This document shows, piece after piece, positions 1 through 64,000 of a stretch of 64,000 bases of DNA. How positions within the stretch are numbered: position 1 is the stretch's first letter; every line of letters starts with the position of its first letter. This stretch comes from an uncultured Mycoplasma sp. (lineage in GTDB: Bacteria; Bacillota_I; Bacilli_A; RF39; UBA660). Location: positions 1,574 through 65,573 of the forward strand of contig CAMEXD010000006.1 in the NCBI GenBank assembly GCA_945947035.1, in the 5' to 3' direction. Below the pieces are notes generated by a model. That model made no database searches. It saw only the letters and a program-made list of their open reading frames with translations, and was not told where the DNA came from. A program made the translations under genes and the position numbers.

Positions 1-105
1 TATAAATATAAAAATAAAATGTTATTAACTAAAGGTGAAAAGTATTTTTTTACTATTGATGAGATTAGAAAAGTTTTAAAAGAATTAAATAAGAAAAGAT
101 TTTAA
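1..105 (+). CDS. 3' end of a CDS running in from upstream (partial, unknown product)
   Basis: Open frame 1-105 (YKYKNKMLLTKGEKYFFTIDEIRKVLKELNKKRF*) followed by a terminator. Confidence 0.55.
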   Translation, partial: YKYKNKMLLTKGEKYFFTIDEIRKVLKELNKKRF

Positions 106-112
106 TAATATT

Positions 113-142
113 AAAAAGGTAACCTTTATTGGTTACCTTTTT
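113..142. terminator. Bidirectional intrinsic terminator
   Basis: aaaaaggtaacc-tttatt-ggttaccttttt perfect 12-bp stem with A/T tracts on both sides. Confidence 0.8.
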
Positions 143-237
143 AAGCGGCGCTTGGCGCCAACACGGGTTTGATCAATCAAAACAAATTGATAGACCAATA
201 TAGATATAATATCTATATTAGCATTATATCCATTTAC
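143..237 (-). ncRNA. Candidate structured small RNA, family not recognised
   Basis: GC-rich hairpin cluster in AT-rich intergenic DNA; minus-strand TTTACA(272-267)-17-TATAAT(249-244) promoter and terminator at 113-142. Confidence 0.35.
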
Positions 238-527
238 AAGAAAATTATATCAAAATTATTTATAAATGTAAATAATTATAATTGCAATATTTTTCCTGTT
301 AAGATTTATTATTTTATATTATAGTTAAATAAAAATCAAGTAATTATTTAGAAAATCATTAATTTTTAATATAAAAACTATTGAAATATATATAAAAAAG
401 ATTTACAATTAACTTGTAAGGATAACTTACAAATTATTTTAAAGAATAAAGAGGACACAATAATTATTTGTTACATTTTATGTAGTAGAGATATTTTGTG
501 TTTTTTTATTCTAAAAGAGGAGATTTT

Positions 528-1256
528 ATGAATAATAAAGAAAAATTTTATGCAGAATTAAAAGGAGTTTATGCTTATTTTTTTGAATGGAAAGAGGCAA
601 TTGAAAGAAATAAAAATAATTATTCTAAAGAAGAATATCAGTTTCAATTAGATACTTTACAAAGTTTAAGAGCACAATTAAAGTTTTTTGGAAATAAGGC
701 TTGGGAGGAAATCGAAAAATCAACTTTACCATATAAAGAAAACATAGAAACTGAAGAAGAACAAAGAAATAGAGTTCAAAAAATAGTGACATTTAAAAAT
801 TATGCAAATAATTATTATGATGATTATCTTGAAGTCTATGATAAATTACAAAATACAGAAGATCCTGAAGAACATGAATCATTAAATAGAGAAATTGGAT
901 TTTATTTAGATGCAATAAAATCAAGCAATTATAAATTTGAAAAAGCTATAATAGATGAAAATAGAGAAAAAATTATAGATATAGTAAGTATTTTAGATCA
1001 AACTCATGTTATGTCATTTGATCCATTTAAAATAGATCATGATAGACATATAATTTTAAAGAGTAAAGATGAACTTGCTGCAGAAAGAGATATTATTTTA
1101 GGAATGTCTGATTCAGCTTTTGATAGATTTGATCAAGCTAAGAAAAAAGGAATTATTGATTTGCTTAATAAACTATATGATTCTTACATAAGTGATGCTT
1201 TAATTATGGAAGAAATAGAAAAAGAAAATCAAGATGTTGTTGTAAGAAAAAAATAA
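528..1256 (+). CDS. Hypothetical acidic helical protein
   Basis: ORF track 498-1256; ATG at 528 follows SD aggag; terminator at 1263-1302. Confidence 0.75.
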   Translation: MNNKEKFYAELKGVYAYFFEWKEAIERNKNNYSKEEYQFQLDTLQSLRAQLKFFGNKAWEEIEKSTLPYKENIETEEEQRNRVQKIVTFKNYANNYYDDYLEVYDKLQNTEDPEEHESLNREIGFYLDAIKSSNYKFEKAIIDENREKIIDIVSILDQTHVMSFDPFKIDHDRHIILKSKDELAAERDIILGMSDSAFDRFDQAKKKGIIDLLNKLYDSYISDALIMEEIEKENQDVVVRKK

Positions 1257-1399
1257 AAATACAAACGTGTTAAATTTATTAAATTAATTTACACGTTTTT
1301 TTATTAATAATCATAACTATCGTAATTCATATCGTATTTTTATTGATTTATTTATTTTAATTTGTTAAAATATTTATAGACAATAGGAGATGAGTACTT

Positions 1400-2890
1400 A
1401 TGAATAATGAAAATAATAACGAACTAAATAATGAATTAAATGATAATTTTAATGTCAAATTTAATAATAGTCCAGATATTACAGAAGAAGATAATGTTAA
1501 TACTGTTAATCAAATGAATAATTTTCTAGGATCTAATGTAATTGGAACAAATCTTGATACTGCAACATTACAAGAAATTGATGAAATTGGAAATAATGCT
1601 TCAGTTTCTAATAATTATCAAGAAACTAAAGGTGAAAATAAAGTAGATACTGGAGTTGATAAACCTTTAAAAGTTCCTGAAACAGATGCTAAAAAGCAAA
1701 GATTTAAATATCAAATTATTAATAGTCAAGGTGAAAAAGTAAAAGGATATATTGATGCTCATAATATTAGTGAAGTAAAAGCTTATTTAGATAATGAAGG
1801 TTACCAAACAGTTAGAGTTGAACCTAGTAAAGATATCGTTTTGGGTAGTGGAAAATTAAGTTATAGTGAACTTGCTTTTATTCTTACTCAGTTATCTACT
1901 TATTTAAAATCAGGTATACCTTTAATAGATTCAATTAGAATTCTTGAAAAACAATCAGTTAAGCCTGAAAAAAGAAGAATCTTTTCAAATATAACTTATG
2001 AGCTTGTAAAAGGAGAAAGTTTTTCAAGTGCATTAGAGGCACAAGGAAATGTATTTCCATCATTTTTAATTAATATGGTAAAAACAGCAGAAATGACTGG
2101 AGATTTGCCTGAAATTCTAGATGATATGACCGAATATTATACAACAACTGATAGAACAAGAAAAGCTGCGATAAGTGCTATGACATATCCAACAATCATC
2201 TTTATTTTTGCCATAGCAGTAATTACTTTTATTTTAACTTATGTTATTCCAACATTTGTTGGAATCTTTGAAGATAATAATGCTAAAATTCCTACGATGA
2301 CAAGGATTGTAATTAATGTTAGTAACTTTATAAGAAGCAATGGTTTTTATATTGTAGGTGTTCTTGCTCTTATCTTAATTGTTTATGCGATTTTATATAA
2401 AAACGTTAAATCATTTAAAAAAGCAATGCAAACTTTTTATATGAAATTACCTATATTTGGTAAAATGATTATTTATAAAGAAGTAGCAATGTTTACTAAA
2501 ACATTTGCATCACTTTTAAATCATAATGTATTTATAACTGATTCTATGAAAATACTTAGTCAAGTAACAACTAATGAGGTTTATACTGAAATTATTCAAG
2601 ACTCACTATCTTACCTTTCAAAAGGCGCAAAAATAAGTGATTCATTTAAAGGAAAATGGGCTTTTCCAGTTGTTGCTTATGAAATGCTTGTAACTGGTGA
2701 AAATACAGGAAGACTTGCAGTAATGATGGATTATGTAGCAAAATATTATGATGATTTACACTCTAATTATGTTAAAAGAATTAATACCCTAATTGAACCA
2801 TTTATGATTATTCTTTTAGCAATAATCGTTGGCATCGTTGTTTTATCAGTCCTTATTCCAATGCTTAGCTTATATTCACAAATTGCGTGA
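1400..2890 (+). CDS. pilC: Type IV pilus/T2SS F-family platform protein (PilC/ComGB-like) with Asn-rich N-terminal extension
   Basis: FLTQLSTYLKSGIPLIDS, GESFSSAL, FPSFLINMVKTAEMTGDL, GENTGRL, LIEP motifs; three TM segments. Confidence 0.9.
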   Translation: MNNENNNELNNELNDNFNVKFNNSPDITEEDNVNTVNQMNNFLGSNVIGTNLDTATLQEIDEIGNNASVSNNYQETKGENKVDTGVDKPLKVPETDAKKQRFKYQIINSQGEKVKGYIDAHNISEVKAYLDNEGYQTVRVEPSKDIVLGSGKLSYSELAFILTQLSTYLKSGIPLIDSIRILEKQSVKPEKRRIFSNITYELVKGESFSSALEAQGNVFPSFLINMVKTAEMTGDLPEILDDMTEYYTTTDRTRKAAISAMTYPTIIFIFAIAVITFILTYVIPTFVGIFEDNNAKIPTMTRIVINVSNFIRSNGFYIVGVLALILIVYAILYKNVKSFKKAMQTFYMKLPIFGKMIIYKEVAMFTKTFASLLNHNVFITDSMKILSQVTTNEVYTEIIQDSLSYLSKGAKISDSFKGKWAFPVVAYEMLVTGENTGRLAVMMDYVAKYYDDLHSNYVKRINTLIEPFMIILLAIIVGIVVLSVLIPMLSLYSQIA

Positions 2891-2897
2891 GGTTAGT

Positions 2898-3668
2898 ATG
2901 GAATTTGTGAATATAATTCTTTTCTTTATTTTAGGAACTGTTTTAGGTAGCTTTTATAATGTAGTAGGGTTTAGATTATCTAATGATGGATCTTTAATTA
3001 ATCCGAAAAATAGTTATTGTCCCAATTGTAAAGAAAGATTAAAATGGAAAGATTTAATACCAATTTTGTCATATCTATTTTTAAAAGGTAAATGTAGATA
3101 TTGTGGTAAAAAAATATCAATATTTTATCCTGCAGTTGAGTTTTTTACAGGGGTATTATTTGCAGTTTGTTATTATTCATTTGGTTTTAGTTATGATCTT
3201 ATTATTTCACTTCTACTTGTAAGTTATTTTGCAATAGTTATTGTAAGTGATTTAAATTACTATATCATTCCTGATCAAGTAACAATTGTTATAGGAATAC
3301 TTATTTTAATAGTAAATATTCTTAAATATGGTTTTATTGGATCTTTAGGATATTTGATTTCTGGAATTATAATGTTTTTATTTATGTATTTAGTGGGAAT
3401 AATTGGAAGTTTTATGTTTAAACAAGAAGCTTTAGGAGGAGGAGACATAAAATTATTGTTTGTTTTAGGTCTTACACTTCCTCTTACTTTATCTTTTTTA
3501 GGAATAGTTTTAGCAACACTTCTTGCTTTTCCAATTTCGCTATATTTTACGATAAAAAATAAAGATAAAATAATACCATTTGGACCATTTTTAATTGCAG
3601 CTTTTTTGATACTTTATTTATCAAAAATAGATGTAAGTGTGATATATAATTTTTTTAATATAATTTAA
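2898..3668 (+). CDS. pilD: Prepilin peptidase / N-methyltransferase
   Basis: GSFYNV, SYCPNC, IPILSYLFLKGKCRYC, SDL, GGGDIKL, IPFGPF motifs. Confidence 0.95.
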   Translation: MEFVNIILFFILGTVLGSFYNVVGFRLSNDGSLINPKNSYCPNCKERLKWKDLIPILSYLFLKGKCRYCGKKISIFYPAVEFFTGVLFAVCYYSFGFSYDLIISLLLVSYFAIVIVSDLNYYIIPDQVTIVIGILILIVNILKYGFIGSLGYLISGIIMFLFMYLVGIIGSFMFKQEALGGGDIKLLFVLGLTLPLTLSFLGIVLATLLAFPISLYFTIKNKDKIIPFGPFLIAAFLILYLSKIDVSVIYNFFNII

Positions 3669-3717
3669 AAAAATAATGGTAATAATAAAAACTTCGATTA
3701 AGTTTAATCGAAGTTTT

Positions 3718-3978
3718 TTATAAATATTTTTTATATCCTTTATATTTATTATATAACTCAATTATTTTATTATATACATTAGGACTAAGCTTTTCTTTTA
3801 ATTCCATAAATATAGATGCAGGATCATTTTTTGCAATATATCTCCAATATTTTTTAATATAAAAATATATAATATCAAGTTCTTCATTAGTTAATTTTAT
3901 ATTTTGTTTATAACTAAACTTTAAAATATCTTCTTTAGTTAGTTTATTAATATATTTTTCAAGCATTTTTTCATACAT
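3718..3978 (-). CDS. Small protein, resembles DUF2624/YqfT family
   Basis: ORF track; ATG at 3978 after SD aaggtg; INKLTKEDILKFSYKQNIKLT pattern. Confidence 0.5.
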   Translation of the reverse strand: MYEKMLEKYINKLTKEDILKFSYKQNIKLTNEELDIIYFYIKKYWRYIAKNDPASIFMELKEKLSPNVYNKIIELYNKYKGYKKYL

Positions 3979-4039
3979 AATCTTCACCTTTATATTTTAT
4001 TATATGCAAGTTTTTTTGATTTTGTATCACAATAATAAT

Positions 4040-6097
4040 ATGAAAAGAATTAAAAGAAAAAAATTAAATAAAATGCGTTCAACTGATGTAAGCGATAAAA
4101 GAATAAACTTTTTAAAAGTAATATCTTTTATCTTTTTTGGCATTATCTTGGGAAGAATATTTTATCTTAATGTTTTTTATAAAGATTATTATACGATGAT
4201 TTTAAATAATAAAACTAAAATTATTGTGGAACAAGAAGATGCTCCACGTGGCAGAATACTTGATCGTAATGGTAAGGTTTTAGTAGATAATAAAGAAGTT
4301 AGAAAAATATATTATTTAAAAGACAAAAATATTACAACTAAAGAAGAAATAGAAATGTGTTATAAATTAAAAGATATTTTAGATCTTCCTTATGATAATT
4401 TACTTACTAGGAATTTAAAAGAATTTTATATTATTGTCTATGAAGAAGAAGCAAATAAAAAAATTACTTCTGAAGAATATGAAGATTTAAAAAACAGAAA
4501 ATTAACTGAAAATGAAGTGTATGAGTTAAAAATAGAAAGAATAACTAAAGAAGATTTAAGTGTTTTTAATCTTGATGATAAAAAAAGTGCTTATATTTAT
4601 TATCTTATGAATAAAGGATATTCTACTGACATGAAAACTATAAAAATAGATGCAACATATGAAGAATATGCCTATATTTCAGAAAGAATTGAAGAATTTA
4701 AAGGGTTTAATACTAAACTTGATTGGGAAAGAACTTATCCTTATGAAAATACTATAAGAAGTATTTTAGGTAGTGTTTCAGATAGTGAAACAGGAATACC
4801 AAAAGAAAAAGCAAGTTATTATTTAAGCCAAGGGTATGAATTGGATGATAGAGTAGGAATATCTGGTTTAGAAGAATATTACGATAAATATTTAAGAGGA
4901 GAAAAAGCAAAGTATCAAATAATGGAAGATGGTTCATTAGAAAAAATAAGTGATGCTAAAGCTGGTAATGATATTGTTTTATCAATAGATATTGATTTGC
5001 AGATTCAAATTGAAGATATGATGAAAGAAGAAGTTGTAAAAGCAAAAAGTGAACCTCATACTAAGTTTTATAATAGAAGTTTTGTAGTTATTCAAAATCC
5101 TAAAACAGGTGAAATATATTCTATGGCAGGAGTTCAAACCTTTAAAGAAAAAGGAAAATATGTAACTTATGATTATAGTATTGGCCCAATTGTATCAACT
5201 ATAACGCCAGGATCTGTAGTAAAAGGTGCAAGTATCATTGTTGGATATAATACGGGTGTTATAGATATTGGTACTACTATGCTTGACAGTTGCATTAAAT
5301 TTTTAAATATGCCTGAGAAATGTTCTTGGAAAAGTCTTGGTTATATAAATGATCTTGATGCTTTAAAGTGGTCTAGCAATATCTATCAATTTAAAATTGC
5401 CATGATGGTCGGAGGGCAAAGTTATAAATATAATTCAATGTTAGATCTTGATTTAAGTGCTTTTGATACTTACAGGAAGACATTTTATCAATTTGGTTTG
5501 GGAGTTAAAACAGGAATTGATTATCCAATTGAAGAAACAGGAGTAAAAGGAAAATCTATTGCATCTGATCTTTTAATAAACTATGCAATTGGCCAATATG
5601 ATACTTATACAACCCTTCAATTGTCACAATATATATCAACAATTGCCAATGATGGCTCAAGAGTAAAACCAAGATTTTTAAAAAGTGTTATTGATAGTAA
5701 TACAAATGAAGTAATATATGAATCTCCTACTATTGTTTTAAATAAAGTTGAAACTGAAGAAAAATACTTAAAAAGAGTACAAAAAGGATTTAGGTTGTGT
5801 ATTACTGGTGGAACTTGTGTTGATTATATGGGAAGTGCTTTAAAAGGTGCTGGAAAAACAGGAACAAGTGAAAGTTTTGTAGATGATGGAAGTGGTATTT
5901 ATGATCATCCTACAATGAGTAATAATTTTGTTGGTTATGCTCCATATGATGATCCTGTTATGAGTATTGCAGTATCATCACCTGATGTTTTAGATATGGA
6001 AACAGGAACTTATAGAACAGATGTTAATTATAGAATATCTAAAAAAGCATCTAATATATTTTTTTCACTCTATGATAGTAAAGGAAATAGAAAATAA
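4040..6097 (+). CDS. Class B penicillin-binding protein (PbpA/PbpH-like transpeptidase)
   Basis: N-terminal TM, APRGRILDRNG, SVVK (SxxK), SSN (SxN), KTG motifs. Confidence 0.92.
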   Translation: MKRIKRKKLNKMRSTDVSDKRINFLKVISFIFFGIILGRIFYLNVFYKDYYTMILNNKTKIIVEQEDAPRGRILDRNGKVLVDNKEVRKIYYLKDKNITTKEEIEMCYKLKDILDLPYDNLLTRNLKEFYIIVYEEEANKKITSEEYEDLKNRKLTENEVYELKIERITKEDLSVFNLDDKKSAYIYYLMNKGYSTDMKTIKIDATYEEYAYISERIEEFKGFNTKLDWERTYPYENTIRSILGSVSDSETGIPKEKASYYLSQGYELDDRVGISGLEEYYDKYLRGEKAKYQIMEDGSLEKISDAKAGNDIVLSIDIDLQIQIEDMMKEEVVKAKSEPHTKFYNRSFVVIQNPKTGEIYSMAGVQTFKEKGKYVTYDYSIGPIVSTITPGSVVKGASIIVGYNTGVIDIGTTMLDSCIKFLNMPEKCSWKSLGYINDLDALKWSSNIYQFKIAMMVGGQSYKYNSMLDLDLSAFDTYRKTFYQFGLGVKTGIDYPIEETGVKGKSIASDLLINYAIGQYDTYTTLQLSQYISTIANDGSRVKPRFLKSVIDSNTNEVIYESPTIVLNKVETEEKYLKRVQKGFRLCITGGTCVDYMGSALKGAGKTGTSESFVDDGSGIYDHPTMSNNFVGYAPYDDPVMSIAVSSPDVLDMETGTYRTDVNYRISKKASNIFFSLYDSKGNRK

Positions 6098-6169
6098 AGG
6101 TACAATTATAAAACCTTTATTTTTTCTTTAAAAATAAGAATTAAAATGGTACAATATCTATAGGAGTTA

Positions 6170-7075
6170 TTGTTTATGAATGAATTTGATATTGTTTGTA
6201 AAAATTTTTTAGATTTTCTAGATTCTCAAAAAAACTATTCACATCTTACGATTGAAAATTATAAGGAAGACTTGAATTTTTTTGAAAACTATTTAGAAAA
6301 AGAACAAATAGATTTTAAAGATATTATCTATTCTGATATAAAAGGATTTTATAATTATTTAGAAACAAAAAAATATAGTAAGAATACTATAGCAAGACAT
6401 ATCAGTGCTTTAAGAAGTTTTTATAAATATTTAGCTTTTAATAAAATAATAAAATCAAATCCATTTAGTTTGGCAACTTTGCCTAAAAAAGATAAGTTGT
6501 TACCTAAGTTTTTATATTATAATGAATTAGAAGAGATGTTTAATGCAATTTCTGATAAAACACCATTAGATAAAAGAAATAGATGTATTTTAGAACTTTT
6601 ATATGCAACTGGAGTACGTGTTAGTGAACTTGTAAATATAAAACTTAATGATATTAACTTTAGTGATATGTCTATCAAAGTACTTGGAAAAGGTAATAAA
6701 GAAAGAATTGTATATTATGGTAGCTATGCAAGTTTTTATTTAGAAGAATACTTAAATAATTCAAGAAACATTCTTTTAAAAGATAAAACTAGTGATTATT
6801 TATTAATAAATAGTAAAGGTTTTAATATGACAACTCGTTCTATTGAACTTATTATTAAAGATATAATAACTAAAACAAGCATAAAATCTAATATAACACC
6901 ACATACCATAAGGCATACTTTTGCAACTCATCTTTTAAATGAAGGTTGTGATATCTTAAGTGTTCAAGAGCTTTTAGGACATGAAAGTCTTAAAGCAACT
7001 CAAGTATATACTCATATAACTAATGATGAATTAAAAAATATATATTTAAATTGTCATCCTAGAAATAAGAAATAA
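6170..7075 (+). CDS. xerC: Tyrosine recombinase XerC/XerD family
   Basis: LYATGVRVSEL, GKGNKER, TPHTIRHTFATHLL, LLGHESLKATQVYTH. Confidence 0.9.
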   Translation: MFMNEFDIVCKNFLDFLDSQKNYSHLTIENYKEDLNFFENYLEKEQIDFKDIIYSDIKGFYNYLETKKYSKNTIARHISALRSFYKYLAFNKIIKSNPFSLATLPKKDKLLPKFLYYNELEEMFNAISDKTPLDKRNRCILELLYATGVRVSELVNIKLNDINFSDMSIKVLGKGNKERIVYYGSYASFYLEEYLNNSRNILLKDKTSDYLLINSKGFNMTTRSIELIIKDIITKTSIKSNITPHTIRHTFATHLLNEGCDILSVQELLGHESLKATQVYTHITNDELKNIYLNCHPRNKK

Positions 7076-7088
7076 GGAGGAAAATTTT

Positions 7089-8534
7089 ATGAAAATAGAT
7101 AATATTATTGATATCTTAAATAAAGATAATTTAATTAAAGAAAAAAATGTAAAAAATGATACTATATCATATATTACTTATAATTCAAAAGAGGTAAAAG
7201 ATAATACATTATTTATATGTAAAGGTTTTACGTTTAAAGAAGATTATTTAATTGATGCCAAAAAAAATGGGGCGACAATTTATGTCAGTGAAAAAAAATA
7301 TGATATAGATATGGATTATATTATTGTATCAGATGTTAGAAAAAGTATGGCTTTAATTGCTAAAGAGTTTTATAAATTAGATAAACCTTTAACAAAAATA
7401 GGTATAACTGGTACCAAAGGAAAAACAACAACTGTTTATTTTATAAAAAATATTCTAGAAAAGCATTTTAAAACAAAAACAGCTTATATTTCTACTATTT
7501 CTTATTATACTGGAAAAGAAGTTAAAGAATCTGTAAATACAACACCTGAATCATTAGATTTAAATAAGTATTTTAAGGAAATTGAAGAAAATGGTTTAAG
7601 TAGTGTTGTTATGGAAGTATCAAGTCAAGCAGAAAAATTAGATCGTATATATGGACAAACTTTTTCCTATGGAGCATTTTTAAATATTGGTATTGATCAT
7701 ATTTCTAAAACTGAACATGAAAATTTTGATGATTACCTAAATTGTAAAATTAATTTTTTGAAAAAATGTGATAAGGTTTTTGTTTATAAAGAAACAGATT
7801 ATTTTGATAGAATAAAAAATAGTTTACCTGATAAAAATATTATTACATTTGGTTTTGATGCTTCATGTAATTATGTCATAAAACAAATTGAATCTAATAA
7901 TGATGAACTTTCTTTTAAGGTTAATGATAAACCTTATAAAATTAAAATAAAAGGGGATTTTAATTGTATTAATGCAAGTTGTGCTATAGCAATATGTAGT
8001 GAAATGAAAATAAGTTATGATGATATTTATAATGGTTTATATAATACTTTAGTACCTGGTAGAATGGAATATGTTAAAGACTTTATCTGTCCTATTATAG
8101 TGGATTATGCTCATAATAAATTATCAATAGAAACTTTAATTAATTCATTAAGAACAGAATATAAAAATAAAAATTTTAAATTAGTGATGGGTCTTCCTGG
8201 TGATAAAGCAAAAAATAGAAGAAGTGAACTTGCTAGTCTTTTTGACAAGTTTAGCAAAGTTTATTTGACTATGGATCATCCAGGGCATGAAGAAGTAGAA
8301 GATATTTGTAATGAAGTTATATCATATGTAAATTGTGATACACCATATGAAATAATAACAGATAGAACTTGTGCGATAGATACTTGTATGAAAGAAGCAA
8401 CAAAAGATGATGTTATTTTAATCCTTGGTAAAGGATCTGAAGACTATCAACTAATTAAGGGACAAAAAATTCCTTATGAAGGTGATATAAAAGTTGTAAA
8501 TAAAATAATGGAGGATACTTATGGAAAAAATTAG
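7089..8534 (+). CDS. murE: UDP-N-acetylmuramoyl-tripeptide synthetase (MurE)
   Basis: GITGTKGKTT, NTTPES, MEVSS, GRME, VDYAHN, GKGSEDYQ. Confidence 0.85.
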   Translation: MKIDNIIDILNKDNLIKEKNVKNDTISYITYNSKEVKDNTLFICKGFTFKEDYLIDAKKNGATIYVSEKKYDIDMDYIIVSDVRKSMALIAKEFYKLDKPLTKIGITGTKGKTTTVYFIKNILEKHFKTKTAYISTISYYTGKEVKESVNTTPESLDLNKYFKEIEENGLSSVVMEVSSQAEKLDRIYGQTFSYGAFLNIGIDHISKTEHENFDDYLNCKINFLKKCDKVFVYKETDYFDRIKNSLPDKNIITFGFDASCNYVIKQIESNNDELSFKVNDKPYKIKIKGDFNCINASCAIAICSEMKISYDDIYNGLYNTLVPGRMEYVKDFICPIIVDYAHNKLSIETLINSLRTEYKNKNFKLVMGLPGDKAKNRRSELASLFDKFSKVYLTMDHPGHEEVEDICNEVISYVNCDTPYEIITDRTCAIDTCMKEATKDDVILILGKGSEDYQLIKGQKIPYEGDIKVVNKIMEDTYGKN

Positions 8535-9897
8535 AATTAAAGAAATTAGAGATTTTTTAAATGGTGAATTTATTAATTCTACTAAAAATTATAATATAGA
8601 TAATATTTCAACCAATAGTAAAGATGTTACTAGTAGTTCTTTATTTATTCCTATAATTGGAGAAAATCATGATGGCCATAATTTTATGGAAGATGCTTAT
8701 AATAATGGCTGTAAAAACTTTTTAATAGATAAGAATCATACCTTTGATAAAACTGATGTTAATTTAATAAAGGTAGATGATACAACAATTGCTTTAGGAA
8801 ATCTTGCTTCCGCTTATAAAGAAATGTTTAAAGTAGTATGCGTTGGAGTAACAGGAAGTGTTGGTAAAACATCAACTAGAGATATTATTTATTCTGTTAT
8901 AAGTAAACAATACAAAACACTTAAAAATGAAGGCAATTTGAATAATAATATTGGTATTCCTAAAACTTTATTTAACCTAGATAAAAGTTATAAAGTTGCA
9001 GTTATTGAAATGGGTATGAATCATAAAGGCGAAATTAAATATTTAACTGATATGGTAAATCCTTATATTGCGGTCATTTCTAATATTGGATTATCTCATA
9101 TTGAAAACTTTGAAAATCAAGAAGAAATTTTTAAAGCAAAAATGGAAATAACTTCTAATTTTAATAAAAACAATATTTTGATAGTTAATGGCGATGATCC
9201 TTATTTAAAAAAAGTTAAACCTAAAAATCCTGAATATAGAGTTTATACTTATGGTTTTTCTAAATCAAATGATATTTATTGTACTAATTATGTAATAGGA
9301 AAAGACTATATTGATTTTACTTGTATCATTAATTATAACGAAGAGTATTTTAGAATTCCAACTATTGCCAAACATAATATTTATAATGCTATGGCTGCGA
9401 TACTTGTTGCCATAAACCTTAATATTGGACTTCCTAAAATAAAGGAAGGATTAAGAAATTTTACACTAACTAAAGGAAGACAAACTATTATAGAAAAAAA
9501 ATATCTAACTATAATTGATGATAGTTATAACGCTAGTTTAGATTCCGTTAAAAGTGCAGTTGATGTTTTAAATAATTTTAAAACAAGAAGAGTTGCTATT
9601 TTAGGAGATATTCTTGAAACAGGATCTTATAATGAAGAAATTCACAAAAATATTGGAGCATATCTACCTAAAAAAATTGACTTTTTAATTGCAGTAGGTC
9701 CTTCTTCAAAATATATAATAGATGAAGCTATAAAACAAGGATTTAATAAAGATAACATTGTTCATTTTGACACCTATGAAAATCTTTTAACTAACATAAC
9801 AAAATTACTACAAAAAAATGATACAGTTTTAGTAAAAGCATCTCATGGTATTAAATTATATGAAGTAGTGGAGTATTTAAACAAATTTTATGAATAA
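8521..9897 (+). CDS. murF: UDP-MurNAc-tripeptide--D-Ala-D-Ala ligase
   Basis: GENHDGH, GVTGSVGKTST, NNNIGIP, EMGMNH, DDSYNAS, KASHG. Confidence 0.93.
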   Translation: MEKIRIKEIRDFLNGEFINSTKNYNIDNISTNSKDVTSSSLFIPIIGENHDGHNFMEDAYNNGCKNFLIDKNHTFDKTDVNLIKVDDTTIALGNLASAYKEMFKVVCVGVTGSVGKTSTRDIIYSVISKQYKTLKNEGNLNNNIGIPKTLFNLDKSYKVAVIEMGMNHKGEIKYLTDMVNPYIAVISNIGLSHIENFENQEEIFKAKMEITSNFNKNNILIVNGDDPYLKKVKPKNPEYRVYTYGFSKSNDIYCTNYVIGKDYIDFTCIINYNEEYFRIPTIAKHNIYNAMAAILVAINLNIGLPKIKEGLRNFTLTKGRQTIIEKKYLTIIDDSYNASLDSVKSAVDVLNNFKTRRVAILGDILETGSYNEEIHKNIGAYLPKKIDFLIAVGPSSKYIIDEAIKQGFNKDNIVHFDTYENLLTNITKLLQKNDTVLVKASHGIKLYEVVEYLNKFYE

Positions 9898-10435
9898 ACC
9901 AAAACTTTTGCTTCACTCTTGTTGTGGTCCTTGTAGCAGTTATGTTCTTTCTTATTTAAAAGAAGATTTTGATATTACTTTACTTTATTATAATCCCAAT
10001 ATTTATCCTAGAAAAGAATATTATAAAAGATATGATGAACAAAAAAGATTAATAAAAGAAATGTTTAATGATGAAATTAAAATTATGAAGTGCAATTACG
10101 TTCCTTTAGTTTACTTTTTTAAAGCATTTAAAAGAAGAAAAGATAAAGAAGGACAAAAAAGGTGCCATATCTGTTATGAACTTAGAATGAAAAAATGCGC
10201 TAAACTTGCAAAGAAGAATAATTTTGATTACTTTACAACAACTTTATCAGTTAGTCCTTATAAAAATAGTGATGTTTTAAATGAAATAGGTAAATCTTTA
10301 CAAGATAAGTACCATATTAATTATTTAGAATCTAATTTTAAAAAGAAAGATGGTTATAAAAAATCAATTGAATATTCAAAAAAGTATAACTTATATCGTC
10401 AAAACTATTGTGGTTGTAAATATAGTAAGCATTAA
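9890..10435 (+). CDS. queH: Epoxyqueuosine reductase QueH (DUF208)
   Basis: LLHSCCGPCS, YNPNIYP, RCHIC, FTTTLSVSP, YRQNYCGC. Confidence 0.93.
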   Translation: MNKPKLLLHSCCGPCSSYVLSYLKEDFDITLLYYNPNIYPRKEYYKRYDEQKRLIKEMFNDEIKIMKCNYVPLVYFFKAFKRRKDKEGQKRCHICYELRMKKCAKLAKKNNFDYFTTTLSVSPYKNSDVLNEIGKSLQDKYHINYLESNFKKKDGYKKSIEYSKKYNLYRQNYCGCKYSKH

Positions 10436-10465
10436 AAAATGAACTTAAATTAAGTTCATTTTTTT
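10434..10465. terminator. Bidirectional terminator between queH and lexA
   Basis: aaaaaatgaactta-aat-taagttcatttttt. Confidence 0.8.
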
Positions 10466-10472
10466 AAAACCT

Positions 10473-11090
10473 TTAGAATTTACGATATAATCCAACAACT
10501 TTACCTAAAATAGTAATATTTTTAAATATTAATGGTTCCATATAATCATTTTCTGGTTGTAATCTAAAATAACCATTTTCTTTATAATAAGTTTTTACTG
10601 TTACTTCATTTTCATCAGTCATGGCAACAACTATTTCACCATTTCTAGCAGTATTACATCTTTCTACAATAATAATATCCTTGTCATAAATACCAACATT
10701 AATCATAGATTCACCACTTACTTTTAAAGTGAATACTTCTTTTTTTGAACTAACAAGATCAACTGGTAGAGGAAAGTATTCATCAGGCATTTCAATGGCT
10801 TCAATAGGACTTCCTGCGGTTATCTTACCAAGAAGTGGAACAGATACTATACCATCATTTTTATCACTATATTCATTAGGTACTAAAAGCTCAATAGTTC
10901 TATTTTTTTCAGAATCTTTTCTAATGTATCCTTTTTCTTGTAATTTAGTTAAATGCATTTGAACAGTTGCAGTACTATTAAGATTTACTTTTTGACATAG
11001 TTCTCTAACTGTTGGAGCATATCCTTTTTTAGCAATAAATTTCTTTATTTCTTCAAGAACAGCATTTTGTCTTTCTGTTAATTTTTCCAT
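10473..11090 (-). CDS. lexA: SOS repressor LexA
   Basis: GYAPTVRE HTH, LGKITAGSP (Ala-Gly cleavage site), GESM Ser, TVK Lys. Confidence 0.96.
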   Translation of the reverse strand: MEKLTERQNAVLEEIKKFIAKKGYAPTVRELCQKVNLNSTATVQMHLTKLQEKGYIRKDSEKNRTIELLVPNEYSDKNDGIVSVPLLGKITAGSPIEAIEMPDEYFPLPVDLVSSKKEVFTLKVSGESMINVGIYDKDIIIVERCNTARNGEIVVAMTDENEVTVKTYYKENGYFRLQPENDYMEPLIFKNITILGKVVGLYRKF

Positions 11091-11111
11091 ACAACATCTC
11101 CTTACAAATCA

Positions 11112-11150
11112 ATATTAACACACAAAGTGTAAAATGTCAAACATTTGTTT
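11112..11150 (-). promoter_or_regulatory. lexA promoter with overlapping candidate SOS box AAAC-N4-GTTT
   Basis: Minus-strand TTGACA(11140-11135)-17-TAATAT(11117-11112); AAACATTTGTTT at 11139-11150 resembles the Bacillus GAAC-N4-GTTC box. Confidence 0.55.
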
Positions 11151-11216
11151 ATATTTTATTGACCGCAAACAAACATTTGCGTTAAAGTATAATTGTAGAA
11201 GGGAGAGATAAGGATT

Positions 11217-11360
11217 ATGAAAAATTTAAAAATTGTTTTATTATTTTATGTTGTTATGTTGGTATTTACATTTATAGTATCAGCAAGGGTGACAAATTTA
11301 GAGAGTAAGGAGGATTATTACAAGTATAAAGATAACGTTGCTATTAACTTTTTGGGTTAA
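11217..11360 (+). CDS. 47-aa single-TM protein divergent from lexA (not in ORF track)
   Basis: SD gggag/aagga; MKNLKIVLLFYVVMLVFTFIVSARVTNLESKEDYYKYKDNVAINFLG*. Confidence 0.65.
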   Translation: MKNLKIVLLFYVVMLVFTFIVSARVTNLESKEDYYKYKDNVAINFLG

Positions 11361-11415
11361 TTGGTATTTACATTTTTAATTATTTGTAATAGAATATCAT
11401 TATAAAATTATTTAA

Positions 11416-11545
11416 ATGCGATGATGAAGGTTGGAATCTTCTAGCAATATGGTATGAAAGTGATTCTTTTTAAAAAGAATAAATAAAGTGGGACCGCGGA
11501 TTTAATTCGTCTTTATATATTGTTTTTAGGAAGAATCACTTTTAA
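11416..11545 (+). promoter_or_regulatory. T-box leader of glyS
   Basis: AATAAAGTGGGACCGCG...CGTCTTTAT forms an antiterminator with a UGGN bulge; lies directly upstream of an aminoacyl-tRNA synthetase gene. Confidence 0.7.
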
Positions 11546-11572
11546 ATATATAAAAAAAAGGAGAGAGATTTT

Positions 11573-12943
11573 ATGAAAATGAGTATGGAAGAATTAGTAA
11601 ATTATTGTAAGAATTATGGTTTTATTTATCAAGGAAGTGAAATATATGGGGGACTTGCAAATACCTGGGATTTTGGACCAGTAGGAATGCAACTTAAAAA
11701 TAATATCAAAAATGCATGGATGAAAAAGTTTGTTCAAGAAGATATTAATAATGTACCTCTTGATGCTGCAATCCTTATGAATCCAAAAACTTGGGAAGCA
11801 TCAGGACACATCAAAACATTTTCTGATCCACTAATTGATTGTAAAGAATGTAAATCACGTTTTAGAGCGGATAAACTTATCGAAGAAAAACTTGGCATTG
11901 AAGCAGGTGGTATGAAAAATGATGAACTAATCAAGACAATAGATGAAAATAACATTGTTTGTCCAAAATGTGGCAAGAAAAACTTTACTGATATTAGACA
12001 ATTTAATCTAATGTTTAAAACATTCCAAGGTATAACTGAAGATAGTAAAAGTGTTGTTTATCTAAGACCAGAAACAGCTCAAGGGATTTTTGTTGATTAT
12101 CTTAATGTTCTAAGAAGCATGAGATTAAAACTTCCATTTGGAATTGGTCAAGTTGGTAAAAGTTTTAGAAATGAAATAACTCCAGGTAACTTTATCTTTA
12201 GAGTTAGAGAATTTGAACAAATGGAACTAGAATTTTTCTGTAAACCAGGTACTGAACTTGATTGGTTTAAATATTATAAAGATTTCTGTTATAATTTCTT
12301 AGTTTCTTTAGGAATAAATAAAGAAGATTTAAGACTTAGAGATCATTCAAAAGAAGAGTTATCTTTTTATAGTAATGCTACAACTGATATTGAATATAAA
12401 TTTCCATTTGGTTTTGGAGAACTTTGGGGTATTGCATCTCGTACTAACTATGATTTATCAAAACATCAAGAATATTCAGGTTGCAATATGGAATATTTAG
12501 ATCCAGAAACTAATGAAAAATATATACCTTATGTTGTTGAACCATCAGTTGGCGTTGAAAGAATGGTTTTAACATTCTTATGTAATGGCATAAAACGTGA
12601 AACTTTAGAAAATGGTGATACTCGTGAAGTATTTAAAATTCATCCTTATCTTGCCCCTTATAAAGTTAGCGTTCTTCCATTAATTAAAAAACTTCATAGC
12701 GAAAAAGCAAAAGAAGTATATAAGAATTTATCAAAATATTTTTCTTGTTGGTATGATGAATCTGGAAGTATTGGAAAGCGTTACAGAAGAAGTGATGCTC
12801 TTGGAACACCATTTGCTATTACAATAGATGATGAAACAATAAATAATAATACAGTAACTTTAAGAGATCGTGATACAATGGAACAAATTGTAATAAAATT
12901 AGATGAAGTAAAAAATTATATAAATGAAAAAATAGAATTCTAA
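11573..12943 (+). CDS. glyS: Glycine--tRNA ligase (alpha2 type)
   Basis: [56 protein letters not shown]. Confidence 0.96.
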
Positions 12944-12945
12944 TT

Positions 12946-13302
12946 ATGACTGAAGAAAGAAAATTAATAATAGAACTTATCAAAATATTTGAAATAACCG
13001 ATGTTGATTTTTTGGGATTTTCTATAACCAAAGATAATCCTCTTCAATATCACCATATAGTTTTTAAAGAAAAAGGTGGCAAGACAACTCTTGACAATGG
13101 GGCATTACTAACTGCTAAAGCTCACTTTATTTTTCATAAAATAGTAAGAAATAATTATATCTTATCTAAAAAAATTACAAGAGAATTTAAAAAATTAAAT
13201 GAGAGCAAAACACCACCTGATGAAAAATACTTTGAAACTATTAATAATTATCTATTAATTTATGAAGAAAAAAATAAAATGACTAGAAAACGTGTAAAAT
13301 AA
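12946..13302 (+). CDS. Small HNH-motif endonuclease
   Basis: YHHIVFKEKGGKTTLDNGALLTAKAHFIFH matches the HH..GG..N..L..H..H pattern. Confidence 0.7.
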   Translation: MTEERKLIIELIKIFEITDVDFLGFSITKDNPLQYHHIVFKEKGGKTTLDNGALLTAKAHFIFHKIVRNNYILSKKITREFKKLNESKTPPDEKYFETINNYLLIYEEKNKMTRKRVK

Positions 13303-13368
13303 ATTACATGTTTTCTTTTTTCTACAAAATTTTCCATAATGATTCGTTATACTAACTATGGTGATTAT

Positions 13369-13803
13369 ATGAAAGAATATTATGTGTTTGATATCAAACG
13401 TGAATTTGTAAAATTATATGAAAATAAAGCAAGTGATTTGTTTTATATTTTTAATCGTATCTACTATATGAAAGAAATAGATAAGATGTATGGTTATAAT
13501 TTATTTGAACAAATGAGTAATTTTTTTGATAAGAAAAAAATAAATGAATATCTATATGATAAATACAAAGATAAAATTATGTATTCATATTCTAACAATG
13601 AACATATTATAAATAACTTATTTTTAAATGAAATAAGTATTTTAAAAGTAAAAAGTTCTAATATTAGAATTGAAACTAATAGCGATGAATGTACATTTTT
13701 AGAAGATTTAAAAAATTACAATCCTAACTTTTTTGTCTGCAATTTTAAAGAACAAGAATATTTCTTTGTTAAGAATAAAAAAATTGAAAATAAAACAATT
13801 TAG
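13369..13803 (+). CDS. Sporulation inhibitor of replication SirA (YneE)-like
   Basis: N-terminal YYVFDIKREFVKLY..LF resembles Bacillus SirA; ATG after ggtga SD. Confidence 0.55.
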   Translation: MKEYYVFDIKREFVKLYENKASDLFYIFNRIYYMKEIDKMYGYNLFEQMSNFFDKKKINEYLYDKYKDKIMYSYSNNEHIINNLFLNEISILKVKSSNIRIETNSDECTFLEDLKNYNPNFFVCNFKEQEYFFVKNKKIENKTI

Positions 13804-13895
13804 TTTGTGTGAAAAAATTAAATATTACAATTTGTAATATCTTTTTTTTAAAATATTTCCTTTTATGTGTTAAAATAAAATATGCAGGTGATATT

Positions 13896-16076
13896 ATGGC
13901 TTTTATAAAAGGTAATTTTAAAAAATATATATTTAAATCAGATAAAGGATACACTGTAGGTCTTTTTAAGATTAAAGATACTAGTTCTGATTTAGAAAGT
14001 TATAAAGGTAAAACAATAACTTTTACTGGTTATTTTGATGATTTAAATGAAAGTGATATATATATTTTAAATGGTAATTTTGTTGAACATGAAAGATATG
14101 GAGAGCAGTTTTCTACATCTTCTTATGAAATTACTTTACCAAATGATAAAGATAATGTCATTGATTTTTTATCAAGTAATTTATTCCCAGGAATAGGAGT
14201 GAAAAAGGCAGAACAGATAGTTAAAGTTTTAGGATCAAATTGTTTGGAAGTAATTTTAAATAATCCAGATAACTTATATTTAGTTCCTAAAATAACTAAG
14301 AAACAAAAAGAAACAATCGAAGTTAATTTAAACAAATATGAACAAAGTTATAAAACAATTGTTGAATTAAATAAATGTGGTTTTTCTACTAAAGATTCTC
14401 TTCTTATTAATAGTAAATACAAAGAAAAATCTCTTGATGTTGTAAATGAAAATATCTATACTTTAGTAGATGATATCCCTGAATTATCTTTTAAAAAAAT
14501 AGATAGTTTAAGAAGCAACTTTAATATTACTGATGTTGATATTAGAAGAGTAGAACAAGGTATTAAATATGTTTTAGAAGAAGTATCATACACTTTAGGT
14601 AATACTTATTTTTCAATAAATGAAATAGTAGGTTATACTAAACGTGCTTTGTTTATTTTTGATGGAGAAAAAATATATGAAGGAATAAACAATTTAATTA
14701 TAAAAGAGGAAATAATAAAAGTAGAAGATAAATATTTTTATTATAAAATGTATGAGGCAGAAAATTATATTGCTAAAAGAATATTTAATCTTGCAAATAA
14801 TATGAGTCTTGGTTTTGTAAATGATAAAGATATAAAAAAATTAGAGGAATATTATGATATTTCTTATAACGATGATCAAAAACATGCCATAAAAGAAGCA
14901 TTATCTAATAATTTTTTAGTGATAACTGGAGGACCAGGAACAGGAAAAACAACAATAATTAAAGCAATATGCAAACTTTATCAAGATTTAAATGGTTTTG
15001 ATATTAATGCTTTAATGGAAAATCTTGCTCTTTTAGCACCAACTGGTCGTGCAGCAAAAAGAATTGCAGAACAAACTCTTTTAAAAACATCAACAATTCA
15101 TAGGTTTTTAAAGTGGAACAAAGAAGATAATACTTTTAATGTTAATGAATATAACAAAAGTAATGTTAGATTTGTCATTATAGATGAATCTAGCATGATT
15201 GATACTTATCTTTTATATAACTTACTTTTAGGTTTAAAAGAAAACACTAAAATTATTTTAATTGGAGATTATAATCAATTACCAAGTGTAGGACCTGGTC
15301 AAATTTTAAAAGATATTGTTGAAAGTGATTTGGTAAATATCATAAAATTAAATAAATTATATCGTCAAGAAGAAACGAGTAATATAAATCTTCTTGCTTA
15401 TAATATTAATAATGGCAATTTTTCATTGGATCTATTTAATACATCAGATGATCTTATCTTTAAAGAATCATCTAGTGATAAATTAAAAGATTATCTAAAA
15501 GAGTATATTTTAAAATATAAAGATATGTCATTTAATGATTTTATTACTTTAGCACCTATTTATAAACAAGAAAATGGTATTGATGATCTAAATTATTTTA
15601 TGCAAGAAATACTTAATCCTAAAAGTTTTAATAAAAATGAAATAGTAATTGATGGTGTTTTATATAGAGAAAATGATAAAGTAATAGAACTTGTCAATAT
15701 GGTTGATGATAATGTCTTTAATGGTGATATTGGTAAAATATTAAGAATAAAAAATACAACTCCTAAAGAAGTATTAATAGATTTTGATTCTAATATTGTA
15801 AAGTTTACTCCCACGACATTTAATAATTTTAGTTTAGGATATACCATAAGTATTCATAAATCGCAAGGAAGTGAATTTGATACTGTTATAATTCCTGTAT
15901 TAAATAAATATAGTAATATGTTATATAAAAAACTTATTTATACTGCAACAACAAGAGCTAAGAAAAAACTTATTTTAGTAGGAGAAATAGATGCTTTAAA
16001 AAGAGCTATTTATAATGATAGAGAAAGTACAAGAAAAACAAATTTAAAAGAATTTTTAAAAGATTGTATTAAATAA
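13896..16076 (+). CDS. recD2: ATP-dependent RecD2 helicase
   Basis: HERYGEQF OB domain, TGGPGTGKTT, APTGRAAKR, IDESSM, IHKSQGSEF. Confidence 0.95.
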   Translation: MAFIKGNFKKYIFKSDKGYTVGLFKIKDTSSDLESYKGKTITFTGYFDDLNESDIYILNGNFVEHERYGEQFSTSSYEITLPNDKDNVIDFLSSNLFPGIGVKKAEQIVKVLGSNCLEVILNNPDNLYLVPKITKKQKETIEVNLNKYEQSYKTIVELNKCGFSTKDSLLINSKYKEKSLDVVNENIYTLVDDIPELSFKKIDSLRSNFNITDVDIRRVEQGIKYVLEEVSYTLGNTYFSINEIVGYTKRALFIFDGEKIYEGINNLIIKEEIIKVEDKYFYYKMYEAENYIAKRIFNLANNMSLGFVNDKDIKKLEEYYDISYNDDQKHAIKEALSNNFLVITGGPGTGKTTIIKAICKLYQDLNGFDINALMENLALLAPTGRAAKRIAEQTLLKTSTIHRFLKWNKEDNTFNVNEYNKSNVRFVIIDESSMIDTYLLYNLLLGLKENTKIILIGDYNQLPSVGPGQILKDIVESDLVNIIKLNKLYRQEETSNINLLAYNINNGNFSLDLFNTSDDLIFKESSSDKLKDYLKEYILKYKDMSFNDFITLAPIYKQENGIDDLNYFMQEILNPKSFNKNEIVIDGVLYRENDKVIELVNMVDDNVFNGDIGKILRIKNTTPKEVLIDFDSNIVKFTPTTFNNFSLGYTISIHKSQGSEFDTVIIPVLNKYSNMLYKKLIYTATTRAKKKLILVGEIDALKRAIYNDRESTRKTNLKEFLKDCIK

Positions 16077-16111
16077 TAAAAACATTCCATAATAATGATG
16101 GAGGATTTATT

Positions 16112-16285
16112 ATGAAAGAAATGAAAAAAATGGCTTATACTATGATTGGCGGTATGGTTGTAGGTTTAACTAGTGCATATTTTGCAATGCCAAAAAATAT
16201 AAGACAAGAAATTAAAGACGCAGTTATGAATATGGCTAGTAAAAAGAAATCTTGCAATTGCCCAACTAATAATCATAGTCATTAA
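16112..16285 (+). CDS. 57-aa protein with N-terminal TM, YtxH-like (not in ORF track)
   Basis: SD ggagga; MKEMKKMAYTMIGGMVVGLTSAYFAMPKNIRQEIKD... Confidence 0.65.
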   Translation: MKEMKKMAYTMIGGMVVGLTSAYFAMPKNIRQEIKDAVMNMASKKKSCNCPTNNHSH

Positions 16286-16387
16286 TTTAGATACACTTGA
16301 TATACATCAGGTGTTTTTTTGTTGTAAATAATAAATAATTATTTTTTTTTAATTAATTTAATGGTATAATTTGGATGGAGGGATATT

Positions 16388-17524
16388 ATGAAAAACGATA
16401 AAGACAAAATAAATTATAAAAATTTAAATGAAGTAATTAGTTTATCAAAAGAAATATTAAAAGTATTTTTTGTTACAATGATAGTATTAATTATAATTGG
16501 AGTTATACTAATTTTTAGAGAATTAAATATTTTTTCATTTATTCTTAAAATTTTAGGAGTAATCGCACCATTTTTTATTGGACTTTTAATTGCTTGGATA
16601 TTAGATCCTATGGTAACATATTTACAAAAGAAAAATGTTAAAAGAATAATAGGTACAATTGTTGTATTTTGTGGTTTTACTATTATTTTATACATATTGT
16701 TTAGACTTATTATACCTATGTTATATACTCAAATAAATGATTTTGTATCAATGATACCATCACTTTTATTGGAAGTAAAAAATTTTATAAGTGGTGTAAT
16801 TGACAAATTATCAACTGGTGGTATTGATTTATCTAATATAGAAACTAATATATATAAGTCACTAGAAACTTTAGGAACAAATCTTACAACAACACTTCCT
16901 ACTAACATGTTTAATTTTGCAAGTAATTTTGTTTCAAGTATTGGTACCTTTTTCATTGGTCTTTTAGTAGGATTTTACTTATTAGTTGATTTTGATTCTA
17001 TTAAACATTTATTAGATATTATTCCTAAAAAATATCATAGAGATATTATAACTTTAGCATCTAAACTTAATGATGCCTTTAAAAAGTTTATTCAAGGAAC
17101 TTTACTTATTTCATTAGCAATAATGATAATATCTGCGATTGGCTATGGTCTTGTTGGACTTCCATCACCACTTTTATTTGGACTTATCTGTGGTATTACT
17201 AATATTATTCCATATATTGGTCCATGGATTGGTGGAGCAATCTGTGTTATAGTTGGTTTTACTGTAAGTCCTATGGTTGGAATATTGTCTGGTGTTATTG
17301 CTTTTGCAGTACAACAAATTGATTCTGTAATTTTACAACCATTAATTATGGGAAAAACAATGAAATTACATCCAGTAACGATTATGATTGGTCTTTTAGT
17401 ATTTGGTTATTTCTTTGGTATTATTGGAATGATTTTTGCAACACCAATAATCGCTGGACTTAAAATAATTATCAATCATATTGATGAAAAATATGAAATA
17501 ATGGATAAAATAAAGCAAAAATAA
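16388..17524 (+). CDS. AI-2E family transporter
   Basis: PFFIGLLIAWILDP, NIIPYIGP, QQID..LQPLIMG..LHP motifs. Confidence 0.9.
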   Translation: MKNDKDKINYKNLNEVISLSKEILKVFFVTMIVLIIIGVILIFRELNIFSFILKILGVIAPFFIGLLIAWILDPMVTYLQKKNVKRIIGTIVVFCGFTIILYILFRLIIPMLYTQINDFVSMIPSLLLEVKNFISGVIDKLSTGGIDLSNIETNIYKSLETLGTNLTTTLPTNMFNFASNFVSSIGTFFIGLLVGFYLLVDFDSIKHLLDIIPKKYHRDIITLASKLNDAFKKFIQGTLLISLAIMIISAIGYGLVGLPSPLLFGLICGITNIIPYIGPWIGGAICVIVGFTVSPMVGILSGVIAFAVQQIDSVILQPLIMGKTMKLHPVTIMIGLLVFGYFFGIIGMIFATPIIAGLKIIINHIDEKYEIMDKIKQK

Positions 17525-17542
17525 TTATTTAAAGGAGTACTT

Positions 17543-18202
17543 ATGAAAAATATTGTAGTAGCAATAGATGGCCCAGCAGGAGCAGGAAAAACAAGTATAG
17601 CAAAAATATTAGCAAAAGAATGTAATTTAACAATGATAGATACAGGAGCAATGTATCGTTGTGTTGCTTTAAAAGCAATAGAAAATAATATAACAGATGA
17701 AGAAAAAATAATAGAACTTACTAAAAATATAAAAATAGAATTTGTAAATGATAAAGTTTATCTAGATGATATAGATGTTACTTTAAAAATAAGAAGTAAA
17801 GAGGTTAATGATATAGTATCTCCAATATCATCTATTGTTGAAGTTAGAAGAATTCTTGTTGAAATGCAAAGAAAATTATGCGAAGGTAAAGATGTTATTA
17901 TGGAAGGAAGAGATATAACAACAGTAGTACTTCCTAATGCTAATTATAAGTTTTATTTAGATGCAAAGATAGAAGAAAGAGCAAAAAGAAGATATAAAGA
18001 ACAAAAAGAAAAAAATATGGATATCAGTTATGAAGAAATACTTGAAAATATAGAAAAAAGAGATTACAATGATATGCATAAAAAAGAAGGTTCTTTAACT
18101 ATTGCTAAAGATGCTGTATATATTGATACAACAAATATGACAATTGATGAAGTTGTATCTAAAATGAAAAACATAATAGGAAGTGAAAACTATGAATCTT
18201 AG
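17543..18202 (+). CDS. cmk: Cytidylate kinase
   Basis: IAIDGPAGAGKT-type P-loop, DTGAMYR, MEGRDI, RDYNDM. Confidence 0.95.
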   Translation: MKNIVVAIDGPAGAGKTSIAKILAKECNLTMIDTGAMYRCVALKAIENNITDEEKIIELTKNIKIEFVNDKVYLDDIDVTLKIRSKEVNDIVSPISSIVEVRRILVEMQRKLCEGKDVIMEGRDITTVVLPNANYKFYLDAKIEERAKRRYKEQKEKNMDISYEEILENIEKRDYNDMHKKEGSLTIAKDAVYIDTTNMTIDEVVSKMKNIIGSENYES

Positions 18203-19940
18203 AGAGTTATACATAAATTATTTTGTAAGTAAAGGACACAAACAAATTCCAAGTGCTCCAGTTGTACCTGAGAATGATCCATCAGTTTTATTTAATACCG
18301 CAGGAATGCAACCTCTTGTACCTTATTTGCTAGGTGAAGTACATCCTTATGGTACAAGACTTTGTGATTATCAAAAATGTGTTAGAACAAATGACTTGGA
18401 TGAAGTTGGTGATACAACTCACCATACCTTTTTTGAAATGTTAGGCAATTGGAGTTTGGGAGATTACTTTAAAGAAGAAGCTATACCATTAAGTTATGAA
18501 TTTTTAACTAAAGTTTTAAATATTCCCCAAGAACGTTTAGCTGTAACCTTATTTAGAGGTAATACTTTAGTACCAAAAGATGAAACATCTTATAATATTT
18601 GGAAAAGTCTTGGTATAAAAGATTCTAGAATTAAATTTTTATCTGAAGAAGATAATTGGTGGCCTAATATGGAACTTACTGGACCATGTGGACCAGATAC
18701 TGAAATATTTTATTTTAGAAGTGATGATGAAATACCAGTTGATTTTGATCCAAATGATGATAGATGGGTTGAAATCTGGAATAATGTTTTTATGGAATAT
18801 TATCATAATGCTGATGGTACTTTTAGTGAATTACCTAAGAAAAACGTTGATACTGGAATGGGATTAGAACGTACTACTGCTATTTTAGAGGGCGTTAACG
18901 ACAACTATTTATCAAGTGTTTTTAAAGATGTAATTGATTTAATATGCGATATTTCAAATCTTCCTTATTCTGGTAATGAAAAAAGTATGAGAATTATTGC
19001 AGATCATATAAGAACTGCAGTATTTATAAGTGCAGATTATTCATCAATTAAACCATCTAACACTGATCAAGGTTATATTTTAAGAAGACTTATAAGACGT
19101 ATGATAAGACATGCTAAAAAATTAGGTATCGATATAAATAGTAATTTTGAAGAAAGACTTGCTCTTCTAATTATAGAAAAGTATCAAAAATATTATAAAG
19201 AATTAAGTGATAATAAAGATGTTGTATTAAATGTTTTAAAAGAAGAAAAAAATAAGTTTAATAAAACATTAGAAAAGGGCTTAAAAGTATTTAATAAATG
19301 CACTTTAGATAATCAAAATATTGATAAAGAAACTGCTTTTCATTTGTACGATACATATGGTTTTCCAATTGAATTAACTGAAGAGCTTGCAAGTGAAAAA
19401 GGCTTAAAAGTTGATATAGATGGTTTTAATGAATTATTTAAGAAACATCAAGAATTATCAAGAACAGCTTCCGCTGGTAAATTTAAAGGTGGTTTATCAG
19501 GAAATAGCAAAAAAGAAATAGAATATCATACTGCAACACACCTTTTAAATGCAGCTTTAAAAAAAGTTTTGGGAGATTCTGTTCATCAAAAAGGAAGTAA
19601 TATAACTGAAGAACGTATGAGATTTGATTTTTCTTGGAATGCTAAAATGACTCCAGAAGAAATAAAAGAAACTGAAGATTTGGTAAATAAATATATTAGT
19701 GAAAAAATAGATGTTGAAATTTTGACAATGGACAAAGAAGATGCTATAAAAAGTGGTGCTGAATGTATGTTTATTGAAAAATATCCAGATGTTGTTACTG
19801 TTTATAAAATAGGTGATGTATCTATGGAATTATGTGGTGGACCTCATGTAAAAAATACTGGTGAACTAGGACATTTTAAAATTATAAAAGAAGAATCATC
19901 ATCTTCTGGAGTAAGAAGAATTAAAGCTATTTTAGAGTAA
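18192..19940 (+). CDS. alaS: Alanine--tRNA ligase, short form (~582 aa)
   Basis: LFNTAGMQPL, HHTFFEMLGN, DTGMGLER, HTATHLL, ELCGGPHV; ends at GVRRIKAILE. Confidence 0.93.
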   Translation: MNLRELYINYFVSKGHKQIPSAPVVPENDPSVLFNTAGMQPLVPYLLGEVHPYGTRLCDYQKCVRTNDLDEVGDTTHHTFFEMLGNWSLGDYFKEEAIPLSYEFLTKVLNIPQERLAVTLFRGNTLVPKDETSYNIWKSLGIKDSRIKFLSEEDNWWPNMELTGPCGPDTEIFYFRSDDEIPVDFDPNDDRWVEIWNNVFMEYYHNADGTFSELPKKNVDTGMGLERTTAILEGVNDNYLSSVFKDVIDLICDISNLPYSGNEKSMRIIADHIRTAVFISADYSSIKPSNTDQGYILRRLIRRMIRHAKKLGIDINSNFEERLALLIIEKYQKYYKELSDNKDVVLNVLKEEKNKFNKTLEKGLKVFNKCTLDNQNIDKETAFHLYDTYGFPIELTEELASEKGLKVDIDGFNELFKKHQELSRTASAGKFKGGLSGNSKKEIEYHTATHLLNAALKKVLGDSVHQKGSNITEERMRFDFSWNAKMTPEEIKETEDLVNKYISEKIDVEILTMDKEDAIKSGAECMFIEKYPDVVTVYKIGDVSMELCGGPHVKNTGELGHFKIIKEESSSSGVRRIKAILE

Positions 19941-20047
19941 AAAAAGTTTAGTTTGTTCTAAACTTTTTTATATGTAAACTTTTGTTTGTTCGCCTTTACA
20001 ATTTCTTAAAATTATTATAAACTTATTATAGTTAAGGAGTAGTTTTT

Positions 20048-20950
20048 ATGTCAAAGTGGGATAGTGAATATATTAAATTATGTAAAAAAATTTTAACCGA
20101 AGGAGTTGAAGTTCCAAATCGTACTGGTACTAATAGTATCAAAATACCAGGATATTTTTTAGAATTTGATTTGCAAGAGGAGTTTCCAATTTTAACGACA
20201 AAGCAGTTGTTTTTTAAGAATGCTATTACTGAGATGATGTGGATATATCAAGCTAAATCTAATGATGTTAGATGGTTAAAAGAAAGAGAAAATCACATTT
20301 GGGATGAATGGGAAATAGATTGTGATGGCTATTGGAATGCAACTCAAATGTTGCCCAATAAAGATGGGGTATTAGAAAAAACTTTAGTTAAAAAATTTTT
20401 TGGTAAAGAGTATGCTCATACTATTGGAACTGCTTATGGTTATATTGTTAATCATTATAACCTAACAGATAAAATACTTGATACAATTAAAAATAATCCA
20501 AGAGATAGAAGATTAGTAATTTCTCTTTGGCAAGATAAATATTTAGATACTGCAGTTTTACCATCTTGCGTTTGGTCAACAGAATGGGATGTAACAGGAG
20601 ATAAAATAAATCTATTTGTACATCAAAGAAGTTGTGATGTTCCACTTGGACTTCCATTTAATGTAACGCAATATGCAGTATTATTATCGTTAATTGCACA
20701 TTGTACTAATCTAAAACCAGGTAAGATTTATTGGTCAATTAAAGATCCACATATTTATGTTAATCAAGTCGATGGTATTAAAGAACAAATAAAAAGATTT
20801 GATACTTTAGAAGATTTACCTGCTCCTAAATTATGGATAAATCCTGAAATTAAAGACTTTTATAAATTTGATAATTCAAAAGAATTAAAAGATATTAAAA
20901 TAACTGGTTATAAACATCATGGTAAAATAGAATTTAAAATATCACAGTAG
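20048..20950 (+). CDS. thyA: Thymidylate synthase
   Basis: NRTGT, FPILTTK, LPSC, QRSCDVPLGLPFN, HIYVN. Confidence 0.95.
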   Translation: MSKWDSEYIKLCKKILTEGVEVPNRTGTNSIKIPGYFLEFDLQEEFPILTTKQLFFKNAITEMMWIYQAKSNDVRWLKERENHIWDEWEIDCDGYWNATQMLPNKDGVLEKTLVKKFFGKEYAHTIGTAYGYIVNHYNLTDKILDTIKNNPRDRRLVISLWQDKYLDTAVLPSCVWSTEWDVTGDKINLFVHQRSCDVPLGLPFNVTQYAVLLSLIAHCTNLKPGKIYWSIKDPHIYVNQVDGIKEQIKRFDTLEDLPAPKLWINPEIKDFYKFDNSKELKDIKITGYKHHGKIEFKISQ

Positions 20951-20960
20951 GGGAAGTGTT

Positions 20961-21446
20961 ATGATGAAATTAAAGATGATCGCAGCAGTAGGAAAAAATA
21001 ATGAACTTGGAAAAAATAATGATTTAATTTGGCACTTAAAAGAAGATTTAAAGTTTTTTAGAGATATAACTATTGGCCATACTGTAGTTATGGGAGAAAA
21101 TACTTTTTTATCACTTCCAAAACTTCTTCCAAATAGAAAGCATATTGTTTTATCAAAAAGTGATAAAACTTTTCCTAATGAAGTTGTAGTATTTCATGAT
21201 TTTAATGATTTTTTAAATGCCTATTGTAATAGCAATGAAGAAATATTTGTAATAGGTGGTGGCATGATTTATAAGTTATTTATCGATTATGTTGATGAAA
21301 TATATTTAACAGAAATAGATGATGAAGACAAAGATGCAACAGTATATTTTCCAGAATTTAATAAGGAATTATTTACTAAAGATTTACTATGTAGTCATGA
21401 AGATAATGGTTTAAATTATAACCACGTTTTATATAGGAGGAAGTAG
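20961..21446 (+). CDS. folA: Dihydrofolate reductase
   Basis: LIWHLKEDLKFF, VVMGENT, LPNRKHIV, IGGG. Confidence 0.95.
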   Translation: MMKLKMIAAVGKNNELGKNNDLIWHLKEDLKFFRDITIGHTVVMGENTFLSLPKLLPNRKHIVLSKSDKTFPNEVVVFHDFNDFLNAYCNSNEEIFVIGGGMIYKLFIDYVDEIYLTEIDDEDKDATVYFPEFNKELFTKDLLCSHEDNGLNYNHVLYRRK

Positions 21447-21448
21447 TT

Positions 21449-22117
21449 ATGGGAAAACTTATCTTAATCGAAGGAACTGATTGTTCAGGAAAAGAAACAC
21501 AAAGCAAATTATTAGTAGAAAAATTAAACAAACGAGGTATTAAAGCAACTTATTTTACTTTTCCTTATTATGATAGTCCAACTGGTAAAATAGTAGGAGG
21601 TCCTTATCTTGGCAAAAAAAAAATAGGTGATTCTTATTTTGTGGAAGGTGCAAGTAAAGTTCCTGCGAAAGTTGCAAGTCTTTACTTTGCGGCAGATCGT
21701 CTTTATAATTTGGACTATTTAAAAAAATTATTAGATGAGAACGAATATGTAATTTTAGATCGCTATGTCTATAGTAATATGGCTCACCAAGGTGGAAAAA
21801 TAGAAACAAAAGAAGAAAGATTTGCTATGTATGATTTTTTATATGAACTTGAATTTAATATGCTAGGTTTAATAAAACCAGACTTAGTTATCTTTTTACA
21901 TATGCCATATTTATATGCTAGTATCTTAAAACAAAATAGAACATATCTTGATGGTCATGAAAAAGATGCAAACCATTTAAAAAATGCTGAAAATGCTTAT
22001 CTTGAATTATCTGATCGTTACAATTTTTCCTATGTTGTTTGTGTAAAAGATAATGAAATAAGAAATATAGATGATATAAATGAAGAATTATACAATAAAA
22101 TATTAAATAATAAGTAA
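21449..22117 (+). CDS. tmk: Thymidylate kinase family
   Basis: IEGTDCSGKETQ, LDRYVYSN, KPDLVIFL. Confidence 0.85.
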   Translation: MGKLILIEGTDCSGKETQSKLLVEKLNKRGIKATYFTFPYYDSPTGKIVGGPYLGKKKIGDSYFVEGASKVPAKVASLYFAADRLYNLDYLKKLLDENEYVILDRYVYSNMAHQGGKIETKEERFAMYDFLYELEFNMLGLIKPDLVIFLHMPYLYASILKQNRTYLDGHEKDANHLKNAENAYLELSDRYNFSYVVCVKDNEIRNIDDINEELYNKILNNK

Positions 22118-22128
22118 AAGCTGCAAAA

Positions 22129-22488
22129 TTATGCAGCTTTTCTATTTATACCAAACATTGAACCTAACATACTAAATACAATAATTAAAATAGCAAATAG
22201 CATAAATTGCCATGAAAGCATTCTAAATATAAGTGCTAAAATAAAACATAATAAAGCAAAAATAAGTCCAAATTTGATACCACTTTGATATCCTTTTCTT
22301 GGTGCATTTTTACCAATGTAGAATCCTCCGATTAAAGGAGATATTGCAGTAATTACCAGTTTTAAGATATTTATTACTGAATCACTTAATAACTCAAAAT
22401 AATTAAGAATAGAAATAATTAAAGTAAAAATAACAATGGCTCCTAAAGTAAAACCAAGTGCTATAAGATATTTTTTTAAACTCTCCAT
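22129..22488 (-). CDS. TIGR04086/YrzE-like membrane protein
   Basis: Four TM segments, GGFYIGK..KGY..G; synteny yrzE-yrbG-spoVB as in Bacillus. Confidence 0.7.
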   Translation of the reverse strand: MESLKKYLIALGFTLGAIVIFTLIISILNYFELLSDSVINILKLVITAISPLIGGFYIGKNAPRKGYQSGIKFGLIFALLCFILALIFRMLSWQFMLFAILIIVFSMLGSMFGINRKAA

Positions 22489-22556
22489 AAATTCTTCACC
22501 TAATTAAATATATGTTTTTGCATAATAATTTATTATTTATTTCACTATATATTTAG

Positions 22557-22913
22557 GTGATGTTTATGATTATTATAAAACTTTTGTTAAATCTTGTTTT
22601 AATCGTTTTTTATTTAAAAATAAATCATAATAAGTATTTAAATCAATTTACAACAACTGATTTTTTAAGTATTATTTTAAATATTGTTGTAATAGTGTTA
22701 TCTTTGACAAATAATATATCTATTTTTATTAATATTATTTTATCTTTTATTATTATTTTATTTAATTATAGTTGTAATTACTTTTTTGAAACAATAAAAG
22801 TAAATTATGATGGTAAAAAAATACTTTTAAATAATGATAACAATTTAATTGAAGCAATAAAAGACATTAGAATTAAAAGATTAAGAACTATTTTGAAAAA
22901 ATATAATTTATAA
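22557..22913 (+). CDS. Short YrbG/DUF421-like membrane protein
   Basis: LNQFTTTDFL TM pattern and position; shorter than typical family members. Confidence 0.45.
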   Translation: MMFMIIIKLLLNLVLIVFYLKINHNKYLNQFTTTDFLSIILNIVVIVLSLTNNISIFINIILSFIIILFNYSCNYFFETIKVNYDGKKILLNNDNNLIEAIKDIRIKRLRTILKKYNL

Positions 22914-24206
22914 TACTTTTTTCATAACTTTATATTGATGGATTGTTATATATAAAAAGCTTATAAAATAAGAAATTATAATAGGATACATACCAATATC
23001 AAGATATGATAAGAAAAATAGTAAACCAATTTTTATAATTGAACCAATCAAGTTTGATGTGAAAATTGTTTTGGATTTATTAATTGTTTGTAAGATACTA
23101 CTTAACGGTCCTAAAATATAGGAAATGAAAAACAAGATTGAAGCAAGTCTTAGATAGTTTGCTCCTATAGTTGTTTTATAAATCAAATTAAGAGAAAACT
23201 CGGGAAATAAAAATAGAAATATACAAAATGGTAAACCAATTAAAACAGAGTATAAAAGTGATTGTTTAATTCTTCTTTTAACCTCTTTAATATTTTTTTT
23301 GGTATAATTTCTGGTAATTTCTGGCAAAAGAGCGCTAGATATTGCACCAGTTAAAAAGTTTGGCATCATAATAATTGGAAAAACGTATCCTGTTATTATT
23401 CCATATTCATAGGTTATATAATTATTGTCATATCCTAATTTTAAAAAGACAAATGTTAAAATGATTGGTTCCAAAAACAAACTAATACTTGATATTAATC
23501 TACTTAAAGTTGTGGGAATACTTATTGCAAAAATATCTTTTATATATGTAGGATCTGGTTTTATGTATTCTTTTTTAATAGTTAAGTTTTTAGGAATAAA
23601 GAATAAGAATACTAAAATTGAAGTAAGTTCACTTACAACATTAGTTAAAACAAGAAAAGAAACAGCAAAAATCAAGCTTTTTTCTAACAAATAAGGAGTT
23701 ATTAGAGCAATTAAAATAATTCTTACAATTTGCTCTACAATATTTGATAAAACATGGGGAAACATTTTTTGTTTGCCAAAAAAGTATCCTCTTAGAATAC
23801 TTGAAGTTGTAATAAAAGGAAGAGTAATAGCAATTGATAAAATAGGGTAGAATAAGTTTTCATTTTGTAAGAGATTACCCGCAATAAAATTGGCTGAAAT
23901 AAAAATTACAATTATTAGTAAAAAATCAAATATTAAAGCAATTGGAATTATTCCAAGAACTATTTTTTTATTATTTCTTACATCTTCAGCAACAAGTTTT
24001 GATATAGCGGTTGGTAGAGATAAACTTGCTATTGTTATAAACAAATTAAAGGTAGGATTAATGAGCATGTAAAGACCTGTTCCAACAACTCCAACAGTTC
24101 TAGTTGTAATAATTCTAATTACCATCCCTAAAACTTTAGTAAGAAGTCCTCCGACAACTAAAATAATGGTTGATTTAATAAACTTTTCTTTAAAATTAAT
24201 TTTCAT
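22908..24206 (-). CDS. spoVB: SpoVB/MurJ-type MOP flippase
   Basis: GLPTA-like SLPTAISKLVAE, RGYFFGKQKM, EQIVRI; about 12 TM; Bacillus-like synteny. Confidence 0.8.
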   Translation of the reverse strand: MKINFKEKFIKSTIILVVGGLLTKVLGMVIRIITTRTVGVVGTGLYMLINPTFNLFITIASLSLPTAISKLVAEDVRNNKKIVLGIIPIALIFDFLLIIVIFISANFIAGNLLQNENLFYPILSIAITLPFITTSSILRGYFFGKQKMFPHVLSNIVEQIVRIILIALITPYLLEKSLIFAVSFLVLTNVVSELTSILVFLFFIPKNLTIKKEYIKPDPTYIKDIFAISIPTTLSRLISSISLFLEPIILTFVFLKLGYDNNYITYEYGIITGYVFPIIMMPNFLTGAISSALLPEITRNYTKKNIKEVKRRIKQSLLYSVLIGLPFCIFLFLFPEFSLNLIYKTTIGANYLRLASILFFISYILGPLSSILQTINKSKTIFTSNLIGSIIKIGLLFFLSYLDIGMYPIIISYFISFLYITIHQYKVMKKVL

Positions 24207-24350
24207 AGTAAAAATATATGAAAAAAATATGAATTAATGTTTAAAATGTTTGTATATTTGATGTTAGATGATAGGCAAAATTTTTTGTCTTTTTTTTTGA
24301 CAAAAATTATGATATTATAGTGTTGTATGAAACTTAAGGAGGTAAAAAAT

Positions 24351-26459
24351 ATGGATGAAAATGATTTTGAAGAAGAAAGTAACGGATATGAAGAGCAAAA
24401 CTCATCTTACAGTTTTCCAGGATTTGGTACAGGAAAAACTAATTATGATAAAAATAATGTAAATGTTAATGATACAAATGATGTTAATACAACAACAACT
24501 GGAAGTCCATCAAATAATGTAAGTGGTTCTAATAATATTCCTCAACCTGCTTCAACATCTTCAAATGTTCCTAGAGGAACTAATAGTTTGCCTCCGCAAA
24601 ACAATAGTGGATTAACGTCTGGAAATAAAGATAATAATGATAAAAATGATGAAAATAGTTTGAAACAAAATATGAAAAATCAAAGCCAAAATAAAAAACC
24701 TGTTTCAAACGAAGATTCAAAAGAAAAAGAAAAGGATGATAAAAAGTCAAACGATAATAAAAGTAAAAATGGCGATAGTTCATCAAACAAAAATAATAAT
24801 AATAATAACAATAATACTTCAAGCGATTCATCTGATAATTCTTTAAAAGATAAACTTAAACCTGGAAATATTGGAAAAAATTTAGGTCTTGGCGCTTTAA
24901 ATAAAATGGGACAAGGTGCAAAAAATAAAGCACGTGACATGCAAGGAGAAGATGCACCAACAGACGAAGATAGTCCTGTTGTTGCTAGTTTGAAAAGTGC
25001 GGGAGGAAATTTTGCTAAATTTATTTTATTTATTATAAGACATCCTTATGTTGCAATAATAGGCGGCATTATCATTATAGTTCTTTTTCTACTGATTTTT
25101 TTTGCAGTATCGACAAGTAGTATTTTTAGTGGTAGAAAATATGGTGGTTGGTATTGCAATATGTATTCACCAACAACTAGTTCTAATCCAGGAGAAGTAA
25201 CATCATTTTATACTTGGAGAATTTGGAATAAATCTGCTGATGCTCATAAAGGAATAGATATATCATATGGCTCTAAAGGAGCACAAATACTTGCAACTCA
25301 TGATGGAAATATTGCTGAAACCAATTATGAAATTGAAGGTGGAAAAGATGGAGAATATGGAATATATATAAAAATAGATGATCCAAAAGAAAAAGATGAT
25401 AAAAAATATCGTACTTATTATGCCCATCTTTGTAGTTTGGAAGAAGAAAGAGAATTAAAAGAATCTTGTGAAGCAGGAGAGTATACTGGATGTGATAATA
25501 AATGCCAAGAAATACAAAATGATGATGGTTCAATTACATATAACTATATTTGGTCATGTGGCAAAAGTGAAAAAGATTTTGAATCTTTAATTAACAAATT
25601 AAAAGTTGGGACTGCTGTAAAAAAAGGTGATGTTATTGGATATGTTAGCGATACTGGATATAGAAGTGCTTCTTGTGATTTTCATGTTCATTATGAAACA
25701 CAAGCCAATAAAAATTATGATACTCCAGATGAAGGTTATGTCGCAGAAAGTCCAAATAGATATTTTAATATAGATGATTCATCAATTGGTTGTGATCCTG
25801 TTTTAAGTAGTGGTGAATTTGCAACACCGATGGATAAAATTGAAAAATGGGAATGTGAAAAACCAATTATTATTGATGATAAAGAAGATGAAATTTTTAA
25901 ATATTGCGATGAAGAAAAAGAAATAACACCAGAAGAAAATAGATTTAAAGGAACTATTGGAATTAAAAATGATGAAGGCGATTATATATATACCGAAGGA
26001 TTAGGAACTTATGTTGGAAGTATATGTGGATATGAAGCAAAACCAACTTATTATGGAAAAGAAAAACAATGTGCTGCAGGTGTTTATAACTATTATGAAA
26101 GCTTTTTAATGGGTGCTGATAGTGATACTTGGAATAAATTTCAAAGTATTAAAGGAAATGCAATAGATTATTGGAATAATAACGCTTCTCTTGGAACAAA
26201 TGGATTTAAAACAAGCAGTGAACCATCAGCGGGATCAGTTTGGGTAACTTCTTATAGCAAATCAAAAGACGCTAATGGTAATTCTTATGGTCATATTATG
26301 GCAGTAACTAAAGTTGAAGGTAATAATGTTTATGTGTATGAATGTAATGGATACACATCAAAAACTTGTGGAAATTATACTTATACAAAAGATGAATTGG
26401 CTAGTAAAAAAGGTTTTATGGGTTATATTAATATAATTGAAGAGGGCGATGATTGCTGA
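24351..26459 (+). CDS. Membrane-anchored peptidoglycan hydrolase with M23 and CHAP domains and a long low-complexity N-terminus
   Basis: HKGID, YAHL, HVHYE (M23); QCAAG and GHIMAV (CHAP Cys/His); TM at YVAIIGGIIIIVLFLLIFFAV. Confidence 0.8.
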   Translation: MDENDFEEESNGYEEQNSSYSFPGFGTGKTNYDKNNVNVNDTNDVNTTTTGSPSNNVSGSNNIPQPASTSSNVPRGTNSLPPQNNSGLTSGNKDNNDKNDENSLKQNMKNQSQNKKPVSNEDSKEKEKDDKKSNDNKSKNGDSSSNKNNNNNNNNTSSDSSDNSLKDKLKPGNIGKNLGLGALNKMGQGAKNKARDMQGEDAPTDEDSPVVASLKSAGGNFAKFILFIIRHPYVAIIGGIIIIVLFLLIFFAVSTSSIFSGRKYGGWYCNMYSPTTSSNPGEVTSFYTWRIWNKSADAHKGIDISYGSKGAQILATHDGNIAETNYEIEGGKDGEYGIYIKIDDPKEKDDKKYRTYYAHLCSLEEERELKESCEAGEYTGCDNKCQEIQNDDGSITYNYIWSCGKSEKDFESLINKLKVGTAVKKGDVIGYVSDTGYRSASCDFHVHYETQANKNYDTPDEGYVAESPNRYFNIDDSSIGCDPVLSSGEFATPMDKIEKWECEKPIIIDDKEDEIFKYCDEEKEITPEENRFKGTIGIKNDEGDYIYTEGLGTYVGSICGYEAKPTYYGKEKQCAAGVYNYYESFLMGADSDTWNKFQSIKGNAIDYWNNNASLGTNGFKTSSEPSAGSVWVTSYSKSKDANGNSYGHIMAVTKVEGNNVYVYECNGYTSKTCGNYTYTKDELASKKGFMGYINIIEEGDDC

Positions 26460-27130
26460 TGCATAAAAAAATGTATATATTTATTATTGTATCTATCTTA
26501 TTATTAACAGGATGTAATGCTAATTTTAATGTAAAAATAGAAGATAATATGATAAAACAAGAAGCATTAATTAATATGACAAATAGTGAAACAAATGGAA
26601 AATATGTAGTAGATGCTTTATCAGATATGGTTCTTGATGTTGAAAATGATTCTGAGTTTTTAGGGTATTTTACAATAATAGGAAACAAAAAATCAAATCC
26701 TTTAAATGCAAGTATTAATTATAATCTGAATAATTATGATTTTGATTACGCTCTTTCATTTTGTTATGATAATCAAAATATCACATATAATAACAATATC
26801 TTAACAATTTCTGCCAACAATTTTAATTGTTTTCAAAAATACAATATAATTAATGGCATAAATATTAATGTCACAACAGGATATAAAGTTTTAGAACATA
26901 ATGCAGATAGTGTTAATGGTAATACTTATACTTGGAATATAAATAAAAATAACTCTAATAATATAAAACTTAGTCTTGATACAACAATAGATGAAATAAA
27001 ACAAAATGAAGAACAAAAACAAGAAAATAAAAAAAACATCACGTTAATAGTAGGAATAACAATTGGTTCCTTAATATTAGGTTTAGCAATAGCAATGTAT
27101 ATTATGTATCAAAAAAATAATAAAATTTAA
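26453..27130 (+). CDS. Putative lipoprotein with C-terminal TM
   Basis: LLTGC lipobox; hydrophobic C-terminus. Confidence 0.7.
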   Translation: MLMHKKMYIFIIVSILLLTGCNANFNVKIEDNMIKQEALINMTNSETNGKYVVDALSDMVLDVENDSEFLGYFTIIGNKKSNPLNASINYNLNNYDFDYALSFCYDNQNITYNNNILTISANNFNCFQKYNIINGININVTTGYKVLEHNADSVNGNTYTWNINKNNSNNIKLSLDTTIDEIKQNEEQKQENKKNITLIVGITIGSLILGLAIAMYIMYQKNNKI

Positions 27131-27184
27131 AAAATGTATAAAAAAAATAATTCTTTCCATTATATAAATGGGAGGAATTTTTAT

Positions 27185-27730
27185 ATGAAAAAGTTTTTAT
27201 TAAGCTTATGTTTAGTAATATCAATTGTTTTACTTTCTGGTTGTACTATGGATAATACTCCTACTAAAAAGGTAGAAAATTATCTTAATAATTATAAAAC
27301 TTTAAACAATGATGTATTAACTCAATTAGACGAAACTATTAATCTTGATACAATGATGAGTGCAGAACAAAAAAACAATTACAAAGATGTCTTAAAACGT
27401 CAATATCAAAATTTAACATATGAAGTAAAAGACGAAGTAGTAAATGGTGATTCTGCAACTGTTACTGTTGAAATTGAGGTTTATGATTATTATAAAATGA
27501 ACAAAGAAAGCGATATTTATTATCAAACTGCACCTGATGAATTCAAAGATGAAAATGGTAATATAGTAGAATCAAAATATATTGATTATAGACTAAATAA
27601 ATTAAAAACCTATAATGAAAAAGTAAAATATACTATTGATTTTTATTTGAAAAAAGTAGATAAAACTTGGGTTTTACAAGATATAAGCGAAGATACTAGA
27701 CAAAAGATTCATGGATTATATGCTTATTAA
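27185..27730 (+). CDS. Putative lipoprotein (NTF2-like/DUF4878-like)
   Basis: LLSGC lipobox; EVVNGDSATVTVEI pattern; SD ggagg before ATG 27185. Confidence 0.65.
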   Translation: MKKFLLSLCLVISIVLLSGCTMDNTPTKKVENYLNNYKTLNNDVLTQLDETINLDTMMSAEQKNNYKDVLKRQYQNLTYEVKDEVVNGDSATVTVEIEVYDYYKMNKESDIYYQTAPDEFKDENGNIVESKYIDYRLNKLKTYNEKVKYTIDFYLKKVDKTWVLQDISEDTRQKIHGLYAY

Positions 27731-27796
27731 AAGGAAATAATTAAATTTAGAATTATTTCTTTTTTTTAAAATAAAATTTATTAGTGGTGAATTTAT

Positions 27797-28846
27797 ATGA
27801 AAAAAATTATAGTTTTTGTAATTGCTTTTTTTGTTTTTTCTAACCAGGTTTTTGCATCTAGTATTGTTATGGATATGGATAGTAATAGAGTTTTATATAA
27901 AAATAATAGTGATGAAAAAGCATTGATTGCATCAACCACAAAAATAATGACAGCACTTCTTGCTATAGAATCTAATAGATTAGAAGAAATTGTAAAAATA
28001 GGCGATGAAGTTTTAAGTATGTATGGTTCAAACATTTACATTGAAAAAAATGAAGAAATGCTTCTTTTAGATTTAGTATATGGACTTATGCTTAGAAGTG
28101 GCAATGATGCATCAGTTTCTATTGCTAAATTTGTCTCAGGAAGTGAAGAAAAATTTGTCAGTGATATGAACGAAAAAGCCAAAGAAATAGGGATGAAAAA
28201 TACAATCTATGAAAATCCAAATGGACTTGATGATGAAACAAAAAACTATTCAACAGCATATGATTTATGTCTTTTATATTCTTATGCTTATAAGTATCCT
28301 ATATTTAAAACAATCGTAGGTACAAAATACTATAATACAACTTCATCATTAAAAGCTTACTCTTGGAAAAACAGAAATGAACTTTTATTTAATTATGAAT
28401 ATGCAACTGGTGGAAAAACAGGGTATACTCCAGATGCTGGTAGAATACTAGTATCAAGTGCCTCTTACAATGATATTAATTTATGTATTGCAACCATTGA
28501 TAAAAATTCTTATCTTTATGATTTTCATGAACAAAAATATGATTATGTATTTAGTAATTACAAAAAATATAAAATATTAGATAAAGATAATTTTTATGTA
28601 GATAAAAATACTAATACTTATCTTGATCATGATTTTTATTATACTTTAACTGAAGATGAGTATAATAGACTTGATATCAAAGTCAATTTAGAAGATAAAA
28701 AAGACAACATTTTAGGCAAAGTAATTGTAAGCTTTGACGATGAAATAATTGATTCTAATACTATTTATATTTTAAAAAAAGATCAAAGTGATTTTTTTAA
28801 TAAAATAATAGAGTTTTTTAAATCAATATTGCCTTTTTTTGAATAA
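27797..28846 (+). CDS. dacB: D-alanyl-D-alanine carboxypeptidase (S11, DacB/DacF-like)
   Basis: ASTTK (SxxK), RSGN (SxN), NPNGL, GKTG. Confidence 0.88.
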   Translation: MKKIIVFVIAFFVFSNQVFASSIVMDMDSNRVLYKNNSDEKALIASTTKIMTALLAIESNRLEEIVKIGDEVLSMYGSNIYIEKNEEMLLLDLVYGLMLRSGNDASVSIAKFVSGSEEKFVSDMNEKAKEIGMKNTIYENPNGLDDETKNYSTAYDLCLLYSYAYKYPIFKTIVGTKYYNTTSSLKAYSWKNRNELLFNYEYATGGKTGYTPDAGRILVSSASYNDINLCIATIDKNSYLYDFHEQKYDYVFSNYKKYKILDKDNFYVDKNTNTYLDHDFYYTLTEDEYNRLDIKVNLEDKKDNILGKVIVSFDDEIIDSNTIYILKKDQSDFFNKIIEFFKSILPFFE

Positions 28847-28871
28847 TCAATTATAATTTATAAAAAGGTGA

Positions 28872-29612
28872 TTGATTATGGAACGAATTCAAAAAATAAT
28901 TGCAAGTTCTGGATATACTTCAAGAAGAAAAGCAGAAGAATTTATAAAAGAAGGAAAAGTATTTGTTAACGGAAAAAAAGTTGATGAATTAGGATATAAA
29001 GTATCAAATAATGATATAATCACAATAAATGGTGAAGTTATAAATCAAGATAATAAATGTTTTTGTTATTACCTTTTAAATAAACCACGTGGCGTAATTT
29101 CATCAACAAAAGATGAAAAAAACAGAAAAACTGTTGTAGATTTAATTGATACCAAAGAAAGAATTTATCCAGTTGGAAGACTTGATTATGATACAACAGG
29201 TCTTTTAATACTTACTAATGATGGTAATCTATCAAATATTTTAACTCATCCTTCAAATAAAATAGACAAAACATATCTAGCCAAAGTTACAGGACTTTTT
29301 AAAGTACTTGATTTAAAAAAAATGGAAAAAGGTGTTTATATTGATGGATTTAAAACTAGTCCTTGCAAAGTAAAAATAAAATCATTTGATAAAAAAAGTA
29401 ATACATCTAAAGTTGAAATAACAATTCATGAAGGAAAAAATCATCAAGTAAAAAAGATGTTTAATAGCTTAGGTTATGATGTTTTAAAATTAAAAAGAGA
29501 AAAGTATGCCTTTCTTACACTTGATGGATTAAAGTCAGGTGAATATAGAAAACTAACCCCTAAAGAAGTAAAAATTTTATATAGTTTAGCTAACAAAAAA
29601 AAGGAAAATTAA
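28872..29612 (+). CDS. rluB: rRNA pseudouridine synthase (RluB family)
   Basis: S4 domain SRRKAEE, NKPRG, PVGRLDYDTTG, EGKNHQVK. Confidence 0.92.
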   Translation: MIMERIQKIIASSGYTSRRKAEEFIKEGKVFVNGKKVDELGYKVSNNDIITINGEVINQDNKCFCYYLLNKPRGVISSTKDEKNRKTVVDLIDTKERIYPVGRLDYDTTGLLILTNDGNLSNILTHPSNKIDKTYLAKVTGLFKVLDLKKMEKGVYIDGFKTSPCKVKIKSFDKKSNTSKVEITIHEGKNHQVKKMFNSLGYDVLKLKREKYAFLTLDGLKSGEYRKLTPKEVKILYSLANKKKEN

Positions 29613-29621
29613 TTCCTTTTT

Positions 29622-29816
29622 TTATTCTTCTTCAAGATTTATAGCACCAGTTGGACAATTATCAGCAGCTGTTTTTACATCATCTTCTAAATTTTCATCA
29701 ACTAAGTTTTTTTTACAACAAGCAACACCATCATCTTGAAGTTCAAACATATCAGGCACTAAAGAAGCGCAAGCTCCACACCCAATACATAAATTTTCTA
29801 CTACTTTTGCTTTCAT
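29622..29816 (-). CDS. fer: Ferredoxin
   Basis: CIGCGAC...CPTGAI. Confidence 0.92.
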   Translation of the reverse strand: MKAKVVENLCIGCGACASLVPDMFELQDDGVACCKKNLVDENLEDDVKTAADNCPTGAINLEEE

Positions 29817-29914
29817 AACTTCCTCCTTATAAAATTATAACAGATAAAAAAAATAATTACTATTGTTTTTTTGAAAAATATGATATACTTAAGTAGAAAA
29901 TAGGTGATTTATTT

Positions 29915-30652
29915 ATGAATAGTAGAATGGACAAATATGAAAATAACAATATACCAACTTCTAGAACCTTAAAAAACAAAAATTTATATGAGGAAATAGA
30001 TAGAATTGATGTTGGTTATGTTGATTTGAATTCATCTAATGTATTTGAAATACCAAGCGATTCTAATAGAACAATTAAAACAAGAGAGGATTATAAAAGA
30101 TACCATGATTTAGAAGGAATATTACCGATTTCTAAAGAAGAAAAATCATCAGTTTTAGTTAAAGAAAAAGAAGAAAGAATATATGACATTGATGAAATAC
30201 TAAAAAAAGCTAAAGAAGAATTACATGAAGAAGAAACAAAAAAAAGACTACTTAATACCGAATATAATATTTTAACTAAACTTGATTTAGAAAATATTAA
30301 AAAACTAGAAAGTAATAATTTAAAAGAAGAAGAACTTAGAAAAATAGTAGATGAAGTTTATCCAAAAAAAGAACAAATAGATAACAATGAAGAATTATTT
30401 GCTGATTTAAAAGAAGATGATTTACAAAAAGAAATATTTGACAAAGAAACAGAAAATGTTTCCGTAATTAAACCTAAATTAGAAAAAGAAGAAAAAGAAC
30501 TACAAAAAACAATTATAGATACAACCATTGATACTGAATTATTTAGTGTTCCTAAGAGCAATAAAGTTATAACAACTATAGTTATTATTGTCGTAATTTC
30601 AATTTTAGGAGTTGGCGCTTATTTGTTATTAAAATATTTTAATGTAATTTAA
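29915..30652 (+). CDS. Hypothetical protein with C-terminal TM
   Basis: ORF track; SRMDKY..SRT.KN N-terminus; hydrophobic C-terminus. Confidence 0.7.
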   Translation: MNSRMDKYENNNIPTSRTLKNKNLYEEIDRIDVGYVDLNSSNVFEIPSDSNRTIKTREDYKRYHDLEGILPISKEEKSSVLVKEKEERIYDIDEILKKAKEELHEEETKKRLLNTEYNILTKLDLENIKKLESNNLKEEELRKIVDEVYPKKEQIDNNEELFADLKEDDLQKEIFDKETENVSVIKPKLEKEEKELQKTIIDTTIDTELFSVPKSNKVITTIVIIVVISILGVGAYLLLKYFNVI

Positions 30653-30685
30653 CATTTTTATCTTTATTATTTAATAGTATTTAGT

Positions 30686-31375
30686 ATGACACGTATGAAA
30701 TTAAAAAACAAAAAAAGTTATTTAAGTAGATTAAAAAGGGTAATATTTATTATTCTTTTAATTAGTATAACTTTTTTTATTATTGTAAGAAAACCAATAT
30801 CTTATATATCAGATTTTTTTCTAAATTATGCCCAAATTGAAGCAACAAAAATGATTTCTTCAATAATAAATTCATCGTCTTCAAGTGAAGATTTTGATAA
30901 GATATCTTTTGATAATTTATATTATATAACAAGAAGTAGCGAAAATGAAATCGAGATGATTGATTATAATTTGGCTGCAGTTAATGAATTGCTTGATGAA
31001 ATAACACTAAATATTCAAAATAATTTAGAAAAAATAGAAGAAAAAGAAATATTATATATACCTTTTGGAATTATATTTAATAATCCATTTTTAAATAATC
31101 TTGGTCCTAATATTCCGATTAAACTAAAATTAATAAGTTCTGTTTTAACAAATGTTAATACTAAATTAAGCGATTATGGTATAAATAATAGTTTGATAGA
31201 GATTAGTATAAATATTGAAGTAAGGGCAAAAGTATTGCTTCCTATTTCTTCTAAAGATATAATTGTGACTAATGATATTCCTATATCTTACAAGATAATA
31301 ACTGGAAAAATACCAGAATATTATAGTGGATTAATATCAAAAAAATCAAATCTTTATCAAATTCCACTTGAATAA
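30686..31375 (+). CDS. yunB: Sporulation protein YunB
   Basis: IPFGIIFNNPFLNNLGPNIPI, YGINNSLIEI, IPEYY. Confidence 0.88.
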   Translation: MTRMKLKNKKSYLSRLKRVIFIILLISITFFIIVRKPISYISDFFLNYAQIEATKMISSIINSSSSSEDFDKISFDNLYYITRSSENEIEMIDYNLAAVNELLDEITLNIQNNLEKIEEKEILYIPFGIIFNNPFLNNLGPNIPIKLKLISSVLTNVNTKLSDYGINNSLIEISINIEVRAKVLLPISSKDIIVTNDIPISYKIITGKIPEYYSGLISKKSNLYQIPLE

Positions 31376-31540
31376 TCTATAATTAAATTATATAATTTTC
31401 TTGAGAAGAATTATTCCTTATAAATAGTGCTTTTTATTTGGAATGACTTCACAATGTAATTTTTATTATATGCATAATAAAAAAATAAATAGAAAGGAAT
31501 CAATTAATATTTCTATAAAATTGATTATGAGTGATATCTG

Positions 31541-31813
31541 ATGGAAATTATACTAAATGGCATTAAATATGAGTTGGAAAAAGATCCGTTTAATTCTTTT
31601 AATATGTCTTTAATAGAGGATAAAATTACTGACTATTTTACAAGCTTTGATTATATATTTGGCGATTTTTCTTATGGAAAGGTTAGATATAAAGGATTTT
31701 ATAAAAGTAATAATAAAAATGCGTCAAAAATAAATGATATAAAATATTTAGATAGTTATATAAAAGATTATTGTGCTTATGGTTGTAAATGGTTTTTGCT
31801 AAAAAAAATATAA
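31541..31813 (+). CDS. yutD: YutD/DUF1027 family
   Basis: FDYIFGDFSYGKVRYKGFY, YCAYGCKWF. Confidence 0.85.
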   Translation: MEIILNGIKYELEKDPFNSFNMSLIEDKITDYFTSFDYIFGDFSYGKVRYKGFYKSNNKNASKINDIKYLDSYIKDYCAYGCKWFLLKKI

Positions 31814-31891
31814 AAAACACTAAAATTGTTGTTTTTTTTATTTTATTATGATATTATTGTATTGTATAGAATATAGGAGGCTAAGTTATTT

Positions 31892-32158
31892 ATGGATGAA
31901 AAAAGAATCTTAACAATAAATAAACCTGATGGAAGTAGTGAACAAGTTGAAGAAGTAATTTCATTTGAATTCGACGATACAAAAAAACAATATCTTGTAT
32001 ATACAAAAAATGAAGTGGATGAAACAGGAAATATGACAATTTATGTCACAGAAGTTAAAAAAGATAACAATGGTTATAAATTTTTGGGAGTTTCTTCAGA
32101 TGAAGAATGGGACAGAATTAAAGCTGTTTTAAGAACTCTTATAAAAAAGGAAATGTAA
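31892..32158 (+). CDS. DUF1292 family protein
   Basis: FEFDDTKKQYLVYT, DEEWDRIK. Confidence 0.8.
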   Translation: MDEKRILTINKPDGSSEQVEEVISFEFDDTKKQYLVYTKNEVDETGNMTIYVTEVKKDNNGYKFLGVSSDEEWDRIKAVLRTLIKKEM

Positions 32159-32172
32159 TAGGAGGCAATTAT

Positions 32173-33141
32173 ATGAAACTAGATAATTACGAAGTTCCAT
32201 TTGGAACTGATGGTAGAACTATTAGTGTTACAGAAGTAAATTTATTCAATAGTGATAGAATTATAGAAGATGATGGTAAGAGTATTGTCAAAAAAATAAA
32301 AACAAAAGTTGAACAAATAAAAACTGCACAATCAGATTTTTTAAGATCAATTGCAGTAAAATTCCCATCTGTAGTTGAAGAAGTTTCTGTGCAACAACCA
32401 GAGATTAATGATACGTATATAGAACCTAAAGCAGAAGAAATTAAAGAGGTTAAAGAAGAAATGGAAGCAAAAGAAGTGGGACATAGATATTCATTTGAAA
32501 CTGAAGTTGTTGAACCTGTAAGAGAAGTTTATCAGACAAATAATATCGGTGTTGATAATGCCTATAAAAATGATTCTAGGGTACAATATGATAAACTTTA
32601 TAGTAAATTAGATCCTGTCGAGAAATTAAGAGAAGAGTTTAAAAGAACTCAAAATGGAACTTATGCTCACAAAGTTTTAGAAGCAGGAATTAATGAAGCT
32701 GAAAAGTATGAAAGATTGGAAGAACAAAACGATAGAGAACAAGTAAGTGCCGAAGAAAAATTAAAACAAGACCAAGCAGAACTTGATTCTTTAAAGACAA
32801 GAAGACTTTCTATTGACAGAGAAAAAAGAGATTATGCAAATAAGGTTTTAGAAGCTTATAAACAAGCTTGTCAATTAGATGCACATGATAAAGCAACAAA
32901 AGAAGCTGAAATAAAAAGAGAACAAGAAGCAGCAGCAAGAAAAGCTAAAGAAGAAGCAGAAAAAAGAACAGCAGCAGCAAGAAAAGCTGAAATACTTGCT
33001 ACAATACCTGCTGAATTGTTACAGGAAGAACCTGCTAAAACCCCAGTTAGCGTTCAAAATACAGGTGTATTTAGTAAATTTAGAGATATGGAAGAAGAAG
33101 TTGAAACTTTCGATTTTAAAAAAGGTGGAAGAGCTGCATAA
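32173..33141 (+). CDS. Hypothetical coiled-coil protein
   Basis: ORF track; E/K/A-rich C-terminal half; SD ggagg. Confidence 0.75.
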   Translation: MKLDNYEVPFGTDGRTISVTEVNLFNSDRIIEDDGKSIVKKIKTKVEQIKTAQSDFLRSIAVKFPSVVEEVSVQQPEINDTYIEPKAEEIKEVKEEMEAKEVGHRYSFETEVVEPVREVYQTNNIGVDNAYKNDSRVQYDKLYSKLDPVEKLREEFKRTQNGTYAHKVLEAGINEAEKYERLEEQNDREQVSAEEKLKQDQAELDSLKTRRLSIDREKRDYANKVLEAYKQACQLDAHDKATKEAEIKREQEAAARKAKEEAEKRTAAARKAEILATIPAELLQEEPAKTPVSVQNTGVFSKFRDMEEEVETFDFKKGGRAA

Positions 33142-33196
33142 AGCTCTTTTTTTCATATATAAATAATATATTGCGTAAAATTTATTGAGGGATACT

Positions 33197-34123
33197 ATGA
33201 AAAATGCGTTATTATTTTATTATAATATTGAGATTTCAAATAATAATTTAAATAAAATAAATGAAAATTATTATTTTTCGTATCAAAATAGTGACTTTAT
33301 CGTTGCAAGATATTCAAGAAATATAGATGATGTAAATGAATTGTATTATTTGACAGAAGAAATGATAAATAACAATATTCCACTTTATAAAATAATAACA
33401 ACAAAAGAAAATAATATTTTATTTAGTTATGAAGGAATTTATTATATTTTAATGATAATGCCAAAAATAAAAAATAGGCTTATTAATTATAATGATGTTA
33501 TAAATTTTAATTATATTCCAACAAATAATAATAAAAAATATAAGGCAATAGATAAATCATATTGGACAACGTTTTGGTCTAATAAAATAGATTATATTGA
33601 ATATCAATTTTTTCAACTTGAAAAAAAATATAGTATTATAAAAAAATCAATTAATTTTTATATTGGAATTTGGGAAAATGCAATTAGTTACTATAATAAC
33701 AATGTTATTTATGATAATTTTTCTAAGTGTGTTTGTCATAAAAGACTAACTTCAAAAACTGATTTACTTTCATTTTTAAATCCTTTAAATCTTGTTATAG
33801 ATTACAAAGAAAGGGATGTTGCTGAATATATAAAATCTTTTGTTTATGAAGAAAAATTCACTGAAGAAAATATTGAATATTTTTTAAAAGCAATACCTAT
33901 TAATGAAAACATTATAATAAGGTTTATTTCACGAGTTTTATTTCCTTCAAATTACTTTGACTTATATGAGGAAATAATTTATGAAAATGCACCAGAATCA
34001 AAAATTGAAAAAATAATTGAAAATAAAAAAAACTATCTTTTTTTAATGAAGTTAGTCTTTAAATATTTTGAAACATATAATATTCCAACAATTGAATGGA
34101 TTGAAATTGAAAAAACTAAATAA
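33197..34123 (+). CDS. Spore coat kinase-like protein (YutH/CotS-like)
   Basis: WTTFWSNKIDYIEYQ, YIGIWENAI, VCHKRL, DYKERDVAEYIK, ARLLFP-like SRVLFPSNYFD. Confidence 0.75.
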   Translation: MKNALLFYYNIEISNNNLNKINENYYFSYQNSDFIVARYSRNIDDVNELYYLTEEMINNNIPLYKIITTKENNILFSYEGIYYILMIMPKIKNRLINYNDVINFNYIPTNNNKKYKAIDKSYWTTFWSNKIDYIEYQFFQLEKKYSIIKKSINFYIGIWENAISYYNNNVIYDNFSKCVCHKRLTSKTDLLSFLNPLNLVIDYKERDVAEYIKSFVYEEKFTEENIEYFLKAIPINENIIIRFISRVLFPSNYFDLYEEIIYENAPESKIEKIIENKKNYLFLMKLVFKYFETYNIPTIEWIEIEKTK

Positions 34124-34346
34124 TTTCATTTATAACGCGAACTTCTTTAATTTCTGGAATTCTTTCTTTCATTATTCTTTCAATACCATCCTTTATTGTA
34201 ATGTCTTGCATGCTACAATAAAGACATGCACCTTGTAAACTTATGTAAACTATGTTGTCTTCTAGTTTTACAAAATTGATGTTGCCACCATCATTCATTA
34301 AAAAAGGTCTTAGCTCATTTATAACATTTTTTACTTCTTCTTCCAT
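34116..34346 (-). CDS. NifU-like Fe-S scaffold (YutI)
   Basis: LRPFLMNDGGN, LQGACLYC. Confidence 0.9.
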   Translation of the reverse strand: MEEEVKNVINELRPFLMNDGGNINFVKLEDNIVYISLQGACLYCSMQDITIKDGIERIMKERIPEIKEVRVINEII

Positions 34347-34434
34347 AACAAATATCACCAAAATTATTATAACTTCAAAATTAAAATTTGTCTATATTTA
34401 AAAAAAAGTGTATAATTGACTTTAGGTGGTATTT

Positions 34435-34788
34435 ATGACTGATTATAAAAAAGGAAGTATAGTGACTGGTAGTATTACTGGTATTGAAAAATATGGTGCC
34501 TTTGTTAGTTTGGATGAATATTATAAGGGACTTATACATATATCTGAAATATCAAAAAATTATGTTAAAAATATAAATGATTATGTAAATGTTGGAGATA
34601 CTATAAAAGCAAGAGTGATAGAAATTGATAATAATACTTGTCATGTAAAACTTAGTATCAAGGATTTAAATTATAAAATAAAAAAAGAAAAAGTTAATCC
34701 AATAGAAGAGGTTGGAAGTGGCTTTGGTATTTTAAAAGATAATCTGGATAAATGGATTTATATGAAAAAAAATCAAGAAAAAAGATAA
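34435..34788 (+). CDS. S1 RNA-binding protein (YugI/CvfD-like)
   Basis: GIEKYGAFV, GLIHISEIS, LSIK. Confidence 0.88.
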   Translation: MTDYKKGSIVTGSITGIEKYGAFVSLDEYYKGLIHISEISKNYVKNINDYVNVGDTIKARVIEIDNNTCHVKLSIKDLNYKIKKEKVNPIEEVGSGFGILKDNLDKWIYMKKNQEKR

Positions 34789-34824
34789 TTTTTTTAAAAA
34801 TTTTAATTTTTTTCTTATTTTATA

Positions 34825-34853
34825 TTGACAAAAGTACGATAATATATTATATT
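34825..34853 (+). promoter_or_regulatory. SigA promoter of the tRNA operon
   Basis: TTGACA-17-TATATT. Confidence 0.7.
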
Positions 34854-34879
34854 TGTAATTGTCCGATAAATGTTTATTT

Positions 34880-34956
34880 GGGCGATTAGCTCAGTTGGTT
34901 AGAGCATCTGCCTTACAAGCAGAGGGTCGGGAGTTCGAGTCTCTCGTCGCCCACCA
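34880..34956 (+). tRNA. tRNA-Val(UAC)
   Basis: Cloverleaf, anticodon tac, encoded CCA. Confidence 0.95.
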
Positions 34957-34960
34957 TGAT

Positions 34961-35036
<76 letters not shown>

Positions 35037-35046
35037 TCTTTTTTTT

Positions 35047-35130
35047 GGAGGGATAGCGAAGTGGTCAAACGCGGCAGACTGTAAATCTGTTCTTTCGGGT
35101 TCCATGGTTCAAATCCATGTCCCTCCACCA
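35047..35130 (+). tRNA. tRNA-Tyr(GUA)
   Basis: Long variable arm, anticodon gta, CCA. Confidence 0.95.
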
Positions 35131-35147
35131 CTCGTTTTAGCATAAAT

Positions 35148-35222
35148 TGCCTCGTAGCCAAGCGGTAAGGCACCACACTTTGACTGTGGCATTCGCTAGT
35201 TCGAGTCTAGCCGAGGCAACCA
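35148..35222 (+). tRNA. tRNA-Gln(UUG)
   Basis: U1-A72 acceptor pair, anticodon ttg, CCA. Confidence 0.93.
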
Positions 35223-35227
35223 GCTAT

Positions 35228-35303
35228 GTTCCGTTAGCTCAGTCGGTAGAGCATTTGACTTTTAATCAAAGGGTCTGGAGTTCGAATCTCCAGCGGGACA
35301 CCA
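35228..35303 (+). tRNA. tRNA-Lys(UUU)
   Basis: Anticodon ttt, CCA. Confidence 0.95.
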
Positions 35304-35309
35304 TTTTTT

Positions 35310-35398
35310 GCCTGAGTGGCGGAATAGGTAGACGCACAGGACTTAAAATCCTGCGTGATTAATCTCACGTGCCAGTTCAAGTCTGGCCTTAGGCACCA
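35310..35398 (+). tRNA. tRNA-Leu(UAA)
   Basis: Long variable arm, anticodon taa, CCA. Confidence 0.95.
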
Positions 35399-35413
35399 TT
35401 TTTTTATCTACAC

Positions 35414-35504
35414 GGAGGAATACCCAAGTCTGGTTGAAGGGACTGGTCTTGAAAACCAGGAGGTCGGCGACGGCGCAGGGGTTCGAATCCCTTTTCCTCC
35501 GCCA
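35414..35504 (+). tRNA. tRNA-Ser(UGA)
   Basis: Long variable arm, anticodon tga, CCA. Confidence 0.95.
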
Positions 35505-35516
35505 AACTTTTTATAT

Positions 35517-35593
<77 letters not shown>

Positions 35594-35595
35594 AT

Positions 35596-35671
35596 GGTTC
35601 CGTGGTGTAGTGGTTATCACGCCTGCCTGTCACGCAGGAGATCGTGGGTTCGAGCCCCATCGGAACCGCCA
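35596..35671 (+). tRNA. tRNA-Asp(GUC)
   Basis: Anticodon gtc, CCA. Confidence 0.95.
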
Positions 35672-35675
35672 TTTT

Positions 35676-35751
<76 letters not shown>

Positions 35752-35935
35752 GTTTTGAAGTTTGCCCTTATTAAAAGGGTTTTATTATGGAATAATTAGA
35801 TTTGCTACGATGAAATATCATACTAAATATGCAATAAAATATTAATCCATTTCAATAAAAATTATAAGTTAGAAAATTCTCATATATCTTATATTTATAC
35901 AACATATTAAAATGAATATGAGGAGTGATTTTTTA

Positions 35936-36112
35936 ATGAGTTTTGTTGTTAAGAAAACTAGAGAAAAAGAATCTTCTTTATATAAATCATTATATATTAA
36001 AGAAGAGCTAGTTAAGAAAATTGAGAGAATAGCAAGAGAAAACGATACTTCTTTTAACAATGTTGTGATTAGTATGATTGAACATTGCTTAAAAGAAAAT
36101 GAAGAACAATAA
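35936..36112 (+). CDS. Small ribbon-helix-helix (Arc-like) DNA-binding protein
   Basis: YKSLYIKEELVKKIERIARENDTSFNNVVISMIEHCL pattern; SD aggag. Confidence 0.65.
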   Translation: MSFVVKKTREKESSLYKSLYIKEELVKKIERIARENDTSFNNVVISMIEHCLKENEEQ

Positions 36113-36317
36113 TTCTTTTACTATCGAGAAAAGGAGTTTTAAAATGAAGCTCCTTTTGTGTATGACCTTTATATTTTTTATAATAACTATATTCCTTCAA
36201 AAAAATATACAAAAATTTCAAAAATATAAAAATATTCAAAATATAAAAATAATGATAAATTACTATCATTTTTTTTTAATAAATGATATAATTGACTTTG
36301 TTAGGATGTGATACTAT

Positions 36318-37115
36318 TTGAAAACTAGGATAATTAGTGCTCTTGTTATGTTAATTATTACCATTCCAATTTTATTTCTTGGTGGTATACCATTTAAACT
36401 TTTTGCTGTGTTTCTAGGTTTGTGTTCTTTGTATGAATTATTAAAAACAAGGGAAACAAAAAAGAAATTTCCTTTATCTATAAAGATTTTTTCTTATATA
36501 ATACTCGCAATAATTATATATTTTAGTAACACAAATTCTATTAATTATCATATTAATTATATTTATATTGTTTCAGCTTTTTGCCTTATACTATTGCCAA
36601 TTATTTTTATTAATGACAATGAAAAATATAATATAGATGATGCATTATTTTTAATAGGAAGTATGGTATTTTTAGGAATTGTTTTTAATTCATTTATAAT
36701 TATTAGACAAACAAGCTTTAATAATTTTATATATTTGCTTTTGATAACAATATTTACTGATACTTTTGCTTTAATTAGTGGAAAGTTAATTGGAAAAAAT
36801 AAATTGTGTGAAAGAATTTCTCCAAATAAAACTATTGAAGGTTCTATTGGAGGAAGTATCTTCGGTACACTAATAGCAACTATGTATTATCTAATTGTTA
36901 TAAATTCAACTGCTAATGTTTTATTGGTTTTAATATTTACATTATTGTTTAGCATTATTGGACAATTTGGAGATTTATTTTTTTCAAGTATAAAACGTCA
37001 TTATAAAGTAAAAGACTTTTCAAATATTATCCCTGGTCATGGTGGTATATTAGATCGTCTTGATAGTTTTATATTTGTTGTAATATTATATGTAATATTT
37101 ATTAATATTTTATAA
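36318..37115 (+). CDS. cdsA: Phosphatidate cytidylyltransferase
   Basis: [40 protein letters not shown]. Confidence 0.95.
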
Positions 37116-37126
37116 GGAGGAAATTT

Positions 37127-38170
37127 ATGATTATTACTTTATTATTATTTATATTGATACTTGGAGTGACTATTTTTGTTCACGAATTAGGACATTTTAT
37201 ATTTGCTAAATTATCAGGTGTTCATGTTTACGAATTTGCTTTGGGATTTGGTCCAGTTTTATTTAAAAAAATTGCTAAGGATGGTACTCAATATGCAATT
37301 AGGGCAGTACCATTAGGTGGATTTGTATCCATGGCTGGGGAAGAAGTGGAATATGATAGAGAAAAACATAAAGGAAAAAATATGCAGGACAAAACATTCT
37401 GGCAAAGATTTCTTATTATGTTCATGGGAGTTGGTAACAATTTTATATTTGCTTTTTTTATTCTATTACTAATTGGTTTTGTTTTTGGTGCTCCAAATCT
37501 TGATCCAATAATAACTGATGTTAATGAAAACTATCCTGCTGCTATAGTGGGAATTGAAAAAGGCGATAAGGTGTTATCAATAAATGGCCATAAAGTAAAA
37601 TATATTGATGATATTTCTTTATATATGACTCTTGCTGATTTAGAAAATAATCTTGTATTTGAGGTAGAAAAACAAACTGGTGAAAAAATCTCATATGAGA
37701 TTGAACCACTTAAACAAACAATAGATGGTCAAGATAGTTACGTTATTGGAATAGTACTTTCTAAACAACCAGAAAAGGGATTTTTTAAATCAATTGATTT
37801 TGCTTTCAAACAGGAAGCAGCAATTATTAAACAGATGTTAGTTGTATTAAAATCACTATTTACTGGAGGATTATCAATTAATAAACTAAGTGGCCCAGTT
37901 GGAATATATTCAATTGTAGATCAATATAAAGCTCAAGGATTGAATTCGCTTTTATATTTAGTTGCATTACTAAGTGTTAATGTTGCTATAATAAATTTAA
38001 TTCCTTTACCTGCTTTTGATGGAGGTAGAATTTTGTTCCTTATTATTGAAAAAATTAAGGGTTCTCCTATTAATCCTAAAGTGGAAAATATGATTCATTC
38101 AATAGGATTTATTTTACTAATGATTCTTATGATTTATATTACATTTAATGATATCCTAAGATTATTTTAA
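37127..38170 (+). CDS. rseP: RIP metalloprotease RseP
   Basis: HELGH, PDZ domain, NLIPLPAFDGG. Confidence 0.95.
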   Translation: MIITLLLFILILGVTIFVHELGHFIFAKLSGVHVYEFALGFGPVLFKKIAKDGTQYAIRAVPLGGFVSMAGEEVEYDREKHKGKNMQDKTFWQRFLIMFMGVGNNFIFAFFILLLIGFVFGAPNLDPIITDVNENYPAAIVGIEKGDKVLSINGHKVKYIDDISLYMTLADLENNLVFEVEKQTGEKISYEIEPLKQTIDGQDSYVIGIVLSKQPEKGFFKSIDFAFKQEAAIIKQMLVVLKSLFTGGLSINKLSGPVGIYSIVDQYKAQGLNSLLYLVALLSVNVAIINLIPLPAFDGGRILFLIIEKIKGSPINPKVENMIHSIGFILLMILMIYITFNDILRLF

Positions 38171-38251
38171 AAGTAAAAAAACAAAAAAAGACTTAAAAAA
38201 CTTAGGTCTTTTTTATTTTTTGCTTAATAAATATATTGGAGGATAAAATTT

Positions 38252-40276
38252 ATGAGTGAAAAATATGTATTCCAAAATGACATGTTTGACTGTGGTGTTG
38301 CTGCACTTAAAACTATTTTTCTTCAATTTGGAAAAAAAATTAATGTAGAAAATTCTCATATTAATCAAGGACTTAATGCTTATGAGATAATTAAAATAAG
38401 TCAGAAAAATGGACTTTTTGCAAAAGGTGTAAAAACAGATCTTTCTCATATTACACAAAAATATCTGCCATGTATTGCACATATTATTAAAGACAAAAGT
38501 TATTTTCATTACATAGTGATTATTAAAAATAATAGAAAAAGCAAAAAAATAACAATTTTTGATCCAGCAGAAGGACTGAAAAATTTAAGCTATGAAGAAT
38601 TTGAAAAAATTTCTACTAGTATATTTATTATATTTGAGACAAAAAAGTTCAAAAAAAATTTTGATAATAGATTTAGGAAAACTATAATTGAATTATTTAA
38701 AAAAAATATAAAATTAATAACTAAATGTGTCCTTTTTTCATTAATTACTATATTTCTATCACTTTTATTTAGTTTTTATTTAAAATTCTTGATTCAATAT
38801 GAAAAATATTTGGTAAAAATATCGTTATTGTTTTTACTTTTATCTATAATAAAAAATTTAACTTTCTATTTTAAAAATAAACTAATAATAAAATTGAATG
38901 AAAGAATAGATAATGATATAACAGAAAATTTAATTACTCATATTTTTAATCTTCCATACAATTACTATCAAATGAGGACAACGGGATATTTACTTAATAT
39001 AATAAATGATTTAGAAAATTTTAAAAGTATTGTAACAAAAATTTTTATAATATTTTTTGTTGATTTGGTTTTTGTTTTACTAATTATACTATTTTTGATT
39101 TGGTTTAATGTTTATTATTTAATTATTATAATTTTAGTTGCAGTATTAAAGATAACAATTGCCTTTCTTTTTCAAAATAAGTTTAATGATAATTATTTAA
39201 AAATAAAGTCAAATAAAATTTCTAGCAATACTTATTTAATTAATTATTTAGAAAATATTAATTCAATTAAAAATCTGGGAATTGAAGAAAAAATATCAAA
39301 AAATGTGAAACAAAAGGAACAGAAATGTCTTTATGAAAAGCAAATGTTTAATAAAAGTAATAACAAATATTCATTTATTAATACATTATTAGAGGAAATA
39401 TTTTTAATTTTTGTGATTGCATTGACATTTATTATAAAGTTTGATGATTTTACTTTGCTAAATTTAATAGTATTTACCAATATTTACCAATTATTCATAA
39501 ATTTCATAAATAACATTTGTGAGGTAATTATTATGTATAAAACTTATTTATCCTCAATAACTAAGGTGCTTGATGTATTTGAAGAACAAGAAGAAAAAAA
39601 ATCCAATGAAAATACTCATTATAATACTATTGAATATAATAACGTCTCTTATAATGTTGAAAATAGAATTTTATTTGATAAAATATCGTTTAAGATAGTA
39701 AAAAATGACTATGTCTTTATTGAAGGCAAAAGTGGAGTAGGCAAAACAACATTAGTAAAATTACTTTTAAAATGTATTTGTGGTTATACTGGAAAGATAA
39801 CTTTAGATAATATAGATTTATCATATATAAATGAAAATGATATTAAAAAAAATATTGTTTATGTTTCAAATAATGAAAAATTATTTAATGACACGATATA
39901 CAATAATTTAAGTATAGTTAATTCATCAAAAGATAAAATTGCTAAAGTATTAGAAGTATGCAAAATAGAAGAATTTATGAAAAGAAAACATATTGATAGT
40001 AATTATGTTATAGATAGTTTAGGAAATAATTTAAGTGGTGGCGAAAAAAACAAATTATTAATTGCAAGAGCACTATTAACAGATAGTAAAGTAATAATAT
40101 TTGATGAAAGTTTTAATGAGATTGATTCAAAAACTGAAAAAATTATCTTGGAAAATATTAAAAAAAGTTTTGATGTAACTATAATTTTTATTTCCCATAG
40201 AAAAGATAATATTCAATTATTTAATAAACATTACAAAATAAAAAATCATAAATTGATAAAAATGAGGGAGGAATAA
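38252..40276 (+). CDS. Peptidase C39-containing ABC exporter (PCAT)
   Basis: QNDMFDCG (catalytic Cys), HYIV, FDP; TM domain; GKSGVGKT, LSGGE, IFDE. Confidence 0.92.
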   Translation: MSEKYVFQNDMFDCGVAALKTIFLQFGKKINVENSHINQGLNAYEIIKISQKNGLFAKGVKTDLSHITQKYLPCIAHIIKDKSYFHYIVIIKNNRKSKKITIFDPAEGLKNLSYEEFEKISTSIFIIFETKKFKKNFDNRFRKTIIELFKKNIKLITKCVLFSLITIFLSLLFSFYLKFLIQYEKYLVKISLLFLLLSIIKNLTFYFKNKLIIKLNERIDNDITENLITHIFNLPYNYYQMRTTGYLLNIINDLENFKSIVTKIFIIFFVDLVFVLLIILFLIWFNVYYLIIIILVAVLKITIAFLFQNKFNDNYLKIKSNKISSNTYLINYLENINSIKNLGIEEKISKNVKQKEQKCLYEKQMFNKSNNKYSFINTLLEEIFLIFVIALTFIIKFDDFTLLNLIVFTNIYQLFINFINNICEVIIMYKTYLSSITKVLDVFEEQEEKKSNENTHYNTIEYNNVSYNVENRILFDKISFKIVKNDYVFIEGKSGVGKTTLVKLLLKCICGYTGKITLDNIDLSYINENDIKKNIVYVSNNEKLFNDTIYNNLSIVNSSKDKIAKVLEVCKIEEFMKRKHIDSNYVIDSLGNNLSGGEKNKLLIARALLTDSKVIIFDESFNEIDSKTEKIILENIKKSFDVTIIFISHRKDNIQLFNKHYKIKNHKLIKMREE

Positions 40277-40277
40277 A

Positions 40278-40415
40278 ATGAAGGAATTAAGTAATAAAGA
40301 ACTAAAAAAAATTATTGGTGGAATATCAGCGTGGGGTATTGCGGGTATAATTTTAGGCATTATATTTGGAATAGGAGTAATAGATGGAATAGTTCGTCCA
40401 TTAGAATGTAACTAA
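40278..40415 (+). CDS. Double-glycine leader peptide 1 (45 aa; not in ORF track)
   Basis: MKELSNKELKKIIGG|ISAWGIAGIILGIIFGIGVIDGIVRPLECN; SD gaggg. Confidence 0.85.
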   Translation: MKELSNKELKKIIGGISAWGIAGIILGIIFGIGVIDGIVRPLECN

Positions 40416-40416
40416 A

Positions 40417-40587
40417 ATGAGAGAGTTAAATAAAAAAGAATTAAAAAAAGTTATTGGCGGAATAGATCTGACATCAGGCATATTAAATTCATTTGTTAGG
40501 GCTTTTGAAATTGTTATGGAAATAGGAAAAAGTTTAGGTACGTCAATAAGAAGGATTAGTGGATCTAATATATGCGAGATAGAATAA
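40417..40587 (+). CDS. Double-glycine leader peptide 2 (56 aa; not in ORF track)
   Basis: MRELNKKELKKVIGG|IDLTSGILNSFVRAFEIVMEIGKSLGTSIRRISGSNICEIE. Confidence 0.85.
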   Translation: MRELNKKELKKVIGGIDLTSGILNSFVRAFEIVMEIGKSLGTSIRRISGSNICEIE

Positions 40588-40724
40588 AAATTTTATTTCA
40601 GAACAAAATAATAATGGTAACTACTCTGATAGTTTGTACTCCAATAATTGCATATTTATTTAAAATATTATTAGATAATGGTAGGTTAATTGGCACAATT
40701 ATAAGAAAATTATTTAATAATTAA
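40572..40724 (+). CDS. 50-aa hydrophobic peptide without GG leader (candidate immunity protein or third component)
   Basis: MRDRIKILFQNKIIMVTTLIVCTPIIAYLFKILLDNGRLIGTIIRKLFNN*; overlaps the end of peptide 2. Confidence 0.55.
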   Translation: MRDRIKILFQNKIIMVTTLIVCTPIIAYLFKILLDNGRLIGTIIRKLFNN

Positions 40725-40811
40725 ACAAAAATTTGACATTTTACGCAAAAAGTGTTATAATTTAGACACTTATTAAAAGATTACCAAAAGAATTATAGGG
40801 GGGTAGGTAAT

Positions 40812-41246
40812 ATGGAAAATAAGAGATTAAACTTTCATGTTGAATATGTTAATGAAAATGAATTTAAGAAAAAAGAAAGATCTGTAAGAAAGTATAATAT
40901 GTTAGCTTATAAAAAATTGACTTTTGAATATTATCCTGCAATTAGAGAAGGAAATTTTTTAGGAAAATTAGTTTCTACTTCAAAAAAGGATAATACTGAA
41001 TGTTATGAGTTAAAGTTACCTACAGATACTTTATTTTCAAAAGTTCATGGTGATGTTGTATTGCATTATACTGTTTATCGCGATAGTAATGTTGTTTTAT
41101 TAACTAATATTACTCCTGATAGTATATTAGAAGAGGGACATAGAAGTGAACTTGGAACATATAAAGGGGTTATGATTTCTAAAACAAATAAAGAAAAGGA
41201 CATGTTTAAAATTAATTTATTAAATGCTTTAAACCAAAAAGATTAG
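40812..41246 (+). CDS. Hypothetical protein
   Basis: ORF track; own TTGACA/TATAAT promoter and terminator. Confidence 0.8.
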   Translation: MENKRLNFHVEYVNENEFKKKERSVRKYNMLAYKKLTFEYYPAIREGNFLGKLVSTSKKDNTECYELKLPTDTLFSKVHGDVVLHYTVYRDSNVVLLTNITPDSILEEGHRSELGTYKGVMISKTNKEKDMFKINLLNALNQKD

Positions 41247-41324
41247 TTTTTTGGTTTTTTTTATAAAAATTTAAAAAAACATATTGATTTTTTAACCCGA
41301 TTTGTGGTATTATTAAATGGCGAT

Positions 41325-41401
41325 GGACCCTTAGCTCAATTGGTTAGAGCTATCGGCTCATAACCGATCGGTTGTAGGTTCGAGTCCTACAGGGTCCACC
41401 A
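41325..41401 (+). tRNA. tRNA-Ile2(CAU, lysidine type)
   Basis: GGACC acceptor and CGGCTCATAACCG arm match Bacillus tRNA-Ile(CAU). Confidence 0.88.
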
Positions 41402-41416
41402 CTTTTAAAATAATGT

Positions 41417-41501
41417 GCAGGTATGGCGGAATTGGCAGACGCACTAGACTTAGGATCTAGCGGAGAAATCCATGGGGGTTCAAGTCCCTTTACCTGCACC
41501 A
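41417..41501 (+). tRNA. tRNA-Leu(UAG)
   Basis: Anticodon tag, long variable arm, CCA. Confidence 0.95.
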
Positions 41502-41543
41502 TTAAATTAATTGAGAGTCTATATGATTCTTTTTTTGTGCTTT

Positions 41544-41565
41544 TCGAACCTACAACCGATCGGTT
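41544..41565 (-). repeat. 22-bp exact inverted copy of tRNA-Ile positions 41362-41383
   Basis: tcgaacctacaaccgatcggtt is the reverse complement of aaccgatcggttgtaggttcga. Confidence 0.92.
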
Positions 41566-41651
41566 TTATCTAAAAAAGTTATACCTCATCCATAATTCGA
41601 CATAATTTGACAAATAGTAGTTTTATAATAACGAACTTAAGGGGTGAGATT

Positions 41652-42428
41652 ATGTCCAAAAATATGCTTAAATTACTTGCAAAATTTTCTGAAATATCTA
41701 ATTTAAAATGGGTAAAAGGTATAACCAATAACATGAATAGTGTAGGATTAACCTTTGAAAAATTGCTGGGTAAAAATGCTGATGGTGATATTTTTCCAGA
41801 TTATAGAGATATTGAAATAAAATGTACTCAAAGATATAGTAACTATCCACTTGGGCTATTTGCTAAAGCTTTCGATGGACCAAACGTCTTTGAGACTAAT
41901 TTTATTTTGGAAAAATATGGTAAAAATTACCATTTAATTCCAGATAAAAAGTTTTTAAAAGTAAATCTCTTATATGATAAGGATGTTCTGGTAAATGAAA
42001 AATATTATTTTAAATTAATATGTTCTTCAGAAGAGAAAAGAATATATATAAATATTTATGATAAAACAAAAACTCTTCTTGATACACCATATATTGATTA
42101 TGACAGCTTAAAAAATCATTTGGCAGTTAAATTGTCAAATTTAGCAATAATATATGCAAGTAAAACTGAAATTGATGGATCTAATCATTTCAGATATTAT
42201 GTTATCAGCTTTTTTAAATTTAAAGGATTTGATGTTTTTATTGAATTAATAAAAAAAGGAATTGTTACTTTGAATTTAGAATGTAGAGTATCTTTTTCAA
42301 AGAATTATGGAAAACAAAAAAATAAAGGAATTGAATTTAAAATTCAAAAAGACAAAATAGATATGTTATTTGACAGATTACTTTCTTATGATGCTGATAA
42401 AAAAGAAATTAAATATTATGATAATTAA
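41652..42428 (+). CDS. MvaI/BcnI-family (MutH-like PD-(D/E)xK) endonuclease with no methyltransferase beside it
   Basis: VGLTFEKLLG...PDYRDIEIK...LF pattern; C-terminal KNKGIEFKI. Confidence 0.75.
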   Translation: MSKNMLKLLAKFSEISNLKWVKGITNNMNSVGLTFEKLLGKNADGDIFPDYRDIEIKCTQRYSNYPLGLFAKAFDGPNVFETNFILEKYGKNYHLIPDKKFLKVNLLYDKDVLVNEKYYFKLICSSEEKRIYINIYDKTKTLLDTPYIDYDSLKNHLAVKLSNLAIIYASKTEIDGSNHFRYYVISFFKFKGFDVFIELIKKGIVTLNLECRVSFSKNYGKQKNKGIEFKIQKDKIDMLFDRLLSYDADKKEIKYYDN

Positions 42429-42472
42429 AATATATCATATACATGTTATAATATATTTATAAGGAGAACATT

Positions 42473-42784
42473 ATGAAAAAAGAAGATAAAATAAAATATA
42501 AAAAAATGGGATTTGATGAAACTAAAGATGAATTAAAAAATGAGTGGTTAAATTATTTTTCTAATAATTCCAAAACAGACTTGGATTTTATTAAAATAAA
42601 ACTAATATCTATTTGTATGAGAAGATTGTCTAATGGATTTACATGCGAACAAATAATATGCTTTTTAAAACAATTTCCACTTACAGAAGAACAATACAAA
42701 GAAATAATTGAAAATATATCCTACTTTCATAAGTTTCGCAGTGAAGAATTTTACAATTATAACAATAAAACTATGTCAAAATAG
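42473..42784 (+). CDS. Hypothetical helical protein
   Basis: ORF track; SD aaggag. Confidence 0.7.
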   Translation: MKKEDKIKYKKMGFDETKDELKNEWLNYFSNNSKTDLDFIKIKLISICMRRLSNGFTCEQIICFLKQFPLTEEQYKEIIENISYFHKFRSEEFYNYNNKTMSK

Positions 42785-43873
42785 TTTTTTTTGTTTATCT
42801 ATATTTATTATTATTCCAATTAAAATCATATATGAGATTAAACTACTTCCGCCATAGGAAATAAATGGTAATGTTATTCCGGTAATTGGTAATAATCCTA
42901 TTGTCATTGCGGTATTTTGAACTTGCTGATATAAAAGTACTGAAAAAACACCACTTGTAATAAGTTTATAAATAAGACTATTTTTTTTGCCAACATTTAA
43001 TATTTCATTATCAATAATTAAAAATAATACAAATAGAATTATTGCACCAATTAATCCATAACAAGATACAAAAGAAGAAAATATAAAATCTGTATGTAGT
43101 TCAGGAAAATAAATTGGAATATTATTAAAACCATGACCAATTATACCTGCTGATGCTATGCTTATAATAGAATTTTCTAGTTGCATTCCTGAAGAATTGC
43201 TCCAATCAAATATTCTGTCAAGTCTATAGAAAAAATTCGAACCTAAAAATTTAATAAACAAATCTTTTTCAAAATAAAATAAATATAAAATGCCAAAAAA
43301 AACCAAAAACAAAATTATAAAAAGTAAAATAAACCATCTTTTTTTTATTCCGGATACAAACATCATAACAATAGTAATTATAAAATACATTAAAACTGCA
43401 CCAGTATCAGGCTCTAAAAAAGTAAGAATTGTTGGAACTAAAAAAATTATTATACATTTTATAATTATTTTAAAATCACTTTCATTATTTTTAATGCTTT
43501 CACTAATGGTCTTTGCTAAAAACAAAATTAATCCAATTTTCATAAATTCGCTAGGCTGAAGACTTCCAAATATTGGTAATTTAATCCAAGCTCTTGATCC
43601 ATTAATATAAGAACCAAATAGTAATACATATATAAGAAGAAAAATATTAAAGATATAAAAATAAAAGCTATACTTAATTAATAAATCTGTTTTTATAAAA
43701 AACATAATTCCAATTATTAGAAATCCAACAATATAAAAAACGATTTGTTTTAAAAGTATATTATCAGAAACTGAAACATAATCTAAAGTACTATAAATTG
43801 TTACAATACTTATGATAAAAAACATTATAATAGTTAAAAAATTAGTTTTATTTATTTTTATTTTAGTTTTCAT
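42776..43873 (-). CDS. SEDS family protein (RodA/FtsW/SpoVE)
   Basis: GSRAWI, LQPSEFMK, EPDTG, PELHTDFIF, ITGITLPFISYGGSS. Confidence 0.92.
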   Translation of the reverse strand: MKTKIKINKTNFLTIIMFFIISIVTIYSTLDYVSVSDNILLKQIVFYIVGFLIIGIMFFIKTDLLIKYSFYFYIFNIFLLIYVLLFGSYINGSRAWIKLPIFGSLQPSEFMKIGLILFLAKTISESIKNNESDFKIIIKCIIIFLVPTILTFLEPDTGAVLMYFIITIVMMFVSGIKKRWFILLFIILFLVFFGILYLFYFEKDLFIKFLGSNFFYRLDRIFDWSNSSGMQLENSIISIASAGIIGHGFNNIPIYFPELHTDFIFSSFVSCYGLIGAIILFVLFLIIDNEILNVGKKNSLIYKLITSGVFSVLLYQQVQNTAMTIGLLPITGITLPFISYGGSSLISYMILIGIIINIDKQKKLF

Positions 43874-43946
43874 ATTATTATTATGCGTTTTCTTTTACTA
43901 TTTTATTTATAATTATCATAAGATATATAGAAAAGAGGATGATTTA

Positions 43947-44249
43947 ATGAAAAAAATACCTAATATTTTTAAACCAGGAATAAATAAACAGATAAATAAC
44001 AATGATAAAGTGTTTTATTCTGCCTTGAAAGATGAACAAAAAAATAGATTAATTGTTTCTAAAATAAAGCCAAAAAGAAACATTAAACAAGAAGTTTTAA
44101 TTGGCAAAAAATTTAATAAAAACTATGTAATAAAGACAAAAGATAATTATTATAATAGTAAAATAATCGATCGTATGGGAAATAATATATTAATTGAAAG
44201 TGGAAAAATAATATCAATATCTGATATTTCTGGTATTTATGAAGAATAA
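43947..44249 (+). CDS. Hypothetical basic protein
   Basis: ATG at 43947 after gagga SD; ORF track. Confidence 0.7.
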   Translation: MKKIPNIFKPGINKQINNNDKVFYSALKDEQKNRLIVSKIKPKRNIKQEVLIGKKFNKNYVIKTKDNYYNSKIIDRMGNNILIESGKIISISDISGIYEE

Positions 44250-44277
44250 AAAAATTCAGTAAAATTACTGAATTTTT

Positions 44278-44688
44278 TTAAATACATGAAACAAATGTAT
44301 CGTCTAGACATCTTAATATACAAATACAATCTGTATTAATTGTAAAGAAATTATTAGTATCAACAAATGGAAGATCTGAAGCAGTATCAGGATTACTTGC
44401 TAAAATTCTACAAGTTGCGCAGCATCCATCTACTTTTTCAACTCTAAATACACTTGATTCACCAGTTGTATCGTCTCTAGTAAATGGAAGTGTTACTAAT
44501 GTTCCGTTACAAGTATAAAATGAAACAGGTCTTGTGTTAAAGCAAAAACTAGAATTTGCAATGTTTCCTAAAAATCTTCTATCACAAGTATTTGAACCAC
44601 AGTCAAATTTTTCAGCATTATTCTGTAACTCGGCAATTATACATAATGTATTTGCTATGCAGCAAGTATTTGTATTATTTTCATTCAT
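44278..44688 (-). CDS. Spore coat/crust protein CotY/CotZ family
   Basis: Cys-rich; NTRPVSFY, SSVFRVEKVDGCCATCRIL, DCICILRCL. Confidence 0.85.
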   Translation of the reverse strand: MNENNTNTCCIANTLCIIAELQNNAEKFDCGSNTCDRRFLGNIANSSFCFNTRPVSFYTCNGTLVTLPFTRDDTTGESSVFRVEKVDGCCATCRILASNPDTASDLPFVDTNNFFTINTDCICILRCLDDTFVSCI

Positions 44689-44829
44689 CTTTAATTCACT
44701 CCTTTATTTATTCTAATATAGGATATTCAATTAAGTCCATTTATAACATTGTTTTTACCCATAATTTATTTTTTTCTTAAAAAACTTTTATTTTTTATAA
44801 ATTTAAGATATAATGTATATGGTGATTAT

Positions 44830-45141
44830 ATGAAATTTGAATATATTATATTATTTATTATTTTCTTAATAATATTATTAGCAATTATTAAAGTAAACAA
44901 AAAAGATGTAAAATTGGATTTTAATAAACTTGTTGATTTTTTGGGTGGAAAAGATAATATTATTGATACTGAGACTAATCTATCTAGATTTATTGTAACT
45001 TTAAAAAATATAAATTTAGTAGATAAAGAATCAATTATGGAACTAGGTGCTAAAGGAATTGTAGAAGTTGATAATCAATTAAAAATTATTTTAGGACCAC
45101 AATCTGGTCAATTAAAAAAGTATATTCAAGATATGAAATGA
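44830..45141 (+). CDS. Membrane-anchored stand-alone PTS EIIB-like domain
   Basis: LGGKDNII....SR..V.LK...VD, LGAKG, QL.IILG; one N-terminal TM. Confidence 0.75.
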   Translation: MKFEYIILFIIFLIILLAIIKVNKKDVKLDFNKLVDFLGGKDNIIDTETNLSRFIVTLKNINLVDKESIMELGAKGIVEVDNQLKIILGPQSGQLKKYIQDMK

Positions 45142-45210
45142 AAATTTTATATCTTTTTTTTTACAAATTTCAACATAATTCGACAAAACTTAATTATAAA
45201 ATAAAATAGG

Positions 45211-46467
45211 GTGATGCAAAAAATGTCGTTTTATGAAAATCTATTTGTTGATGTAGTTTTAATTTTGTTCCCAATTTTTATATATCTTTTATACGTTGCG
45301 TATAGTAATAATATTGAAAAGTCAAAAAATGAACTTTTCTTTGATTTTATAAATTTATCAGCATTTTATCTTTTATATAGATATAAGATGTATTTTGAAG
45401 ATTCAATTTATTTGCTTTTTTTAAATATACCCCTTATATTATCGTATTTAAAAAAAAGAAATATATCGTCATTAATTTTATCGATTTTATTAATAGTATA
45501 TACAAATTACATATATGATTTTCCAATATTTTTATTATTTATAGAATATGTTATTTATTTTATTATATATTATTATATTTACTATAAGAAAAAGTTATAC
45601 GATAGTTTTTTATTTCTATTTCTTTTTATAAAAGGATTAATATTATCTTTTGAAGCATTTTATATTTTACCATCCGATTTAAGTAATTATGTTATAGTTG
45701 TTAGAGTTTTTTTAATACTTTTATTATTTTATTCTATTACATCTCTTGTTGTTACACTACTTAAAAAAGGAGAGGAAATTCTTTCTTTAAATCAGGTGTT
45801 AAAAGAATTGGAACAATCTAAAAGGATTGGAAGTTCATTGTTTAGAATAACCCATGAAATAAAAAATCCTCTTGCGGTATGTAAAGGTTATCTAGATATG
45901 ATGGATTATAAGGATGAAGAAAAAGTTAAAAAATATAATAGTGTAATTAAAGAGGAAATTGAACGATCTTTATCAATTGTTGATGATTTTTCTGATTATA
46001 CAAAAATTAAAGTAAATCTAGATATTATGGATATTAATATGTTATTAGAAGATACCACAAGTAGCATAAAGTCATTATTAATGAAAAAAAATATTCAATT
46101 AAAACTCAACATAAAAGACGATGAAATTTATATAAATGGTGATTATAACAGATTAAAACAGGTTTTTGTAAATGTAATAAAAAATAGTGCTGAAGCTATT
46201 AATCATGAAAAGGGAATAATAGAAATAAGAGAAAAAGAGACTTTAAATAATATTATTATTACAATAAATGATAATGGTTGTGGAATGGATAAAGAAACAT
46301 TAGAAAAATGTGGTGAAACCTTTTTTACAACAAAATCGCATGGTACTGGGTTAGGAGTTGGATTGTCAAAAGAAATTATAAAATTACACAGTGGTAAAAT
46401 AGAATATGATTCCAAAAAAGACATTGGTACTAAAGTGACAATTACTTTACAAAAAGTAAAAATTTAA
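45211..46467 (+). CDS. Sensor histidine kinase (sporulation-kinase-like)
   Basis: THEIKNPL H-box, QVFVNVIKNSAEA, DNGCGM, FFTTK, GTGLG. Confidence 0.92.
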   Translation: MMQKMSFYENLFVDVVLILFPIFIYLLYVAYSNNIEKSKNELFFDFINLSAFYLLYRYKMYFEDSIYLLFLNIPLILSYLKKRNISSLILSILLIVYTNYIYDFPIFLLFIEYVIYFIIYYYIYYKKKLYDSFLFLFLFIKGLILSFEAFYILPSDLSNYVIVVRVFLILLLFYSITSLVVTLLKKGEEILSLNQVLKELEQSKRIGSSLFRITHEIKNPLAVCKGYLDMMDYKDEEKVKKYNSVIKEEIERSLSIVDDFSDYTKIKVNLDIMDINMLLEDTTSSIKSLLMKKNIQLKLNIKDDEIYINGDYNRLKQVFVNVIKNSAEAINHEKGIIEIREKETLNNIIITINDNGCGMDKETLEKCGETFFTTKSHGTGLGVGLSKEIIKLHSGKIEYDSKKDIGTKVTITLQKVKI

Positions 46468-46538
46468 GAAAATAAGTACTTAATTTGTTTTACAAATTTA
46501 AATTTATGTTGTATTCTTATTATAGGGAAGTGATATGT

Positions 46539-47222
46539 ATGAAAAAAATAGGAATGCTATTTTTAAGTTTTATTTTTTCAGTTTGTTTTATGAGCGGAGT
46601 AAATGCAACAGAAGTTGTGGTGGATCCAAGTAACGAAATTGAAATGCCTTATAACTTATTTGTAGATGATACCAATTATATTAATTTTAAAAATGATTCA
46701 GGAGTTACTAAATACTATCAAATAGTTGATGTAAGTAATAATACAGAAATTGTTAAATATATTAATGACAATATACTTACAAAACTTGTTCTTTTGGCTG
46801 AAAAAGAAAATGAATTTAGTAAATATGAGTCTGGAACAACAGAATCAGAAAATCTTAATAACGATATCAAAATTGTTAAAACAAGTATTGATGAAGCAGT
46901 TAAATCAGAAAGTCTTAAAACTTTAATAGACAATTATGATGAAAATAATTGGGTTACATTAAGCGAAAATGTAATTCCTACTGATAATGTTGTAAAAAAT
47001 AAATATTATATTGTTTGGGTAAAAACTCAAAATGCTTCTGCAGTTACTTATGATTATTATGCTTATAAAGCAGTTAGTAAAGATTATTACAAAAATAATA
47101 CAACATCAGAGGTTGAAAATCCAGATACAGGTATAGAACATACTGCATTAATTGTAACAGTTGGAGCTTTAATTTTAGTAGGATCTTATTTAGTAATTAA
47201 TAAAAATAAAGAAAGTTACTAA
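46539..47222 (+). CDS. Secreted/surface protein with NPDTG sorting-like signal
   Basis: Signal peptide (VNA); ENPDTG followed by TM and a basic tail. Confidence 0.75.
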   Translation: MKKIGMLFLSFIFSVCFMSGVNATEVVVDPSNEIEMPYNLFVDDTNYINFKNDSGVTKYYQIVDVSNNTEIVKYINDNILTKLVLLAEKENEFSKYESGTTESENLNNDIKIVKTSIDEAVKSESLKTLIDNYDENNWVTLSENVIPTDNVVKNKYYIVWVKTQNASAVTYDYYAYKAVSKDYYKNNTTSEVENPDTGIEHTALIVTVGALILVGSYLVINKNKESY

Positions 47223-47288
47223 AATTTAACAAAAAACACTTGCAAAAAGTAAGTAAATTTGATATATTTAATTTGCTTATTTTTTTCT

Positions 47289-47365
47289 GGCGGGATAGTT
47301 CAGTTGGCTAGAACAATCGGTTCATACCCGGTATGTCAGGGGTTCGAGTCCCTTTCCCGCTACCA
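47289..47365 (+). tRNA. Elongator tRNA-Met(CAU)
   Basis: GGCGG acceptor and CGGTTCATACCCG arm as in Bacillus elongator Met. Confidence 0.88.
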
Positions 47366-47505
47366 ATGTGATTTATACTAGGCGCAAGAACCTAGTTTTT
47401 TATTTGTATAAATTAATTATGCAATATAATTTAGATAATTCTACGGTTCGTTTGGTGTAGTTTTATTAGTTTTATATTATAATTATTCTTGAAAGGAGTA
47501 ATTGT

Positions 47506-48375
47506 ATGGATCAAGAAAAAATAGGAAAATTTATAGCGGTACTTCGCAAAGAAAAAAAATTAACTCAAGAACAACTTGCAGAAAAAATAGGAATAACAGA
47601 TCGTGCTATTTCAAAATGGGAAAATGGTAGGGGAATGCCAGATTTATCGTTAATAAAACCACTTTGTGATGAATTAGGAATTACAATTAATGAGTTATTA
47701 AGTGGAGAAAGATTAAATAAGGAAAATTATCAAGAAAACTTAGAAGAAAACATTATTAAAACAATCAATTATAGTGATAAAAAAATAAAAAATACTACAA
47801 AAATATTTAAGTTTATTATAGTTTTAATTATATTATTATTTGCAATAATCATTACTTTATTTTGTATTGATATTAGTAAAATGAGAAATAATCAACCTGT
47901 ATTATTTAGTACTTGGGGATTTAAATATTCACCACCAATTGATATTAAATTTGAAAAAATAGAATATGCTATAAAAGATTATGTAGTTGAAAAAGAAGAT
48001 AATGAACCTAAACACCATGATAATGAAAAAGCATTTGCTAGTATGAATATATACTTATGCGAAGAAAAAGAAGAACTTACATACTTTAATGTATATGCTT
48101 GGGTATTTATAGAAAAATATTATTTGGAAAATAACATAATAAAAAAGGATAGTAGTTCTTCTATCCCATATAAATTTGTTATAGAAAAAATAGATGACGA
48201 ATACGTTGTAACTGATTCTAGAACACCAAGAGATGGAAGCTATTATTTAGATGATATGAAAAATATATTTCCAAAAAGTGTTAGAGATGATATGGAAAAA
48301 GTTCATACTGATGGTACTATAGAAAAATTGCGTTTAGATATTGAACAACAAATTAAATTATATTTTCATAGATAA
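47506..48375 (+). CDS. XRE HTH regulator fused through a TM to an extracytoplasmic domain
   Basis: LTQEQLAEKIGITDRAISKWENGRGMPD; TM; PRDGSYY C-terminal domain. Confidence 0.85.
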   Translation: MDQEKIGKFIAVLRKEKKLTQEQLAEKIGITDRAISKWENGRGMPDLSLIKPLCDELGITINELLSGERLNKENYQENLEENIIKTINYSDKKIKNTTKIFKFIIVLIILLFAIIITLFCIDISKMRNNQPVLFSTWGFKYSPPIDIKFEKIEYAIKDYVVEKEDNEPKHHDNEKAFASMNIYLCEEKEELTYFNVYAWVFIEKYYLENNIIKKDSSSSIPYKFVIEKIDDEYVVTDSRTPRDGSYYLDDMKNIFPKSVRDDMEKVHTDGTIEKLRLDIEQQIKLYFHR

Positions 48376-48730
48376 AAAATATGATTAAACATCTTAAGTA
48401 GTTTTATAACTACTTTCTTTTTTTAAAGCCATAAAAACAACAAAATAAGGAAATTTTTTTAAATTTTTCTAATTTTATGCTAGAATAAATCACTATGAAA
48501 AACAAAGAGTATGGAAAAAAATTAAATTTACTATTTTTTACTTTTTCAATAATACTAATTGTAATGGGGTATTATTGTTTTCCTTTGTCTGTTTTTCCTT
48601 TTTTTATTGGTATTTTTTTATTTGCTACATTCATAATAAGCATTTTTTTATAAAATTTAGATACATATTCTACATTAGTAACTTACTAAAAATATTATAA
48701 AAAAAAGACACTTTATATTAAAAGTATCTA

Positions 48731-49294
48731 TTATAAATTTTTTTTATTATTTTTTAAAAGTAAAACAACTATAATATTTTTAATACCAAGTACTAAATAT
48801 AATAAGATAAAGAATAAATATAAATTATCTAATACATAACTGCTCCATAAAATACAAGCAAGCATAATAACACAAATTACTGCATAATTGATAAATTGTA
48901 ATAAAGAGTGATCCTCATACCTTAAAAAATTAAATACTTCTTTTATAACTGTAATAATGCCTAAAATAGTTACAAAATCATATTTACCACCATTATTTAA
49001 TATGACACTAAATGTAATAATTAAATAAAATAATGATTCGATTACTGGCATAATATAATATTTTAGTTCAGAATCTTTAGTTTTACTAGCGTAATATAAA
49101 CAACTAATAGATAAAATAATTAATGATATTGGTAAAAGATATAGAACTGTTAAAGTACCAGGTTTACTTCTTTCAAAAATAAGAGTAAGAAGTGTTGTTA
49201 CAATAAGTATAACACCATCAAGTAAAATAGTGTTTTTAGTAACATTATAGTTATCTTTAATGTTATCATAATATTTTTTTAATAATTTATTCAT
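48731..49294 (-). CDS. Multi-pass membrane protein
   Basis: ORF track; about six hydrophobic segments. Confidence 0.7.
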   Translation of the reverse strand: MNKLLKKYYDNIKDNYNVTKNTILLDGVILIVTTLLTLIFERSKPGTLTVLYLLPISLIILSISCLYYASKTKDSELKYYIMPVIESLFYLIITFSVILNNGGKYDFVTILGIITVIKEVFNFLRYEDHSLLQFINYAVICVIMLACILWSSYVLDNLYLFFILLYLVLGIKNIIVVLLLKNNKKNL

Positions 49295-49390
49295 ATAATT
49301 TTCACCTCAAGATAAATTTTACAATAAAATAGGATATTTTTCTAGTATCTTTCTAGTATTTTTGATAAAATAATACATGAGGTAATAATT

Positions 49391-49993
49391 ATGAAGTTAT
49401 ATTTTAAATATGGAGCGATGAACTCAGGCAAAACCATGGAAATCTTAAGAACTGCTCATAACTATGAAGAAAATGGTTATAAGGTATTAATTGTAAAACC
49501 TTTTTGTGATAAAAAAGGAAATGATTTTATTGTATCAAGAGTAGGAGTATCAAGACATGTTGATTATTTATTAAAACAGAATGAACTTTTAAGTGATGTA
49601 ATAAAACAAAATTATCCTACAGTTATTTTAGTAGATGAAGCACAGTTTTTAAGTAAAGAGCAAATTGATGATCTATGGCTTATAACAAAAAATTTAGATA
49701 TTGATGTATTTTGCTATGGGCTTAGAACCGACTTTAGATTAGAGGGGTTTCCTGGTGCTATTAGACTTTTTGAACTTGCTGATAAGATTGAAGAAATTAC
49801 TACCTTATGTAGGTGTGGTAAAAAAGCTAATGCTAATTTAAGACTTGTTGATGGTATTCCAACATTTGATGGTGATGAAGTTATAATTGATGGCTTTTTA
49901 AATGTTACCTATATTCCTGTTTGCAGTAATTGTTATATAGATTATTACAATAAAGCAAAAGAACAAAAAATGGTAAGAAAAAAAATATTTTAA
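49391..49993 (+). CDS. tdk: Thymidine kinase
   Basis: GAMNSGKT, VDEAQF, GLRTDF, CRCG, CSNC. Confidence 0.95.
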   Translation: MKLYFKYGAMNSGKTMEILRTAHNYEENGYKVLIVKPFCDKKGNDFIVSRVGVSRHVDYLLKQNELLSDVIKQNYPTVILVDEAQFLSKEQIDDLWLITKNLDIDVFCYGLRTDFRLEGFPGAIRLFELADKIEEITTLCRCGKKANANLRLVDGIPTFDGDEVIIDGFLNVTYIPVCSNCYIDYYNKAKEQKMVRKKIF

Positions 49994-50006
49994 GGGAGGA
50001 ATTTTT

Positions 50007-52631
50007 ATGAAATACGTTTATAGTTTTAATGAAGGTAATAAAGATATGAGAAATACTCTTGGAGGAAAAGGAGCAAATCTTTGTGAAATGACTAATTTAG
50101 GTTTACCTGTTCCCAAAGGATTTATTGTTTCAACTGATGCATGTATAGATTATTATAATAATAATGGTGCAATTAGTGATGAAATAATAAATGAAATCTA
50201 TGAAAAGCTTGAAGAATTAGAAAAAACAACAGGTAAAACTTTAGGTGATTCTAAAAACCCACTTCTTTTATCAGTTAGAAGTGGAGCAAGAAGTAGTATG
50301 CCTGGAATGATGGATACTGTTTTAAATTTAGGAATGAATGATGAAGTATGTGACTTTTTTCCTAATAAAAGATTTTCTTATGACAGCTATAGAAGATTTA
50401 TTCAAATGTATGCTGATGTAGTTATGGGTTTTCCTAAAGAGTCTTTCGAAGGTTTATTTGATAAACTAAAACAAGAAAAAAACGTTAAATACGATACTGA
50501 TTTAACTGAAGAAGATTTAAAAGAAGTAATAACTAGATACAAAGAAGAATATCAAAGATTAGCAAAAACTAGCTTTCCAACTGATCCAAAAGAACAATTA
50601 ATATCTGCCATAAAAGCAGTATTTAAAAGTTGGAATAATGAAAGAGCAATAACTTATAGAAGACTAAATGACATTCCATCAAGTTGGGGAACTGCAGTAA
50701 ATGTTCAAGAAATGGTATTTGGAAATAAAAACAATAATAGTGCAACAGGTGTTGCTTTTACAAGAAATCCTGCAACAGGAGAAAAAGTATTATACGGAGA
50801 ATACCTTGTTAATGCTCAAGGAGAAGATGTCGTAGCAGGTATTCGTACACCTAAATCAATTATTAATTTAAAACAAGAATTTCCAGATTGCTATAATGAA
50901 TTTACTAAAATTGCAGATACTCTAGAAAAACATTATCATGATATGCAAGATATGGAATTTACAATTGAAGATAATAAACTTTATATCTTACAAACTAGAA
51001 ATGGTAAAAGAACAGGAACAGCTGCAGTTAAAATTGCTATGGATTTATTAAAAGAGAATATGATAGATGAAAAAGAAGCACTTTTAATGGTTGATGCTAA
51101 AACACTTGATCAATTGCTTCATAAAACTTTTAATAAAGAACTTTTAAAAAATGCTAAAAAAATAGCTGAAGGGCTTCCAGCTTCACCTGGATCTGCTTAT
51201 GGAAAAATTTGTTTTGATGCAAAACATATAAAAGATCTTGCAAGTAATAATGAAAAAAATCTTATTTTAGTAAGAGATGAAACTTCTCCTGAAGATATCG
51301 AAGGAATAAACATTGCAAGTGGTATTTTAACCCTTAGGGGAGGAACAACATCACATGCTGCAGTTGTTGCTCGTGGTATGGGAACTTGTTGTGTTTGTGG
51401 TTGTAGTTCTTTAAAAATTGATTATGAAAACAAAATTTTAGAGACAGATTCTGGTATTATTTTACATGAAGACGATTATATTTCACTTGATGGAACAACT
51501 GGTTATGTTTATTTAGGAAAAATAGAAGTAGAAGATCCCATAATTGAAGATGACTTTAAAAAGCTTTTAGATTTAACAGATAAATATAAAAGTATGGAAG
51601 TAAGAGCCAATTCTGAAACACTAAAAGATAGCAAAACTGCCCTTAGTTTTGGAGCATTAGGAATTGGTTTATGTAGAACAGAGCACATGTTCTTTGAAAA
51701 TGAACGTATTTTTAACTTTAGAAAAATGATACTTTCAAAAAACAAAGAAGAAAGATGTGATGCATTAAATAAAATTCTTCCTTATCAAATAGAAGATTTT
51801 TATAATTTATTTAAAGTAATGAATGAATTAAGCGTTAATATAAGACTTCTTGATCCACCACTTCATGAATTTTTACCAAAAAAAGAAGAAGAAAAAATTG
51901 AGTTAGCAAAAGCTTTAAATATAAGTTATGAAGATATAAATAATAGAATAAATAGTCTAAAAGAATTTAATCCAATGATGGGACATAGAGGTATAAGGCT
52001 TGGTGTTACTTATCCAGAAATTGTTGTTATGCAAACTAAAGCTATAATAGAAGCAGCAATTAAAGCAGCAAAAGAAAATATTGCTGTAGAACCAGAAATA
52101 ATGATACCTTTAGTATGTAATAAAAAAGAATTACAGTATGTTAAAACTGTTATAAAAGAAACTGCAGATAAAATCATCAAAGAAGAAAAAACAAATATCT
52201 CTTATAAAATTGGTACAATGATTGAAATACCAAGAGCAGCAATTATTTCAAAAGATATAGCAAGTGATGTAGAATTCTATTCATTTGGAACTAATGATTT
52301 AACTCAGATGACTTACGGTTTTTCAAGAGATGATGCCGAAAAGTTTTTACCTTCTTACTATCAAAAACAAATTTTTGAATTTGATCCATTTGTTAGAGTT
52401 GATGAAGAAGGAGTTGGAACTTTAATTAAAAATGCTATAAAAGATGCCAAAGAAGTAAATAAAGATATAAAAATAGGTGTTTGTGGTGAACATGCAGGAG
52501 ATCCAAAAAGCATTGAATTCTTTGCTAAAGTTGGAGTAGATTATGTTTCATGTAGTCCATATCGTGTTCCTATTGCAAGACTTGCTGTTGCACAAGCTGC
52601 AATTAAAGCGAGTGAAAAGGATAACAAATAG
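50007..52631 (+). CDS. ppdK: Pyruvate, phosphate dikinase
   Basis: GGKGANL, SMPGMMDTVLN, GGTTSHAAVVAR, GLCRTEHMF, GVCGEH. Confidence 0.97.
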   Translation: MKYVYSFNEGNKDMRNTLGGKGANLCEMTNLGLPVPKGFIVSTDACIDYYNNNGAISDEIINEIYEKLEELEKTTGKTLGDSKNPLLLSVRSGARSSMPGMMDTVLNLGMNDEVCDFFPNKRFSYDSYRRFIQMYADVVMGFPKESFEGLFDKLKQEKNVKYDTDLTEEDLKEVITRYKEEYQRLAKTSFPTDPKEQLISAIKAVFKSWNNERAITYRRLNDIPSSWGTAVNVQEMVFGNKNNNSATGVAFTRNPATGEKVLYGEYLVNAQGEDVVAGIRTPKSIINLKQEFPDCYNEFTKIADTLEKHYHDMQDMEFTIEDNKLYILQTRNGKRTGTAAVKIAMDLLKENMIDEKEALLMVDAKTLDQLLHKTFNKELLKNAKKIAEGLPASPGSAYGKICFDAKHIKDLASNNEKNLILVRDETSPEDIEGINIASGILTLRGGTTSHAAVVARGMGTCCVCGCSSLKIDYENKILETDSGIILHEDDYISLDGTTGYVYLGKIEVEDPIIEDDFKKLLDLTDKYKSMEVRANSETLKDSKTALSFGALGIGLCRTEHMFFENERIFNFRKMILSKNKEERCDALNKILPYQIEDFYNLFKVMNELSVNIRLLDPPLHEFLPKKEEEKIELAKALNISYEDINNRINSLKEFNPMMGHRGIRLGVTYPEIVVMQTKAIIEAAIKAAKENIAVEPEIMIPLVCNKKELQYVKTVIKETADKIIKEEKTNISYKIGTMIEIPRAAIISKDIASDVEFYSFGTNDLTQMTYGFSRDDAEKFLPSYYQKQIFEFDPFVRVDEEGVGTLIKNAIKDAKEVNKDIKIGVCGEHAGDPKSIEFFAKVGVDYVSCSPYRVPIARLAVAQAAIKASEKDNK

Positions 52632-52896
52632 TTCGCATTATCATACCTGCTTAAGTCTTATAAATAAAGGTTTTAAGAAAATATTAATAAATTAAAACAA
52701 TCTATAAAAATAGGTAAATTTGCTAAAATTAGACTGAAATTTTAAAAATTTTGGTCTTTTTTTGATAAAAATAGCGCTTTTTGTGGCAAAGATTTAGTAC
52801 TTGAAAAATGGTATAAAATTAAATTAAAATAACCATATATTTAATTTTTATGATAATATATAATTAGCCAAAAAAGTCTTGGATTGGAGGTTAATT

Positions 52897-53886
52897 ATGG
52901 ACAATAAAAATTTAATGCTAAGACCAATGATGTTAATATCTGATATGGTTCTATATATGAAAAGTAAAAATATTAAATTTAAAAAATGTTCAGAGAAAGA
53001 TGCTGAAATATATTTGAGAGAAAACAATAATTATTATAATGTAACATCTTATAAAAATAATTTTATTAAATATCAATGTGGTGAACAACAAGGAAAGTAT
53101 ATAGATTTAGATTTTGCATATTTAAAAGATTTATCCATTATAGATTATAGGACCAGATTAGTATTATTTAAAATGATAATTAATATAGAACATTATTTAA
53201 AAATAAGAATATTAAATACTATAGAAGATATAATTGATGAAGATGGTTACAAAATAGTTAATCTATATTTAGAAAAAGATTTTAATGACAAAGAGCGTCC
53301 TAAAAGAGTTCATGACAGTATTAGAAAAAAAGTTACAAATGAATATTATCAGAAAATATTTTCTAAATATGATCTAGACAAGGATAGCAAAATAGAAAAT
53401 ATACCCATTTGGGAATTTTTAGAAATTATAACATTTGGGGAATTAATTAATTTCTTTGACTTTTTTACAAGTTATTATAAATTAGACGATAATAAATATA
53501 TATTTATTTTAAGAGAAGTAAATAAACTTAGAAATGCAGTAGCACATAATTCTTGTGTTTTATCTGAATTAGATAAAAAGGATAATACACATAGGGTTGA
53601 TACATTAGTTATTAATTATTTAAAAGATTGTGTAATAGGAAAAGAAAATAGAAATACAAAACTTTCTAATTCAAGAATAAGACAAATTACCTATACTTTA
53701 TATATATTTAATATTATAGTAAGTAGTGATGGGGTAAAAAATAATGTTAAACATGATATTACAAAATTATTTTATGGAAGAATAATTTTAAATGGAAAGT
53801 ACTATAATAATAATGAACTATTGAAATCCATATATAATTATTTTGATAAAATTATCGAAAAAAATTATAAAGAAAATTTGGACTAA
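52897..53886 (+). CDS. Abi family (AbiD/AbiF) HEPN-domain protein
   Basis: NYYNVTSYK, Y.D...R..L...I..IE, WEFLEIITFGEL, LRNAVAHN (RxxxxH); lies in an AT-rich island. Confidence 0.85.
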   Translation: MDNKNLMLRPMMLISDMVLYMKSKNIKFKKCSEKDAEIYLRENNNYYNVTSYKNNFIKYQCGEQQGKYIDLDFAYLKDLSIIDYRTRLVLFKMIINIEHYLKIRILNTIEDIIDEDGYKIVNLYLEKDFNDKERPKRVHDSIRKKVTNEYYQKIFSKYDLDKDSKIENIPIWEFLEIITFGELINFFDFFTSYYKLDDNKYIFILREVNKLRNAVAHNSCVLSELDKKDNTHRVDTLVINYLKDCVIGKENRNTKLSNSRIRQITYTLYIFNIIVSSDGVKNNVKHDITKLFYGRIILNGKYYNNNELLKSIYNYFDKIIEKNYKENLD

Positions 53887-53890
53887 TAGT

Positions 53891-53919
53891 TTGACATAGA
53901 AAAATATTTATGATATATT
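53891..53919 (+). promoter_or_regulatory. SigA promoter immediately after the abi stop codon
   Basis: TTGACA-17-TATATT with extended TG. Confidence 0.8.
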
Positions 53920-53923
53920 ATCT

Positions 53924-53990
53924 ATGCAAGGAAAAAATGTTAAATCATTTTTGTAAGGGGTTTATTTTCGGATAGAGCCCTATTTTTTTA
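53924..53990 (+). ncRNA. Candidate ~65-nt Abi-associated sRNA (putative RNA antitoxin)
   Basis: Promoter, AAAAAUG/CAUUUUU hairpin, then a GGGG..UUCG..CCCU terminator with U tract; no ORF. Confidence 0.65.
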
Positions 53991-54170
53991 ATTAAAAATT
54001 TAATTTAATAAAAAGTATAAATGATATTTACTTAATGATAATTAAAGTTTAATAATATTATATTAAAAAAATGCCCTTCAAACATTACGATGGTACAAGC
54101 TACAATTAAAACTGAAATAATTGGATAATATTATTTTAATAAACTTAATATAATATAAATTTATAACTAT

Positions 54171-54199
54171 TTGATATTTTCATAAAAATATAATATATT
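54171..54199 (+). promoter_or_regulatory. SigA-like promoter for the repeat array
   Basis: TTGATA-17-TATATT. Confidence 0.6.
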
Positions 54200-54222
54200 T
54201 ATATAGCTACTTAAAAAGTGGT

Positions 54223-54328
54223 GAAAATGTTTTTCGCTTCTGGATGGTGCGAATAATAAATGATTCCAGGCGACAATGTTTTTCGCTTCCAGGTGGTGCG
54301 ACTAATAAATGATCCTGGTTGAAAATGT
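54223..54328 (+). ncRNA. 2.2 x 49-nt tandem pseudoknot repeats, CptI-like type III antitoxin RNA
   Basis: Units 54223-54271, 54272-54320, partial 54321-54328; 39/49 identical; stems UCGC/GCGA and CUGGA/UCCAG vs CCAGG/CCUGG. Confidence 0.8.
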
Positions 54329-54333
54329 AGAAT

Positions 54334-54360
54334 AACTTCATCATATGATGGAGTTTTTTT
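54334..54360 (+). terminator. Intrinsic terminator closing the repeat array
   Basis: aacttcatc-atat-gatggagtt followed by a T tract. Confidence 0.85.
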
Positions 54361-54531
54361 GTTTTATGATATATTATTTCTACATGTTTATATTATACAA
54401 GATATATTTATAAAACATTTAACAAATAAGAAAATTACCTCTGTTGTCTTTAATAAAAATAAAAAATATATTATAATATTAACAAGTCTTAAAAAATTTA
54501 AATCTTATTAAAAAGAGGTGACTTAATAACC

Positions 54532-56046
54532 GTGGCAAATAAATTTGTTCCATTATTGTTTGCAATTATTTTTACTTTTTGGACAGTTAGAGTATATTAT
54601 AAGTTATACGATAGTAAAACAAGAAGATATATTTTAATTATTGGCATCTTAATTATTTTTTGGATGCTAATTAGAATTATAAAAGGAGTTACAATTGATA
54701 TCAAGATAGAAAGAATATGTTGGTATTTATATTATTTACCACTTATATTTATTCCAAGTCTTTTTTATATTTGTTCTAATTCGTTATCAAATAAAATGAA
54801 TGAAAAAAGAAAAATACTGATATATATAGTTTCTTCAATATTATTAATATTAGTTTTAACTAATGATTTTCACCAATTTGTTTTTAAATTTAATCATGGA
54901 ATAAATTTTCATAATAATTATAATCATTATATTGGTTATTACTTAATTTTTATTTGGATATTTTATTTATTTGGTGGTGGCATGATAAGTTTAGCAATAA
55001 ATAGATTAAAAATTACGAAAGATTTAAAAGCATTTTTGCCTTTAATAGTTTTATTACTTGGTTTAATTTATAATTATCTTAATATTATGGATGTTCCATA
55101 TATTAGGCGAATGAACATGTCAATTGTTAATAGTGTTTTGATCTGTTTAGGAATTGAACTTGCTTTTTATTTAGAATTAATACCAAATAATAAAAAATAT
55201 ATTCAAAAGTTTTCCAATTCAAATTTGGATATGGTAATTGTATCACTAGATGGAAAAACAAAATATACTACTTGTTCATTTAAAACAATTCCAAGTTTTA
55301 TTTTAGATGATATTAAAAAAAATCAAGTAAAAAATACTTATAAAATGAAACATGTAGTTTATAATGTTAAGAAAAATAAAGATAATTATGTAATACTAAA
55401 AAAAGATTTAACCAATATTTATAAATTAGAGGATGAAATAAAAAGCCAAAAAAAGAAATTATTAAAACAACAAGAAAGCATGAAATTAGAAGAAAAAACA
55501 AAAAAGGAATTATATGAAATAAAAATAAGAAAAGAAACAATTAGTAGAGTTGAAAAAAAATTAAATGAAAAAAGATTAGAAGCTAAAAATATTGTAATGA
55601 AGAATGATGTTAAAAAAGAAGATTTAGAAAAAGTAAAAAGAATTATAGTATATAGCAAAAAGAAAAGCATGCTTATTATTTCTGAAATGAATAATGAAGT
55701 ATACAATGAAGAAAGTATAAAAATACTACTAAATGAACTAATAACTAGTATGCCAAGTTTAAATATAGAAGGTTTAGTAGTTGTAAAAAATAAAATGACT
55801 ATTAAAGGTAGTATTATGTCTTACTTATATGATATCGTCTATGAACTTATGGAAAATTCTAAAAGTAAAACTATAATGATTTTTGTATTTAGTAATAATA
55901 ATATAGTTAAATTAAAAGCAATTGTTGGTACAAGTGAAAAAATAAAAGATAATTTAAAATTAGATTCTAGTATTAAAATAAAAGAAAATGTTTATGATAC
56001 AGACACTGAACTAGAATTTACTATAAAGGATAGTGATAACTTATGA
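54532..56046 (+). CDS. 7TM sensor-kinase-like subunit lacking H-box and ATPase motifs
   Basis: Seven TM (CWYLYYLPLIFIP), PAS-like region and coiled coil; no His/N/G boxes recognisable. Confidence 0.7.
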   Translation: MANKFVPLLFAIIFTFWTVRVYYKLYDSKTRRYILIIGILIIFWMLIRIIKGVTIDIKIERICWYLYYLPLIFIPSLFYICSNSLSNKMNEKRKILIYIVSSILLILVLTNDFHQFVFKFNHGINFHNNYNHYIGYYLIFIWIFYLFGGGMISLAINRLKITKDLKAFLPLIVLLLGLIYNYLNIMDVPYIRRMNMSIVNSVLICLGIELAFYLELIPNNKKYIQKFSNSNLDMVIVSLDGKTKYTTCSFKTIPSFILDDIKKNQVKNTYKMKHVVYNVKKNKDNYVILKKDLTNIYKLEDEIKSQKKKLLKQQESMKLEEKTKKELYEIKIRKETISRVEKKLNEKRLEAKNIVMKNDVKKEDLEKVKRIIVYSKKKSMLIISEMNNEVYNEESIKILLNELITSMPSLNIEGLVVVKNKMTIKGSIMSYLYDIVYELMENSKSKTIMIFVFSNNNIVKLKAIVGTSEKIKDNLKLDSSIKIKENVYDTDTELEFTIKDSDNL

Positions 56047-57161
56047 GATTACTACTAATATTAACGATTGTAGCAACTATATTACAAGCTTTTAGAACAT
56101 CTATTTATTATCTAAGAAAAGATATATCTTATATAAAAAAAATAATAGAAATAGTAATTTTAATTTTGATGATAATATTAGACTATTTTAATTTAACAGA
56201 AAATATTTTAAAATTAACGTTTTATTTTGCTCTTATATTATCCTTTTATATTTTTGTTTCATTTATATATGAAAAGTTATTTAAAAATGATTATATATCA
56301 ATATTATCAGTAAAAAATGGAATTGATATGTCTGATACAGCAATAATGTTTTTGGATGATGATAACATAATATTAATGAATAACGTGATGAGTGATATTT
56401 TAAAAGAATTAAACATTCAAAAAGATTATATAAATAGCTTAATAAAAAAATGTACTGAAAATATTGATGATGATTATTTATTAAAGTGTAATAATAGGGT
56501 ATTTTTATTAAAAATATTTAATAATAAAGAAGTTTCATTGATTGATGTAACTAAGCTATATAAATTACAAGAACAAGAAAAATTACAAAATAAAAAAATA
56601 AAAGAAAATAACGAAAAAATATTAGATACAATAAATAATATAGAAAAAATAGAAAAAGCTAAAAGTTTATTAAAAATAAAAAATGAATATCATGATATAA
56701 TAGGTCATCGTCTTGCTTTGTTTTCAAAATACTTAGAAAATGACACTAAAGATATTAAAAGTATATTATTCTTATTAGATAGTATTTATGAGGATTTTAA
56801 TTCTAAATTATCTAGTACTTGGAAGTTGAAAAATTTAGTTAAGATGTATCAAGTAATTGGTATAAACATAATTATAAAAGGTGGACTTCCACAAGATGAA
56901 AAAGTTGCTAATATATTTTTTGAAATAATAAGAGAATCAATTACTAATGCTGTTATTCATGCAGATAGTAAAAATATTAAAGTAATAATAAAAAAGTACT
57001 TTGATAGAACTAATATGATTATAACAAATGATGGTAAAAAGCCAAATCATATTATTTATGAGAATGAAGGTATAAAAGGAATGAGAAGGAAACTAACTTT
57101 AATAAATGGAAGTTTAAATGTTTCTACTGAAAATGATTTTGTTTTAAAAATTGTTGTATAA
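56043..57161 (+). CDS. HisKA_3-type sensor histidine kinase
   Basis: EYHDIIGH H-box, RESITNAVIHA N-box, TNDG, GIKGMRRK; overlaps the upstream gene (ATGA-like coupling). Confidence 0.82.
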   Translation: MRLLLILTIVATILQAFRTSIYYLRKDISYIKKIIEIVILILMIILDYFNLTENILKLTFYFALILSFYIFVSFIYEKLFKNDYISILSVKNGIDMSDTAIMFLDDDNIILMNNVMSDILKELNIQKDYINSLIKKCTENIDDDYLLKCNNRVFLLKIFNNKEVSLIDVTKLYKLQEQEKLQNKKIKENNEKILDTINNIEKIEKAKSLLKIKNEYHDIIGHRLALFSKYLENDTKDIKSILFLLDSIYEDFNSKLSSTWKLKNLVKMYQVIGINIIIKGGLPQDEKVANIFFEIIRESITNAVIHADSKNIKVIIKKYFDRTNMIITNDGKKPNHIIYENEGIKGMRRKLTLINGSLNVSTENDFVLKIVV

Positions 57162-57187
57162 AAAAGAAAATCACTAAACTGATTTTC

Positions 57188-57820
57188 TTATTTTTTAATA
57201 TTTGGAATAATATATCCATTACTTACACAAAATATAGTAAGTTTAGATATACTGTCAAATCCCATTTTATTAAGAATATTAGTAATATAGTTTTTTAGTG
57301 TTCCAGAAGTAATGTTTAACTCTTTTGCGATATCCTCTCTATCCATGGCTTCACATAATAATTTTATTATTTTAATTTCTTTAGCTGAAAGATTTTTTAA
57401 TTTTTCATTTTCATCATTATAAATATAATTATCTGGAAATAAAGTATATCCATTAAGTATTTGATTAATACTTGTAAGAAGGGAATAACTATCAATATCT
57501 TTATAAATTAATCCGTCCAAATTATATTTTTTGGCATTATCCAAAAATGTTATTTCTGGTATTCCAGTAATAGCTAAAATTTTAACTTTTTTGCCATATT
57601 TTTCTTTTACTTCTTTGCCATAATCTATACCATTAGCACCATCTTTGGTAACAACATCTGTAAGAATTAAATCTGGAGTATATTTTTCGTATAAAGTCAT
57701 CATATCTTTAGCGCTAGTACAAGTACAGACTATGTCATAAAAATTAGATAGCATTTTTTGCATCATATTATTAAGAAGAGCTTGATCTTCAATAATCATA
57801 ATTTTTTTCTTTATAGGCAT
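57188..57820 (-). CDS. NarL/LuxR family response regulator
   Basis: IIEDQ, PDLILTDV, LSAKEIKII..GTLKNYITNILNKMG. Confidence 0.92.
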   Translation of the reverse strand: MPIKKKIMIIEDQALLNNMMQKMLSNFYDIVCTCTSAKDMMTLYEKYTPDLILTDVVTKDGANGIDYGKEVKEKYGKKVKILAITGIPEITFLDNAKKYNLDGLIYKDIDSYSLLTSINQILNGYTLFPDNYIYNDENEKLKNLSAKEIKIIKLLCEAMDREDIAKELNITSGTLKNYITNILNKMGFDSISKLTIFCVSNGYIIPNIKK

Positions 57821-57892
57821 AAAATCACCTCAAATTATAGTTATATTATATCATATTTTTTAAATTAAAGTTATTTTTTAATTAAGGAAACT

Positions 57893-57938
57893 ATGACTTT
57901 TGTCATATTTCTTTTAATAAAACTATGACTTTTTTCAT
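57893..57938. promoter_or_regulatory. Two ATGAC-N4-GTCAT operator-like palindromes 32 bp apart
   Basis: ATGACTTTTGTCAT at 57893-57906; ATGACTTTTTTCAT at 57925-57938. Confidence 0.65.
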
Positions 57939-57987
57939 CTATTATAGATTATAAAAATAATATATAATATTATCGGGAGGAGATATT

Positions 57988-59208
57988 ATGTCTAAAAAAG
58001 ACGAAAACAAAGAAGTTGATACTTCAAAAGAAAAAAATAAGAAAAAAATTATTCTAATAGTAGTTGGTGTTATACTATTTGCAATTATTCTATTCTTATT
58101 GTGGTTTTTTAACCGTAAATTTGATGTTACCTTTGATTTAAACAATGGTACTGAAAATGAAGTAGTACAAGTTAAATATAATAATGTACTAAATGAAAAA
58201 GACATCAAAACAAAAGAAGATCTAGGAGATTTATTTATTGCTTGGTATGAAGTAATTGATGTAAAAGATAATGAAGATGTCCTAGATGATGAAAAATTTG
58301 ATTTTACAACAAAAATAAAGAAGGATACTAAATTAAAAGCTGTTTATGAAAAACCTGTAGAAAAAATTACAATTACTTTTGATTCAAGAGGTGGTTCAAA
58401 AGTTAATAGTATAACTATTACTAAAGGAACAGAACTTAATTTACCAAGTAATCCTACTTATTCTGGATATAAGTTTGTTACTTGGGAAACAAAAGACGGA
58501 ACACCAGTATATAATAAAGCATTATTAAGCGAAGACATAACACTTTATGCAAAATGGGAAAAAATAGAAGTAAAGAAAGAAGAAACAATTAGTTTATCAG
58601 TTGATAATAAATTTATACATCGAAGAGGAACAAAAACTGTTGCTAAAGTAAAAGCAAATGTTCAAAATTCAAGTAATAGTAAAGTTACTTATTCTTTAAG
58701 TAGTACAGCTTGTGCTAAAATTAATAGTTCAACAGGTGTTATAACAGCAAAAACTGAATCAGAAATAGTAGGAGCAGATATCCAAATTTGTGAAGCAGGA
58801 GAAACCGTTACAGTAACTGGTAAACTTCCAAGTGGTAAAAGTGCAAGTGTAAAAGTGACTCTTGAAAAAGATTTATATGCACATTTTACAGGTTCTGAAA
58901 ATAATAATAGTTTTGTTGGATTAGCATCATCAAAAAATTTCTATCATGCTGCAGAACAAGAATTTAGTATTACTGCTAATCAAAGTGTTAGTTGGAATGC
59001 AAGATGCGTTGATGCTGTTGATTATGCTAGTAGAACATGTACATATATAGGAAAAACTAGTTCAACAGCAACAACATTTAAAGGTACTTTAGCTGCTAAT
59101 TATACTTCTAATAGTTCAACATCAACAGCTTCAGCAGATATTAAAGTAACTTTCACTACTGCAGCAGGACAATCATTAACTGCAACAATTAAACAACGTA
59201 TTAATTAA
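57988..59208 (+). CDS. N-terminally anchored surface protein with InlB B-repeats and an Ig-like domain
   Basis: TM; VTFDLNNG and ITFDSRGGS..P.NPTYSGYKFVTW...LYAKW repeats; Ser/Thr-rich C-terminus. Confidence 0.8.
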   Translation: MSKKDENKEVDTSKEKNKKKIILIVVGVILFAIILFLLWFFNRKFDVTFDLNNGTENEVVQVKYNNVLNEKDIKTKEDLGDLFIAWYEVIDVKDNEDVLDDEKFDFTTKIKKDTKLKAVYEKPVEKITITFDSRGGSKVNSITITKGTELNLPSNPTYSGYKFVTWETKDGTPVYNKALLSEDITLYAKWEKIEVKKEETISLSVDNKFIHRRGTKTVAKVKANVQNSSNSKVTYSLSSTACAKINSSTGVITAKTESEIVGADIQICEAGETVTVTGKLPSGKSASVKVTLEKDLYAHFTGSENNNSFVGLASSKNFYHAAEQEFSITANQSVSWNARCVDAVDYASRTCTYIGKTSSTATTFKGTLAANYTSNSSTSTASADIKVTFTTAAGQSLTATIKQRIN

Positions 59209-59354
59209 TAAAGAACAATTATTTTAAAAGTTACTAAATATTTATAAAGTCATATTTTTATTTCAAGAAATATGACTTTTTTTAGATAAAAAATAAAATA
59301 GTTTAATAGAGTTTTATTTTAATTTATGATAAAATTATATATGGAGGAAGTACT

Positions 59355-59612
59355 ATGATAGATAATTATTATTTATTTAAAAACTTACCAAGTATTGATT
59401 TACATGGTATGAATAGATATGAAGCTAAAGTAAAAATAGATTATTTTATTTTAGAAAATAAAAAATTAAATAATCATTTAATAGCTATTGTTCATGGTAA
59501 AGGATCAGGCGTTTTAAAAACTTGTGTTCAAAATATTTTAAAAGAAAATAAAAATGTTAAAGCATTTAAAATAAATATTTACAATGATGGAGAAACAATT
59601 GTAGAAATATAA
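59355..59612 (+). CDS. Smr/MutS2 C-terminal domain protein
   Basis: IDLHG, IVHGKGSGVLK, NDGETIV. Confidence 0.9.
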   Translation: MIDNYYLFKNLPSIDLHGMNRYEAKVKIDYFILENKKLNNHLIAIVHGKGSGVLKTCVQNILKENKNVKAFKINIYNDGETIVEI

Positions 59613-59729
59613 TAAATTTTTTAAAAATTTATGGAATTTTATTAAAAAGTATGTTAGACTTATATATGTAAGAATAAACGTACTTTTTTTTAGTGTATCA
59701 AAAAATAATATAAAGGGAGTGTAAAACCT

Positions 59730-61619
59730 ATGAATTTCTTTAAAAAATTTAATAAATTAGATTTCGGTGATAAAGAAAAAAAGAAAAAAATAATATCACT
59801 TGCAGTAACTATCTTAGGAATTTTATTAATAGTAACAGGAACAAGCGCAGCTTATTTAATGAGTCAAAAAGAAGGTACTAAAAATACGATAACTGCAGGA
59901 ACACTAGTTCTTAGTCTTCCAACAGAAAGCGAAGGAATAACATTAAATGGTGCATTACCAATAAGTGATGAAGCAGGTGTTTCTGGAAGTAATAGTTATA
60001 CATTTGTTTTAAAAAATTCTGGAACATTAAAAATGAATTATGCAATATATCTAAAAAATAAATGTTCAACAACTTCATCTGTAACTATAGGAAGTGAAAC
60101 AATAACACCAGATATATGTATACCAAATGAATATATAAAAGTAGGAATAAAAAAAGGAACAGAAGATTATAAAATATTAACATTAGATAACGATGAATTA
60201 CTTATGAAAGGAACAATGAATTCAAATGAAACCATAGATTTTTCATTAAAAATATGGTTAGATGAAAATATACCAAATGAATATAATGCAATATTAAATG
60301 GAGTAGAAAGAAATGTTATTTATTATGGAAAACTTGAATTAACTGGAAAGCAAACAGCATCTTTAGATACAAGTGGAGCAAATAAACCAGTTCTAGCAAC
60401 AGGAATGATACCAGTATATTATGATGAAACAAATGAAGTATGGAAAAAAGCAGATGAAGCAAATAAGGAAGTAGAAAATAAATGGTATGATTATGATAGT
60501 AAAATGTGGGCTAATGCAGTAACAGTAAGTGATACAAATAGAGATACTTATGTAAAAGCAACTGCAGGAACACCAATTTCTATGGATGATATAAATACAA
60601 TGTGGGTGTGGATACCAAGATTTAGCGCAACTGGTGATACAGCAAATTATAATGGAGGAACAATAGACAATCCTGGAGCATTTAATATAACATTTGTAGA
60701 TAACAAAACAACAGCTCATGATGCATTTACTTTTGGAACACAAAGCTTAAATGGATTTTGGGTAGGCAAGTTTGAAACAAGTCACAATACATTATCAAGT
60801 AGTGAAACAGCAAATAATTTAGGATGTACAAGTGATACTTGTAGTAATGCAAATGGAATAATAATAAAACCAAATGTAGTATCATTAAGATATAATAATG
60901 TAAGTAATTTCTTTTATGCAAATTTAAGTATGAAACAAAGTGGCAATAGTTTTGGTTTTGATACTGGCATAGATACAACATTAGATACGCATATGATGAA
61001 AAACAATGAATGGGGTGCAGTAGCATATTTAACTCAAAGTATATATGGCAGATGTACATCATCAACTTTTTGTACTGAAGTAGGAATAAATAATAATAGC
61101 AGTTTTATAACAGGATATGGAGCACCTGCAGGAAGTAGTAGTTCAGTAACAAATGGTACATACGAAACTGATTTAGGAAAAGATGCATCAACAACAGGAA
61201 ACATTTATGGTGTATATGATATGAGTGGAGGATCATATGAATATATAATGGGCGTATATACAGATGGTACACAAAACTGGTCAGGACGTGGTTCAACATC
61301 TAATTCAGGATTTAGTGGATGCTTAGGAAGTGGTTGTAGTAGTACCTATGATGGAGTAGCATATCCAGAAAGTAGATATTATAATAGTTATACAACAAGT
61401 ACAAATTATACCAATGCTAACTTACAACATGCCCTTACGGAAACACAAAATTGGTTTAGTGATGCCGCGAACTTCGTAAGTGCCGGTTACCCTTGGTTCT
61501 TACGTGGCGGTTCCTTCGGCAACGGTTCAAGTGCGGGTGTTTTCTACTATAATCGCTTCATCAGCAGCGGCGCTAGCTACAGCGGAGGCAGTTCCAGGTC
61601 CTCTCTAATAATTAACTAA
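59730..61619 (+). CDS. Surface protein with SipW/TasA-camelysin-like N-terminus and C-terminal CLec (FGE-like) domain; probable DGR target
   Basis: GTSAAY signal and NTITAGTL; GFWVGKFE, KNNEWGA, TTGNIYGVYDMSGGSYE, PWFLRGG. Confidence 0.8.
   Translation: MNFFKKFNKLDFGDKEKKKKIISLAVTILGILLIVTGTSAAYLMSQKEGTKNTITAGTLVLSLPTESEGITLNGALPISDEAGVSGSNSYTFVLKNSGTLKMNYAIYLKNKCSTTSSVTIGSETITPDICIPNEYIKVGIKKGTEDYKILTLDNDELLMKGTMNSNETIDFSLKIWLDENIPNEYNAILNGVERNVIYYGKLELTGKQTASLDTSGANKPVLATGMIPVYYDETNEVWKKADEANKEVENKWYDYDSKMWANAVTVSDTNRDTYVKATAGTPISMDDINTMWVWIPRFSATGDTANYNGGTIDNPGAFNITFVDNKTTAHDAFTFGTQSLNGFWVGKFETSHNTLSSSETANNLGCTSDTCSNANGIIIKPNVVSLRYNNVSNFFYANLSMKQSGNSFGFDTGIDTTLDTHMMKNNEWGAVAYLTQSIYGRCTSSTFCTEVGINNNSSFITGYGAPAGSSSSVTNGTYETDLGKDASTTGNIYGVYDMSGGSYEYIMGVYTDGTQNWSGRGSTSNSGFSGCLGSGCSSTYDGVAYPESRYYNSYTTSTNYTNANLQHALTETQNWFSDAANFVSAGYPWFLRGGSFGNGSSAGVFYYNRFISSGASYSGGSSRSSLIIN
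61461..61601 (+). other. Putative DGR variable region (VR)
   Basis: 78/140 bases G+C (56%) in an AT-rich gene; 25 of 47 codons end in C. Confidence 0.75.
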
Positions 61620-61643
61620 TTGTTAATTTTAACAATTAGTTAA
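61612..61643. repeat. Perfect 15-bp inverted repeat at the 3' end of the putative DGR target
   Basis: ttaactaattgttaa-tt-ttaacaattagttaa. Confidence 0.85.
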
Positions 61644-61679
61644 AGAACTAACCCCCCACTATAACGAAGAAGAGAAAAA

Positions 61680-62004
61680 TTAATTTTTTCTAAATCCCCA
61701 TTTAATAATGTCATTAGTAGATTGATTTATAATACCACAGTAAGGACAATATTTAGGATTATAGGTTAAAACACCTTCAATTATTTTATAATTCTTTCCT
61801 TTTATTGTTTTTTCGTTACATTCTGTAATAATATGAATATTTTCATCTTTAATATTTAATAAATTTAATATATAATTATTTATAGACATAAGTTTGCTCC
61901 TTTCAATGTTTTGTAAGCAATTACATTGTATCAAACTTATGTCATTTTTAGTAAACAAAAATAGCGTTAGCAAAATTTCCGCCAACACTATTTATAATAC
62001 AACC
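61680..62004 (-). mobile_element. Truncated ISL3-family IS: left end plus N-terminal transposase fragment (61889-61680)
   Basis: ILNLLNIKD..LTYNPKYCPYCG....KWGF zinc-finger N-terminus then stop; end reads GGTTGTATTATAAATAGTGTTGG on the minus strand. Confidence 0.75.
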
Positions 62005-62012
62005 TTAAAAAT

Positions 62013-62219
62013 TTAATTGACCTTTTTTATTACAATATTAGCTAGTTTTTCTTTATCATTATTATCTAAATCATTCCATATAAGTTCTAATATAACACCA
62101 AGTCCTGGAAGTACTAGTTCATCTTTACTAGTTATTGATTCATCTATAATACTTATAATACCTTTTACATCTTCATTTTTTAAATTATTTATTATATTTT
62201 TTCTTATATCTATTTCCAA
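62013..62219 (-). CDS. sspI: Small acid-soluble spore protein SspI
   Basis: DIRKNII..., DELVLPGLGVILELIW; TTG start after aggtg. Confidence 0.88.
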   Translation of the reverse strand: MEIDIRKNIINNLKNEDVKGIISIIDESITSKDELVLPGLGVILELIWNDLDNNDKEKLANIVIKKVN

Positions 62220-62320
62220 TTTTATCACCTAAATATATTATGTAAATTTTTATAATTTTTATTTATTATATTGTAATTTTTCTTTATTTTTTGTATACTT
62301 ATTTTATAAGGAGGAAGTTT

Positions 62321-62872
62321 ATGATAATAGGAATTATAATTGCAGTTTTAGTTGTACTTGTTGTTATTTGGTATTTTTCAACATATAATAATCTAGTTAG
62401 TTTGAGAAATAAGAAGGATAATGAATGGAGTCAAATTGATGTTCAACTAAAAAGAAGAAGTGATCTTATACCTAATTTAGTTGAAACTGTAAAAGGTTAT
62501 GCTAAACATGAAAGTGAAACTTTAGAAGAAGTAATTAAAGCAAGAAACACTTATGTAAGTGCTACAACACCAGAAGAAGCTATGAAAGCATCTGGAGAAA
62601 TTACTCAAGCTTTATCAAAGTTATTTGCTTTATCTGAAAGTTATCCTGATTTAAAAGCTAATCAAAACTTTATTAGTTTACAAAATGATTTAAAAGAAAC
62701 TGAAGATAAGATTTCTTATGCAAGACAATTTTATAATGATGCAGTTTTAACTTATAATAATAAAGTTGAAATGATACCTTCTAACATAGTTGCTAAAATT
62801 TCTAAGTTTGAAAAAGGAATTTTCTTTGAAGTAGTTGAAGAAGATAAAAAAGCACCACAAGTTAAATTTTAA
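62321..62872 (+). CDS. lemA: LemA family protein
   Basis: YNNLV, WSQIDVQLKRRSDLIPNLVETVKGY, YPDLKAN, ARQFYN. Confidence 0.95.
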   Translation: MIIGIIIAVLVVLVVIWYFSTYNNLVSLRNKKDNEWSQIDVQLKRRSDLIPNLVETVKGYAKHESETLEEVIKARNTYVSATTPEEAMKASGEITQALSKLFALSESYPDLKANQNFISLQNDLKETEDKISYARQFYNDAVLTYNNKVEMIPSNIVAKISKFEKGIFFEVVEEDKKAPQVKF

Positions 62873-62911
62873 AACTTACATTTGTGTAAGTTTTTTTAGA
62901 AAGAGGGATAT

Positions 62912-64000
62912 ATGAAAAAACTCAAATATATTTTATTTTTATTGTTTACGTTTTTTATAAATATAGGTTTAGTTTGTGCCAAAGATGATGTTATAAATAG
63001 AATTGATGTTTCTATTACTTTAGATAATTCAGGTAATGCTCATATTGAAGAGGTATGGGATGTATTTGCCAATATGGGGACTGAGTTTTATAAAGCAGAA
63101 TATAATTTAGGTAATATGGAAATATCAAATTTTAAAGTCTATGAAAATGGTATTTTATTTACTTTTATTGATGATTGGGATGTTGATGAAAGTTTAAGCT
63201 ATAAAGCATATAAAAATGGTATAAATTATACAAGTTCAGGTATTGAACTATGTTGGGGTAAAGGTAGTATGGGGCATCATACTTTTAAAATAACGTATGA
63301 TGTGTCAAATTTTGTATTTAAAACAGAAGATTCTGATGTCGTTTATTGGCAAGTAATAAATGAAGGTATGAGTAATGTGCCTAAAAACTTTTCACTTGTT
63401 TTAGATGGTTTTTATTACTTTCCTGATACACTCGATGTATGGGGATTTGGTTATAAAGGATATGCTTATGTAAAAGAAGGAAAAGTTTATATGTCAAACG
63501 AAGAAAATACCAATTTATCAAGTGGTGATTATGCAGTTGTGCTTATTAAATTTCCACTTTCTACTTTTAATATAACAAGTTCTAATACTTATGATAAGTT
63601 TAATAATTTTGACGAAGTATTAAATATGGCTGAAGAAGGAACGTTTTCTTATAACTATGATAACAATAGTATTTTTGATATTATTCTTCCAATATTTTTT
63701 ACAATATTTTTTCCATTTTTATTAATATTTATTGTAGCAAAGGCTACTAATGGTTTTAGTAGGTATAGTTTTGAATCATTAGGTAAAAAAATAGATTATA
63801 AAAATATTCATAATTATAGAGATATACCTTGTAAAAAAGATATCTTTAGAGCATATTTTTTATCTCAAGCCTATAGTATAAATAAAAATGAAACTGATTT
63901 TTTAGGAAGTCTACTACTTAAATGGTTATTTGAAGGTAAAATTAAAATTGAAAAACGTGAAAATAAAAGTCTATTTGGTAGTAAAGAAGAACAATGTATT
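62912..64000 (+). CDS. DUF2207 family membrane protein (runs off the window end)
   Basis: MKKLKYILFLL signal, DVSITLDNSGNAHIEEVW; follows lemA; not in ORF track because it is open-ended. Confidence 0.75.
   Translation, partial: MKKLKYILFLLFTFFINIGLVCAKDDVINRIDVSITLDNSGNAHIEEVWDVFANMGTEFYKAEYNLGNMEISNFKVYENGILFTFIDDWDVDESLSYKAYKNGINYTSSGIELCWGKGSMGHHTFKITYDVSNFVFKTEDSDVVYWQVINEGMSNVPKNFSLVLDGFYYFPDTLDVWGFGYKGYAYVKEGKVYMSNEENTNLSSGDYAVVLIKFPLSTFNITSSNTYDKFNNFDEVLNMAEEGTFSYNYDNNSIFDIILPIFFTIFFPFLLIFIVAKATNGFSRYSFESLGKKIDYKNIHNYRDIPCKKDIFRAYFLSQAYSINKNETDFLGSLLLKWLFEGKIKIEKRENKSLFGSKEEQCI

Follow-up and report, generated by a model that had tools for sequence, protein, structure and literature searches.

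Two RNA-antitoxin cassettes at the 3' end of ppdK in an uncultured Mycoplasma sp. probably mark a decaying defence hotspot

The window, a 64,000-nt stretch of contig CAMEXD010000006.1 from an uncultured Mycoplasma sp., contains a 1.8-kb island in which an abi gene, a small RNA (sRNA) and a pseudoknot repeat array all lie on the + strand, flanked by the pyruvate phosphate dikinase gene ppdK and by a sensor operon. The source assembly is a 42-contig MAG that is 70.9% complete, and the locus lies inside a 70.8-kb contig. Sequencing runs X1-X7, from pig gut, also contain the locus. In many relatives an orthologous ppdK stands directly 5' of abi or of the CptI antitoxin gene cptI, while the sensor gene on the other side is outside the island. 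An earlier note, made from the sequence alone, had described the abi gene, its sRNA and a CptI-like array as co-oriented between these flanks, and had counted two RNA modules but only one RNase toxin gene. Both descriptions are borne out, as all three elements lie at the positions given there and no toxin open reading frame (ORF) is found 3' of the array. The features of the locus are as follows.

50007..52631, + strand: ppdK (pyruvate phosphate dikinase), 874-aa ORF, its 3' end the proposed insertion hotspot
52801..52830, + strand: candidate abi promoter, TTGAAA-18-TAAAAT, from a consensus scan (10 of 12 positions)
52897..53886, + strand: abi, an Abi_2 / AbiD-AbiF-type HEPN protein of 329 aa, putative RNase toxin (Pfam, PADLOC and PDB profile)
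53891..53919, + strand: sRNA promoter, TTGACA-17-TGnTATATT, extended by TG and near-consensus (11 of 12 positions), beginning 5 nt past the abi stop codon
53924..53987, + strand: sRNA of ~64 nt with two hairpins, the second a terminator with a T-run (covariance model R2, 86.6 bits)
54072..54128, + strand: degenerate duplicate of the ppdK 3' end, a scar at the cassette boundary that aligns to the live ppdK tail of G005:C23
54171..54199, + strand: array promoter, TTGATA-17-TATATT, a promoter-like site homologous to the promoters of cptN-bearing arrays
54220..54333, + strand: CptI-type array, two full 49-nt H-type pseudoknot units and a 9-nt partial third (repeats and covariance)
54334..54365, + strand: intrinsic terminator of the array, a 9-bp stem (54334-54355) and a T-run
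54377..54531, + strand: spacer at the expected cptN site; homology to intact loci ends at ~54376, just before the cptN ribosome-binding site
54532..56046, + strand: sensor operon beside the island, first gene (7TM histidine-kinase-like; PF16927 HisKA_7TM, E 7.7e-9)

The Abi ORF matches the Pfam family Abi_2 (PF07751, E 1.5e-23) and the PADLOC model AbiD (E 1e-14), and carries the HEPN Rx4H motif as RNAVAH, with R212, N213 and H217 invariant in Abi alignment A4. A PDB search with the single sequence gave no match; a profile was required, and the one made from Abi and its paralogues matched the AbiF chain of PDB 8VZ6 (E 4.5e-22). Orthologous loci number 80, with identities of 59-93%. The abiF motif RF03085, which lies in a 5' leader, had no match at E <= 10 in 52600-54560 and none at E <= 1 around the three Abi paralogues. 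Nor was a conserved RNA found upstream of abi, where the region matches just 2 of the 80 orthologous loci.

An RNA is found instead on the 3' side of the gene. Model R2 detects the sRNA in 77 of the 80 Abi loci, always on the same strand and ~40 nt past the stop codon. Two of the three loci without a match (L037 and L040) are cut by a contig end and, L100 aside, no intact abi was found to lack the sRNA. Compensatory changes occur in 9 of its 15 predicted pairs, and the -35 and -10 boxes are kept across orthologous loci, with one promoter per copy where the RNA occurs in 2-4 tandem copies (L104, L107, L108, L109 and L110). The sRNA is also kept at loci from which abi has been deleted (G005:C82, G227:C13 and G128:C4) and is still present at the deleted or broken abi of G101:C58. 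It has no match in Rfam at the gathering threshold or at E <= 10. By analogy with AbiF, which is restrained by the ncRNA AbiFr, we propose that the sRNA is most likely the RNA antitoxin of Abi, and that Abi is most likely restrained by this RNA of its own rather than by CptI. The sRNA is a well-supported family new to Rfam, placed downstream of one AbiF-like subfamily and sometimes tandemly amplified, and it adds to the architectures known for toxin-antitoxin pairs of the AbiF type, made of RNA and protein. Such pairs are the proposed ancestors of Cas13.

The second RNA module is the array. Tandem Repeats Finder reports a repeat at 54220-54328 with a period of 49, 2.2 copies and a score of 153, and model R1 places units at 54225-54274 (72 bits) and 54274-54323 (71 bits). 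Pairing in the stems S1 (4 bp) and S2 (5 bp) reaches 97.8% over 20 units, with compensatory changes in 7 of the 9 pairs; this pairing was matched by none of 500 shuffles and fell to 53% or less when the register was shifted. In its family, 88 of 401 genomes carry related units and, since both pseudoknot stems also covary, the array is not a chance repeat. It has no Rfam match, at the gathering threshold or at E <= 10, and was therefore identified via its toxin-bearing homologues. In these relatives 155-aa ORFs begin 60-140 nt further downstream of the array, and a PDB sequence search matches their product to chain 4RMO, from the crystal structure of CptN (E 2.4e-18). Pfam does not recognise this toxin, and an assignment as AbiQ, suggested by a weak PADLOC match, was dropped once the PDB sequence search had settled it as CptN. 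The unit is laid out like that of E. rectale CptI, with which it shares S1 and S2, the A-rich loop L2 (AUAAAUG) and the UUGA tail (sequence from PMC4627078). Judged from these homologies and the covarying stems, the array is a genuine CptI antitoxin.

The array is 99% identical to that of relative L033, whose cptN is intact. The promoter counterpart in three loci with cptN (L033, L016 and L017) is TTGACA-17-TATATT, from which the window differs by a single C>T in the -35 box. The array terminator is the sole terminator found in 52500-54700 and is conserved in homologous loci; in type III loci the terminator sits between antitoxin and toxin. Past it, however, the window has no cptN. The alignment to L033 stops at 54376, and translation in all frames and BLAST of the 175 nt at 54361-54535 gave no ORF and no similarity to CptN. 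A search of the source assembly, just 70.9% complete, gave no CptN homologue at E <= 10. A cptN that exists in the organism could have been dropped or collapsed when the MAG was built, as might happen in an assembly of 42 contigs with this completeness, but the locus lies inside its contig of 70.8 kb, and the 175 nt from terminator to sensor gene are 100% identical in G005:C82, an independently assembled MAG of a different species of the same genus. L041, also without cptN, aligns with the window (81.7%) from the array past the endpoint of the L033 homology, as far as 54431. With an independent MAG showing the same junction, misassembly is rejected as extremely improbable. The junctions at which cptN was lost differ between genomes.

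How the two modules came to lie together is indicated by the sequence between them. In G005:C23, from the same genus, the live ppdK tail runs directly into the cptI promoter, followed by cptI-cptN. As the relic of this 3' end at 54072-54128 stands between the two modules, they were inserted separately. Equivalent relics of the ppdK tail are present in L033 (two), L036, L038, L039, L041, L042 and L105, and the protein of the abi cassette is 89-93% identical in genomes with just 57-65% identity in ppdK. Some 10 genomes from several genera contain the composite abi-sRNA-cptI(-cptN), a recurrence above the expectation for two random cassettes, which we tentatively attribute to a common insertion site and transfer of the whole block.

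The earlier note had left a choice between a decayed defence hotspot and an undescribed hybrid, in which the HEPN Abi protein would process or be regulated by pseudoknot repeats. Such a hybrid, in which Abi might also bind the CptI repeats, would be a three-part system with two RNAs. The closeness and shared orientation of the elements and the recurrence of the composite across several genera would fit such a system, and AbiF proteins do bind and process structured ncRNA (PMC12737573). Yet Abi loci carry their own sRNA in 77 of 80 cases and a CptI unit in 3 of 80, plus one remnant, and one of those three has an intact cptN. The composite also exists with both toxins intact, as abi-sRNA-cptI-cptN in L033 and G169 (G169:C24), where the array has its normal partner. 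Arrays beside an intact abi decay (L041, L056 and L052), the ppdK-tail scar separates the modules, and in G333 the order is reversed, the array preceding a broken abi. The conserved single-stranded GCAAGG motifs of the sRNA, read from sequence, are absent from the array. A protein-binding motif common to both RNAs was considered and rejected, the only word they have in common being the AT-rich AAAATGTT, a match without meaning in this genome. The co-occurrence of Abi with toxin-less arrays that the hybrid would predict is also lacking: Abi_2 is present in 77 of 80 array-bearing genomes, yet it adjoins an array in only ~6 places, some with intact cptN, and it adjoins just 2 of 37 orphan arrays (those of the window and G333). 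We consider the hybrid very unlikely, and the suggested link from type III pseudoknot repeats to HEPN/Cas13-like processing does not hold at this locus; a link between HEPN/Abi and Cas13-like RNA handling has been published for AbiF with its own ncRNA (PMC12737573; bioRxiv 10.1101/2025.04.15.648962), for which CptI is not needed. The decayed hotspot is the half of the choice that stands, upheld by the ppdK-tail relic between the modules, the intact abi-sRNA-cptI-cptN of relatives and the eroding toxin-less arrays beside abi elsewhere.

These loci can be arranged as a series of decay. It starts from L033 and G169, with neither toxin lost. In the window cptN is gone and the array intact; in G005:C82 1.2 units remain and the -35 box is deleted; L041 has 1.2 units with point mutations; L056 has a single unit with S1 broken and the promoter absent; and L052 retains half a unit. 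Among 98 high-scoring arrays of the same family, drawn from the best 150 array hits, cptN is intact in 47, broken in 14 and missing in 37. Many of the 37 retain a consensus promoter, intact pseudoknots and a terminator. In this family of gut Bacilli ~38% of the examined high-scoring CptI arrays are thus toxin-less, which suggests that the RNA antitoxin outlives its toxin in type III systems, and because such arrays are common, toxin-anchored surveys undercount CptI loci. An alternative conserved toxin was sought after 20 other orphan arrays and set aside, the downstream genes being mutually unrelated (NUDIX, ABC transporter, GTPase, phosphoesterase and others). Metatranscriptome contigs X26 and X29-X31 were likewise set aside as evidence for expression or processing of the window array, as their array sequence comes from relatives retaining the cptN ribosome-binding site.

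The abundance of toxin-less arrays raises the question of whether some are kept for a role in trans, either neutralising a distant cptN, which in the window's organism would lie in the unassembled 29% of a 70.9% complete genome, or serving as an immunity or anti-addiction RNA when mobile elements bring in CptN. Array, promoter and terminator are intact in the window, the consensus signals of many of the 37 toxin-less arrays (of 98) point the same way, and G005, G128, G023 and G390 each have an orphan array at a distance of 0.1-2.5 kb from a cptIN locus that is complete. Against this, erosion is seen in 4 of 5 toxin-less arrays in the set reached by way of abi, the only sample unselected for array quality, and 22 of 80 array-bearing genomes, most of them >90% complete, lack any match to CptN. 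That an antitoxin should persist once its toxin is lost is the neutral expectation for toxin-antitoxin decay, and the zero substitutions in 61 nt relative to G005:C82 are not significant at a flank divergence of 4.4% (P ~0.06). We therefore regard a trans role as improbable for the window array. The broader proposal, that toxin-less CptI arrays are maintained as trans-acting immunity RNAs and that the orphan abi-type sRNAs beside some of them could act likewise, is given an equally small chance. If true, these arrays and sRNAs would neutralise CptN or Abi toxins that mobile elements or phages carry in, or provide a buffer for a toxin copy located far away, and an "antitoxin only" hotspot would be a functional anti-addiction or anti-defence locus rather than debris.

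The locus is very probably best explained as two independent type III cassettes at an insertion hotspot at the ppdK 3' end, with cptN deleted, that is, as a decaying hotspot and not a new hybrid. From the observed homologies, scar, intact and decayed relatives and co-occurrence counts we infer the following order of events. The older cassette would be cptIN, made up of a promoter, 2.2 CptI pseudoknot repeats, a terminator and the cptN endoribonuclease gene. A second cassette would later have inserted into the ppdK tail upstream of cptIN, stacking the two head to tail and bringing with it a replacement ppdK tail, the AbiF-like HEPN gene and the 3' sRNA with its own promoter, while the old ppdK tail stayed behind as the scar at 54072-54128. 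The cptN gene would then have been cleanly deleted, from a point just before its ribosome-binding site. Since toxin loss does no harm as long as the antitoxin is kept, the array would have survived as a functionless relic, probably still transcribed. As the window array is wholly intact, with both units folding and one promoter mismatch, some continuing function is possible, and it is also possible that a cptN elsewhere in the genome, of which the assembly covers only 70.9%, is served by the array in trans.

Among known systems the array is closest to CptIN of Coprococcus catus and Eubacterium rectale (PDB 4RMO; PMC3401426; Rao et al. 2015, PMC4627078), with which it shares a short array of 2.2 copies, a promoter of its own, H-type pseudoknots, the A-rich L2 loop and a terminator, the 155-aa CptN homologue 60-140 nt downstream being a likeness of the relatives only. 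In the CptIN system the toxin cleaves its array into units, one unit then neutralising the toxin. Published CptI arrays have units of about 40-48 nt in 1.9-3.4 copies behind a promoter, and cptIN loci combining a full array with a truncated toxin have already been noted (Blower et al. 2012, PMC3401426). The window differs in that its unit of 49-50 nt is 1-2 nt longer, its array stands behind an unrelated Abi cassette, and cptN is absent from the locus, with none found in the 70.9% complete assembly. Fully orphan CptI arrays have previously gone uncatalogued, since past searches took the toxin as their anchor; their frequency, and an sRNA family encoded 3' of the gene for an AbiF-like toxin, are two by-products of this analysis. 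The abi cassette resembles AbiF/AbiFr and C. difficile AbiF/RCd22 (PDB 8VZ6) in its Abi_2 fold with the Rx4H motif, in the tight linkage of a lone protein gene to a structured RNA with its own sigma-A-type promoter and terminator, and in that the RNA may occur in repeated copies. Here, however, the RNA lies downstream of the gene whereas theirs is in the 5' leader, and even at E <= 10 the window sRNA, a putative antitoxin, gives no match to the abiF motif RF03085.

Orphan antitoxins and decaying toxin-antitoxin loci offer a further parallel, as the toxin is lost first, the antitoxin persists and the pattern is found in many genomes, the difference being that the antitoxin of the window is an RNA repeat array, for which a function in trans is hypothetical. 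Anti-addiction modules have been described for type II toxin-antitoxin systems. The locus is also like defence islands and integration hotspots in which cassettes accumulate at a conserved gene's 3' end: degenerate direct repeats of the target 3' end bracket each cassette, the same site holds different cassettes in different genomes, and conservation is far higher in the cassettes than in the gene beside them. As a difference, no integrase or recombinase was seen inside the 1.8 kb. With its dated scar the island illustrates clearly how defence cassettes build up behind a housekeeping gene, at its 3' end.

The locus between ppdK and the sensor operon is a stack of type III toxin-antitoxin cassettes from which one toxin has been lost, an ordinary if instructive case. 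The source genome belongs to an uncultured gut Bacilli lineage and comprises 1.17 Mb in 42 contigs (70.9% complete); the public genomes closest to it are gut MAGs (human, pig, rabbit and chicken), among them 'Clostridium sp. CAG:710' and 'Candidatus Onthousia'. AT content is very high in the window, which carries the following features.

50007-52631, + strand: ppdK
52897-53886, + strand: Abi_2 open reading frame, 329 aa (PF07751, E 1.5e-23; AbiD in PADLOC; HEPN motif RNAVAH)
53891-53919, + strand: near-perfect extended promoter of the sRNA, 5 bases 3' of the abi stop codon
53924-53987, + strand: two-hairpin sRNA of ~64 nt downstream of the extended promoter, with a T-run at its end
54072-54128: relic, a second, degenerate ppdK 3' end (last ~55 nt), between sRNA and array
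54171-54199, + strand: promoter of the CptI array, weaker than the sRNA promoter
54220-54333, + strand: CptI array, two full 49-nt repeats and the 9-nt start of a third (TRF score 153)
54334-54355, + strand: intrinsic terminator 3' of the array, the only one in the region
from 54532: 7TM sensor, the next gene after the array

The earlier note had placed abi, its sRNA and a CptI-like array in one orientation between ppdK and the sensor operon, which is confirmed on the + strand, and had found no RNase toxin with the array; the 175 nt between the array terminator and the 7TM sensor indeed contain no toxin-like coding sequence. The sensor operon (54532-57161) encodes a 504-aa HisKA_7TM protein and a 372-aa membrane protein without a Pfam match, the two genes sharing a 4-nt overlap (ATGA), and a convergent gene for a NarL-type response regulator (57188-57820) comes next.

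The array has no Rfam match, and homologues were therefore sought for its identification. It is single-copy in its own genome, and many genomes of the family carry related arrays. Several relatives have, behind the array and terminator, a 155-aa open reading frame starting M.V.TGY.YHIKDEFF, the product of which matches the crystallised CptN toxin (4RMO, E 2.4e-18). Pairing in the two interleaved stems reaches 97.8% over a set of 20 distinct units (12 loci), with compensatory changes in 7 of 9 pseudoknot pairs, while any register shift lowers the pairing of these units to 53% or less. The two units of the window are themselves three compensatory swaps apart in S2 (CUGGA/UCCAG versus CCAGG/CCUGG). 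The unit has the architecture of the E. rectale CptI repeat, with S1, S2, an A-rich loop AUAAAUG and a UUGA tail (PMC4627078). Published cptIN loci range from 1.9 to 3.4 copies of 40-48 nt (PMC3401426), which includes the repeat number of the window and is close to its 49-nt unit length. These features identify the array as a true CptI antitoxin.

The complete series of abi, sRNA, (relic), cptI and cptN is found in two relatives (L033 and G169:C24). Homology between the window and L033 stops at 54376, ~20 nt past the terminator and just short of the cptN ribosome-binding site. Misassembly as the reason for the absent cptN is ruled out, since an independent assembly, G005:C82, matches at 100% identity through the junction and the 175 nt behind it. 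CptI units occur in 88 of the 401 genomes of the family, and the best 150 units were grouped into 98 arrays for a census of the toxin gene: cptN is intact behind 47, broken or fragmentary behind 14 and absent behind 37, and a CptN match is wholly absent from 22 of 80 array-bearing genomes. Downstream genes of 20 inspected orphan arrays (those without cptN) are mutually unrelated and the junctions differ, indicating recurrent, independent losses; one orphan array shows a fusion of the cptN start codon with a NUDIX gene. Two further arrangements were observed. In L020 (G023:C22) and G390:C13 an intact cptN is followed after ~100-150 nt by a second, toxin-less array, which could be a tandem-duplication remnant or a second antitoxin source. 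In L018 (G005:C82, 531-700), L134 (G227:C13, 2500-3400) and L135 (G128:C4) both toxin genes, abi and cptN, are missing or disrupted, and the sRNA and array still lie side by side, 91-98% identical to the window.

It is possible that the array serves in trans a distant cptN in the unassembled part of the genome, as the assembly is incomplete (70.9%) and the array still intact. Well-preserved orphan arrays are frequent enough to leave some room for a trans 'immunity' role, which is improbable. The window array is identical to that of G005 over 61 nt, a hint that falls short of significance (P ~0.06). Metatranscriptome contigs with the array derive from relatives in which the ribosome-binding site of cptN is retained and are uninformative on the window organism.

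Toxin-less arrays adjoining abi fall into a series of increasing decay. In the window array both units are intact and the -35 box has a single mismatch; G005:C82 has 1.2 units, the -35 box deleted and abi cut down to its last ~35 nt; L041 also has 1.2 units, which carry point mutations; a single unit is left in L056, with S1 broken and the promoter absent, and half a unit and the terminator in L052. The earlier note had proposed either a decayed defence hotspot or a hybrid in which Abi processes, or is regulated by, the CptI repeats. The hybrid is not supported, because an RNA needed by Abi would not erode beside intact abi, and because co-occurrence is rare; it does not survive the refuting test proposed in the earlier note. 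Scanning a single genome for each species gave 80 loci with orthologues of the window Abi (59-93% identity), only three of which have a CptI unit within 3 kb, in addition to one half-unit remnant, and one of the three (L033) has intact cptN. Abi_2 genes are nearly universal in array-bearing genomes (77 of 80) and adjoin the array in only ~6 places, some with intact cptN. Among the 37 orphan arrays from the best 150 units, Abi_2 is adjacent only at the window locus and in G333, where the order of array and abi is reversed and abi is broken. Six or seven of 62 sRNA copies adjoin an array. The ppdK relic, the complete series in relatives and the decay series support a decayed hotspot.

The live ppdK tail of G005, a different species within the genus, is an exact match to the relic and reads directly into the cptI promoter, array and intact cptN, which suggests that the cptIN cassette was the earlier resident. 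The abi-sRNA cassette would then have inserted in front of the older cptIN, bringing a new ppdK tail. L033 carries two relics, one behind each cassette (4151-4200 and 5018-5070), while a single relic lies behind the sRNA in L036 (4140-4217), L038, L039, L041, L042 and L105. The abi cassette is 89-93% identical (protein) in genomes with ppdK only 57-65% identical, and the window array shares 98-99% identity with the arrays of L033 and G016, pointing to horizontal movement of cassettes into a shared hotspot. The two modules arrived separately. Degenerate ppdK 3'-end duplicates bracket each defence cassette, suggesting that cassettes accumulate at the ppdK tail through its repeated use as a site of insertion or recombination; no gene for a recombinase was seen near them.

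The genome has a second type III locus, of toxIN/AbiQ type, on the minus strand (G000:C7:41128-41815; L132, L133). It consists, in order, of a promoter, 3.1 repeats of 34 nt (AAAGCGGUGAAUCCAGCCAUAAAUGGGACUUAAU), a terminator and a ToxN gene (PF13958, 105.7 bits) frameshifted within an A8 run; the gene could be dead or phase-variable, or the frameshift could be a sequencing error in the homopolymer.

A profile of the window Abi, its three same-genome paralogues and four orthologues matches the AbiF chain of PDB 8VZ6 (E 4.5e-22). The stretch directly 3' of the abi stop codon is conserved in nearly all 80 loci, and a covariance model of its transcribed part matches 77 of them, always on the gene's strand and ~40 nt past the stop codon; of the others, L037 and L040 are cut by the contig end and the third is L100. 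The sRNA has compensatory changes in 9 of 15 predicted pairs and carries two covarying hairpins and two GCAAGG motifs. Every copy has its own TTGACA / TG-TATATT promoter (window 53891-53990; loci L032-L111), which is repeated with the sRNA where 2-4 tandem copies occur at a period of ~114 nt (L104, L107, L108, L109, L110). With 62 copies in 50 of the 401 genomes, it is a family absent from Rfam. The sRNA survives where abi is deleted or broken (G005:C82, G227:C13, G128:C4, G101:C58), and no intact abi with its sRNA lost was seen; since it outlasts abi in these four loci, we infer that it is the antitoxin of Abi.

The three other Abi_2 paralogues of the genome (L028-L030; G000:C3:57698-58654 and two genes on G000:C17) have different flanking RNA-like elements, none matching the Rfam abiF motif. 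The C3 gene has an upstream hairpin loop (AUCCCGUGUGGA) complementary to the sequence directly past its stop codon, and one C17 gene is flanked on its upstream and its downstream side by the same hairpin motif, GAUUGGUA-stem-AAACUUUCGAAGC-stem-UCG, in which the stems show compensatory changes.

Two results merit reporting, the family of Abi sRNAs encoded 3' of the gene and the high number of orphan CptI arrays. In published AbiF systems the partner of the HEPN protein is an ncRNA antitoxin whose gene lies upstream (PMC12737573; bioRxiv 10.1101/2025.04.15.648962). Upstream of the window abi there is no abiF motif, and the DNA there is not conserved across orthologous loci; in contrast to the published systems, this Abi subfamily appears to encode its RNA partner downstream, with its own promoter.

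What the first reader, a model, noticed from the sequence alone, without database searches (positions are those of the whole stretch)
52897..53990. AbiD/AbiF HEPN toxin followed immediately by a dedicated ~65-nt sRNA cassette
Seen: the RNAVAH HEPN motif. Five nt after the stop come TTGACA-17-TG-TATATT, a bulged hairpin (GCAA-GG-AAAAAAUG/CAUUUUUGU) and a UUCG-capped terminator. The abi 5' UTR also has an A-rich hairpin (CCAA-AAAAGUC-UUGG) next to the SD. Established: AbiF-family HEPN RNases have been reported as RNA-antitoxin (type III-like) systems with an adjacent ncRNA and proposed as Cas13 ancestors; lactococcal AbiD1 is controlled through its 5' UTR. Inference: this sRNA is the antitoxin.
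Basis: partly seen in the sequence, partly recalled or inferred. Interest (0 to 1): 0.7.

Follow-up and report, generated by a model that had tools for sequence, protein, structure and literature searches.

The report
Small RNA gene tied to Abi toxin
A phage-defence RNase gene (Abi_2/AbiD-F family) is followed by its own small RNA gene, which is conserved wherever the intact RNase occurs and is most likely its RNA antidote, placed behind the toxin gene rather than in front as in the known AbiF systems.

Summary
Window 52897-53886 encodes a 329-aa Abi_2/AbiD-F protein with an invariant RNAVAH HEPN motif. Four nt after its stop lies a top-grade sigma-A promoter, a bulged A/U hairpin and a UUCG-capped terminator, which together predict a ~62-nt RNA (about 53926-53989).

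Comparative evidence makes this a genuine gene:
- The cassette follows the abi stop in 78 of 80 homologous loci (59-93% aa identity).
- It is conserved as well as or better than the coding DNA, while both outer flanks are at background identity.
- The invariant positions are exactly the promoter's key bases.
- The upper hairpin and the terminator show compensatory changes.

No intact abi lacks the cassette, whereas orphan cassettes and abi genes with apparent frameshifts next to intact cassettes both occur. That is the asymmetry expected for a toxin and its antidote. Distant Abi_2 genes (28-35% identity) in phages, streptococcal satellites and S. aureus have the same layout. In S. aureus the RNA is the Northern-validated Sau-5971/RsaL.

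The RNA does not match the Rfam abiF motif, and all described AbiD/F RNAs lie upstream of the gene. Verdict: a new variant (reversed order, separate promoter) of the AbiF-type RNA-antitoxin system. The antitoxin role is inferred, not shown.

The parts
52851..52862 (+). Putative abi promoter: extended -10 (TGATAATAT / TATAAT), giving a short leader of about 25-35 nt
   Evidence: Read from the sequence. Homologs carry TGnTAnAAT-type extended -10 elements 20-35 nt upstream of the SD, but the leaders are otherwise not conserved. This part is inferred.
52868..52882 (+). 4-bp hairpin CCAA-AAAAGUC-UUGG in the abi leader; the SD GGAGG follows at 52886-52890
   Evidence: Present in the sequence but not conserved in relatives. 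Probably incidental.
52897..53886 (+). abi gene: 329-aa Abi_2/AbiD-F HEPN protein, the presumed RNase toxin
   Evidence: Pfam PF07751 E 1.5e-23. PADLOC AbiD 1e-14. The best and only credible PDB fold match is 8VZ6 (PbAbiF bound to ncRNA; prob 0.94, TM 0.37-0.40).
53530..53547 (+). HEPN catalytic motif R-N-A-V-A-H (residues 212-217)
   Evidence: R212, N213, A214, A216 and H217 are invariant and V215 is nearly invariant (at least 90%) in 23 homologs of 59-83% identity.
53891..53919 (+). sRNA promoter: -35 TTGACA (53891-53896), 17-nt spacer, TG (53911-12), -10 TATATT (53914-19)
   Evidence: In 74 distinct cassettes the invariant columns are TTGAC, TG, and the A and T of TAnnnT, which are the promoter-critical bases.
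53895..53926 (+). P0: inverted repeat CATAGAA / ATCTATG spanning the promoter spacer and the discriminator. It would form a hairpin only in read-through abi transcripts
   Evidence: 86% of cells are paired and 5 of 7 pairs show changes on both sides. No shuffle of 500 reached the observed covariation score, and slid controls gave 26-42% paired. G-U cells 32 against A-C cells 5. The function is inferred.
53926..53954 (+). P1 bulged hairpin at the predicted 5' end of the sRNA. Lower stem GCAA/UUGU, 5'-side bulge GGAAA(A), upper stem AAAUG/CAUUU, loop UUAAAU. Predicted TSS at G53926
   Evidence: Upper stem: three pairs with compensatory changes (12, 18 and 16 sequences), 99.8% paired. Lower stem: 99.2% paired and only wobble-compatible one-sided changes. 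The TSS is inferred from -10 spacing.
53956..53989 (+). Intrinsic terminator: stem 53956-53966 with 53971-53981, loop UUCG, U7 at 53983-53989. It also ends the abi mRNA
   Evidence: Fold. 88% paired, and 8 of 11 pairs have compensatory changes. There is no other terminator between the abi stop and this site.

Best explanation
abi and the ~62-nt RNA form one two-part mobile module, a reversed-order AbiF-like (type III-like) toxin-antitoxin and abortive-infection system.

**Shown**
- The RNA unit is a conserved gene with its own near-consensus promoter, a structured body and a terminator.
- It is inherited together with abi.

**Inferred**
- abi has no terminator of its own, so every abi mRNA runs through the cassette and carries the RNA element as its 3' end.
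- The strong internal promoter additionally makes an excess of free sRNA.
- The bulged hairpin (5'-terminal stem, GGAAAA bulge, UGYAAGG flank) binds the Abi HEPN dimer and keeps its RNase site blocked, as PbAbiFr and RCd22 do for AbiF.
- When transcription or RNA supply collapses, for example during phage infection, the RNA decays. Free Abi then cleaves cellular RNA and growth stops.
- The P0 hairpin just upstream of the sRNA 5' end in read-through transcripts may be a processing site, for RNase III or for Abi itself, that releases the sRNA.
For: 1. **Linkage.** The cassette starts 0-10 nt after the abi stop in 78 of 80 loci. Of the other two, one is cut by a contig end and one is L069.
2. **Module borders.** Identity to the window is 0.64-0.97 for the RNA and 0.71-0.96 for the promoter, against 0.72-0.89 for abi DNA. 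It is 0.54-0.57 in both 100-nt outer flanks, except 0.68 upstream in the closest relatives; about 0.55 is my estimate of background for unrelated AT-rich DNA, not a measured value.
3. **Real promoter and real structure**.
4. **Loss asymmetry.** No intact full-length abi lacks the cassette. The two abi genes without one are C-terminally broken: L069 has a frameshift plus a transposase-like fragment and no cassette anywhere in that genome, and G143 is truncated and fused. In contrast, 8 of 25 cassette hits in 151 family genomes are orphans, and most of these keep the promoter. L137 is 98.5% identical to L019 from 7 nt before the -35 onward but has no abi. Apparently frameshifted abi genes keep intact cassettes.
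5. **Dosage.** There are 2-4 tandem cassettes, each with its own promoter, in L073, L076-L079 and G101.
6. **Deep conservation of the layout.** Abi_2 genes at 28-35% identity have a -35 overlapping their last codons, then a -10, an sRNA and a terminator (L081, L082, L095, L083, L085, L084). Model R1 hits L082 (E 1e-3), L081 (7.5e-3) and IMG/VR contigs beside 33-40% abi homologs.
7. **An expressed example.** In S. aureus the RNA at this position is Rfam sau-5971 (117 bits). [quoted passage not shown]
8. **Precedent.** AbiF is a toxin neutralised by direct binding of an adjacent ncRNA (bioRxiv 10.1101/2025.04.15.648962; PMC12737573; PMC13064643).
Against:
- The RNA is not a member of the known abiF motif family: there is no Rfam hit at E<=1 locally and none for RF03085 at E<=10 genome-wide. 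All characterised AbiD/F RNAs are upstream.
- Fold similarity to PbAbiF is weak (Foldseek E 0.13, TM ~0.4, model pLDDT 72).
- Orphan cassettes next to unrelated, often defence-type genes fit a 'junction element' reading as well.
- Several apparent abi frameshifts sit at homopolymer runs and may be assembly errors.
- Co-inheritance alone cannot distinguish an antitoxin from another kind of partner RNA.
Confidence: 0.6

Rival explanations
1. The sRNA is real and tied to abi, but it is not an antitoxin. It might act in cis as a 3'UTR element (terminator, mRNA stabiliser or processing signal). Alternatively it might be a positive cofactor, sensor or guide-like RNA of the HEPN protein, or a trans-acting regulator of other genes.
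For: abi mRNA must end at this terminator. The P0 covariation implies a function for the read-through form. Sau-5971/RsaL has no assigned function and was described as 3'UTR-derived (PMC3386247). Orphan copies with promoters persist without abi.
Against: A purely cis role does not need an invariant near-consensus internal promoter, nor tandem units that each carry a promoter. The one-sided loss pattern, where the toxin is never found alone, is what an antidote predicts and not what a cofactor predicts. In the nearest characterised systems the RNA is a neutraliser.
Confidence: 0.2
2. The ~100-bp element is mainly a cassette-junction or recombination repeat of integrase-less defence islands in gut Bacilli, the reading of an earlier scan note. 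Its short transcript would be a by-product.
For: Orphan copies sit beside Fic, SLFN-helicase/GIY-YIG and AAA_14-DUF4143 genes, as well as housekeeping genes. In L065 and L061 a promoter-less 3' half of the element is fused to the end of an unrelated gene upstream of [326-aa gene + abi + cassette]. The L137/L019 breakpoint lies exactly at the element's 5' edge.
Against: - A junction site would not need invariant -35, TG and -10 bases, RNA-type (G-U tolerant) covariation or a U-run terminator.
- The element co-diverges with one gene family down to 28-35% protein identity in phages, streptococci and staphylococci.
- It is absent downstream of 29 other Abi_2 genes sampled across the phylum.
- Every intact abi of this clade has it.
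- No direct repeats bound the island in this window.

Use as portable homology for recombination may be a side effect of its conservation.
Confidence: 0.12
3. A type I-like antisense sRNA that base-pairs with the abi translation-initiation region.
For: The RNA is small, is transcribed separately and lies adjacent to a toxin gene.
Against: RNAduplex energies of the sRNA body against the -45..+75 region of abi in 10 diverse loci are no better than shuffled controls (z from -1.9 to +1.3), and the predicted sites are inconsistent. abi leaders are unconserved while the sRNA is highly conserved.
Confidence: 0.03
4. The unit encodes a leaderless micro-peptide that starts at the conserved ATG (53924).
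For: An ATG sits at the predicted transcript start. In the window it reads MQGKNVKSFL followed by a stop.
Against: Across 74 cassettes the reading frame gives peptides from 6 to more than 23 aa. Indels shift the frame, the start is sometimes ACG or TTG, there is no SD, and the changes follow base-pairing rather than codons.
Confidence: 0.02

Closest known systems
AbiF-ncRNA systems: PbAbiF-AbiFr (PDB 8VZ6; Zilberzwige-Tal et al. 2025, as cited in PMC12737573 and PMC13064643) and C. difficile AbiF_Cd-RCd22 (bioRxiv 10.1101/2025.04.15.648962)
   Same: Both have an Abi_2-family HEPN protein with the R-x4-H motif and a conserved, structured small RNA encoded directly beside the toxin gene. In both, the RNA is a hairpin with a single-stranded bulge, and the RNA gene has a sigma-A promoter and an intrinsic terminator. 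Both modules are mobile or accessory.
   Different: Here the RNA gene lies downstream of the toxin with its own promoter, not upstream in a shared leader whose terminator throttles toxin transcription. There is no match to the abiF motif RF03085. The protein is only distantly related: no phmmer hit to the PDB, 16% identity and TM ~0.4 in the fold match. Neutralisation has not been shown here.
S. aureus sRNA Sau-5971 / RsaL / S109 (Rfam RF02397) next to SA0355
   Same: It occupies the same position: its promoter is embedded in the last codons of a 324-aa Abi_2 gene and a ~96-nt RNA ends at a terminator. It shares the string AUGCAAG(A/G)AAAAA. It has been detected experimentally (PMC3386247, PMC5826253).
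   Different: The sequence and fold differ: two extra 5' hairpins, and the A-rich strand is part of the terminator. Model R1 scores it only 16.6 bits (E 0.4), and the window has no RF02397 hit. In the papers I could search, its function is unassigned and it is not linked to the Abi gene.
Classical type III TA systems (ToxIN, CptIN, TenpIN, AbiQ)
   Same: A protein RNase toxin is neutralised by a cis-encoded small RNA. Multi-copy RNA arrays occur in some relatives of this locus. These systems also act in abortive infection.
   Different: In those systems the toxins have a Kid/ToxN fold, not HEPN. The antitoxin is a tandem repeat array upstream, transcribed from one promoter and cut by the toxin. 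Here there is a single downstream unit, and in relatives the arrays consist of units that each carry their own promoter and terminator.
Reverse-order type II TA operons (higBA, hicAB, mqsRA)
   Same: The toxin gene comes first, and the antidote comes second with an additional promoter of its own.
   Different: In those operons the antidote is a protein. Here it is an RNA.

Membership tests
Abi_2 / AbiD-F group (Pfam PF07751) | Profile match above the curated cut-off | tested here: met
   84.5 bits against a cut-off of 25.6, E 1.5e-23. PADLOC AbiD 1e-14. The score is lower than for typical members (150-176 bits), so this is a divergent sub-clade.
Abi_2 / AbiD-F group (Pfam PF07751) | HEPN R-x4-6-H catalytic motif | tested here: met
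   RNAVAH at residues 212-217. R, N, A, A and H are invariant in 23 homologs.
Abi_2 / AbiD-F group (Pfam PF07751) | Fold like PbAbiF (8VZ6) | tested here: inconclusive
   8VZ6_A is the top hit and the only one with high probability (0.94; all others 0.08 or lower). However, E is 0.13, TM is 0.37-0.40 and the model pLDDT is 71.8.
AbiF-type RNA-antitoxin (type III-like) system | Conserved structured ncRNA encoded next to the toxin gene | tested here: met
   Present in 78 of 80 loci. Covariation supports the structure.
AbiF-type RNA-antitoxin (type III-like) system | ncRNA upstream of abiF, co-transcribed, with a terminator between the RNA and the toxin | tested here: not met
   The RNA is downstream with its own promoter. 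The abi leader is short and unconserved.
AbiF-type RNA-antitoxin (type III-like) system | RNA carries the abiF motif (Rfam RF03085) | tested here: not met
   No hit at E<=1 in 52000-55000 and none at E<=10 in the whole genome. The motif was also absent from 30 other Abi_2 loci, so I had no positive control for it.
AbiF-type RNA-antitoxin (type III-like) system | RNA binds the toxin and neutralises it; the toxin is growth-inhibitory alone | not testable with these tools
   Only indirect support is available: the loss asymmetry between abi and the cassette.
Classical type III TA (ToxIN/CptIN) | Tandem-repeat antitoxin array upstream of a ToxN/Kid-fold toxin | tested here: not met
   The window has a single downstream unit, and the toxin is HEPN. 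Arrays in relatives are made of complete promoter-to-terminator units.
Rfam RF02397 (sau-5971) | Covariance-model match | tested here: not met
   No hit in the window. The reverse test, R1 against sau-5971, gave E 0.4. The two are positional analogues, and homology is unproven.
Cassette-junction / attC-like recombination repeat | Occurs at joints of unrelated cassettes independently of one cargo family, with conservation explained by recombination rather than transcription | tested here: inconclusive
   Orphans occur beside other genes, and a breakpoint lies at the element's edge. Against this, the conservation pattern is that of a promoter, an RNA and a terminator, and the element co-diverges with Abi_2.

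The most novel reading that the evidence does not exclude
A broad clade of Abi_2 HEPN toxins uses a so-far undescribed 'toxin-first' RNA-antitoxin architecture. The clade spans gut Bacilli, phages of Clostridia, streptococcal satellite prophages and the S. aureus core gene SA0355. In this architecture the sRNA promoter is built into or just behind the toxin's last codons, every toxin mRNA carries the antidote as its 3' end, and free sRNA is made in excess. This would assign a function to the long-orphan S. aureus sRNA RsaL/Sau-5971. It would also show that arrays of RNA partners of the Cas13-ancestor family can arise by duplicating whole promoter-to-terminator units. The covarying P0 hairpin would mark a processing site.
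Probability: 0.4. Interest if true: 0.75.

Novelty: new variant of a known kind. Interest (0 to 1): 0.62.

Why it matters
AbiF-type HEPN toxins with RNA antidotes have recently been put forward as the ancestors of Cas13, and every characterised case has the RNA in the 5' leader. A large, easily recognised sub-clade with a separately promoted 3' RNA would show that the protein-RNA partnership is older and more flexible than the one known layout. It offers a second RNA scaffold for comparison with AbiFr and crRNA. It also gives a testable function to a validated but unexplained S. aureus sRNA, and it explains many 'orphan promoter plus terminator' mini-units seen in gut Bacilli genomes. In practical terms, annotation pipelines that look only upstream, or only for RF03085, will miss these partners and will call the toxin a single-gene system.

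Tried and rejected
- **Rfam.** A scan of 52000-55000 at E<=1 found nothing. RF03085 in the whole genome at E<=10 found nothing.
- **PDB by sequence.** phmmer gave no hit. The profile gave only a weak uS13-like hit.
- **Antisense pairing to the abi start region.** No better than shuffles (one search timed out).
- **Micro-peptide reading.** Rejected because frames and lengths are not conserved.
- **A conserved 5' leader RNA.** Upstream regions are unrelated among homologs. One sub-clade (L037, L041, L057, L061, L064, L065) does have a leader with a terminator in addition to the 3' cassette.
- **Direct repeats bounding the island in the window.** None were convincing.
- **Is the 3' cassette a general Abi_2 feature?** No. 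In 29 high-scoring Abi_2 loci across the phylum there was no promoter-at-stop cassette (only L107 shows a promoter-like site just after its stop), and many are followed by a coupled membrane-protein gene instead.
- **'Pseudogene' abi genes.** L029's stop removes only about 16 residues. The frameshifts in L071, L072 and L080 may be assembly errors, so I give them little weight.

Full report
**What is there**

The window comes from a 1.17-Mb, 24.7% G+C genome. The relatives fetched are uncultured gut Bacilli, some labelled Tenericutes.

Directly after ppdK (50007-52631) lies a 329-aa ORF at 52897-53886. It matches Pfam Abi_2 (E 1.5e-23) and PADLOC AbiD. It carries the HEPN motif RNAVAH at residues 212-217, which is invariant among 23 homologs of 59-83% identity. 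An AlphaFold2 model (pLDDT 71.8) has one credible PDB neighbour, 8VZ6, the PbAbiF dimer bound to its ncRNA (prob 0.94, TM 0.37-0.40, E 0.13). Sequence searches of the PDB find nothing apart from a weak uS13-like stretch at residues 238-288.

Four nt after the TAA come four elements:
- TTGACA-17-TGaTATATT at 53891-53919
- a hairpin
- a UUCG-capped terminator at 53956-53981
- a U7 run

A perfect TTGACA-N14-TGNTANNNT occurs three times in the 64-kb window, against 0.06 expected. The single-sequence fold is only marginally better than shuffles (z -1.96), so the case rests on comparison with relatives.

**Comparative evidence that the cassette is a gene**

I fetched 80 loci that encode relatives of the protein (59-93% identity).
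- BLAST and a strict pattern find the cassette immediately after the abi stop in 78 of them. L006 is cut by a contig end, and L069 is discussed below.
- Identity to the window is 0.64-0.97 for the RNA part and 0.71-0.96 for the promoter, against 0.72-0.89 for abi DNA. The 100 nt beyond the terminator and the 100 nt before the start codon sit at 0.54-0.57, except 0.68 upstream in the closest relatives. About 0.55 is what I take as background for unrelated AT-rich DNA. The inherited unit therefore runs from abi through the terminator.
- In an alignment of 74 distinct cassettes, the invariant columns are TTGAC, the TG, and the A and T of TAnnnT. These are the bases a sigma-A promoter needs. The A5 and U5 runs, UG, GG and CUAUUUUU are also invariant.
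- Counts on a named structure give 99.8% pairing in the upper hairpin, with compensatory changes at three pairs (AU/GC, UA/CG, GC/AU in 12-18 sequences). The terminator is 88.5% paired, with compensatory changes at 8 of 11 pairs. No shuffle of 500 reached the observed values on four of five measures (1 of 500 on the fifth), and slid controls gave 38-52% pairing.
A lower stem (U)GCAA/UUGY(A) is 99.2% paired, and its one-sided changes are almost all G-C to G-U or A-U to G-U. It flanks a 5'-side bulge G(G/A)AAAA.
- From the -10 spacing the transcript should start at G53926, which puts the lower stem at the very 5' end. The predicted RNA is about 62 nt long (53926-53989).
- A peptide reading is excluded, because frames, lengths and even the start codon vary.

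**An extra element: P0**

The segments CATAGAA (53895-53901) and ATCTATG (53920-53926) flank the -10 region and are complementary.
- Across cassettes this pairing is 86% kept, with double changes at five of seven pairs. No shuffle of 500 reached the observed covariation score, and slid controls gave 26-42%.
- Mismatched cells are G-U 32 times and A-C 5 times. This points to pairing in plus-strand RNA.
- That RNA can only be the abi transcript reading through, because abi has no terminator before the cassette. I infer that every abi mRNA ends with P0-P1-terminator. P0 may be a processing signal, but this is speculative.

**Is the RNA tied to abi?**

A covariance model (R1) finds one copy in the window and none elsewhere in the genome.

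In 151 genomes of the same family:
- The RNA occurs in 18 genomes (25 hits) and abi occurs in 16 genomes.
- Seventeen hits lie right after abi. These include tandem arrays and one array split by a contig break.
- Eight hits are orphans, lying after Fic (twice), SLFN-helicase/GIY-YIG, AAA_14-DUF4143, NrtR, RnfD, an MscS-like gene and one remnant. Most keep the promoter, and some keep the AATAG of the abi stop.

Further cases bear on the same question:
- In IMG/VR contigs the model again finds copies beside abi homologs of 33-40% identity, and also orphans.
- One orphan, L137, is 98.5% identical to L019 from 7 nt before the -35 onward. It has unrelated DNA where abi should be.
- The only abi genes without a cassette are C-terminally damaged. 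L069 has a frameshift, a transposase-like fragment follows it, and there is no cassette anywhere in that genome. G143 is truncated after residue ~250 and fused to other sequence.

So an intact toxin never occurs without the RNA, while the RNA often occurs without the toxin. This is the asymmetry expected if the RNA is an antidote. Apparent frameshifts in abi next to intact cassettes (L071, L072, L080, G070) point the same way, but they may be assembly errors. Tandem amplification to 2-4 complete promoter-to-terminator units in several clades fits a dosage requirement.

**Depth of the architecture**

Abi_2 genes at 28-35% identity show the same layout, with the -35 inside or at their last codons:
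- a fecal phage contig (L081) and Evtepia phages (L082), where R1 scores E 7.5e-3 and 1e-3
- a second Abi_2 in a related genome (L095)
- streptococcal satellite and prophage genes, which share a ~60-nt downstream RNA (L083, L085)
- an S. aureus gene (L084)

In S. aureus the RNA is Rfam sau-5971 (117 bits). [quoted passage not shown] I found no paper that links it to the Abi gene. A short motif UGYAAGR recurs in the gut, phage, streptococcal and staphylococcal RNAs, but homology among them is not established.

The layout is not general to Abi_2. Of 29 high-scoring Abi_2 genes sampled across the phylum, none has the cassette (only L107 shows a promoter-like site just after its stop), and many are followed by a coupled membrane-protein gene. 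The window's own genome has three such paralogs.

**Comparison with what is known**

AbiF and the AbiD/F group are now described as two-component systems of a HEPN RNase plus a small RNA. The RNA lies upstream, often carries the abiF motif RF03085, and neutralises the toxin by binding. These systems are proposed as Cas13 ancestors (bioRxiv 10.1101/2025.04.15.648962; PMC12737573; PMC13064643).

Here the protein family and the partnership with a structured, bulged hairpin RNA are the same. The position (3'), the independent promoter and the RNA family are different. RF03085 gives no hit. It also gave none in 30 other Abi_2 loci, so I had no positive control for that model. I therefore file this as a new variant of the AbiF-type RNA-antitoxin system, not as a member of the described abiF-motif class.

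**Rivals**

- A cis-only or other non-antitoxin role for the RNA remains possible (about 0.2).
- A 'cassette junction repeat' reading, raised in an earlier scan note, explains the orphans and the breakpoints. It does not explain the promoter, RNA and terminator conservation pattern, nor the co-divergence with Abi_2 (about 0.1).
- Antisense control of abi translation is unsupported.

**Limits**

There is no functional test. All relatives are metagenome-assembled genomes. Earlier scan notes that describe the same architecture in other genomes are AI notes, not independent evidence.

Noticed in passing
window 54171-54360: This looks like a second small-RNA-like unit. It has a promoter TTGATA-17-TATATT (54171-54199), about 2.2 tandem 49-nt repeats (54220-54317, 82% alike) and a terminator (54334-54355). 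There is no Rfam hit, and it is conserved only in 4 close relatives (L002, L010, L021, L025). An earlier scan note reads it as a toxin-less CptI antitoxin array; I did not test that.
   Followed up: partly
L065:1750-1820 (also L061, L037, L041): A promoter-less 3' half of the cassette (hairpin plus terminator) is fused onto the last codons of an unrelated membrane-protein gene. It lies upstream of [326-aa gene with no Pfam match + abi + full cassette], so the insert is flanked by direct copies of the element.
   Followed up: partly
L077:3980-4424; L079, L073, L078, L076; G101:C1:432308-432723: These loci hold tandem arrays of 2-4 complete cassettes (period ~113 nt), each with its own promoter and terminator. 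L076 also has one copy upstream of abi.
   Followed up: partly
window 53608-53760 (Abi residues 238-288): The C-terminal region CGIGKE.R..KLSNSRIRQIT has weak profile similarity to the N-terminal RNA-binding part of ribosomal protein uS13 (E 0.011). G143, one of the two abi variants that lack a cassette, has lost this C-terminal part; in the other (L069) the truncation begins downstream of it, at about residue 305.
   Followed up: no
own genome G000: C3:57785-58372, C17:21527-22093, C17:8217-8762: These are three further Abi_2 paralogs that match Pfam much better (149-164 bits) than the window's gene (87 bits). L104 (the C3 copy) has no 3' cassette and lies next to two tRNA genes.
   Followed up: partly
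L112, L113, L116-L118, L120-L123, L125: Many typical Abi_2 genes are followed at once by a small gene for a membrane-anchored protein, overlapping or within a few nt. This suggests a different two-gene Abi_2 system.
   Followed up: no
L108 and L110, 3' flank of abi: Another Abi_2 clade in the same bacterial family has a different conserved element after the stop: GAAAAGUGCCUAGGAAACUUUUGAAGCCCUAGG followed by a U-run. It is possibly another 3' RNA partner.
   Followed up: no
L083:1545-1690 and L085:1545-1690: Streptococcal satellite and prophage Abi_2 genes share a ~60-nt downstream RNA (GUAAGACUGAUUYAGUUCAGCGCUCUAUAAUUCAUGCGUGCGUGAAUAAGAGAAU). A promoter overlaps the abi stop, and the two loci have different terminators. 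There is no Rfam hit.
   Followed up: partly
L061, L064, L065, L057, L037, L041: about 110 nt upstream of abi: This sub-clade additionally has a promoter (TGTGATATATT) and a short leader ending in a terminator (GGGCGUG...CGUCC followed by a U-run) just before the abi SD. It therefore carries both a 5' attenuator-like leader and the 3' cassette.
   Followed up: no
window 54363-54384: TTTATGATATATTATTTCTACA repeats the -10 region of the sRNA promoter (86% identity to 53907-53928) just after the second RNA unit's terminator. It may be a remnant of another cassette or the promoter of the downstream kinase operon.
   Followed up: no
L137:5034-6824 (- strand): A 596-aa protein with an RMSAHN (HEPN-like R-x4-H) motif lies in the same island as an orphan cassette.
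   Followed up: no

What the first reader, a model, noticed from the sequence alone, without database searches (positions are those of the whole stretch)
54171..54360. Orphan CptI-like pseudoknot repeat array (2.2 x 49 nt) with three compensatory base-pair swaps and no toxin gene
Seen: promoter, two 49-nt units plus an 8-nt partial unit, then a terminator. Of the 10 differences between units, 6 form three compensatory pairs in one stem (CUGGA/UCCAG vs CCAGG/CCUGG). A second stem, UCGC/GCGA, interleaves to give an H-type pseudoknot. Units are joined at A-rich GA(A/C)AAUGU. Established: type III antitoxins (ToxI, CptI, TenpI) are short tandem pseudoknot repeats followed by a terminator and then the toxin. 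The AUAAAUG..GGUUGAAAA tail matches my recollection of CptI. Here no CptN-like ORF follows; the next CDS is a sensor protein ~170 bp later. Inference: a stand-alone antitoxin that could neutralise incoming CptN toxins in trans, or a relic still held under structural selection.
Basis: partly seen in the sequence, partly recalled or inferred. Interest (0 to 1): 0.85.

Follow-up and report, generated by a model that had tools for sequence, protein, structure and literature searches.

The report
Toxin-less CptI antitoxin RNA array
This is the RNA-antitoxin half of a known toxin-antitoxin pair (CptIN) left behind after its toxin gene was deleted; this is common in these uncultured gut bacteria, and the array is most likely a fresh remnant rather than a new stand-alone system.

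Summary
Window 54226-54333 carries two 49-nt units plus a 10-nt partial unit, between a promoter (54171-54199) and a terminator (54334-54365). The units differ at 10 positions, and 6 of these form three compensatory pairs.

The array is a genuine CptI antitoxin:
- In 45 related loci, homologous arrays are followed 60-127 nt later by an intact 155-aa protein, shown for one of them to match CptN (PDB 4RMO, E=1.5e-20).
- Both pseudoknot stems covary across 55 distinct units.
- The unit aligns with E. rectale CptI.

The toxin is absent from the window and from the assembly, which is only 71% complete.

The three swaps say nothing about selection on the orphan. The same 98 nt occur unchanged in a locus with an intact toxin.

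Across 401 genomes of the family, 88 carry units and 29 of those have no cptN trace. No intact toxin was found where an array was shown to be missing. This fits toxin-first decay.

Orphans as a class are decaying. Only 8 of 31 keep both a good promoter and a good terminator, against 39 of 44 toxin-linked arrays. The same orphan in a sister species has lost its -35 box and one unit.

Verdict: a recently orphaned relic, probably still transcribed. A trans-acting anti-CptN role is possible but unproven.

The parts
54095..54128 (+). Relic of the last ~10 codons and stop of an older ppdK 3' end. It marks the original junction between ppdK and cptI.
   Evidence: It matches the true ppdK end plus the cptI promoter region of G005:C23 (L020 5010-5330 against window 54095-54401, 76.5%). 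It also resembles the present ppdK tail at 52592-52609. In G005:C23, G016 and G023 the array directly follows ppdK.
54171..54199 (+). Promoter of the array: -35 TTGATA, 17-nt spacer, -10 TATATT.
   Evidence: Found. It is conserved as TTGACA-17-TATATT in the toxin-linked arrays aligned and listed; 41 of 44 toxin-linked arrays score at least 10 of 12. The window copy has one -35 change, C to T.
54206..54222 (+). 5' leader hairpin of the precursor RNA (GCUACUU-AAA-AAGUGGU).
   Evidence: Present in the minimum-free-energy fold. An equivalent hairpin with a different sequence (GCAC-UGAAAA-GUGU and others) lies at the same place in relatives.
54226..54274 (+). CptI unit 1 (49 nt). Stem 1 is 54234-54237 with 54249-54252. 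Stem 2 is 54240-54244 with 54265-54269. The A-rich loop is AUAAUAAAUGAU.
   Evidence: Covariance-model hit of 70.5 bits. Covariation.
54275..54323 (+). CptI unit 2 (49 nt). Stem 2 is CCAGG/CCUGG, and the 3' tail is GGUUGAA.
   Evidence: Covariance-model hit of 71.5 bits. Identical to units in G016, G005, G361, G257 and G410.
54324..54333 (+). Partial third unit (AAUGUAGAAU). It supplies the 3' junction of unit 2.
   Evidence: Sequence. The same partial unit is present in the related arrays listed.
54334..54365 (+). Intrinsic terminator: a 9-bp stem, a 4-nt loop and a U tract.
   Evidence: hairpin -11.3 kcal/mol. Conserved in related arrays.
54363..54380 (+). Relic of the segment between terminator and toxin, including an extended -10-like box (UAUGAUAUAUU). 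Homology to intact cptIN loci ends here, so this is the left edge of the toxin deletion.
   Evidence: Alignments. In intact loci the box reads TGTGATATATT and is followed by GGAG and then an ATG start.

Best explanation
The array is the antitoxin half (cptI) of a type III toxin-antitoxin locus of the CptIN family. It belongs to a 49-nt-repeat subfamily that is abundant in uncultured gut Bacilli with genomes of about 1 Mb.

History of the locus. It originally lay directly after ppdK in the order promoter, two pseudoknot units, terminator, cptN. The cptN reading frame was later deleted. An Abi_2 cassette was inserted into the end of ppdK, but the order of the two events is not known.

What remains. 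The transcription unit looks intact and should give an RNA of about 155 nt that folds into two H-type pseudoknots. With no CptN present, this RNA would be neither cleaved into units nor bound.

Why arrays outlive toxins. Losing the antitoxin before the toxin is lethal, whereas losing the toxin first is harmless. Decay therefore runs toxin-first and leaves arrays behind. These arrays then erode by losing promoter, terminator and units.

Shown here: family membership, absence of the toxin, the deletion's left edge, and the class-wide decay of orphans. Inferred: that the array is transcribed, and that it has no current function.
For: (1) Family membership. In 45 of the 80 arrays I classified, an intact 155-aa ORF starts 60-127 nt after the last unit. 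One such ORF matches CptN of PDB 4RMO over its full length, E=1.5e-20.

(2) Both stems covary, and the unit aligns with CptI of E. rectale.

(3) Recent origin. The window's 98 nt of units are identical to those of an intact locus in G222. In a tree of 70 arrays the window sits among toxin-linked arrays on a short branch. Orphans are scattered across the tree: 17 changes are needed for 22 orphans, against a shuffled mean of 19.1. This means many independent and recent losses.

(4) A complete decay series is seen.
- One nonsense codon in G016, whose array region is 93% identical to the window's.
- Multi-stop fragments in G211, G255, G158, G247 and G256.
- Full deletion in the window.
- In sister species G005, the same orphan with an otherwise nearly identical intergenic region (5 substitutions in about 630 aligned bases) has lost 40 nt including the -35 box, and exactly one unit.

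(5) Asymmetry. Of 401 family genomes, 88 have units and 29 of those have no cptN trace. No full-length intact toxin appeared in a genome without units; the complete or near-complete ones in such genomes lie at contig ends.

(6) Orphans are eroding.
- Promoter score of at least 10/12 together with a terminator of -8 kcal/mol or better: 39 of 44 linked arrays against 8 of 31 orphans, Fisher p=3e-8.
- Terminal branches are longer: median 0.31 against 0.15, p=0.014.
- The terminator region is more diverged: 0.375 against 0.254, p=0.0008.
- Single-unit arrays are common among orphans (10 of 31) and rare among linked arrays.
Against: - The window copy is one of only 8 orphans that keep both a good promoter and a good terminator, so it may still be expressed and capable of acting.
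- Detected orphan units are as well paired as linked ones, 8.87 against 8.88 of 9 pairs. The search only finds well-preserved units, so this comparison is biased.
- In one genus, two species share the same orphan locus (G010, G398). There the array plus terminator is 95% identical against 85-87% for flanking intergenic DNA (Fisher p=0.007), and one G-C to A-U compensatory change occurred between them. This hints at selection in that genus.
- The assembly is 71% complete, so a cptN elsewhere cannot be excluded.
- The thresholds used were chosen after seeing the data.
Confidence: 0.68

Rival explanations
1. The orphan array is kept because it works alone. Its constitutively made pseudoknot RNA would bind and neutralise CptN toxins arriving on phages, plasmids or islands. 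This would be anti-addiction or anti-abortive-infection immunity in trans.
For: - The units are identical to those of an active-looking locus, so the RNA should bind that toxin.
- The single-stranded parts (AAUGUU, UG, AUAA and AU in the loop) are invariant across the subfamily while the stems vary. Cross-neutralisation between alleles is therefore plausible.
- The cassettes look horizontally mobile. The array region, promoter to terminator, is 87-93% identical across genera whose ppdK is only about 69% identical, and the units themselves are identical or nearly so.
- cptIN with 49-nt units occurs on predicted viral contigs.
- 29 of 88 unit-bearing genomes lack any toxin trace.
- The G010/G398 orphan is conserved above its flanks and shows a compensatory change.
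- About 9 intact loci carry an extra toxin-less array beside them.
- Precedent: the pseudo-ToxI of phage PhiTE (PMC3475682, listed; its content is from my own knowledge).
Against: - Only 8 of 31 orphans keep both a good promoter and a good terminator, against 39 of 44 linked arrays.
- Orphans are scattered tips rather than old clades.
- The identical locus in G005 has lost its -35 box and one unit.
- Toxin-first decay predicts many orphans without any function.
- No benefit to the host from disarming an incoming defence toxin has been shown.
Confidence: 0.17
2. The array is not truly orphan. An intact cptN lies in the unassembled 29% of the genome, and this array serves it in trans as a spare antitoxin source.
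For: - The assembly is 70.9% complete, in 42 contigs.
- Sister species G005 has both this orphan and an intact cptIN next to ppdK.
- Extra arrays beside intact loci are common.
Against: - In G000, ppdK runs directly into the Abi_2 gene, so the G005 arrangement is absent.
- There is no CptN trace anywhere in 1.17 Mb.
- Most of the 29 toxin-less genomes (19 of the 28 others) are over 90% complete, so toxin-less carriers are real.
Confidence: 0.07
3. The array belongs to the neighbouring Abi_2 (AbiD/F-type HEPN) gene, forming a hybrid RNA-antitoxin system.
For: - An Abi_2 gene (52879-53886; Pfam E=1.6e-23) lies 340 nt upstream on the same strand.
- AbiF of C. difficile is held in check by an RNA with two repeated motifs (PMC12373285).
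- In G333 the same Abi_2 cassette sits directly after a single CptI unit.
Against: - The RNA is identical to arrays that serve CptN.
- Only 2 of 71 loci examined have Abi_2 nearby, and the gene order differs between them.
- A relic of the ppdK end separates Abi_2 from the array, so they arrived separately.
- G005 keeps the array while nearly all of Abi_2 is gone.
- There is no abiF motif (RF03085) at E up to 10 in 53900-54600, which includes the array, and none in the window at the gathering score.
- Abi_2 has its own small RNA cassette, which travels with it.
Confidence: 0.03
4. The array is a cis-regulatory leader (tandem riboswitch or attenuator) for the downstream 7TM sensor operon.
For: The array is on the same strand as, and about 170 nt upstream of, the sensor gene at 54532.
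Against: - No Rfam family matches.
- A strong terminator ends the array, and the sensor gene has its own promoter-like site at 54450-54477.
- The same array precedes unrelated genes elsewhere.
- Among the 7 same-genus genomes searched, the sensor gene occurs only in G005.
Confidence: 0.02

Closest known systems
CptIN of Eubacterium (Agathobacter) rectale (PDB 4RMO; Rao et al. 2015, PMC4627078) and the cptIN family of Blower et al. 2012 (PMC3401426)
   Same: - Tandem RNA repeats between a promoter and a terminator.
- Each unit is an H-type pseudoknot with an A-rich loop (AUAAAUG) and a GGUUGA tail.
- About 2.2 copies.
- In sister loci the partner is a CptN homologue.
   Different: - The toxin gene is absent here.
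- The unit is 49 nt, one more than the published range of 40-48, against 45 nt in E. rectale.
- The stem sequences are unrelated.
cptIN loci with truncated toxins (Bryantella formatexigens and others; Blower et al. 2012)
   Same: Full repeat sets and terminators are kept while the toxin is shortened to 45-101 aa. This is the same toxin-first decay.
   Different: Here nothing of the toxin remains. That survey started from toxin proteins, so it would not have picked up arrays with no toxin at all; the word 'orphan' does not occur in its text.
Pseudo-ToxI of Pectobacterium phage PhiTE (Blower et al. 2012, PLoS Genet, PMC3475682)
   Same: A type III antitoxin-like repeat array with no toxin of its own, which can neutralise a toxin in trans (from my own knowledge of that paper; the paper is listed).
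   Different: That array is carried by a phage as an escape device, and its activity was shown experimentally. This one is chromosomal, lies between ppdK and a sensor operon, and no activity has been shown.
AbiF-RCd22 of Clostridioides difficile (Saunier et al. 2025, PMC12373285)
   Same: A small RNA with two repeated structured motifs and a terminator that neutralises an RNase-type toxin. An Abi_2 gene is a neighbour here.
   Different: RCd22 lies upstream of abiF and carries the abiF motif RF03085. This array has no such motif, lies downstream of Abi_2, and is homologous to CptN-linked arrays.

Membership tests
CptI (RNA antitoxin of the CptIN type III family) | Short tandem direct repeats, about 2-3 copies of 40-48 nt (Blower 2012) | tested here: met
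   2.2 copies of 49 nt. This is one nt above the published range. Nearly all related arrays have 2 full units plus a partial one.
CptI (RNA antitoxin of the CptIN type III family) | Own promoter upstream and an intrinsic terminator after the repeats | tested here: met
   Promoter at 54171-54199 and terminator at 54334-54355. Both are conserved in relatives.
CptI (RNA antitoxin of the CptIN type III family) | Each unit folds as an H-type pseudoknot with a long A-rich loop | tested here: met
   Covariation supports both crossing stems: 97% of cells paired, and 7 of 9 pairs show changes on both sides. The loop is AUAAUAAAUGAU. The three-dimensional fold was not tested.
CptI (RNA antitoxin of the CptIN type III family) | Sequence likeness to a proven CptI | tested here: met
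   Global alignment to the 45-nt CptI of E. rectale. Unit 2 scores 34 against a shuffled mean of 12.4 (sd 5.3), reached by 0 of 2000 shuffles. Unit 1 is reached by 8 of 2000. This is a weak test taken alone.
CptI (RNA antitoxin of the CptIN type III family) | Homologous arrays are partnered with a CptN-family toxin | tested here: met
   45 of 80 classified arrays are followed by an intact 155-aa protein. One of them matches 4RMO chain A at E=1.5e-20.
Complete type III toxin-antitoxin system (CptIN) | A toxin gene directly downstream of the terminator | tested here: not met
   No CptN-like frame in the window or in the assembly. Homology to intact loci stops before the toxin's ribosome-binding site.
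Complete type III toxin-antitoxin system (CptIN) | The RNA is cut into units by the toxin and neutralises it | not testable with these tools
   Needs co-expression and RNA analysis.
AbiF-type RNA antitoxin (abiF motif, RF03085) | Match to the abiF motif, and a position upstream of the abi gene | tested here: not met
   No Rfam match at E up to 10 in 53900-54600 and none at the gathering score in the window. The array lies downstream of Abi_2.
Known riboswitch or cis-regulatory leader | Match to a curated RNA family, and conserved linkage to the regulated gene | tested here: not met
   No Rfam match. The downstream genes differ between loci.
Phage-borne antitoxin mimic (pseudo-ToxI type) | Carried on a phage or prophage genome | tested here: not met
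   The neighbours are ppdK, Abi_2, a 7TM sensor and a response regulator. There are no phage genes within the region examined, 50000-59200.

The most novel reading that the evidence does not exclude
Toxin-less CptI arrays are a maintained class of stand-alone RNA 'vaccines' in gut Bacilli. By constitutively making pseudoknots with the invariant toxin-contact nucleotides, they would disarm CptN toxins brought in by mobile cptIN cassettes or phages. The window copy still has its promoter, both units and its terminator, and would be an active example.
Probability: 0.15. Interest if true: 0.7.

Novelty: new member of a known kind. Interest (0 to 1): 0.35.

Why it matters
Taken alone, this locus is an ordinary relic of a known system. 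The family-wide picture is more useful. In one family of uncultured gut Bacilli, about a third of the genomes that carry CptI units have no toxin at all. A full decay series is visible, from one nonsense codon to complete deletion to erosion of the array itself.

This is a clear natural illustration that RNA-antitoxin systems decay toxin-first. The 2012 toxin-first survey of type III loci started from the toxin protein, so it would have missed such arrays.

It also gives a simple, testable question: does any orphan array still protect against incoming CptN? The window copy and the G010/G398 locus are good candidates for that test.

Tried and rejected
- Rfam at gathering threshold and at E up to 10 gave nothing for the array, only a chance LhrC hit at 20 bits on the opposite strand.
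- Pfam has no model for the toxin. PADLOC gave only a weak AbiQ hit, E=0.003.
- A fuzzy regular-expression scan over the whole window timed out and was replaced by a covariance model.
- I looked for an alternative, non-CptN toxin downstream of orphan arrays. The downstream genes are unrelated housekeeping genes such as ppaC, mutS, an ABC ATPase and a MiaB-like gene, so this was rejected. Two loci have a small membrane peptide or an unknown ORF in the toxin position (L040, L031), but the contigs end there.
- I tried to map the right edge of the deletion. Window 54366-54535 matches only G005:C82, and the sensor gene is absent from the other same-genus genomes. The right edge therefore stays unmapped.
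- The minus-strand 45-aa ORF over the array (54207-54344) has no Pfam match. The compensatory changes in the stems point to an RNA, so I discounted it.

Full report
**What is in the sequence.**
Window 54220-54328 is a tandem repeat of period 49 with 2.2 copies. In register, unit 1 is 54226-54274, unit 2 is 54275-54323, and a partial unit AATGTAGAAT follows. A promoter-like site, TTGATA-17-TATATT, lies at 54171-54199. The region's only terminator-like site is 54334-54355 plus a U run. A small hairpin at 54206-54222 precedes unit 1.

The two units differ at exactly 10 positions. Six of these turn CUGGA/UCCAG into CCAGG/CCUGG, which is three compensatory pairs. A second stem, UCGC/GCGA, crosses the first to give an H-type pseudoknot.

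**What it is.**
Rfam has no match. BLAST against 60 related genomes found homologous arrays in at least ten of them. In several loci the array and its terminator are followed by an ORF beginning M-x-x-x-x-G-Y-[LI]-Y-H-I-K-D. One such 155-aa protein matches the CptN toxin of PDB 4RMO over its full length, E=1.5e-20. Pfam has no model for it.

The 45-nt CptI repeat of E. rectale can be read from a primer in PMC4627078. It has the same order of parts: a 5' tail AAGUUU, stem 1, stem 2, an A-rich loop AUAUAAAUG, and a tail GGUUGA. It aligns with unit 2 better than any of 2000 shuffles.

On 21 and then 55 distinct units, both stems covary. Overall 97% of cells are paired. All five pairs of stem 2 and two of the four pairs of stem 1 show changes on both sides. 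Slid controls give 29-53% paired. The array is therefore a member of the CptI family, in a subfamily with 49-nt units. The published range is 40-48 nt and 1.9-3.4 copies.

The hosts are uncultured gut Bacilli or 'Tenericutes' genomes assembled from metagenomes. Record titles include Clostridium sp. CAG:914, CAG:302 and CAG:628, and Candidatus Onthousia. In one-genome-per-species data, 379 loci encode a relative of the toxin.

**The toxin is missing.**
No CptN-like frame follows the array. Neither tblastn nor a profile of four toxins finds anything in the 1.17-Mb assembly. The assembly is only 71% complete.

Against the closest intact loci (G222, G419, G386), homology runs from upstream of the -35 box through the leader, both units, the terminator and an extended -10-like box (TGTGATATATT). 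It stops about where their ribosome-binding site begins. The right edge could not be mapped.

**History of the locus.**
Window 54095-54128 is a relic of the last ~10 codons of a ppdK gene, followed by the cptI promoter region. This is the arrangement seen next to the real ppdK end in G005:C23. In G016, G023 and G005 the array directly follows ppdK.

In the window, a roughly 1.5-kb segment lies between the present ppdK end and the relic. It carries a replacement ppdK tail, an Abi_2 gene (Pfam E=1.6e-23) and a small RNA cassette. The array therefore belongs to an older arrangement in which it lay directly after ppdK, and it is now separated from ppdK by the Abi_2 segment. This agrees with earlier notes of this scan on islands inserted into the end of ppdK.

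**Relic or working orphan?**

*The compensatory swaps.* They do not bear on this question. The window's 98 nt of units are identical to those of G222:C18, which has an intact toxin.

*Family survey.* With a covariance model I searched 401 genomes of the family, and 88 have units. A toxin profile finds traces in 68 genomes. Of the unit-bearing genomes, 29 have no toxin trace, and most of these are over 90% complete. About a dozen more have only broken toxins. Examples are one TAA at codon 26 in G016, whose array region is 93% identical to the window's, and multi-stop fragments in G211, G255, G158, G247 and G256. Full-length or near-full-length toxins in genomes without detected units lie at contig ends (G063, G241), apart from an N-terminally truncated one in G295, which I did not fetch. 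This asymmetry is what toxin-first decay predicts.

*Classified arrays.* I fetched 71 loci and classified 80 arrays:

| Class | Arrays |
|---|---|
| Followed by an intact toxin | 45 |
| Broken toxin | 3 |
| Orphan | 30 |
| Cut by a contig end | 4 |

The automatic call placed two arrays among the linked and broken classes although their toxin hit belongs to the next cassette. I counted both as orphans in the later comparisons.

Orphans lie beside unrelated housekeeping genes, and no alternative toxin is conserved next to them.

*Tree.* In a tree of 70 two-unit arrays, orphans are scattered among toxin-linked arrays. Seventeen changes are needed for 22 orphans, against a shuffled mean of 19.1. 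The window sits on a short branch among linked arrays. Losses are therefore many, independent and mostly recent.

*Erosion of orphans as a class.*

| Measure | Toxin-linked | Orphan | Test |
|---|---|---|---|
| Promoter at least 10/12 and terminator -8 kcal/mol or better | 39 of 44 | 8 of 31 | p=3e-8 (thresholds chosen after seeing the data) |
| Median terminal branch length | 0.15 | 0.31 | p=0.014 |
| Divergence of terminator region from nearest linked array | 0.254 | 0.375 | p=0.0008 |

Ten of the 31 orphans have a single unit.

*Sister species.* G005 holds the same orphan locus. Its intergenic region is otherwise nearly identical (5 substitutions in about 630 aligned bases). It carries two repeat-mediated deletions: one removes the -35 box and spacer, and the other removes exactly one unit.

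**Points in favour of function.**
- The window copy is one of the 8 orphans that keep both signals.
- Detected orphan units are as well paired as linked ones, 8.87 against 8.88 of 9, though detection is biased toward intact units.
- In genus g4, G010 and G398 share one orphan locus. There the array plus terminator is 95% identical against 85-87% for flanking intergenic DNA (p=0.007), with one G-C to A-U compensatory change.
- About nine intact loci carry a second, toxin-less array beside them.
- cptIN with 49-nt units occurs on predicted viral contigs, so incoming toxins are plausible.

**Other readings.**
*Abi_2 partnership.* This is unlikely. The RNA is the CptN-type RNA. A ppdK relic separates the two modules. 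G005 keeps the array after losing nearly all of Abi_2. Abi_2 travels with its own small RNA. No abiF motif is present (PMC12373285).

*Leader of the sensor operon.* This is contradicted by the terminator, by the sensor gene's own promoter, and by the different downstream genes at other loci.

**Verdict.**
This is a genuine CptI array whose toxin was recently deleted. It is a relic that probably still gives an RNA of about 155 nt with no partner in this genome (confidence about 0.68). A trans-acting protective role is possible (about 0.15-0.17) and can be tested directly by a rescue assay.

The locus itself is a new member of a known kind. The frequency of toxin-less arrays in this bacterial family is the more notable result.

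The literature I could search describes truncated toxins with full arrays and includes the paper on phage pseudo-ToxI. I found no survey of chromosomal toxin-less type III arrays. That search covers only open-access text.

Noticed in passing
window 52879-53990: An Abi_2 (AbiD/F-type) gene is followed 5 nt after its stop by a strong promoter (TTGACA-17-TG-TATATT, 53891-53919), a short structured RNA and a terminator-like end near 53990. The gene plus RNA recur as one block (83% identical) in G333 (L045), where the gene is frameshifted. In G005 the RNA cassette survives although all but the last ~60 nt of the gene are gone. This parallels the toxin-first decay seen for cptIN. No abiF motif was found.
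   Followed up: partly
window 52592-52631 and 54095-54128: The end of ppdK is duplicated. The present tail (…AQAAIKASEKDNK*) and an older relic (…QATIKTEIIG*) bracket the Abi_2 segment, as if cassettes insert into the last ~10-11 codons of ppdK and bring a replacement tail. There is no integrase nearby. This matches earlier notes of this scan.
   Followed up: partly
L022, L053, L058, L059, L063, L077, L079, L084, L085: About nine intact cptIN loci have a second, toxin-less CptI array directly upstream or downstream of the toxin. In G023 the extra copy differs from the first by 3 of 99 nt, and two of these form a compensatory G-C to A-U change in stem 1. These may be stacked old cassettes or spare antitoxin sources.
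   Followed up: partly
window 54363-54377; relatives in alignment A4: A conserved extended -10-like box (TGTGATATATT / TATGATATATT) lies between the terminator and the toxin's ribosome-binding site. The toxin may therefore have a weak promoter of its own, in addition to terminator read-through.
   Followed up: no
L045 (G333:C3), reverse strand 3533-4808: The order is ppdK, then a single 5'-truncated CptI unit with its terminator, then the Abi_2 cassette in the position where cptN would be. The same two modules occur as in the window but in the opposite order, which fits a shared insertion hot spot.
   Followed up: partly
L088, L089, L090 (IMG/VR contigs): A more distant cptIN subfamily (toxin 44% identical) also has 49-nt units and lies on predicted viral contigs. 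In L090 the toxin frame is cut short after about 30 codons.
   Followed up: no
L040 (G298:C76) and L031 (G195:C22): In the toxin position after otherwise normal arrays lie a 37-aa hydrophobic peptide (MKKEVKKNNKTIKLYEAIFFGVCILLFVFMIFRIWWW) in L040 and an unrelated ORF (MKNSVTLLPADTYIVINKSL…) in L031. Both contigs end shortly after, so I could not tell whether these are alternative toxins.
   Followed up: no
window 54532-57161: Among the 7 same-genus genomes searched, the 7TM sensor gene downstream of the array is found only in G005 (99% identical). The sensor operon therefore looks like accessory DNA too.
   Followed up: no

Follow-up and report, generated by a model that had tools for sequence, protein, structure and literature searches.

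A surface-protein gene of an uncultured AT-rich gut bacterium as the probable remote target of a diversity-generating retroelement

The window analyzed here, a stretch of 64,000 nucleotides, comes from an uncultured gut bacterium of the Bacilli type, with a genome of roughly 1.2-1.6 Mb and a G+C content of 24.5%. It contains a gene for a putative surface protein that ends in a short segment of very different base composition, which raises the question of where this segment comes from. The initial annotation proposed a remote chromosomal target of a diversity-generating retroelement (DGR), the template of which lies elsewhere. In agreement with this proposal, we found a template repeat, termed TR2, within a MutS-like/bAvd/reverse transcriptase (RT) cassette of a 95.7%-identical contig, and the divergence between the template repeat (TR) and the segment is biased to adenines. 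The segment is thus very probably the variable region (VR) of a remote DGR target gene.

Domain organization and composition of the target gene

The features of the gene and its 3' end are listed in Table 1. The VR differs sharply from the remaining gene, with a G+C content of ~52% versus 30%, 49% NNC codons versus 5.3%, and an adenine fraction of 0.19 versus 0.42. Along the gene, the G+C content reaches 0.53 at positions 61450-61599, compared to 0.21-0.39 elsewhere. The jump in G+C and the richness in NNC codons had been noted in the initial annotation, but its figures of 56% and 25 NNC codons need correction: the last 47 codons, taken exactly, measure 51.8% and 23, and 56% is the value of the peak 141-nt window, which starts at 61461. 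The only other equally G+C-rich stretch in the window is a cluster of eight tRNA genes (35047-35751).

Table 1. Coordinates of the target gene, its predicted domains and its 3' elements
Feature	Position in window	Strand	Basis or remark
Target gene, 629 aa	59730..61619	+	ORF list
Domain order: signal/anchor, paralogue-specific N-terminal β-sandwich, 415-aa lectin-type domain, VR at the C-terminal tip (predicted)	59730..61619	+	
Hydrophobic signal/anchor with ...AAYL...NTITAGTL... motif, residues 25-59	59802..59906	+	Resembles SipW-dependent signal peptide
N-terminal β-sandwich module, ~residues 46-210 (predicted)	59865..60359	+	AF2, pLDDT ~75-89
Conserved 415-aa domain, DGR-variable-protein (C-type-lectin/FGE-type) fold (predicted)	60372..61616	+	AF2, Foldseek
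Probable VR, residues 577-625	61458..61602	+	Homology to TR2 of L060 (139-nt core)
Two-codon expansion within an AAC run	61551..61568	+	Gapped alignment to TR2
IMH-like element, 3' end of TR/VR homology	61590..61611	+	TR2/VR alignments
Hairpin/cruciform-forming inverted repeat	61612..61643	+	Extends over the final codons and the stop TAA (61617-61619)
3' flank common to other target paralogues (AAGAACTA..CCCCCACTATAACGAAGAAGAGAAAAATTAATTTTTTCTAAA)	61644..61693	+	Paralogue-tail alignment

Homologues of the target protein number more than 7600 (E≤1e-20), and its translation contains all of the NFV, PWF-RGG and AGVF motifs previously taken as a fixed scaffold. It also carries long inserts rich in Ser, Thr, Asn and Gly. 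AF2 predicted the C-terminal 415-aa domain with a pLDDT of 75.7 and a pTM of 0.84 in a domain-level run on 71 sequences (alignment A2), whereas the C-terminal pLDDT stayed below 50 in the full-length run on 40 sequences. Structural similarity search of this model against the PDB using Foldseek revealed that it best resembles TaqVP (PDB 5VF4), a DGR variable protein, with an E-value of 2.8e-5, a probability of 1.00 and a TM-score of 0.42-0.46; the next match, Mtd, has an E-value of about 1, making 5VF4 the sole significant PDB match. The predicted fold is therefore consistent with the C-type-lectin tip originally proposed. In a viral library, the domain matched phage tail collar fibre and FGE-like proteins, and weak FGE-sulfatase matches were found in 11 of the 71 relatives. 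At the sequence level, Pfam gave no match to the target protein at E≤1, FGE-sulfatase included, and a sequence-profile search of the PDB matched no chain.

The protein was initially described as TasA/camelysin-like and possibly fibre-forming, an assignment that now appears doubtful. The SipW-type signal model (TIGR04088) reaches an E-value of 0.027 at residues 25-59 and falls short of its cut-off of 19 bits with a score of 14.6, and no Peptidase_M73 domain was matched in the target protein (Pfam, E≤1). Five genes for SipW-type signal peptidases (TIGR02228) score above the cut-off in the genome, and one of the 71 relatives matches PF12389 with an E-value of 0.0018. Foldseek search with the N-terminal module, which is restricted to this paralogue and its orthologues, returned no TasA structure and only generic β-sandwich or pilin-like matches, with a best TM-score of 0.3-0.4.

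Template repeat and variable regions

The core domain of the target occurs in about 15 copies in this genome. Seven of these paralogues, a count that the initial annotation had called for, have a common 3' end with nearly identical flanks, and almost all differences between them fall on positions 1-2 of AAY-type codons. The family occupies ~2% of the reduced genome, and the leader of some members carries a putative poly-G on/off switch.

A TR sequence was predicted from the paralogues alone, before the public contig L060 was found; it proved identical to TR2 of L060 at 136 of the 139 core positions. A TR beside an RT and Avd, for which the initial annotation had suggested a search of the genome, was found in this contig of a relative, and the divergence from it is concentrated at adenines. 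The window VR differs from TR2 at 24 of the 46 adenines but only at 11 of the 93 other bases (Fisher p=6.5e-7). The bias is even stronger for paralogues C1 (16/46 adenines, 2/93 other bases) and C14 (20/46 and 3/93), and their near-perfect fit to TR2 argues for recent writing. Among seven VRs of equal length, 41 of the 46 TR adenine sites are variable (120/322 cells), compared to 20 of the 95 non-adenine sites (36/665 cells), so that substitutions relative to TR2 are ~7-fold commoner at adenines (37% versus 5% of cells). Adenines are replaced by all three other bases (G, T and C), at codon positions 1-2.

The window VR is the least clean of the targets. In addition to its 11 non-adenine mismatches, it has two extra codons (6 nt): where TR2 has four AAC codons, the window reads AAT CGC TTC ATC AGC AGC, six NNC/NNT codons. 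Paralogue C16 shows a two-codon excess in the same AAC run. The mismatches and the length difference indicate that the window VR is not the direct product of that exact TR2; its template may have been a TR allele whose run comprises six AAC codons, or the VR may have drifted since the last homing.

Comparison of three syntenic orthologous loci (that of the window, and L054 and L068 from pig-gut samples) showed that the flanks are 97-99% identical and the DNA of the N-terminal module 94.5-96.5%, versus 70-77% for the last 150 nt. Relative to TR2, the VR of L054 is changed at 15 of the 46 adenines and 4 of the 93 other bases, and that of L068 at 21 and 6, respectively. The region 600-150 nt before the stop codon is also just 72-86% identical, and one orthologue has an inserted domain; the lower identity upstream of the VR indicates that part of the divergence among orthologues reflects exchange between paralogues rather than the DGR. 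Moreover, many adenine-derived substitutions in the VR of L068 are common to G005:C67, which implies that some VRs were inherited rather than rewritten.

A second template class exists in the genus. Paralogue C3 differs in its core from TR1, the template of a same-genus cassette (G005, L017), at TR adenines only. As a template for the VR class of the window, TR1 was rejected for its dozens of non-adenine mismatches. The RT cassettes of G001, G006 and G004 were likewise discarded as donors, having an unrelated TR for targets that end in ...VRP..., and the TRs beside the RT homologues of L055, L057, L058 and L059 are of different classes. At C6:66139, a stretch of 17 nt identical to the VR falls in the Gly-rich tail of a DUF2207 protein and is coincidental.

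The cassette and its probable place in the genome

In L060, the cassette has the order MutS-like (MSL) gene, TR2, bAvd and DGR-type RT. The MSL gene matches Pfam MutS_I with 31.5 bits, above the cut-off, and bAvd matches PF22296 with 56.1 bits against a cut-off of 40. The RT of 339 residues scores 66.7 bits with RVT_1, above the Pfam cut-off, and carries the motifs IGNYTSQ (DGR-clade I/LGxxxSQ type) and YMDD. The RT of G005 is 73% identical to it, and the Avd homologue of G005 matches NF033474 (DivGenRetAVD) with an E-value of 4e-15.

Positions 2251-5164 of L060 are 95.7% identical to C11:37-2951 of the genome under study. Contig C11 starts at an assembly break in a multi-copy repeat, where the relative has the cassette, which suggests that the cassette is present, now or recently, in this genome just upstream of C11, ahead of the DHH-L9-DnaB genes. 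The initial annotation had reported no RT or template copy in the 64-kb window, and the same holds for the whole assembly (70.9% complete), in which Pfam six-frame, tblastn and TR searches detected no RT, Avd, MSL gene or TR. With the predicted TR as query, TR2 was not detected in 151 genomes of the family and eight of the genus. Pattern scans gave no match in viral contigs and only the VR of G005 itself in genome contigs; in metagenome contigs the TR-specific pattern had no match, and a permissive one retrieved one distant relative.

Hence it might be argued that the VR is a fossil, written by a DGR in the past and, after loss of the cassette, subject only to ordinary mutation and exchange between paralogues. 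In addition to an assembly devoid of RT, Avd and TR, this reading could draw on what is left of the MutS-like gene behind paralogues C8 and C5, broken 5' parts which indicate that copies of the cassette were lost or only partly duplicated in the lineage, on the window VR, which exceeds C1 and C14 in non-adenine mismatches and has an indel, and on the inherited VR of L068. However, the assembly is just 71% complete, and the cassette site coincides with the contig break at the repeat; between two repeats, the cassette would span ~2.2 kb, whereas no contig retained in the bin is shorter than 2608 bp. The almost perfect fit of C1 and C14 to TR2 points to recent writing, and the IMH-like boundary and the hairpin of the window copy are intact. 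Altogether, we regard a fossil VR as possible but somewhat doubtful.

The 3' boundary and the hairpin

The sequence AGTTCCAGGTCCT is conserved in TR2 and all seven VRs; beyond it, TR and VR diverge. This IMH-like element is invariant among the paralogues, and is followed by a hairpin with a 14-bp stem and a 4-nt loop (dG -10.6 kcal/mol, z -5.1; none of 200 shuffles as good). The perfect 15-nt repeat reported initially does exist, but it folds as 14 bp rather than as a 15-bp stem. Hairpins at the same position are found in five of the seven class members and in C3, with AT-rich stems of 12-16 bp, and that of C5 has a wholly different sequence with the same geometry. Diversified paralogues of three VR classes have the hairpin, in contrast to the non-diversified paralogues C1b, C4 and C24b. 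The presence of the hairpin thus tracks target status among the paralogues, which fits a putative role in homing by analogy to phage BPP-1, where efficient homing depends on a hairpin/cruciform that lies downstream of the VR, and the structure of the stem matters but its sequence does not (PMC3240598). Further downstream, a minus-strand ORF fragment (61680-61988) truncates the 3' flank in the window copy. Orthologue L068 lacks this fragment, and L054 has a Transposase_mut fragment in its place.

Alternatively, the hairpin could be only a transcription terminator or an mRNA-stabilizing stem with no part in retrohoming, as it sits at the 3' end of the gene and several paralogues have further hairpins with T-runs downstream. 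We consider this unlikely: the AT-rich hairpin reaches into the coding sequence, and what follows it is AAGAACTAACCCCCC, not a T-run. Besides its distribution among the paralogues and the distinct sequence in C5, its position just past the TR/VR boundary matches that of the BPP-1 element (PMC3240598).

Finally, mosaic exchange between paralogues is real over the 450 nt before the VR, but an origin of the tail without any retroelement, by recombination from a GC-rich donor or by diversifying selection and gene conversion, is highly improbable given the enrichment at adenines of an independently found TR, which was predicted in advance and sits within a canonical DGR cassette, the direction and codon positions of the changes, and the non-diversified paralogues, which encode the same motifs in AT-rich codons (G+C 0.31-0.39) and led us to reject a foreign donor.

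Proposed mechanism and relation to known systems

We propose that the product of the target gene is a surface protein, either secreted or anchored, the last ~48 residues of which would form the ligand-binding tip of the modeled lectin-type fold and presumably bind ligands at the cell surface. The donor would be the remote cassette of MutS-like gene, TR2, bAvd and RT. Once transcribed, the TR would be reverse-transcribed with random misincorporation opposite adenines, and the resulting cDNA would replace the VR, guided by the 3' boundary and the stop-codon hairpin. In this way, TR2 may serve at least seven dispersed paralogues, whereas the second class, TR1, would serve C3. More tentatively, though with a fair prospect of being right, surface variation could be combinatorial in three layers, in which one cassette of the MutS-like type writes at least seven tips in a genome of about 1.5 Mb, alongside the TR1 class for other paralogues, the poly-G switch, and N-terminal modules that recombination exchanges on the lectin domain. 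If so, the layers would be which gene is on, which stalk module it carries and which tip.

The mechanism of DGRs is itself established, and the present result is one of annotation and natural history, a well-supported example of a DGR acting in trans on unusually many paralogous surface genes in a small, uncultured and very AT-rich gut bacterium. With it, the few DGRs known with many remote targets gain a case from a Gram-positive-type bacterium with a reduced genome. It also suggests that cassettes between repeats drop from metagenome bins, so that targets may look orphaned though they are not; even so, the paralogues sufficed here to predict the template, which public data later yielded.

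Similar to Bordetella phage BPP-1 (Mtd), the system shows adenine-specific transfer from TR to VR and, past a conserved 3' boundary, a stem-loop whose loop measures 4 nt. However, the BPP-1 element is phage-borne with an adjacent target, whereas the stem here is longer, AT-rich and overlaps the stop codon, its role in homing being assigned by analogy. The predicted fold aligns over the whole length of TaqVP from Thermus aquaticus, and the VR is C-terminal in both; nevertheless, the identity is only 15-16% and the TM-score only 0.42-0.46, and the target adds the inserts and the N-terminal module.

Both MSL accessory genes and remote targets have been described for DGRs, and the combination of a MutS_I-like gene with avd was found in 16 DGRs of a 2017 survey, including that of Legionella (PMC5758913). 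The Legionella pneumophila DGR (LdtA) likewise has a cassette with a small MutS_I-like gene and avd, but it resides in a mobile island and varies an adjacent lipoprotein, compared to remote paralogues of another surface-protein family here. A close parallel in organization is the DGR of Treponema denticola (TvpA), which is chromosomal rather than phage-borne and uses one TR for several dispersed targets; these code for surface proteins that end in a C-type-lectin tip of the FGE type. The highest number in the survey was seven non-adjacent targets (PMC5758913), which the at least seven paralogues that fit TR2 would equal or exceed. Unlike Treponema denticola, the present system resides in a small and very AT-rich genome, has the order MSL-TR-avd-RT with a MutS-like accessory gene, combines a SipW-type-looking signal with paralogue-specific N-terminal modules, and is accompanied by a second TR class in the genus.

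Diversified tail of the target gene and its paralogues

The last 47 codons of the target gene differ sharply from the rest of the gene in G+C content (51.8% versus 30.1%), NNC codons (23, or 49%, versus 5.3%) and adenine fraction (0.19 versus 0.42). G+C reaches 0.53 at 61450-61599, compared to 0.21-0.39 over the remainder, and peaks at 56% in one 141-nt window; elsewhere in the 64-kb window, only a cluster of eight tRNA genes is as G+C-rich. An inverted repeat with a 14-bp stem and a 4-nt loop lies at the stop codon (ΔG -10.6 kcal/mol, z -5.1), and none of 200 shuffles was equally good. The tail composition and hairpin described in the initial annotation are accurate, with small differences in counts. 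A stand-alone Smr-domain gene immediately upstream (85 aa, small MutS-related nuclease domain, 63 bits) is kept at all three orthologous loci.

Coordinates of features (window positions unless a locus or contig is named)
Feature	Position	Strand	Remarks
Target ORF	59730..61619	+	629 aa
Smr-domain gene	59355-59612	+	
Stop-codon hairpin	61612-61643		
tRNA cluster, eight genes	35047-35751	+	Tyr, Gln, Lys, Leu, Ser, Met, Asp, Phe; G+C above 0.55, elsewhere in window only target tail
ORF fragment	61680-61988	-	102 aa, intrudes into conserved 3' flank of target; no Pfam match
L060 MutS-like ORF	135-548		MutS_I 31.5 bits, above Pfam cut-off
L060 TR2 core	583-721		136/139 positions match predicted TR
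L060 bAvd	907-1248		56.1 bits, above Pfam cut-off
L060 RT	1229-2248		RVT_1 66.7 bits, above Pfam cut-off; IGNYTSQ and YMDD motifs
L060 DHH, L9, DnaB	downstream of RT		
SipW-type signal peptidase I genes	C5:60262-60759, C1:25943-26341, C13:26441-26899, C16:13512-13862, C13:12388-12828		

The 3' end of the target recurs in the assembly (1.17 Mb, 42 contigs, 24.5% G+C, estimated 70.9% complete), in which the window corresponds to C6:1574-65573. Searches with tblastn revealed about 15 copies of a 415-aa core domain, seven of which share the ending SSRSSLIIN* followed by a hairpin (the window's copy on contig C6, and C10, C15, C1, C8, C16 and C14). Compared codon by codon, these seven have nearly identical flanks and massive differences at positions 1-2 of codons where one or more of the copies have AAC or AAT. 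Four further paralogues (C1b, C4, C24a and C24b) have the same PW[FI]-RGG...AGIF scaffold, but in ordinary AT-rich codons (tail G+C 0.31-0.39 versus 0.43-0.52 in the diversified copies); the G+C jump is therefore confined to the diversified subset.

Stop-overlapping stems of 12-16 bp with loops of 4-6 nt occur in five of the seven copies and in paralogue C3; those of C10 and C16 are degenerate, and the non-diversified paralogues lack such stems. Phage BPP-1 needs a hairpin/cruciform in which the structure of the stem counts and its sequence does not (PMC3240598); as a correlation, the paralogue hairpins appear to fit this requirement, and that of C5 has a wholly different sequence with unchanged geometry. 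In C3, C10 and C15, a G-run at the start encodes GGG in the leader (...MGGGQVKK...), coinciding in the same genes with a DGR-type variable tip.

Template repeat and adenine-biased variation

RVT_1 has no match in this assembly, and tblastn with cassette proteins of relatives found neither RT nor Avd. Four of the seven other genomes of the genus encode an RT of 340-374 aa. Locus L017 of the same-genus genome G005 carries, in order, a 137-aa MutS-like ORF, a template repeat (TR1), an Avd-like ORF and a 340-aa RT, immediately downstream of the C3 orthologue. Across the core, C3 differs from TR1 at template adenines only; the corresponding site after C3 in the present genome leads straight into spoIIGA. 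TR1 does not fit as template of the window's class, and the cassettes of three other genomes (G001, G006 and G004) contain an unrelated TR.

A template predicted from the seven copies, with A wherever they vary, is absent from this assembly, from 151 family and 8 genus genomes, and from scanned viral, GTDB and JGI contigs. We then used the G005 RT as query against a large protein collection and inspected the contigs of the closest homologues. Four bear other TR classes; the fifth, a 5164-bp Logan contig (L060), bears a matching template, TR2. The combination of template, RT and Avd sought after the initial annotation was found outside this assembly, on L060. Six cassettes with a MutS-like gene (L017 611-968, L055 2819-3204, L057 694-1038, L058 about 8750-9142, L059 2991-3371 and L060 549-906) have conserved sequence flanking the TR, namely GTATCAACTTT..GGTATAGGGATAAAGC upstream and TAGTTYAAGGAC...AAGTACARGYTTTATTCCTKA...TAGTTTTRGGTGAGTA downstream; these flanks probably form structured portions of the DGR RNA that priming requires.

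Changes relative to the TR2 core (46 adenines, 93 other bases)
Copy	Adenines changed	Other bases changed	Fisher p
C1	16/46	2/93	2.4e-7
C14	20/46	3/93	6.9e-9
C10	17/46	6/93	1.4e-5
C8	14/46	6/93	4.5e-4
C15	19/46	10/93	9.0e-5
C16	16/45	8/91	2.4e-4
Window copy (gapped alignment)	24/46	11/93	6.5e-7

Among seven equally long variable regions (VRs), namely five of this genome and those of L054 and G005:C67, 41 of 46 adenine sites vary, with 120 of 322 cells changed (37%), compared to 20 of 95 non-adenine sites and 36 of 665 cells (5%), 14 of these 36 changes falling at two positions where the L060 template differs from all VRs. Controls C5 and C24a have no adenine bias. The window's VR is clearly adenine-mutagenised and is the least clean copy; either a slightly divergent TR allele served as its template or it has drifted since its last homing. 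Its two extra codons within the AAC-codon run, themselves NNC (CGC, TTC...), recur as the same excess in C16 and look like the product of a six-AAC template or of slippage on the run. With the TR2 cassette and this adenine bias, the remote DGR target proposed in the initial annotation is well supported.

The target locus has the same neighbours (Flg_new, Smr, target, SSPI, LemA, DUF2207) in two other metagenomes. Pairwise DNA identity among the three loci is 97.4-99.1% in flanking genes, 94.5-96.5% in the first 600 nt of the gene and 70-77% in its last 150 nt, and both orthologous VRs fit TR2 (adenines versus other bases changed, 15/46 versus 4/93 and 21/46 versus 6/93). The locus shows strain-level variation of the kind that DGRs would make. 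Recombination between paralogues also contributes, since the 450 nt preceding the VR are 72-86% identical and one orthologue has an inserted domain. This domain of ~165 aa (YKYNENKIE...GLDKGYVKNVKVL), between core and tip, is present in the orthologue L068 (1806-4187) and paralogues C10, C15 and C1a, demonstrating domain-level mosaicism even between orthologous loci. The minus-strand ORF fragment beyond the target is probably insertion debris, because the same spot holds a Transposase_mut fragment in orthologue L054 and nothing in L068.

Whereabouts of the cassette

C11:37-2951 shares 95.7% identity with the L060 flank (2251-5164), and C11 opens with a repeat of ~55 nt, AAGATTAAGTTGAACAGTATGGAAGTTAGTGTCCAACTTAACTTTTYAATTAACA, containing an imperfect hairpin (AAGTTGAAC...GTCCAACTT). 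The repeat ends five contigs (C11 5', nt 1-55; C8 3'; C35 5'; C17 3'; C36 5') and occupies the expected cassette position. As C11 starts with the sequence that ends four others, the assembly breaks exactly where the cassette would be expected. The repeat resembles a terminus of a multi-copy mobile element, possibly of IS200/IS605 type, the body of which is unassembled. A cassette bounded by it would measure about 2.2 kb, compared to 2608 bp for the smallest binned contig, and may plausibly have been dropped in assembly or binning. Both the break and this size argue against its true loss from the strain, which we consider the less probable reading, though one to be taken seriously: downstream of C8 (about 36976-37178) and C5 (about 18334-18432) lie broken copies of the MutS-like gene, of which the first ~28-33 codons remain before unrelated sequence, so this lineage has lost cassette copies or duplicated them in part.

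Predicted fold and comparison with known DGRs

The target protein has no match in Pfam or in a sequence-based PDB profile search. AlphaFold2 predicted a confident β-sandwich at residues ~50-290 of the full-length protein, with pLDDT <50 for nearly everything beyond, whereas residues 215-629 modeled separately (71 sequences) gave pLDDT 75.7 and pTM 0.84. Structural similarity search with the latter model revealed significant PDB matches only to TaqVP chains (the DGR variable protein of Thermus aquaticus; best E 2.8e-5, probability 1.00, full-length alignment), followed by Mtd at E about 1; a viral library gave phage tail collar fibre and FGE-like proteins as top matches, and 11 of 71 relatives match FGE-sulfatase weakly. 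The lectin fold is thus supported as a prediction. The proposed TasA/camelysin identity is weak: Peptidase_M73 does not match the target (one of 71 relatives does, E 0.0018), N-terminal fold matches are generic β-sandwich/pilin ones, and the SipW-type signal model TIGR04088 reaches 14.6 bits, short of its cut-off of 19. A SipW-processed family does fit with the presence of five SipW-type (archaeal-type) signal peptidase I genes that pass the TIGR02228 cut-off, unusually many for 1.17 Mb.

Accessory genes of MutS-like type, avd, and targets that are remote or multiple have all been described in DGRs, with a maximum of seven non-adjacent targets, in Treponema, in a 2017 survey (PMC5758913). What stands out here is how many paralogous targets a small genome carries.
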